Assembly: GCA_031425655.1 (NCBI GenBank)
Contig: JANPJS010000024.1
Coordinates: 1-21,340 of the forward strand
From: Abditibacteriaceae bacterium
Lineage (GTDB): Bacteria; Armatimonadota; Abditibacteriia; Abditibacteriales; Abditibacteriaceae
Length of the DNA stretch: 21,340 nt
Direction: 5' to 3'
In this document: in pieces, positions 1 to 21,340 of the stretch
How the letters are laid out: each line of letters starts with the position of its first letter
How positions within the stretch are numbered: the first letter of the stretch is position 1
The notes under the pieces: generated by a model
Seen by the model: only the letters and a program-made list of their open reading frames with translations
The model's database searches: none
Told to the model about the DNA's origin: nothing
Translations under genes and position numbers: made by a program

Positions 1-26
1 AGATTCTTCGCAAGCTCAGAATGACA
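1..26. repeat. Right arm of a REP-like palindromic intergenic element (AGATTCTTCGCAAGCTCAGAATGACA); left arm would lie outside the window
   Basis: Matches from memory the widespread TGTCATTCTGAGC...GAAGAATCT / AGATTCTTCG...GCTCAGAATGACA palindromic repeat family. Lies downstream of the amylase stop. The partner arm is not visible. Confidence 0.55.
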
Positions 27-102
27 AAGCTCTGACTTTTTGGCTCGATTCCGTCTTTCGAGACTGATTCTAAAAGACGCGATGCTCTTTTGCGTTTGGT
101 TT

Positions 103-1893
103 TCAGCTTTGCGGCGCGGTGTAAGTGGCGCGCAGCCAGTAGGCGGGTTTGGCGTTGGCGGCGGGCGTGTTGAAGGAGCGCACTTTGAAGGTGTGCCATC
201 CGGTTGTGCGCGCCGAAATCGTAACGGGCGTGCCTTGTGCCGTCGTGACGTAAACCACACGATGCCAGAGCTTGACATTATTGGGGTCGTAAGCTTCCAG
301 CAAAATTCCGGTTCCGTTCGACCAACCGGCTTTGTCCCAAAACAAAGCGGCACTCAAGGCTTTGCCGGACTGAGCGTAAACGCGGCCCACCGTGACTGTC
401 GCCTTGTTATCGGCGGGCTTGATATCCAAATCCATGGCGCCGGCGAATTCTTGCGTCACGGCGTAGTTGGGGCCGCCGAAACTGCCGCCGATGCCGTCGC
501 GCGAATAGCAAACGTAGCCTAAGCCGCCGTTGTTAGGCGGCACGCCAATCGTGACGTTGCCGTTGCCGTCCGTCCATACGTCACCGGCGTGACCGGTGTA
601 ATCGCGCAATTTGGTGTTGGCGCCAAAGCCGGTCGAAACCGTGATTGTGCGCCACGAGCTGCCGTTATCGTTTAATGCCACTAAAAGGCGCGGGCCGCCC
701 TGCCGCTCGAAGGCGAAAACGTCATCGTCCTTCCACTTTTGCACGGTGCCGCCCGATGCTAACTTTCCGTGAATCCAGATCAAATTGTCCAATTTGGGCT
801 TGAGGCCGTAGCAGCCGGGATCGGTGCTGTAATCCTTGTAAAACACGCAGGGATAGCCTTCGGAAGTCAGGATATAAGCGTAGGCGAGCAGTTTACTGGT
901 GCTAATCGGCTCGCTGCGGTCGGTGTCGTGGTTTTCGACGAAGGTCACCGCGCGCAACGGGTCGCGGCCTGCCATCCCGGCACGGTCAAGGGTGGCCATA
1001 TTGAAAAAGCCGCCGCCACTGCACATATCTTTCAGCACATAACGCAGCGGAAAATCAAACACGCTGGCCTTCCCTTGCAGGCTGGTATTAGCCCAGTAAG
1101 ACAGCAAGTCCATGTTGCCGTCGAAGTATTCGCCGACGGCGAATTTGCCGTTCATCTTGCCGTAGCTCATGAACTCGCGCAGCCACGACGACGAGGTGCC
1201 TTTGGCGTTGTCAATGCGAAACCCTTGAATATCGAGGGATTTAATCAACCACTCGCCGGCATCGCGTAGGCCGAAGTAGCAGTAGCCCCCGGCGCCATTG
1301 ACCGGCGCCAAGTCGCGGCCAAATTGAAAGCTGTCGTCCGGCACATTCGGGTCTTGCGGCACATTCGGATGAAAATCCAACGGGCCTTTTTGAAAGCGCC
1401 CGGTTTTCGGCGTGCCGTAAGCGTTGGTGTAATAAAAATTGTAGTTGCCGTCGTCGCCGTTACGATGGTTATGCACGATGTCCACATAAACTTCCAGGCC
1501 GTTGGCGCGCATCATGGCCACGCTTTTTTGAAGTTGTTCGCGCGTGCCGAAGCGCGTCGGAATGGTGCCCATTTGGTCTTTGGAGCCTAAATCGTAGTCG
1601 TCGAAAGTGTCGTAGCCCATCGAATAACCGCCGCCCGCGCCCTTTTGCACCGGAGGAATCCAAATCGAAGAAAAGCCCGCTTGACGCAGCATTTTCGCTT
1701 CAGCGCCCATTTTGTCCCACCACCACGGCACGTTGCCGCCGCCCGCAGCGGGCGAAGGCAAATCCCAGTAGAAGCCTTGCAGCATCACGTCCGCGCGGCC
1801 CGGACGAGCGATTGCGGCGCTCAAAACAGCGCATAACGCGACATAAATCGGCAAGCGGAGCGCAAAATGGCGGCGGAAACGGGAATTCGACAT
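103..1893 (-). CDS. Secreted alpha-amylase, glycoside hydrolase family 13, with extra C-terminal beta-rich domain
   Basis: GH13 motifs: VMLQGFYWD, SMGYDTFDDYDLG, region I DIVHNH, nucleophile FRIDNAKG, acid/base VGEYFD, region IV FVENHDT. N-terminal basic plus hydrophobic signal peptide ending near GRA-D. Confidence 0.95.
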   Translation of the reverse strand: MSNSRFRRHFALRLPIYVALCAVLSAAIARPGRADVMLQGFYWDLPSPAAGGGNVPWWWDKMGAEAKMLRQAGFSSIWIPPVQKGAGGGYSMGYDTFDDYDLGSKDQMGTIPTRFGTREQLQKSVAMMRANGLEVYVDIVHNHRNGDDGNYNFYYTNAYGTPKTGRFQKGPLDFHPNVPQDPNVPDDSFQFGRDLAPVNGAGGYCYFGLRDAGEWLIKSLDIQGFRIDNAKGTSSSWLREFMSYGKMNGKFAVGEYFDGNMDLLSYWANTSLQGKASVFDFPLRYVLKDMCSGGGFFNMATLDRAGMAGRDPLRAVTFVENHDTDRSEPISTSKLLAYAYILTSEGYPCVFYKDYSTDPGCYGLKPKLDNLIWIHGKLASGGTVQKWKDDDVFAFERQGGPRLLVALNDNGSSWRTITVSTGFGANTKLRDYTGHAGDVWTDGNGNVTIGVPPNNGGLGYVCYSRDGIGGSFGGPNYAVTQEFAGAMDLDIKPADNKATVTVGRVYAQSGKALSAALFWDKAGWSNGTGILLEAYDPNNVKLWHRVVYVTTAQGTPVTISARTTGWHTFKVRSFNTPAANAKPAYWLRATYTAPQS

Positions 1894-1917
1894 AAAAACC
1901 TCGACAAAGACAACAGT

Positions 1918-1951
1918 TTTTCAACGGGAGCTTACGTTGTTAGAATATAAT
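1918..1951 (+). promoter_or_regulatory. Putative sigma70-type promoter for the Calx-beta gene pair
   Basis: TTTTCA (1918-1923), 17 bp, then TAGAAT (1941-1946) preceded by TGn. An overlapping TATAAT sits at 1946-1951, inside the divergent intergenic gap. Confidence 0.35.
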
Positions 1952-2020
1952 AGCGATACCACCAGAACGCAAGAACCCATAAAATTGTGCCGTCGCGCAA
2001 GGCGAGGCGAAGGAAAAACC

Positions 2021-5000
2021 GTGAAATTTCAAATCTTAGTTCTCACTTTTGTGCTCGGCTTGACCGGCATCATGGCGCCTTCGGCGCACGCGACGGCGAA
2101 TTACATTTTCCACGAGCAAACGAGCAGTTTCGTGGCAACGCCGACTTGCCCCGATGGTGGCACCGATGTCACGGCGGGGCGCTACGTGGACAACGTAGAT
2201 CGTAGCAACATGGCGGGTTTTCAAGTGTTTTCTTCGGAAACTTACAGCCTGCGCGGCAAGATCGAATTTCAGTTTTTCACCGATCAAGTCAAGGTTTATT
2301 ACACCACCGACGGCACCGCCCCGGCGGGTGCTTTAGGCGTTGGCACAGGCACTACGCAGGTGATTAACGCCACTTACGCCACCACTTACTCCGATCAAAG
2401 CCAAAGCTGCGGCGTGATTGACGTGATTTCGGCGCAAATTCCCGCTCAACCGGTCGGCACTACGGTGAAATACATTATCGGCGCTTATCACACGGGCGGC
2501 GGCGACGAAATCTTCGCTAATAGCGGCACCTGCGCGACTTGCACCGCTTGCACAACCGCCTCGTGCGCAACGCTTTTTGAATATCAATCCATCGCTTCCA
2601 CGCTCACGGTCAACAGCCTGGCCGACCCCGGCGATGGCACTTGCGATGCGCTGGGAACCGGCGACGGCTGCACTTTCCGCGAAGCCCTGCAAGCCGCCAA
2701 TAACCTGACCGGGCCGGTCACAGTGGGCTTCGCTGCGGGCCTCAGTGGCACGATTGCGTTGGGCGATGTGCTGCCTTTTATAATCGCCGACGTTTCGATT
2801 CAAGGCCCCGGCGCTAATTCGATTACCGTTCAGCGCAGCGCGACAGCCGAATTTCGCATCTTCACGATTTCCAATTTTGCCACGCCCGGCCCGACGGTCA
2901 GCATCAGCGGCCTGACTATCGCGGGTGGCAAGGCCAGCGGCACTGCGCCCGATAACTGGGGCGGCGCGCTTTATAACGATCACGGCACGATTACCCTGCA
3001 AAACTGCGTTTTCAGCGGCAACAGCGCCGATCAGGGCGGCGCTTTGGCCAACGACGGTAGCGGCGGCAACAGCGGCACGTTTACCATCACCAATTGCGCC
3101 TTCAACAACAACAGCGCCACTACTTTGGGCGGCGCGGTTTATAATGGCGGCGCCGGAGGAACGGTGGGGGCGACTTTGCGCGGCTGCACCTTCAGCGGCA
3201 ACACGACCAGCGGCTCCAGCGGCTTGGGCGGCGCGCTTTTCAACGACGGTTTCGGCGGCGGCAACGCCACGATGAGCCTGACGAATTGCACGCTGGGCCA
3301 GAACAGCGCAACCGGCAACGGCGGCGCGATTTACAACAGCGGAACCGGCGGCACCGCGGTTTTGAGCCTGACAAGTTGCACCTTCAATCAGAATAGCGCG
3401 CCGGGCGGCGGCGCGGTTTACAACGACGGCAGCAACTTCGGCTCGGCCACGCTCACTCTCGGCAATACCCTTTTCAAAGCCGGCGCGACGGGCGGAACCT
3501 TAACCAATAATTTCGGCGCCATCACTTCCAGCGGCTACAACCTGAGCAGCGATGCCGCCAACGGCGATGCCCAAACCGCGCCCGGCGGCTTCTTGAACGC
3601 GACGGGCGACCTTCGCAACACCGACCCGCTGCTGGGCGCTTTGGCCAATAACGGCGGGCCGACGCAAACCATCGCATTACTCAGCGGCAGCCCGGCGCTG
3701 GATAAAGGCAAAGATTTGGGCACAATCGGCACCGATCAACGCGGCAGGACGCGTCCTTATAATAACAGCGCGGTGCCCAACGCCAGCGGCGGCGACGGCA
3801 GCGACATCGGCGCCTACGAAGAACAGCAGCCCACGATTTCCATCGCGGACGTTTCCATCGCCGAAGGGAATAGTGGCCCGACGAACTTAGTTTTCACCGT
3901 TACGCTCTCGCAATCTTCGCCGCAAGCGACAACCGTGGCTTACGCAACCGCGAATGGCACGGCAACGGCGGGCAGCGATTATGCCGCGACAACCGGCACG
4001 CTGACGATTCCGGCCAATCAAAGCAGCGCAACGATCAGCGTGCCGATTAGCGGCGACACGACGGTAGAACCGGCTGAAACTTTTGTGGTGAATTTGACCA
4101 CGCCCACCAATGCCACCATCGCCGATAATCAAGCGACGGGCACCATCACCAACGATGACCAGGCCACGCTTTCGATTAACGATGTTACGGTTGCGGAAGG
4201 AAACACGGGCACGACCAACCTCAGTTTTACCGTCACGCTGTCGCAGGCGATTTTGCAAAATGTGACCGTCAATTATGCCACGCAAGACGGCACAGCGCTT
4301 CAGCCCGCCGATTACACAGCGGCCAGCGGCGCCCTCACTTTCACGCCGGGAGGATCGCTGACCAGAACCGTCACTCTCGCGGTTAAAGGCGATACGCTTG
4401 ATGAAATCAACGAAAATCTGCGAGTCAACCTGTCCGGCGCAGTGGGCGCCACGATTTTCGACGCGCAGGGCATAGGAACCATCACCGACGATGATCCCAA
4501 TGCCGTTTTGACGATTGGCGACGTGACTTTCAACGAAACAACAGGCCCGGCCAGCAACGCGACGTTCAGGCTTACGCTTTCGCCGGCCAGCGGAAAAACC
4601 GTGACCATCAACTACACCACCGCCGACGGCACCGCCAAGCAGCCGGACGATTACATTGCGCGCAGCGGCTCGCTTGTGTTCCTGCCCGGCCAGACCACCA
4701 AAACCCTCACGGTCGGCGTGAGAAACGAAAATATAGACGAAGAAAACGAGTTCTTCAAAATCAACCTGAGTGGTATCGGCGGCGCAACCTTAGGCGATAA
4801 TCAGGGCATTTGCACGATTGTGAACGACGACACGTCGGCCATTTCCATCAACAACGTGACGATTATCGAAAACGATTCCGGCCCCAAGAACTTGAAGTTC
4901 ACGGTCACGCTTTCCAACCCGAACAGCCGCAATGTCACGGTTGCCTATGCCACCGCCGACAATACAGCCACAGCGGGCAGCGATTACGTGGCGACATCGG

Positions 5001-5539
5001 GCACCGTGATTTTCAATCCCGGCCAACTCATCAAGACCTTCATCGTGCAAAGCACCGGCGATTTGTTGGACGAAAACAACGAAACGTTTCTTATCAATCT
5101 GAGCAGCCCGGTCAATGCCGTCATCAGCGATGCTCAGGGCATCGGCACCCTCAACGATGACGATCTGGCTCCCACGCTTTCGATTAGCGATGCTGTCATC
5201 GCCGAGGGAAACAGCGGCACCGCCAATGCCACGTTTACAGTTACGCTCTCGGAAGTTAGCGGGCGCCCGGTCAGCATTAATTTCGCCACGGCTGACGGCA
5301 CTGCCAAGCAGCCGGACGATTACAATGCGCTTACGGGAACCGTAACCTTCGCGCCCGGCCAGACCAGCAGAACGATTGCGATTGGCGTCAAAGGCGACAC
5401 GATTGCGGAGCCGAACGAAACCTTCAGGGTCAATCTCAGCGGCGCGGTTGGTGCCAATATCGCCAATAATCAAGGCATCGGCACGATCACTAACGATGAT
5501 GCGGCGCCGTTGTTGTTTGAGGACGAGCCGAGCGAGTAA
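2021..5539 (+). CDS. Large secreted/surface protein: N-terminal YYTTDG beta-domain, CSLREA-like motif, beta-helix/polymorphic-repeat region, choice-of-anchor-Q-like domain, 5 Calx-beta repeats
   Basis: Start moved to GTG 2021 (AAGGA upstream, followed by signal peptide MKFQILVLTFVLGLTGIMAPSAHA). TVNSLADPGDGTC...CTFREAL; repeated GGA(L/V/I)(Y/F)N and FSGN motifs; DPLLGALANNGGPTQT...SPALDKG...DQRG...DIGAYE; five SIxDxxxxEG...GTIxxDD repeats from ~3827. Confidence 0.9.
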   Translation: MKFQILVLTFVLGLTGIMAPSAHATANYIFHEQTSSFVATPTCPDGGTDVTAGRYVDNVDRSNMAGFQVFSSETYSLRGKIEFQFFTDQVKVYYTTDGTAPAGALGVGTGTTQVINATYATTYSDQSQSCGVIDVISAQIPAQPVGTTVKYIIGAYHTGGGDEIFANSGTCATCTACTTASCATLFEYQSIASTLTVNSLADPGDGTCDALGTGDGCTFREALQAANNLTGPVTVGFAAGLSGTIALGDVLPFIIADVSIQGPGANSITVQRSATAEFRIFTISNFATPGPTVSISGLTIAGGKASGTAPDNWGGALYNDHGTITLQNCVFSGNSADQGGALANDGSGGNSGTFTITNCAFNNNSATTLGGAVYNGGAGGTVGATLRGCTFSGNTTSGSSGLGGALFNDGFGGGNATMSLTNCTLGQNSATGNGGAIYNSGTGGTAVLSLTSCTFNQNSAPGGGAVYNDGSNFGSATLTLGNTLFKAGATGGTLTNNFGAITSSGYNLSSDAANGDAQTAPGGFLNATGDLRNTDPLLGALANNGGPTQTIALLSGSPALDKGKDLGTIGTDQRGRTRPYNNSAVPNASGGDGSDIGAYEEQQPTISIADVSIAEGNSGPTNLVFTVTLSQSSPQATTVAYATANGTATAGSDYAATTGTLTIPANQSSATISVPISGDTTVEPAETFVVNLTTPTNATIADNQATGTITNDDQATLSINDVTVAEGNTGTTNLSFTVTLSQAILQNVTVNYATQDGTALQPADYTAASGALTFTPGGSLTRTVTLAVKGDTLDEINENLRVNLSGAVGATIFDAQGIGTITDDDPNAVLTIGDVTFNETTGPASNATFRLTLSPASGKTVTINYTTADGTAKQPDDYIARSGSLVFLPGQTTKTLTVGVRNENIDEENEFFKINLSGIGGATLGDNQGICTIVNDDTSAISINNVTIIENDSGPKNLKFTVTLSNPNSRNVTVAYATADNTATAGSDYVATSGTVIFNPGQLIKTFIVQSTGDLLDENNETFLINLSSPVNAVISDAQGIGTLNDDDLAPTLSISDAVIAEGNSGTANATFTVTLSEVSGRPVSINFATADGTAKQPDDYNALTGTVTFAPGQTSRTIAIGVKGDTIAEPNETFRVNLSGAVGANIANNQGIGTITNDDAAPLLFEDEPSE

Positions 5540-5542
5540 TCA

Positions 5543-5626
5543 TGGAGCGCCGTTTAAGGAGCGTCGGCATTCTGCCGGCTCCGTGCCACCAAGGTGGCGG
5601 CGCAACATAAAACGACCGGCGCTCCA
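5543..5626. repeat. Branched palindromic (REP-like) intergenic element
   Basis: Outer 10-bp perfect inverted repeat TGGAGCGCCG (5543-5552) / CGGCGCTCCA (5617-5626). It encloses hairpins GGAGCGTCGGCA-TTC-TGCCGGCTCC (5558-5582) and GCCACC-AA-GGTGGC (5585-5598). Confidence 0.6.
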
Positions 5627-5653
5627 AGCGCCACCGCCGTAAAGGAGAATCCG

Positions 5654-7813
5654 ATGTTGATTCAAACACTGAAAGCAAAACTCGCCGCATTCCTGCGCCC
5701 CGCGCTGTGTGGCCTCATGGTTTTTGCAACGGCGACATGGAGCATGCCCACGGAGGCGCAATCCTGCACGGCACCACCGAGTGGTTCTGTGAGTTGGTGG
5801 CGCGCCGAGAACAATGCTCTGGACAGCGTCGGCGCCAATCACGGCACGCTGCAAAATGGCGCAACCTTCGCGGTGGGCAAAGTCGGGCAGGCGTTCAGCT
5901 TCGATGGCGTGAATGATAATGTCGTCGTGTCTGATGCTCCTTCGTTGAACCCAGCGAACGCGATTACCCTCGAAGCGTGGGTTTTCATTACCGGCAAAGA
6001 CGGTGAAGATCGCGACATTATCTCCAAAGACGGCGAAAGCATTGACCGGCAATATTTGCTCACAGCCGGCGTCTCGAACAAGTTTCGTGCTCATATCGGA
6101 GTGCCTGGTGGGCTGATGTTTTTTGATGGCTCGACCTCGGTGACGCTCAACACTTGGTATCATGTGGCTATGGCGTATGATGGCGTGGCGCTCAAGCTTT
6201 ATGTGAACGGTGTATTGGATGGGTCTTTGCCGGTCACAGGTGACATTATCACGACTTCCCAACCTGTGCGCATAGGCGGAGGGGCGCCTGCGTTAGAGGC
6301 ACTGCATTTCCCCGGCCTTATTGATGAGCCAGCGATTTACAACCGCGCGCTCTCCGCTGCCGAAATCCAAGCCATTTTCAACGCGGGCAGCGTTGGCAAA
6401 TGCACCACGCCGGTGGTAAGTATCAGCGACGCGACGGTGACGGAAGGCAACAGCGGGACAACCAACGCCACCTTCACCGTGACGCTCAGCCCGGCCAGCG
6501 CGCAGACGGTCACGGTGGATTACGCTACCGCCAACGGCACGGCGACACAACCAGGCGACTACACGGCGCAACCGACCACCAAGCTGACTTTCACTCCTGG
6601 ACAGACCACCAAAACTTTCACCGTGCCGATCATCGGCGACGTGCTGGACGAGCTGGACGAGCGATTTTCGGTGGATTTGTCCGCCGCCACCAATGCCTCA
6701 ATTGCCGATAGTCAAGGGTTTGGCTACATCAGGGACGACGACGCTGAGCCTTTGGTGAGCATCAGTAACGTGACCGTGCTCGAAGGCGACAGCGGCACGG
6801 TGAACGCGGTTCTCACCGTCACTCTTTCAGCGCCCAGCGGCCGGCCGGTGAACGTGTTCTTCGACACCGCCAACGGCAGCGCTGTCGCTCCCGGCGACTA
6901 CGAATCGGTGGCGCTGACGCCGCTGCCATTCGCGCCCGGCGAGACGTCAAAAACGTTGGCGTTTGGCGTCGCCGGCGACATCACCGACGAGGCGAATGAA
7001 ACCTTCAACGTCAACCTCAGTTCACCCACCAGCTCAACGCTTCTTGACTCGCAGGGCGTGGTCACCATTACCGATGACGACGTCAGCATCACGGTCAACA
7101 ATCCGCGTTCGCTGCGCGAAGGCAATGTTGGTTCGTCCGGTTCGGTCACGTTCGACATCACGCTCAGCGGCACCCCTACGCAAACGGTGACCGTCAACTA
7201 CCAGACGACCAACGGCATCAACAACCCGGCAATAGCGGGCAGCGATTATGTCGCCAAAAGCGGCAAAGTCACGTTCTTGCCGACTGACACTGGACTCGCC
7301 CTCACGAAGAAGGTAACCATTCAGTTCATTGGCGACAGCACCGTTGAACTGAACGAAACCTTCTTCTTTGATTTGAAAACGCCGACTAACGCAACGATTG
7401 CCGACAGTCGCGGCGTAGGCCAGATCAACAACGACGACGGGCCGGGCATTACCATTAGCAACGCCGTCACCATCAACGAAGGAAATGCTGGCACTTCATC
7501 CCAAACCTTCATCGTAACGCTCTCGGCGGCTTCGACCAACACCGTCACCGTAGATTGGACAACGGCCAAAAACACCGCCGACACAGCCGATTACGTCGCG
7601 GCTTCGGGCAGGCTCACTTTCCTGCCCGGCGATCCGTTGAGTCAGACCATTACGGTGCTGGTGAAAGGCGACACGAACGTTGAGCCGAATGAGACTTACA
7701 AAGTCGCCCTGAGCAAGCCGACCTTCGCCTTCCTCGCCGATAATCTGGGCATCGGCACCATCCGCAACGACGATGCAGCCGCACTGATTTTCCAAGACGA
7801 ACCTTCGCAGTAG
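5654..7813 (+). CDS. Secreted LamG-like (concanavalin A/jelly-roll) domain protein with 4 Calx-beta repeats
   Basis: Start moved to ATG 5654 (AAGGAG RBS at 5642-5647); signal peptide to TEA-Q. LamG motifs GKVGQAFSFDG, ITLEAWV, WYHVAMAYDG, LYVNG, FPGLIDEPAIYNRALS. Four Calx-beta repeats follow. Confidence 0.9.
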   Translation: MLIQTLKAKLAAFLRPALCGLMVFATATWSMPTEAQSCTAPPSGSVSWWRAENNALDSVGANHGTLQNGATFAVGKVGQAFSFDGVNDNVVVSDAPSLNPANAITLEAWVFITGKDGEDRDIISKDGESIDRQYLLTAGVSNKFRAHIGVPGGLMFFDGSTSVTLNTWYHVAMAYDGVALKLYVNGVLDGSLPVTGDIITTSQPVRIGGGAPALEALHFPGLIDEPAIYNRALSAAEIQAIFNAGSVGKCTTPVVSISDATVTEGNSGTTNATFTVTLSPASAQTVTVDYATANGTATQPGDYTAQPTTKLTFTPGQTTKTFTVPIIGDVLDELDERFSVDLSAATNASIADSQGFGYIRDDDAEPLVSISNVTVLEGDSGTVNAVLTVTLSAPSGRPVNVFFDTANGSAVAPGDYESVALTPLPFAPGETSKTLAFGVAGDITDEANETFNVNLSSPTSSTLLDSQGVVTITDDDVSITVNNPRSLREGNVGSSGSVTFDITLSGTPTQTVTVNYQTTNGINNPAIAGSDYVAKSGKVTFLPTDTGLALTKKVTIQFIGDSTVELNETFFFDLKTPTNATIADSRGVGQINNDDGPGITISNAVTINEGNAGTSSQTFIVTLSAASTNTVTVDWTTAKNTADTADYVAASGRLTFLPGDPLSQTITVLVKGDTNVEPNETYKVALSKPTFAFLADNLGIGTIRNDDAAALIFQDEPSQ

Positions 7814-7829
7814 TGCTTTTGCGACAACA

Positions 7830-7862
7830 AAACAGCGGCGAGATTTATTCTCGCCGCTGTTT
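7830..7862. terminator. Probable bidirectional intrinsic terminator
   Basis: Perfect 14-bp stem AAACAGCGGCGAGA / TCTCGCCGCTGTTT with a 5-nt loop and A/T-rich ends, located between convergent genes. Confidence 0.75.
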
Positions 7863-7938
7863 GCTTATTCACGATTTACGTTAGCCGTGTGTTGCCCAAT
7901 GTGTAGCGCGAGCCAAGCGGGTTGGCAGCCATTTCTGC

Positions 7939-8991
7939 TTATGCCGGCGCGTCAATGATGCCGTTTTGCGTCAATCGTGCGACGAGCGGCGAATCTTCGA
8001 TGTCGAGCGGCAAAGTCACGCGGCCCCGGCTCCGGCTCGATTCCCACGTTGCAAAAATCAGCTCAGTCGCGCGTAAGGCACGGCGAGCGGCTAATTCCGG
8101 CTCGCGGCCCGTTTTCAGAGCGTCAATGGCGTCCTGAATGCCGTGAGTAATGGCATCATAGCTATGCAATCCTTCGTCGTCGGGCACGCTTTGCCAGTCG
8201 TTCTGACCTTTGGCCCAAATCCGCAAATTCTGGCCTTCACCGCCGCCGACTTCGATGACGCCTTCGCTGCCGATTAAGCGGTTTTCAGCCACCGGCATCG
8301 CCTCGAATCCCGTGACCAGCAAGCCGTAAACGCCATTCTGGAACTTGAAATGGCTTAGTCCCTGACTCTCGACCCACGCGCCGAAAATCGTGCGCGCTTC
8401 GGACACGTCAATCTGGCCCAGCACCCATTCGACGGGCGTTTCGTCGTTGTAAAAGAACATCATGTCGAACCAGTGCGTGCCCCAGTCATAAAGGTTCGAG
8501 CAACGCGCTTCCAAGCGCTGCAAATCGCCGATAGCGCCCGATTTCAGCAGTTCTTTGGCTTTGCGAAACGGCGCGCCAAAGCGCCTTTGATGATTGAAAG
8601 TGAGTTGCACGCCGTGTTCTTCGGCGGCTTCGACCATGCGCCGCGCATCGCCGAACGTGGTCGCCATCGGCTTTTCGCAGTGAATGGCGCGCACGCCGGA
8701 CTTAGCGCAGTCCAGCACCATCGGCGCGTGTAAATGCGGCCAGGTGCAAATGCTGATCATGTCGAGCTGCTCTTTTTCGAGCATCTCGTGATAATCCTGA
8801 TAAACGCGTGCCGCGCCGTGTTCTTTGGCGAACGCTTGGGCGTTTTCCAGCACGATGTCGGCTAAAGCCGTCAGTTCGATGTCGGGCGACGCGTTGTAGC
8901 CACGCGCGTGAGCGTGCGACATTCCCGACCCGGTCGCGCCGGGCTGGCGATGAGGCCGCCCACAGCCGATGATTCCCGCTTTAAGTGCCAT
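7939..8991 (-). CDS. Gfo/Idh/MocA family NAD(P)-dependent oxidoreductase
   Basis: Rossmann start KAGIIGCG; ICTWPHLH, CEKP, NHQRRF and catalytic DWGTHWFD motifs. Start set at ATG 8991 with AAAGGA upstream. Confidence 0.92.
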   Translation of the reverse strand: MALKAGIIGCGRPHRQPGATGSGMSHAHARGYNASPDIELTALADIVLENAQAFAKEHGAARVYQDYHEMLEKEQLDMISICTWPHLHAPMVLDCAKSGVRAIHCEKPMATTFGDARRMVEAAEEHGVQLTFNHQRRFGAPFRKAKELLKSGAIGDLQRLEARCSNLYDWGTHWFDMMFFYNDETPVEWVLGQIDVSEARTIFGAWVESQGLSHFKFQNGVYGLLVTGFEAMPVAENRLIGSEGVIEVGGGEGQNLRIWAKGQNDWQSVPDDEGLHSYDAITHGIQDAIDALKTGREPELAARRALRATELIFATWESSRSRGRVTLPLDIEDSPLVARLTQNGIIDAPA

Positions 8992-9014
8992 GAAATATGT
9001 TCCTTTACGCTGAT

Positions 9015-9908
9015 TTAAACCGGATTGGGCACGAAGTTCCCGCCGCGACACTGTTTGAGGTAATTCAAGCCCGCGACTTGACCGGTCATTTCGAGATCGT
9101 TTTTGTAAACCGGGTCGTGCCAGCCTTCGATATCAATGCTGCCGGCATAACCGCCGCGCCGCAACTCGGAAATGATGTCCGTCCAGTTGGAATCGCCGAA
9201 GCCGGGCGTGCGGTGATACGCGAAAGTGTGCGGGCCATGCACACCGTGTTCGCGCACTACGTCCCATAAAATCGTGGCGTCTTTGCCGTGAACGTGAAAG
9301 ATTTTCGGCAGCCATTTGCGAAGCTGCGGCATCGGGTCAATCAGCGACACCATTTGATGGCACGGCTCCCATTCGAGACCAATGTTAGGGGCGGGCAGGG
9401 TGTTGAACATCATTTCCCACGCCGTCGGGTTGTGCGCGATGTTCCAATCGCCGTGCTGCCAGTCGCCGCCCATGTCGCAGTTCTCGAAGGCGATTCTTAC
9501 GCCTTTGTCCGCCGCGCGTTTGGCCAAAGGCCCAAAAACCTGCGCGTAACGCTTCATGCTTTGGTCAATCGGCACGTCCACGACGCGGCCCGCGAAGCCG
9601 CACACCATATCGCAGCCGAAAAGCTCGGCGGCGTCAATGGCTTTTTTCCAGCCGTCGCGGGTTTGCGCGTCAATTTCGCGCTCGCCCAGCGGATTGCCGA
9701 ACACGCCCAAACTGCTGATAATCACGCCGCTGTCGCCTAATGCCTCTTTGACTTCTTTCGCCAGCTTCTTCAAATTGGTGTCGCCAAGCGTTTGCCAGAA
9801 CATGATCTGAAACGACTCGAAGCCGTGCGGCAAAATTTGCCGAATGTAATTGGCTGAATTGGCGCCGCCTTTGACGATGGTGCCGATGCGAATGCTTTCG
9901 TTTTGCAT
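9015..9908 (-). CDS. Sugar phosphate isomerase/epimerase (xylose-isomerase-like TIM barrel, AP_endonuc_2 family)
   Basis: Metal-ligand motifs RIAFEN, EWEPCH, HVHGKD, PGFGD, SIDIEG. Start set at ATG 9908 with AAGGA upstream. Confidence 0.88.
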   Translation of the reverse strand: MQNESIRIGTIVKGGANSANYIRQILPHGFESFQIMFWQTLGDTNLKKLAKEVKEALGDSGVIISSLGVFGNPLGEREIDAQTRDGWKKAIDAAELFGCDMVCGFAGRVVDVPIDQSMKRYAQVFGPLAKRAADKGVRIAFENCDMGGDWQHGDWNIAHNPTAWEMMFNTLPAPNIGLEWEPCHQMVSLIDPMPQLRKWLPKIFHVHGKDATILWDVVREHGVHGPHTFAYHRTPGFGDSNWTDIISELRRGGYAGSIDIEGWHDPVYKNDLEMTGQVAGLNYLKQCRGGNFVPNPV

Positions 9909-9920
9909 GGATTCCTTTTC

Positions 9921-10033
9921 AACCACAGATGAACACGGATAAACACGGATGAAAGCTGAGATAAAAATGCGTTATGAAGCTCAAAAGGCTATTTTCAACA
10001 TCCATCTGTGTTTATCCGTGTTCATCTGTGGTT
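9921..10033. repeat. Palindromic element with arms made of three 10-bp tandem units (copy 1)
   Basis: AACCACAGATGAACACGGATAAACACGGATG (9921-9951) is the reverse complement of 10003-10033 with 1 mismatch in 31. The spacer is 51 bp and AT-rich. Confidence 0.9.
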
Positions 10034-10035
10034 AG

Positions 10036-11052
10036 TTAATTCTGTGGAACAGTCACTTTTTTCTTTTTGCGACTGCTTTCGATGGCGGCTAAAACCATTG
10101 CCAGCGATTTGAAGTTGTCGTGGCATTCGGTTTGAGGCGTTTTGCCGGTGCGTAAAAACGTCAGCATCTCGCGCAAAGCGCCGTGCATTCCGCCGTATTT
10201 GATTTTCGAGGCGGGAATGCGAAGCTCTTTTTTCGTAACGTGAAAGCCGTCGCGGCCCGCCACGACTTCGCCGCGCGAACCTTGATCTTTTTCGTTGAGC
10301 AGCGTGCCTTTAGGGCCGACAAAGCGCCAATCGCCGTTCCACGATGTGTGACAGCCCTCGGCGCACCAACTGCCGCGATAAGTGAAAATCGCGCCGTTAT
10401 TCATCTCGAAAATGCAGGTCGCGGCCACGTCGCCGCGATACCAACTGCCTGCCGGATTGAACTCGTGCGCGTAAACCGAAACCGCGTCCAAGCCCGTAAA
10501 ATACCGCGCCAGATCGAACTGGTGAATCGCCATATCGAGTATCAAAGGCGAATCCATTTCGTCGCGGAAGCCGCCGAAATGAGCGCCGATGTAAAAATCG
10601 CAGTTCATCGTGGTGATTTGGCCGAGCGCGCCTTTGCTGATTGCGTTTTGCGCCGTGTCGAGGTTTTTATCCCAGCGACGCGACTGGCTGGTCATGAACA
10701 ATTTGCCGCTGTCTTCCGAAGCTTTTACCATTTTGCGCGCCTGGGCTAAAGTGGCCGCCATCGGCTTTTCGCCGATGACGTGGCAATCGCTTTTCAGCGC
10801 GGCACAAGTGACTTCACAGTGTGCGTCGGGGATGGTTAAATCAAGCACGAAATCCGGCTGTTGCTTTTTGAGCAAGCCCGGCAAATCGCTCGAAATTTCG
10901 CACTCGACGCCGTATTTTTCGAGTTGGCGCTGTGCATTATCGAGGTTCAAATCCACCACGCCGACGATATTGACTTTCTCCGCCAAAAGCGGCGGAAACC
11001 ACGCATTGGAAATGCTGCCCGCGCCGACGATTACGGCTTTTTCTTTCGCCAT
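10036..11052 (-). CDS. Gfo/Idh/MocA family NAD(P)-dependent oxidoreductase
   Basis: AVIVGAG, GEKP, QSRRW and DMAIHQFD motifs. ATG 11052 with AAGGAG upstream. Confidence 0.92.
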   Translation of the reverse strand: MAKEKAVIVGAGSISNAWFPPLLAEKVNIVGVVDLNLDNAQRQLEKYGVECEISSDLPGLLKKQQPDFVLDLTIPDAHCEVTCAALKSDCHVIGEKPMAATLAQARKMVKASEDSGKLFMTSQSRRWDKNLDTAQNAISKGALGQITTMNCDFYIGAHFGGFRDEMDSPLILDMAIHQFDLARYFTGLDAVSVYAHEFNPAGSWYRGDVAATCIFEMNNGAIFTYRGSWCAEGCHTSWNGDWRFVGPKGTLLNEKDQGSRGEVVAGRDGFHVTKKELRIPASKIKYGGMHGALREMLTFLRTGKTPQTECHDNFKSLAMVLAAIESSRKKKKVTVPQN

Positions 11053-11129
11053 CAAATGGCTCCTTGCCCGACAAAATTGTGTGCCCGCTATCGTTTAGCA
11101 GGTTTGCGCGGGTGCGAAAAGCGTCGCGT

Positions 11130-11795
11130 TCATCGCTCGCCGGTTTCCGAATGCGGTGCGTGAACCGGCTTTGATTCCGGCGAGCCGTGTTGACGCAGCC
11201 GAATCGAAAGCACAACGATGGCGAAAACCGCCAAAAACTCGCTTTGCCAGTTTTGCATGGACTCGAACCAAAACTCCGAAGATTTGACGAATTCCCATGT
11301 CGAAATCGCTTTCTGACCGTGTTCGATTTGCTCGGCGTTGTATTGGATGGCGCCGCCCAAAGCGTGTCCGGCGAACGAAAAGAAAAACAAGCCGAGCAAC
11401 GCGATGCTTAGTGAATTGCGGTAAATCATCAGTTGCCAGCCACCTGTTTTGACGGGGCCGGGCACATCGGGGTCGTCTTTGTGCGCTTCCGGTTCGTCGT
11501 CGGTTTCTTCGTGTTTGTCAGGGTCTTTCGATTCCGCCGAGCCTTTTTGATAAAGAAACGTCGTCAGAATAATATAGCCCGCCATTTGCAGGAATTCGCT
11601 TTCCCAGTTTTCAAAAGTCGCCTGCCAGAAATGGCCGCTGCTTAGATATTGGACGTAGCTTTGTTGCGGCTTATCGTGTTCTTTGCGGTCTTCGTTGTCT
11701 ACGGCGTGCCCGGCCAAACTCTGACCCAGCCAGAGAAGCAGAAAAATGCCGATGAGCGTGATGGAAAGGCCGTTGTTGCGAAAAAATGGTTTCAT
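11130..11795 (-). CDS. Conserved hypothetical membrane protein, DUF6766-like
   Basis: Four hydrophobic segments in two homologous halves: NNGLSI...FWQATFENWESEFLQM...QKGSAESK and RNSLSI...FWFESMQNWQSEFLAV...QHGSPESK. Family name from memory. Confidence 0.8.
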   Translation of the reverse strand: MKPFFRNNGLSITLIGIFLLLWLGQSLAGHAVDNEDRKEHDKPQQSYVQYLSSGHFWQATFENWESEFLQMAGYIILTTFLYQKGSAESKDPDKHEETDDEPEAHKDDPDVPGPVKTGGWQLMIYRNSLSIALLGLFFFSFAGHALGGAIQYNAEQIEHGQKAISTWEFVKSSEFWFESMQNWQSEFLAVFAIVVLSIRLRQHGSPESKPVHAPHSETGER

Positions 11796-11888
11796 GATTT
11801 GCCTCGAAGCGCGATTTTCATAGCGCGCAGCGTGCCATTCTTCGCGCTAAAATGAATATTCCATCGGCTCGATTTTGGGCCGATTTTT

Positions 11889-12347
11889 ATGAAACATCTT
11901 GCGATCGACTTCGGCAAAAAACGGCTCGGTTTGGCGATTTCCGATGACGACGCGCGCATCGCGGTGCCTTACGAAGTGCGCGAACGGCGCGGATTAAAGC
12001 ACGATGTCGCAGAACTGCTGCAAACGGCCCGCACCTTGCGAGTCGGGCGCGTAGTTTTTGGCCTGCCGCGCCAAAGCGAAGGCGCGGGCCTGCATCACGC
12101 CGAACAAGTGCGAGGTTTGGCGAGCGCTCTCCAAAGCGCCTTTGACCAAGCGCAAATGTCCGTCGAAATCGCGTGGTGGGACGAGCGGTTTTCAACCGCC
12201 GAAGCGTTGGGCAATATGCGAAATATGGGCATTTCGGCGCGGCAAGGGCGGGAAAGCGTGGACGCGCACGCCGCTTCGGTAATTTTGCAGGGCTATCTCG
12301 ACGCGCAACGGCGTGATGAAAATTTGGAAGTTGAGGAGCTGTTTTGA
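11889..12347 (+). CDS. ruvX: YqgF/RuvX RNase H-fold nuclease (putative pre-16S rRNA nuclease / Holliday junction resolvase-like)
   Basis: LAIDFGKKRLGLAISD, VFGLP, WDERFST and VDAHAASVILQGYLD motifs; lies upstream of mltG. Confidence 0.95.
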   Translation: MKHLAIDFGKKRLGLAISDDDARIAVPYEVRERRGLKHDVAELLQTARTLRVGRVVFGLPRQSEGAGLHHAEQVRGLASALQSAFDQAQMSVEIAWWDERFSTAEALGNMRNMGISARQGRESVDAHAASVILQGYLDAQRRDENLEVEELF

Positions 12348-13408
12348 GCGAAGAGCATTCTGGGCGCGGCTCGTGGATCAAAATTCTTTTGCTGGCGCTG
12401 TTCGTATTTTCGATATTGGGCGGCATGGCCGGCTACGTGCGCTGGCGCCATGAAGTGTGGCGCTGGGAGAAAATTCCGATGTCGGATACCGTCGCGCAAG
12501 TGCCCAAAGAATGGAAGCCAGCCGAACTCGCCGGGCGCTTGCGCGACAAAGGCCGCGTGCGCGATGCCGATGCGTTTTTGGAAGCCGCGAAAGAATTGAA
12601 GATTCGCTCAATTGCGCCCGGCGGCTATTTATTGCCCAAAGAAGCCGGGCCGCGCGACTTGGCCCAGCTTTTCAGCAATCCGCCGCAACTGCTAAAAATC
12701 ACGTTTCCCGAAGGCTGGACGGCGGGACAGATCGCCAAGCGACTTACGGCCAAGAATTTTGCGGGCGGCGCCGGCCTGCGTGAACTGGCTTATCCCGCCA
12801 ACGACGCGCCGTCTTCGCTTGAAGGCAAACTGTTTCCCGATACTTATTTTTTGTCGCCTAAAGCGTCCGCCAAAGAAGTGGCGCAGCAGCTTGGCGAGCG
12901 TTTCAAGCAAGTGACGGACAACTTGTCGAAGCCCTTTCCCATCGGCGAAGGCGGAAAACCGTTGACGTTGGACGAAGTGGTGATTTTAGCTTCGGTTGTC
13001 GAGCGCGAAGCCAAACTGCCCGACGAGCGCCCGCTGATTGCCGGCGTTTTGCTTAATCGCCTGCGCAAAGGCATGCGCTTGCAGTGCGATGCAACGGTTC
13101 AATACGCGCGCCGCCGCGCCGTCGAATCGGGCGCTTTGCCCGCAGCGGAAGCCGCCAACGACGGCCAGAAAGCGCGGCTTTTGTTCCGCGATTTGGTGAT
13201 TGATTCGCCCTACAACACTTATCAGCACGCCGGCCTGCCGCCCGGCCCGATTTGCAATCCCGGCGCAGATTCGCTCAAAGCCGCCGCGCAACCCGAAAAG
13301 TCGGAGTATTTTTTCTACGTCATGTCGCCCAAATTAGGCCGCCATCGCTTCGCTAAAACCTTCGAGGAACACAAGCGCAACATCGCGTTGGCGAAGGCCG
13401 AGGAGTAA
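12344..13408 (+). CDS. mltG: Endolytic transglycosylase MltG (YceG family)
   Basis: N-terminal TM anchor; TFPEG, LEGKLFPDTY, LASVVERE, LQCDATVQY, DSPYNTY and GLPPGPICNPG motifs. TTG start overlaps the ruvX stop. Confidence 0.95.
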   Translation: MSEEHSGRGSWIKILLLALFVFSILGGMAGYVRWRHEVWRWEKIPMSDTVAQVPKEWKPAELAGRLRDKGRVRDADAFLEAAKELKIRSIAPGGYLLPKEAGPRDLAQLFSNPPQLLKITFPEGWTAGQIAKRLTAKNFAGGAGLRELAYPANDAPSSLEGKLFPDTYFLSPKASAKEVAQQLGERFKQVTDNLSKPFPIGEGGKPLTLDEVVILASVVEREAKLPDERPLIAGVLLNRLRKGMRLQCDATVQYARRRAVESGALPAAEAANDGQKARLLFRDLVIDSPYNTYQHAGLPPGPICNPGADSLKAAAQPEKSEYFFYVMSPKLGRHRFAKTFEEHKRNIALAKAEE

Positions 13409-13434
13409 GAATTTCAGGCTCGAATCCAGTAATT

Positions 13435-13929
13435 GTGCGACAACTGGCGCAAAGCGATATTGGGCTGCTCACGCGCGTTTTCGGCACGCCTCTAACGTGG
13501 TGGAGCACGCGCCGCCAGTTTCAAAACTACTGGCAGGAACAGCAAGCCGGACAGCGCACCATGCTTTTAGCCCGCTGTGATAATGAAATCGCCGGCTACG
13601 TCAATGTGTTGTGGCAGGCGCAGTATGTGGCCTTTCAAGAGGCCGGTATTGCCGAAATCAATGACCTGATCGTGGCCCGAAAATATCGTCGTCGGGGCAT
13701 CGGTGCAACGCTGATGGACGAAGCCGAACAACAAGTGGCAAAGCGTGGCCAGACAGTCGTGGGATTGGGTTGCGGCGATTCGGCTTATTACGATGCGGCC
13801 CGACGCATCTATGCCAAACGCGGCTACGCCCCAGACGGCAGCGGCCCGCAAAAGACGCCGTGGGGCATGATGATTTATATGACTAAATCTTTGCCCGGCG
13901 CCGAATTCGGCGCTGCAAAGTCCGGCTGA
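13435..13929 (+). CDS. GNAT family N-acetyltransferase
   Basis: Acetyl-CoA motif A LIVARKYRRRGIGATLM and motif B ARRIYAKRGY. Start codon uncertain (no clear RBS). Confidence 0.85.
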   Translation: MRQLAQSDIGLLTRVFGTPLTWWSTRRQFQNYWQEQQAGQRTMLLARCDNEIAGYVNVLWQAQYVAFQEAGIAEINDLIVARKYRRRGIGATLMDEAEQQVAKRGQTVVGLGCGDSAYYDAARRIYAKRGYAPDGSGPQKTPWGMMIYMTKSLPGAEFGAAKSG

Positions 13930-13950
13930 TTTTCGTATGGATCAGAAGTT

Positions 13951-14051
13951 TTAGATGTCGAAAATCAAAGCCTGCACTTCTTGCAATTTCACATTACGTT
14001 CGCCGTCGGCTACGGCTTCGATAGCGAGGCGCAAAAGCGGCTCGGTGTTGC
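13951..14051 (-). pseudogene. Orphan second copy of the 3' end of the phosphomannomutase gene
   Basis: 79/101 nt ungapped identity to 14913-15013. Translates as NTEPLLRLAIEAVADGERNVKLQEVQALIFDI* versus NTEPLLRLNLEAANDGERDVRLDEVQALIEAI*. No start codon. Confidence 0.9.
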
Positions 14052-14114
14052 CGGGGCGAGAAACGAGCGAAGGGAGCGAGGCTGCAGGCGGTCGGGTTCA
14101 GCGCCTTGTTAGGC
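14052..14114 (-). mobile_element. Truncated integron attC site (R'' and L'' boxes present, L'/R' arm missing)
   Basis: Minus strand reads GCCTAAC (RYYYAAC) AAGGC GCTGAACC CGACCGCCTGCAGCCTCGCTCCCTTCGCTCG, starting 57 bp after the stop of 14171-14788. No closing GTTRRRY arm; the sequence runs into the manB fragment. Confidence 0.7.
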
Positions 14115-14170
14115 CCGATTGTTGGTTGCTTTAGGCGGACTTGAGTAAGTGCCCTAAAAGTAACCGAACG

Positions 14171-14788
14171 CTATTTTGAGCCAAGCCGCAGAACAGGTTT
14201 CCCTAGCAACTTGTCCAAGTCAAAGTAAAGCATTCGCACCGGACGTAGACGGCTGTCTTGGCTGCTGGCTGTAATGTCTTGCTGGCGCAAGACAGCAACA
14301 GCCAGACGGCCATTACGAATTCCAGCCACGCGCGCGATAGTTTTACGCCATACCTGCCCGCGCTGTGGATGCACTACTGCGATGTGTGGTGCGCCCAATC
14401 CACCATCGGACATTGTCACCACAAACGCGGTTTGACCTGAGCGCGACCGGGCCTCCCGCACATCATCAATCATAAACTCTTCGGCCATCAACTTACGGCG
14501 CTGACCGGAACTTGTATCATAGCGCCAGAGTGACCGGCCTTCATTTTCATATCCACCTGCGCCGTCCGACCCAGCATAGAGAAGGGCGCGTCTATCTGCG
14601 ATGAGCCATGCGTCCCAAACATACTTGGCTACAGCTCGTTCACGTCCATCAATAGTAATGAATAGTGTCCCGCGCGACAGGCCAGAGCCTTCGGGAACAA
14701 TACGTTTGCTTGTAATAGACGCCGCGTGTGCTGCCTGCAAGGAACTTATCGCAACGAACAAAAGAAAACCGACTCGTTTTGGTAGCAT
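14171..14788 (-). CDS. Hypothetical secreted protein, probable integron gene-cassette ORF
   Basis: 205-aa ORF with GAGGAG RBS and signal peptide MLPKRVGFLLFVAISSLQAAHA. Uses codons that are uncommon in the neighbours (CTA, CCA, CGA, ATA, AGT in the first codons). Flanked by GTTGGGC upstream and GCCTAAC downstream. Confidence 0.8.
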   Translation of the reverse strand: MLPKRVGFLLFVAISSLQAAHAASITSKRIVPEGSGLSRGTLFITIDGRERAVAKYVWDAWLIADRRALLYAGSDGAGGYENEGRSLWRYDTSSGQRRKLMAEEFMIDDVREARSRSGQTAFVVTMSDGGLGAPHIAVVHPQRGQVWRKTIARVAGIRNGRLAVAVLRQQDITASSQDSRLRPVRMLYFDLDKLLGKPVLRLGSK

Positions 14789-14844
14789 ATTCTCTCCTCT
14801 TTCTGCTTTAACAGGATGACAAAAGTTAAAGCCGCGCGCAAGCA

Positions 14845-14863
14845 GCCCAACAAGTGATTAGAC
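14845..14863 (-). mobile_element. attI-like integron recombination simple site
   Basis: Minus strand GTCTAAT-CACTT-GTTGGGC: L box, 5-bp spacer and a perfect GTTRRRY core, the geometry of the attI simple site. The core is complementary (6/7) to the downstream attC inverse core GCCTAAC. Confidence 0.55.
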
Positions 14864-14912
14864 CGCAAAATTTCGGCGCGAAAATAGGCGTTCGTGCAGC
14901 CTCAAAGCGGGC

Positions 14913-16277
14913 TTAAATTGCTTCAATCAAAGCTTGCACTTCGTCCAACCTCACGTCGCGTTCGCCGTCGTTGGCGGCTTCGAGATTGAGGCGCAAAAGC
15001 GGTTCGGTGTTGCTCGAACGCAGGTTGAACCACCAATTCGGCATTTGCACAGTCAGGCCATCGAGATGGTCGAGTTTCGCGCCTTGCGCCGCATAATGCT
15101 CCTCGATAGTTCGCAAGATTAAAGGCGCGTCGGCCACGCGAAAATTGATTTCTCCAGTTGCCGAGTAGCGGCGGAGCGGCGCAATCATGTGCGACAGCGT
15201 TTGGCCGTCTGCGCGGCGCCAGATATTCAGCACTTGCAAGAGCGCCATCAGGCCCGAATCGGTGTTGAAGCACTCGCGGAAGTAATAATGGCCCGATAAT
15301 TCGCCGCCGAAAGGCGCGGATTTTTCTTTCATCAACCGCTTCATAAACGAATGCCCGACGCGGCCTCGAACCGGAACGCCGCCACGCTCTACGATGGATT
15401 CGGGCACAACCTGCGACGAGCGCAAATCGTAGAGAATCGCGCTGCCGGGAAAGCGTTCCAGCATTGCGCCGGCGATAAAAGCCGTGATTAAATCGCTGGA
15501 AATGCTGATCCCACGCTCGTCCACGAACATACAGCGGTCGGCATCGCCGTCGAAAGCCACGCCGAAATCGCAACCGTGCTGCAGCACGGCTTTTTCCACG
15601 TCGCGCAGGTTTTCGGCTTTAAGCGGGTCGGCTTCGTGATTGGGAAACGTGCCGTCCAATTCCCAGAAAAGCGGCACTAATTTCAGCCACGGCAGGCGCC
15701 GCGCCAGTTCGGGCAAAAAGAAGCCGGCCATGCCATTTCCGGCATCAATGGCGACTTTTACCGTTGCATCGCCCGGTTCGGCGAAAGGCGTCATGAAATC
15801 GAAGTATTCGCCTAATGCGTTTTCGACGTGCCGCACGCTGCCGCTTTGCGCCGTCGCCAAATCGGCGCCGGATTCGGCGCGTAGCACGAAGGCTTCGACT
15901 TTATCCAGTCCGGTCGAAAAATCGAGCGGCGCGGCGTTCGCGCCGCTGACTTTGAAGCCGTTATATTTCGGCCCATTGTGCGAAGCCGTGACCTGAACGC
16001 TGCCGCCGCTGTTGTAGTGGACATTCGCCCAATAATTCATGGGCGTGGCGGCCAAACCGATGTCAATCACGTCGCAGCCGCCTGCGCCTAAGCCGCGAAT
16101 GAGTTCAGCGGCCATTTCGGGCGAATGCGTGCGCATATCGCGGCTGACCACGATGGGCCGTTTTTCACCTGAAAATACTTCGGCGGCCAAACCGCGCCCG
16201 ATGAGATAAGCGCGCTGGGCGCTCAAACCGTCGCCGACCACGCCGCGAATGTCATACGCCTTGAAAATACCGCTCAT
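14913..16277 (-). CDS. manB: Phosphomannomutase/phosphoglucomutase (alpha-D-phosphohexomutase)
   Basis: IFKAYDIRG start, catalytic TASHN, metal-binding FDGDADR, sugar-binding GELSGH and C-terminal RSSNTEPLLRLNLE motifs; follows manC. Confidence 0.95.
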   Translation of the reverse strand: MSGIFKAYDIRGVVGDGLSAQRAYLIGRGLAAEVFSGEKRPIVVSRDMRTHSPEMAAELIRGLGAGGCDVIDIGLAATPMNYWANVHYNSGGSVQVTASHNGPKYNGFKVSGANAAPLDFSTGLDKVEAFVLRAESGADLATAQSGSVRHVENALGEYFDFMTPFAEPGDATVKVAIDAGNGMAGFFLPELARRLPWLKLVPLFWELDGTFPNHEADPLKAENLRDVEKAVLQHGCDFGVAFDGDADRCMFVDERGISISSDLITAFIAGAMLERFPGSAILYDLRSSQVVPESIVERGGVPVRGRVGHSFMKRLMKEKSAPFGGELSGHYYFRECFNTDSGLMALLQVLNIWRRADGQTLSHMIAPLRRYSATGEINFRVADAPLILRTIEEHYAAQGAKLDHLDGLTVQMPNWWFNLRSSNTEPLLRLNLEAANDGERDVRLDEVQALIEAI

Positions 16278-16303
16278 TTTTGCTCGCTTCCCAAAAAGAT
16301 TTC

Positions 16304-16435
16304 AACCGCGGATGAACGCGGATAAACGCGGATATTTTAGGGAATCGGCCTTAAATGAGAGCACTATGCCCAACTTTCAGGCTCTCATTTCCCAAATCTA
16401 AAATCATCCGCGTTTATCCGTGTTTATCCGTGGTT
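16304..16435. repeat. Palindromic element with arms made of three 10-bp tandem units (copy 2), with additional inner stems
   Basis: AACCGCGGATGAACGCGGATAAACGCGGAT (16304-16333) pairs with 16406-16435 (27/30). Inner IRs ATTTTAG/CTAAAAT (16334-16340/16398-16404) and AAATGAGAGC/GCTCTCATTT (16353-16362/16381-16390). Confidence 0.9.
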
Positions 16436-16446
16436 AAAAATTGAAT

Positions 16447-17871
16447 TCAGCGCCCGTAAACGTCTTCGGTGCGCACGATGTCGTCTTCGCCTAAATACGG
16501 CCCCGACTGCACCTCGATGAGGTGCAACGGAATACGTCCGGGATTGTGCAGGCGGTGCATAGCGCCCAAAGGAATATAAATAGATTCGTTTTCCGAGAGC
16601 AATCGCACGGTATCGTCAACCGTCACTTCCGCCGTGCCGCTGACCACGACCCAGTGTTCGGAGCGATGATGGTGCATTTGCAGCGAAAGTTTTTCGCCCG
16701 GCTTGACCGTGATGCGCTTGACTTGAAAGCGTTCGCCGGCTTCGACGCCTTCGTAACTGCCCCACGGACGATAAACCAAACGGTGATCCTGATGTTCGCC
16801 GCGCTTTTCTTTTTGCAGCCATTCCACAACTTTTTTCACGTCCTGCGACTTGTCTTTGCGCGCGACGAGAACGGCGTCGGTGGTCTCGATGATGATTAAA
16901 TCCTCGACGCCCACAGCGGCCACAAAACGGCGGTCGGCGTTGATGTAGCAGTTGCGCGTGTCGTGCAAAAAGGTCTCGCCGCGCGCGACGTTGCCGTTGG
17001 CGTCTTTGGCTTGATGATCCCACAAGGCCGACCACGAGCCAACGTCGCTCCAACCGATGTCGGCGGGCACAACCGCCGCGTGCGCGGTTCGTTCCATGAC
17101 CGCGTAATCAATCGAGAGCGCCGGACACGCGCCGAAGGCTTTTTCTTCGAGCCGGTAAAAGTCCAAATCCTGATAAGCGTTAGTCAGCGAGGCGCGGCAG
17201 GCGGCAAGAATTTCGGGCGCGAACTGCTCCAATTCGCGCAGCAACATTTGCACTGGGAACACGAACATTCCGCTGTTCCAATAATAGTTACCCGATGCAA
17301 GATAGCTCTGCGCCGTCGCCAAATTGGGCTTTTCAACGAATTTGGCGACTGTGTAAGCACCCGAATCTTCATCGGAAGCGGACGGCAGCGCATCGCCGCG
17401 TTCGATATAGCCGTAGCCGGTTTCGGGCTGCGAAGGCACGATGCCGAAGGTGGCTAAATGGCCTTGCTCTGCGACTTTCGCGGCTTGTTTTACGCATTGC
17501 TGAAACGCCGGCACGTCGGCGATAACGTGGTCGGAGGACAGCACCAAAAGCAGCGCGTCCGGGTCGAGTTCGGCCAAATAAAGCGCGGCGACAGCAATCG
17601 CGGGCGCGGTATTGCGTCCGACGGGTTCCAGCATCAGAACTTGCGGCGCGATTTCGATTTCGCGCATCTGCTCGGCCACTAAAAAGCGGTGTTCGTGGTT
17701 GCAAACCATGACCGGAGGCGCCAAGTCGGGCAATCCGGGCAAGCGCAACAGGGTTTCCTGAAGCAGGCTAAGCTCCGAAGTGAGTGCCAATAATTGTTTG
17801 GGAAACGCGGTGCGCGACAAAGGCCACAAACGCGAACCGCTGCCGCCGCTGAGAATGACGGGATGAAGCAT
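16447..17871 (-). CDS. manC: Mannose-1-phosphate guanylyltransferase / mannose-6-phosphate isomerase (type II PMI-GMP)
   Basis: PVILSGGSGSRLWPLSR, EPVGRNTAPA, FVEKP, WNSGMF, SIDYAVME, WSDVGSW, and cupin RPWG...LSLQMHHHRSEHWVVV...EVQSGPYLGEDDIVR motifs. Confidence 0.96.
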   Translation of the reverse strand: MLHPVILSGGSGSRLWPLSRTAFPKQLLALTSELSLLQETLLRLPGLPDLAPPVMVCNHEHRFLVAEQMREIEIAPQVLMLEPVGRNTAPAIAVAALYLAELDPDALLLVLSSDHVIADVPAFQQCVKQAAKVAEQGHLATFGIVPSQPETGYGYIERGDALPSASDEDSGAYTVAKFVEKPNLATAQSYLASGNYYWNSGMFVFPVQMLLRELEQFAPEILAACRASLTNAYQDLDFYRLEEKAFGACPALSIDYAVMERTAHAAVVPADIGWSDVGSWSALWDHQAKDANGNVARGETFLHDTRNCYINADRRFVAAVGVEDLIIIETTDAVLVARKDKSQDVKKVVEWLQKEKRGEHQDHRLVYRPWGSYEGVEAGERFQVKRITVKPGEKLSLQMHHHRSEHWVVVSGTAEVTVDDTVRLLSENESIYIPLGAMHRLHNPGRIPLHLIEVQSGPYLGEDDIVRTEDVYGR

Positions 17872-17882
17872 AAAAATCTCCG

Positions 17883-19382
17883 TTATGAATTGAGGGAATT
17901 TGTGGATGTTGCGAGTCCCGCGCTCGCTGTTCGCGCTTTGAATTTCGCTTCCAAAGCGTCGGCTTCGAGCATCACTTGCTCAGCCAGTTTGGCGCGGCGT
18001 TCCAAGCGATGCAGGGCATCGTAGGCGGCGTATTTGTAAACGTCGCTGAGCGTTGGATAATTGAAAACCGCTTGCAGAAACACGTCCATCGCGCCTTCTT
18101 GCAGCATGACCATCATGCCGATGTGAATCAATTCCGAGGCGTTTTCGCCGATAATGTGGATGCCGAGCAGCTTCCGGTCTTCGGGAGCGATGATGAGTTT
18201 GAGCATTCCCGATGTGTCGCCGATAATTTGCCCTCGCGTGTTGTTGCGATAATAAGCGCGCCCGACTTCGTAGTCAATGTCTTTGGTCAAACAGTCTTCT
18301 TCGGTCAGGCCGATGAGCGAAGTTTCGGGAATGGTATAGATGCCGTAAGGCAGAATCGGCGCCAATTTCGATTTGAGTTTCGGGTTGAAAGCGTTGACCA
18401 TCGCCACGCGCGCCTGCTCCATCGAAGTGGACGCCAGAGCCGGAAAACCGATAACATCGCCCGCCGCGTAGATGTTCGGCACATTGGTGCAATAGTTTTC
18501 GTCCACGACGATAATGCCGCGATGGCCGGTTTGGATGCCGGCGTTTTCGAGTTGCAATTCCTGCGTGTTGCTTTGCCGTCCGGCGGCGTAAAGCACTTTT
18601 TCGGCGCAGACGCTGCGCCCGCTTTTCAACTTGACCGTTACGCTGTTTTCGCCGGGCGTGATGCAATCCACTTCGACGCCAAGCTGCAAATTGATGCGCC
18701 AGCGATTGCGCATCTGTCGCATGAGAATATCCACGATTTCGCGGTCGAGATTGCCCAAAAGCTCGGTTCGACCGTCAATTAACGTCACTTCGATGCCCAA
18801 AGCGGCGAAAATCGAGGCGTATTCGCAGCCGATGACGCCCGCGCCGATGACCGCCAGAGATTTCGGAATGCGGTCGAGACTGAGAATCGAATCGCTGTCG
18901 TAGATATTCGGGTCGTCGAAGGGCACGGTTTCGGGGCGATGCGGCGAGGAGCCGGTGGCGATAAGAATGACTTCGCTATAAAGCGCGATGTCGTGGCCCG
19001 AAGTGTCCACGAGAATCTCGTGCGGCGACACAAAGCGCGCCGTGCCGCGATAGCGATCCACGTTGTTCCAGCGCAGGTTTTCTTCGATTAAATCCCATTC
19101 TTTTTCAACGACTTCGCGCTGTCTTTCCATGAAATCGCCGACCGAAATGCCCTGACGCATGGACATATTGACGCCGTGCAAGCCGCGCTGCTTGAAGCCC
19201 GAAAGGTGCAGCGCCGATTCGCGCAGCGTTTTGCTGGGAACGGTTCCGGTATTGACGCCCGCGCCGCCCGGCACCACTTCGCGCTCGATCAGCGCCACGC
19301 TTTTCCCAAAATGCGCCGCCTGCGCCGCGCCTTTTTCGCCCGCCGGCCCGCTGCCGATGACCACCAAATCGTAGCTTCGCAT
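17883..19382 (-). CDS. sthA: Soluble (Si-specific) pyridine nucleotide transhydrogenase
   Basis: GSGPAGEKGA FAD site, GTVPSKTLRE, GAGVIGCEYASIF, YAAGDVIGFPALASTSMEQAR, GIYTIPE and FNYPTL motifs; no redox CxxxxC disulfide. Confidence 0.92.
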   Translation of the reverse strand: MRSYDLVVIGSGPAGEKGAAQAAHFGKSVALIEREVVPGGAGVNTGTVPSKTLRESALHLSGFKQRGLHGVNMSMRQGISVGDFMERQREVVEKEWDLIEENLRWNNVDRYRGTARFVSPHEILVDTSGHDIALYSEVILIATGSSPHRPETVPFDDPNIYDSDSILSLDRIPKSLAVIGAGVIGCEYASIFAALGIEVTLIDGRTELLGNLDREIVDILMRQMRNRWRINLQLGVEVDCITPGENSVTVKLKSGRSVCAEKVLYAAGRQSNTQELQLENAGIQTGHRGIIVVDENYCTNVPNIYAAGDVIGFPALASTSMEQARVAMVNAFNPKLKSKLAPILPYGIYTIPETSLIGLTEEDCLTKDIDYEVGRAYYRNNTRGQIIGDTSGMLKLIIAPEDRKLLGIHIIGENASELIHIGMMVMLQEGAMDVFLQAVFNYPTLSDVYKYAAYDALHRLERRAKLAEQVMLEADALEAKFKARTASAGLATSTNSLNS

Positions 19383-19435
19383 GAAATTTCCTCTGTGCCT
19401 CCAGTATGCCTATACTTTAGCTTCAAGGTGAGGCT

Positions 19436-20293
19436 ATGAAACGCTGTGTATTGGTCATTTTTCTGTTCTGTGCTGCCGCGCACGCCGCCGAAGCAAAATC
19501 CGTTGATAAAAACGTCATAGCACCGATTCCCGAACTGGTGCCGCTGCTTAAGCCTGAAATCAAAAGCAAAATTTTCGTTTGGCGCTGGATTGAGCCTGCG
19601 TTAATGGCTCACTGGCTCGACCCCGAAAAATATGTGGCGCCCGAAGGCATGAATGTGCCCGCTTTGCTGCGCGTGATGCCTCCCAAACTCGAATCGTGGA
19701 AGACACTGGCGGGGCAAAAAGCCATCGAAGCGCGCGGCACATCGGAGGCTTTGCAGGAGTTCCGGCAACTGATAGCATATTTCGATCAGCCGCTAAAATC
19801 GGTTGATATGGGTATTGCGTTTTATAAAGTCAGGCGTTATGCGCTGGATAAAAGAACGCTGTCATCTTGGACGGCGCAGATGCCGTCCGGGCCGATTATG
19901 GCATACGGAACTCCAAAATTGCTTGACAGACTGCAATCTCTGGTGCGCGAAGGTTGGGCCGCGAAATTCGATTTTTCGCAGCGCATCATCAATAATGCGT
20001 CGGCTACGATTGAATGGAAGGAAGGCCGCCGCCTCATCACAAGGTATGGCAGCAGCATCTTCAATTTGAACCTCACCGCATCTTACAAAATAACTCTTGC
20101 TCCCACGATCAACTACGATGGAACCATGACTTTGCTCATGCGAACGCAGAACGACTCGGTGGCGGTTACGCGTTACGGCGATTCGCTACTGGTTGAAGCG
20201 GGCGCGACGCCCAAAACCGATGCCTACCACTACTTCTGGCTACTGACACCGCGCCGTGCGCCTTTGGAAAAGTTAGGTGTTCCTCTTAAATGA
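19436..20293 (+). CDS. Hypothetical exported protein with weak secretin (GspD/PilQ)-like segments
   Basis: Signal peptide MKRCVLVIFLFCAAAHA and GAGG RBS. ARGTSEALQEFRQLIAYFDQPLKSV resembles the secretin N3-to-barrel junction; LAPTINYDGTMTL and terminal WLLTPR resemble secretin strands. The CDS is solid; the function is weakly supported. Confidence 0.6.
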   Translation: MKRCVLVIFLFCAAAHAAEAKSVDKNVIAPIPELVPLLKPEIKSKIFVWRWIEPALMAHWLDPEKYVAPEGMNVPALLRVMPPKLESWKTLAGQKAIEARGTSEALQEFRQLIAYFDQPLKSVDMGIAFYKVRRYALDKRTLSSWTAQMPSGPIMAYGTPKLLDRLQSLVREGWAAKFDFSQRIINNASATIEWKEGRRLITRYGSSIFNLNLTASYKITLAPTINYDGTMTLLMRTQNDSVAVTRYGDSLLVEAGATPKTDAYHYFWLLTPRRAPLEKLGVPLK

Positions 20294-21219
20294 AGTTTCG
20301 TTTTGTCGCTTCGTGCGCCGTTGCGTTAGTTCCCTTCGTCGCCCTCGCCGGATGCTCACCGCAAGCTCTTAAAAACGCCGTCAAAGACGCCGTTGTCAAA
20401 AGGAAGGCTGCCATTCCTCCGCGCGCCTTGCCAACTCGCCTCGAATGGCGCTCGCAGCCGGAGGTGCCTCGCGCCGGGCTGCCTGCCATCTGGAGCCTGA
20501 AAGTGCTTGATTTAACGACCAAGAAGGACAAACCCAAAGGCGTGCGCTCGTATGAAACGCCGCGTGTGATGCCTATGCACTTGTTTGTGGTATCGCGCGA
20601 TTTGTCGCGCTTTGTGCATTATTATCCAAACCTGCGCGATTACGGCAATTTCCTGCTGCGCCCAGTCATCCCCGAACCCGGCGCTTATCAACTCTTCGTG
20701 GATTATGTGCCGATTGGCTTACTAACGGAGGTGCCCGGTTTTCCGACCGTGCAATCGCAGCGATTTTTAGTGGCCGGCGATAAACCAGCGCCTGCGCCGC
20801 AAAAACTGATGCCGGACAAGCCTCAGAACGGCTGGCTGGTGCAGCGCGTGCAAAGCCGCGTCGAGCAGGAATGGGCGCCCGCCGCCGACGCGCCCTTCTA
20901 CGAAGTGCAACTGCAAGACGCCGCATGGCAGGCCAAACGTGAACTCACATTGCGTGCGCGTGTGTTGGATGCCGCCAAGTCTCCGGTGCCGAATCTTGGA
21001 TTGCACTTAAAAGGCGTGGCGTATGGCGTCGCTATTTCGCAGGATGGACAGCAATTTGTGCGCTTGGAAGCGGCCAAAGAGCAGGCGTCCGGCGAAATTA
21101 TCTTCAAAGGCACGTTTCCCGTAGCCGGAATTTACAAAATCTGGCTCGAATTCAATCACAATAACCAACTTATTCTCGCGCCATTTACCGTGCGCGTTGC
21201 GCCGAAACGGTCGAATTAA
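20290..21219 (+). CDS. Putative lipoprotein with two duplicated beta-sandwich modules (MHLxxVSRDL family, often annotated as heavy-metal-associated secreted protein)
   Basis: Lipobox LAGC; MHLFVVSRDLSRFVHYYP...PEPGAYQLFVDY and a second module VAISQDGQQFV...FPVAGIYKIWLEF. ATGA overlap with the upstream gene. Confidence 0.7.
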   Translation: MKFRFVASCAVALVPFVALAGCSPQALKNAVKDAVVKRKAAIPPRALPTRLEWRSQPEVPRAGLPAIWSLKVLDLTTKKDKPKGVRSYETPRVMPMHLFVVSRDLSRFVHYYPNLRDYGNFLLRPVIPEPGAYQLFVDYVPIGLLTEVPGFPTVQSQRFLVAGDKPAPAPQKLMPDKPQNGWLVQRVQSRVEQEWAPAADAPFYEVQLQDAAWQAKRELTLRARVLDAAKSPVPNLGLHLKGVAYGVAISQDGQQFVRLEAAKEQASGEIIFKGTFPVAGIYKIWLEFNHNNQLILAPFTVRVAPKRSN

Positions 21220-21247
21220 CCACGGATGAACACGGATTAACACAGAT
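21218..21247. repeat. Left arm of 10-bp-unit palindromic element (copy 3)
   Basis: AACCACGGATGAACACGGATTAACACAGAT overlaps the stop codon of the upstream gene. The right arm is not within the window. Confidence 0.85.
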
Positions 21248-21335
21248 AATTAAGATAAGTTGCTACCTGCTTAGCCGGGCGGCTTCAGCCGCCCGGCACC
21301 AAAAAGCGCCGATAGGTAGCAACTTGGGTTAATTA
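21247..21335. mobile_element. Small MITE-like unit: terminal inverted repeats enclosing a GC hairpin
   Basis: AAGTTGCTACCT (21257-21268) / AGGTAGCAACTT (21314-21325) is a perfect 12-bp IR, extended by TAATTAA/TTAATTA. Inner perfect stem GCCGGGCGGC-TTCA-GCCGCCCGGC (21274-21297). The window ends in TAACCCA, the reverse complement of TGGGTTA, suggesting a second unit starts there. Confidence 0.6.
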
Positions 21336-21340
21336 ACCCA

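Follow-up and report, generated by a model that had tools for sequence, protein, structure and literature searches.

The locus examined here raises the question of how the 3′ end of a housekeeping gene came to be present twice with foreign cargo between the copies. The window, i.e. the whole 21,340-nt stretch that was analysed, is one entire contig of a metagenome-assembled genome (6 Mb, 327 contigs, 97% complete). The last 101 nt of manB are present at positions 14913–15013, at the end of the gene, and again at 13951–14051 on the same strand, set apart by 861 nt, and the two copies align without gaps with 79 of 101 nt identical. Both keep the same reading frame and have TAA at the same codon, and 23 of 32 amino acids (aa) are identical. 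Identity is highest in the first 26 nt (25 identical), and the longest identical run is shorter than 20 nt. The alignment, frame, stop and junction-proximal identity in the original prediction were all recomputed and confirmed.

The intact gene (14913..16277, reverse strand) encodes a manB-like phosphomannomutase/phosphoglucomutase of 454 aa with domains PGM_PMM I–IV, and is located downstream of manC (16447–17871). The best NCBIfam match of the product was PRK09542 with 462 bits against a cut-off of 618, and, as no curated cut-off was reached, the name manB rests on the manC context. The attached 3′ end (14913..15013, reverse strand) is the presumed incoming replacement, and the orphan tail (13951..14051, reverse strand; 32 codons and a stop), which meets the remnant of an attC site via two shared bases, is the presumed old resident end. 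The orphan matched the attached tail with a blastn E value of 5e-19 against the 6-Mb genome, and no third copy was found there by blastn. As the two other phosphohexomutases of the genome are only 26–27% identical to manB, the orphan is not the end of a paralogue, an origin that had been named as a potential refutation of the original prediction.

Judged from its sequence, the 861-nt insert is a truncated integron gene cassette, one end of which is missing. It includes a single ORF of 205 aa and no recombinase family, consistent with the original description of one gene without integrase or transposase, which was accurate as to content but overlooked the integron identity of the insert (attI-like site, cassette and cut attC). 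The GC content is 0.54 compared with 0.58 for manB. An attI-like core (14845..14870, reverse strand), made up of an L box, a 5-nt spacer and an R box with G^TT at 14851, has the motif seen beside intI; the motif starts ~45 nt past the manB stop and the site itself is 62 nt past it. The genome contains 18 matches to this motif, against 4 and 0 in two shuffles, and 10 of the 18 have an attC within 2 kb downstream. An upstream inverted arm with 16-nt spacing accompanies five of these ten sites, including the intI-linked one, and is absent behind manB. At the nine other sites, the first attC is complete.

The cassette (14052..14851, reverse strand) begins at the G^TT of the R box, and its first 23 nt are identical to those of the first cassette in the intI-linked array. 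Its R′ is complementary to its own R″ at 6 of 7 nt, and 8 of 10 cassettes in array C211 score 6 or 7. The left 63 nt of attC (14052..14114, reverse strand) are present, with R″ at 14114–14108, L″ and part of the loop, whereas L′ and R′ have been replaced by the orphan manB tail, so that the joint falls inside the attC loop, where IntI does not cut. The remnant shares 91.5% identity over 59 nt with a complete attC of the same family, and matched a model built from 30 complete attC with 30 bits (E 2.9e-6) over its left two thirds only, compared with 89 bits for a complete training attC. The IntI of the genome (TIGR02249, 428 bits) is encoded on a different contig, where an array of this attC family lies next to it, and IntI is present in 13 of 27 genomes of the host family. 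As L′ and R′ are missing, IntI would no longer be able to excise the cassette. Lacking a complete foldable attC, the insert is a cassette remnant and not a mobile cassette. The one partial attC in the window compares with two or more attC, with no intI close by, in a CALIN.

The cargo ORF (14171..14788, reverse strand) begins with a hydrophobic helix resembling a signal peptide. The product had no Pfam or NCBIfam match and has 25 homologues (best 68%). Its AlphaFold model (pLDDT 92) found propellers as structural matches (best Z 10.4, rmsd 4.1, 131 aligned), none of which stood out, and no specific fold family was picked out by the fold search. The cargo is thus a predicted secreted partial β-propeller protein. 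No promoter-like site was found in the insert, and expression would come from read-through of manC-manB. The cargo was found in 2 of 26 other genomes of the host family. In a distant homologue (L177), attC-like sites are located downstream of the gene itself; the attC model matched one of 80 cargo-homologue loci, and nothing beside the gene at the two host-family loci, which for a lineage-specific model does not demonstrate absence.

Beyond the orphan is a convergent GNAT acetyltransferase gene (13435..13929, forward strand; PF00583) with a patchy distribution (7 of 26 other genomes of the host family). A GC hairpin (13889..13920; fold z -2.7) lies behind the orphan, within the final codons of the GNAT ORF. 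The same motif was found behind manB in 3 of 20 relatives, compared with 3 of 592 other ORF ends, though the three are from one genus and are not independent. This hairpin is probably the old manB terminator, and its resemblance to the manB hairpin of relatives, together with the position of the orphan, suggests that the orphan is the resident end. Behind the attached tail, the left half of a GC hairpin (14868..14880, reverse strand), in which a run of 8 nt is identical to the hairpin following the orphan, runs into the attI-like core. The spacers between stop and hairpin behind the two tails align weakly (P 0.013 against shuffles, 0.03 against 4,495 post-stop regions). The half hairpin is equally compatible with a homologous donor end and with duplication in place.

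The alignment of relatives that had been proposed to check the original prediction was carried out. A manB, attI-like site and cassette layout without duplication was found in 2 of 20 relatives, both of another genus and with different first cassettes, making a suitable donor realistic, and no orphan tail was found in any of the 20 manB regions, some of which end at short contigs. The full-length manB genes of the relatives are at most 72% identical to that found here. Trees of the 5′ and 3′ parts of manB (18 rows) revealed no mosaic and no switch to the two attI-bearing relatives. A degenerate pattern for both tails had no match in metagenome contigs, a query with the manB C-terminus returned a single locus at 47% and neither a donor nor an empty allele, and the 48-aa frame that includes the orphan had no protein match among 110 candidates in a weak search. 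As no donor was found, we only infer the direction of the event and the crossover point.

The best explanation, which has about an even chance of being correct, is that the insert was added by one-sided homologous recombination with DNA of a relative, with an illegitimate joint inside attC and no integrase. The original prediction, that incoming DNA replaced the 3′ end of manB without an integrase, is upheld to the same degree. A related lineage would have carried the cassette at a solo attI-like site immediately after manB. A donor fragment may have entered the cell, possibly by transformation, and recombined within manB, such that the gene received the donor's end. The far end of the fragment, broken in the attC loop, would then have been attached illegitimately, through a short GC microhomology, 101 nt short of the stop of the resident manB. 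As this joint would be upstream of the resident end, no sequence would be lost; the old end would be shifted 861 nt downstream along with its terminator hairpin, and may have decayed there afterwards. Two bases of microhomology at the joint are certain, and with the manB variant of 2 of the 20 relatives, 8 of 9 nt would agree with the loop of the attC family. The insertion is additive, with a 101-nt duplication, and is not coupled to a deletion of similar size. The genome includes comEC and dprA, though both families also match in 10–11 of 14 control genomes. The term integrase-independent, as used originally, suits this last step but not the cargo, which is an integron cassette in a genome with IntI elsewhere.

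The ends and middles of genes were also used as probes across the genome, using our own gene calls (4,530 genes, of which 3,647 of at least 150 aa served as probes) and retaining partial same-strand copies within 8 kb after dispersed repeats and copies in paralogous genes were dropped. Of the 3,647 genes, 36 have tail copies downstream (42 in all) and 2 have them upstream (P 5e-9). Head copies were found upstream of 14 genes and downstream of 4, and mid-gene copies at 0 and 1. A few of the 42 tail copies are doubtful, and another five long copies were excluded. This polarity is as expected if the gene stays whole and the old end is pushed outward. The 42 tail repeats have a median length of ~70 nt (39 are between 42 and 127 nt) and a median identity of 91%, and surround inserts with a median of 1.1 kb, only two of which include attC. 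Tails are stacked at four genes, with differing start points, and the junctions share no common motif. The same scan of samples from relatives found 1 of 541 genes in G003, 1 of 336 in G002 (doubtful) and 2 of 230 in G012 (both doubtful), compared with 7 of 844 in a sample of this genome (G000; P 0.22). As recJ and mutS are present, a repair defect does not explain the frequency of the scars, and a search for Ku in the genome, which is 97% complete, found none. With tails at 36 genes, and no orphan in the manB regions of 20 relatives, the suggestion that manB is a hotspot for gene acquisition was not borne out. Stacked tails, which had been sought at manB, were found at other genes (up to four tails at one gene) and manB has only one. 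The scar is of a known kind and common in this genome, and manB therefore needs no special status.

Neutral decay of a fresh duplicate is expected to give a dN/dS of about 1. In the 36 ungapped tails (6 gapped ones were left out), 154 silent and 102 replacement differences correspond to a dN/dS of 0.17 (P 3e-37), hence the displaced tails as a class indicate exchange between working alleles. The comparison suggested originally for the two manB tails gave 0.47, resting on only 22 changes, against the pooled 0.17. The claim of two functional alleles therefore stands for the class, but only in part for manB, where the orphan has decayed. An intact frame despite ~22% divergence had been taken as a sign of two alleles; this is weak evidence, as the open frame and stop were kept in 35% of random-decay simulations for manB. 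Under uniform random decay, the eight multi-hit codons (P 0.002), at most one change in the first 24 nt (P 0.01) and 23 identical residues (P 0.013) are all unexpected. For every one of the 20 relatives, the attached tail is the closer of the two. The orphan holds 9 of 10 polarised first- and second-position changes, and its substitutions N9A and L10I are both at residues invariant in the 20 relatives. The attached tail keeps NLEA, which is likewise invariant in all 20. The manB orphan is read here as an allele difference plus later decay. Few of the 42 pairs are more diverged than the one at manB, and the event is therefore probably old.

The same donor DNA could also have been trimmed and circularised, creating the attC-tail joint, and then inserted by a single crossover in the shared tail, leaving both tails chimeric. 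This route would give the same product, is additive by nature and has a natural crossover zone in the stretch with 25 of 26 nt identical. In the sections available of a study in E. coli (PMC3240628), it produced duplications of 109–950 bp and was ten times more frequent than homology-facilitated illegitimate recombination (HFIR). However, the repeats in this genome are short (median ~70 nt) and diverged (median 91%) and would be expected to be poor substrates for a lone crossover, and this origin is considered doubtful, at perhaps somewhat less than one chance in four.

A less probable alternative is duplication in place, in which the attI core, cassette and half attC were inserted and ~145 nt of the resident end (tail, spacer and half hairpin) were copied, the spare copy then decaying. 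This also predicts changes biased towards the orphan and relatives closer to the attached tail, which counts against the preferred one-sided recombination. Most derived changes are indeed on the orphan, including N9A and L10I at invariant sites, the post-stop spacers, which lead to the same hairpin behind either tail, align weakly, and the open frame survives in 35% of decay simulations. However, uniform decay would rarely produce the clustering seen, the conservation of the first 24 nt or the aa identity (P 0.002–0.013), the dN/dS for the class is 0.17, and two illegitimate joints would be needed in one event. Duplication in place is therefore improbable.

In E. coli, e14 and phage 21 integrate in icd, supplying a replacement 3′ end and displacing the old one. 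An island of this type, driven into the manB 3′ end by an integrase that was later lost, is very unlikely. At manB there is no integrase and apparently no fixed att core, the attC reaches right up to the repeat leaving no room for an arm region, and the insert is one ORF without a recombinase family. None of the 42 inserts, with their median of 1.1 kb, had a match to the three tyrosine recombinases of the genome, and boundaries differ among the stacked tails at four other genes, manB itself representing one event. These features outweigh the highest identity being at the junction-proximal end and the restored gene with a displaced fragment, seen at manB and described in the accessible part of PMC4383910 as the standard island scar.

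Slighter still is the probability that IntI joined the cassette to a secondary, attG-like GTT/AAC triplet inside manB. The orphan starts 2 nt before an AAC triplet, the genome encodes an IntI, and minimal GWT sites are reported as usable by IntI in the portion consulted of bioRxiv 2022.09.11.507474. However, the joint is in the attC loop, on the wrong strand for R′ cleavage, and as AAC occurs at that place in none of 30 complete attC, action of IntI at the joint is unlikely. AAC/GTT opens 4 of the 42 tails against ~5 expected by chance, and the diverged duplicate would be left without explanation.

An assembly chimera of two strains, conceivable for a metagenome-assembled genome at a depth of ~12, is hardly credible, as the copies share no identical run of 20 nt and a contig built by a second assembler runs through the region with no differences and no joint skipping the insert. 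This Logan contig (11,335 nt, depth 11.8) covers 12300–16500, which bears on the misassembly check set out originally, though the run may be the window's own source and hence tests the assembler and not a second sample. Runs of a second study yielded short contigs only, at a depth of 2–3. One of these, over 13827–13978, has a single difference but ends 28 nt into the orphan without bridging any junction. Others carry manB at 91–98% and could not be assigned to one organism. A joint at 14049–15018 in run X1 (depth 3) was rejected, as it reads as the manB motif of another organism.

The one-sided recombination preferred here can be compared with several known systems. In HFIR, as presented in the available text of PMC3240628, a homologous anchor at one end is combined with an illegitimate joint at the other, usually at 3–10 bp of microhomology, and about as much DNA is usually deleted as is inserted. 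The manB locus resembles the products in the accessible parts of PMC3240628 and PMC2884548 in having, on the preferred reading, one homologous and one illegitimate end, and in its kb-sized foreign insert and no dedicated enzyme. Unlike them, it is additive, the gene end is duplicated and only 2 nt of microhomology are certain. An intact gene with a new end plus cargo is also seen in the C-terminal displacement of rhs genes (PMC2935791) and T6SS effectors (PMC5361080), where, in the passages available, old ends are stacked downstream with variable start points and HFIR has been proposed. However, what varies in those systems, as far as these sources extend, is a toxin tip at dedicated loci, whereas manB has a near-equivalent housekeeping end and is one of 36 unrelated genes, and its insert includes no interchangeable toxin tip and immunity gene.

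Restriction-modification insertions with long target duplication, which the available portion of PMC2853133 places mostly in naturally competent hosts and without a mobility gene, likewise have a repeat of >30 bp (101 nt at manB) and an insert of <20 kb (861 nt at manB). They differ from manB, within the same portion, in that the cargo here is an integron cassette without R and M genes, and the manB repeats are 78% alike compared with ~93–100% between flanks in those cases.

For SALINs and CALINs, the origins given in the accessible text of bioRxiv 10.1101/2022.09.11.507474 and PMC4889954 are integration at a secondary site, loss of intI and IS rearrangement, and the manB route is not among them. 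The manB insert is like these elements, as they appear in those texts, in being a cassette outside an integron with IntI elsewhere in the genome, but differs in its amputated attC, the attI-like site in front and the bracket formed by a duplicated host gene end. By the definitions in the parts consulted it is not a CALIN (PMC4889954) and not a clean SALIN (bioRxiv 2022.09.11.507474). No report of an attI-like site and a cut attC between displaced ends of a housekeeping gene was found in a search covering few subscription journals.

One of nine solo attI-like sites has a displaced-end repeat, compared with ~1% of genes, and the locus is a possible route to solo attI sites. It is proposed tentatively, at about one chance in four, that additive recombination copied a solo attI-like site and its cassette without IntI, an IS or a mobile element, locking the cassette and seeding a site that IntI could load. 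If so, the manB end would serve the family repeatedly as a docking place, with an attI-like site behind manB in this genome and in two from another genus, and an origin of solo attI sites and CALINs so far unlisted would be added. If the attI-like site works, integron docking sites could spread through the chromosome without an integrase. The locus is useful in this respect because both cargo ends have known full-length forms and the cut is inside attC, where IntI does not act, and an integron cassette has likely been moved or fixed by host recombination. More generally, the displaced tails, with their pooled dN/dS of 0.17, preserve traces of earlier alleles and of gene flow in this uncultured lineage. 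Compared with the systems above, the class of scar at manB is known, and what is new is the integron anatomy of the insert, a locked cassette with a docking-site-like sequence.

In two relatives that belong to another genus, manB is followed by an attI-like site (locus L048, positions 1430–2437, in genome G014; L014, positions 2860–3060, in G024), and the first cassettes located behind this arrangement differ between them. The G014 manB locus includes a single complete cassette, and the tail duplication is absent from it. In the relative G022, manB was found to occupy two reading frames (L055; contig C267, positions 5859–6342), reflecting either a frameshift or an assembly error.

Eight more solo attI-like sites were identified in G000, the genome under study (contigs C16, C54, C100, C131, C193, C211, C243 and C326), each with 1–10 cassettes, and no intI gene was found near any of the eight. 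A second displaced-tail insert holding an attC was located on C102 (L248, positions 300–1560), and this site is complete but worn, lies in the opposite orientation and scored 33.7 bits with the attC model. Displaced tails with differing start points are stacked on C70 (four tails; L249, positions 21340–24200) and on C267 of G000 (two tails; L250, positions 9696–14100), where the gene presumably encodes a glutamine synthetase-like protein, judged by its C-terminal motif. On C306 (positions 29500–42600), a displaced tail lies 6.2 kb downstream of a 2,257-aa ORF, the C-terminal end of which we take to be a SecA-like metal-binding motif.

In the window, the end of the GNAT reading frame (positions 13889–13929) includes a GC hairpin. 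As GNAT homologues of the family mostly align no further than residue 154–159, the final residues of this ORF may be read-through. Intergenic copies, single or paired, of a palindromic repeat with ~39 nt arms made of short tandem units (positions 9921–10033, 16300–16439 and 21214–21251) are also matched by many other contigs of the sequencing runs. Two large Calx-beta repeat proteins (positions 1937–5539 and 5594–7813) and others encoded on C13, C128 and C302 of G000 all finish in an acidic, conserved C-terminus (..EPSE/..EPSQ) that may be a sorting signal.

A homologue of the cargo is followed on the same strand by three weak attC-like matches (L177, positions 3001–5987), a series that probably represents a cassette array in another bacterium.
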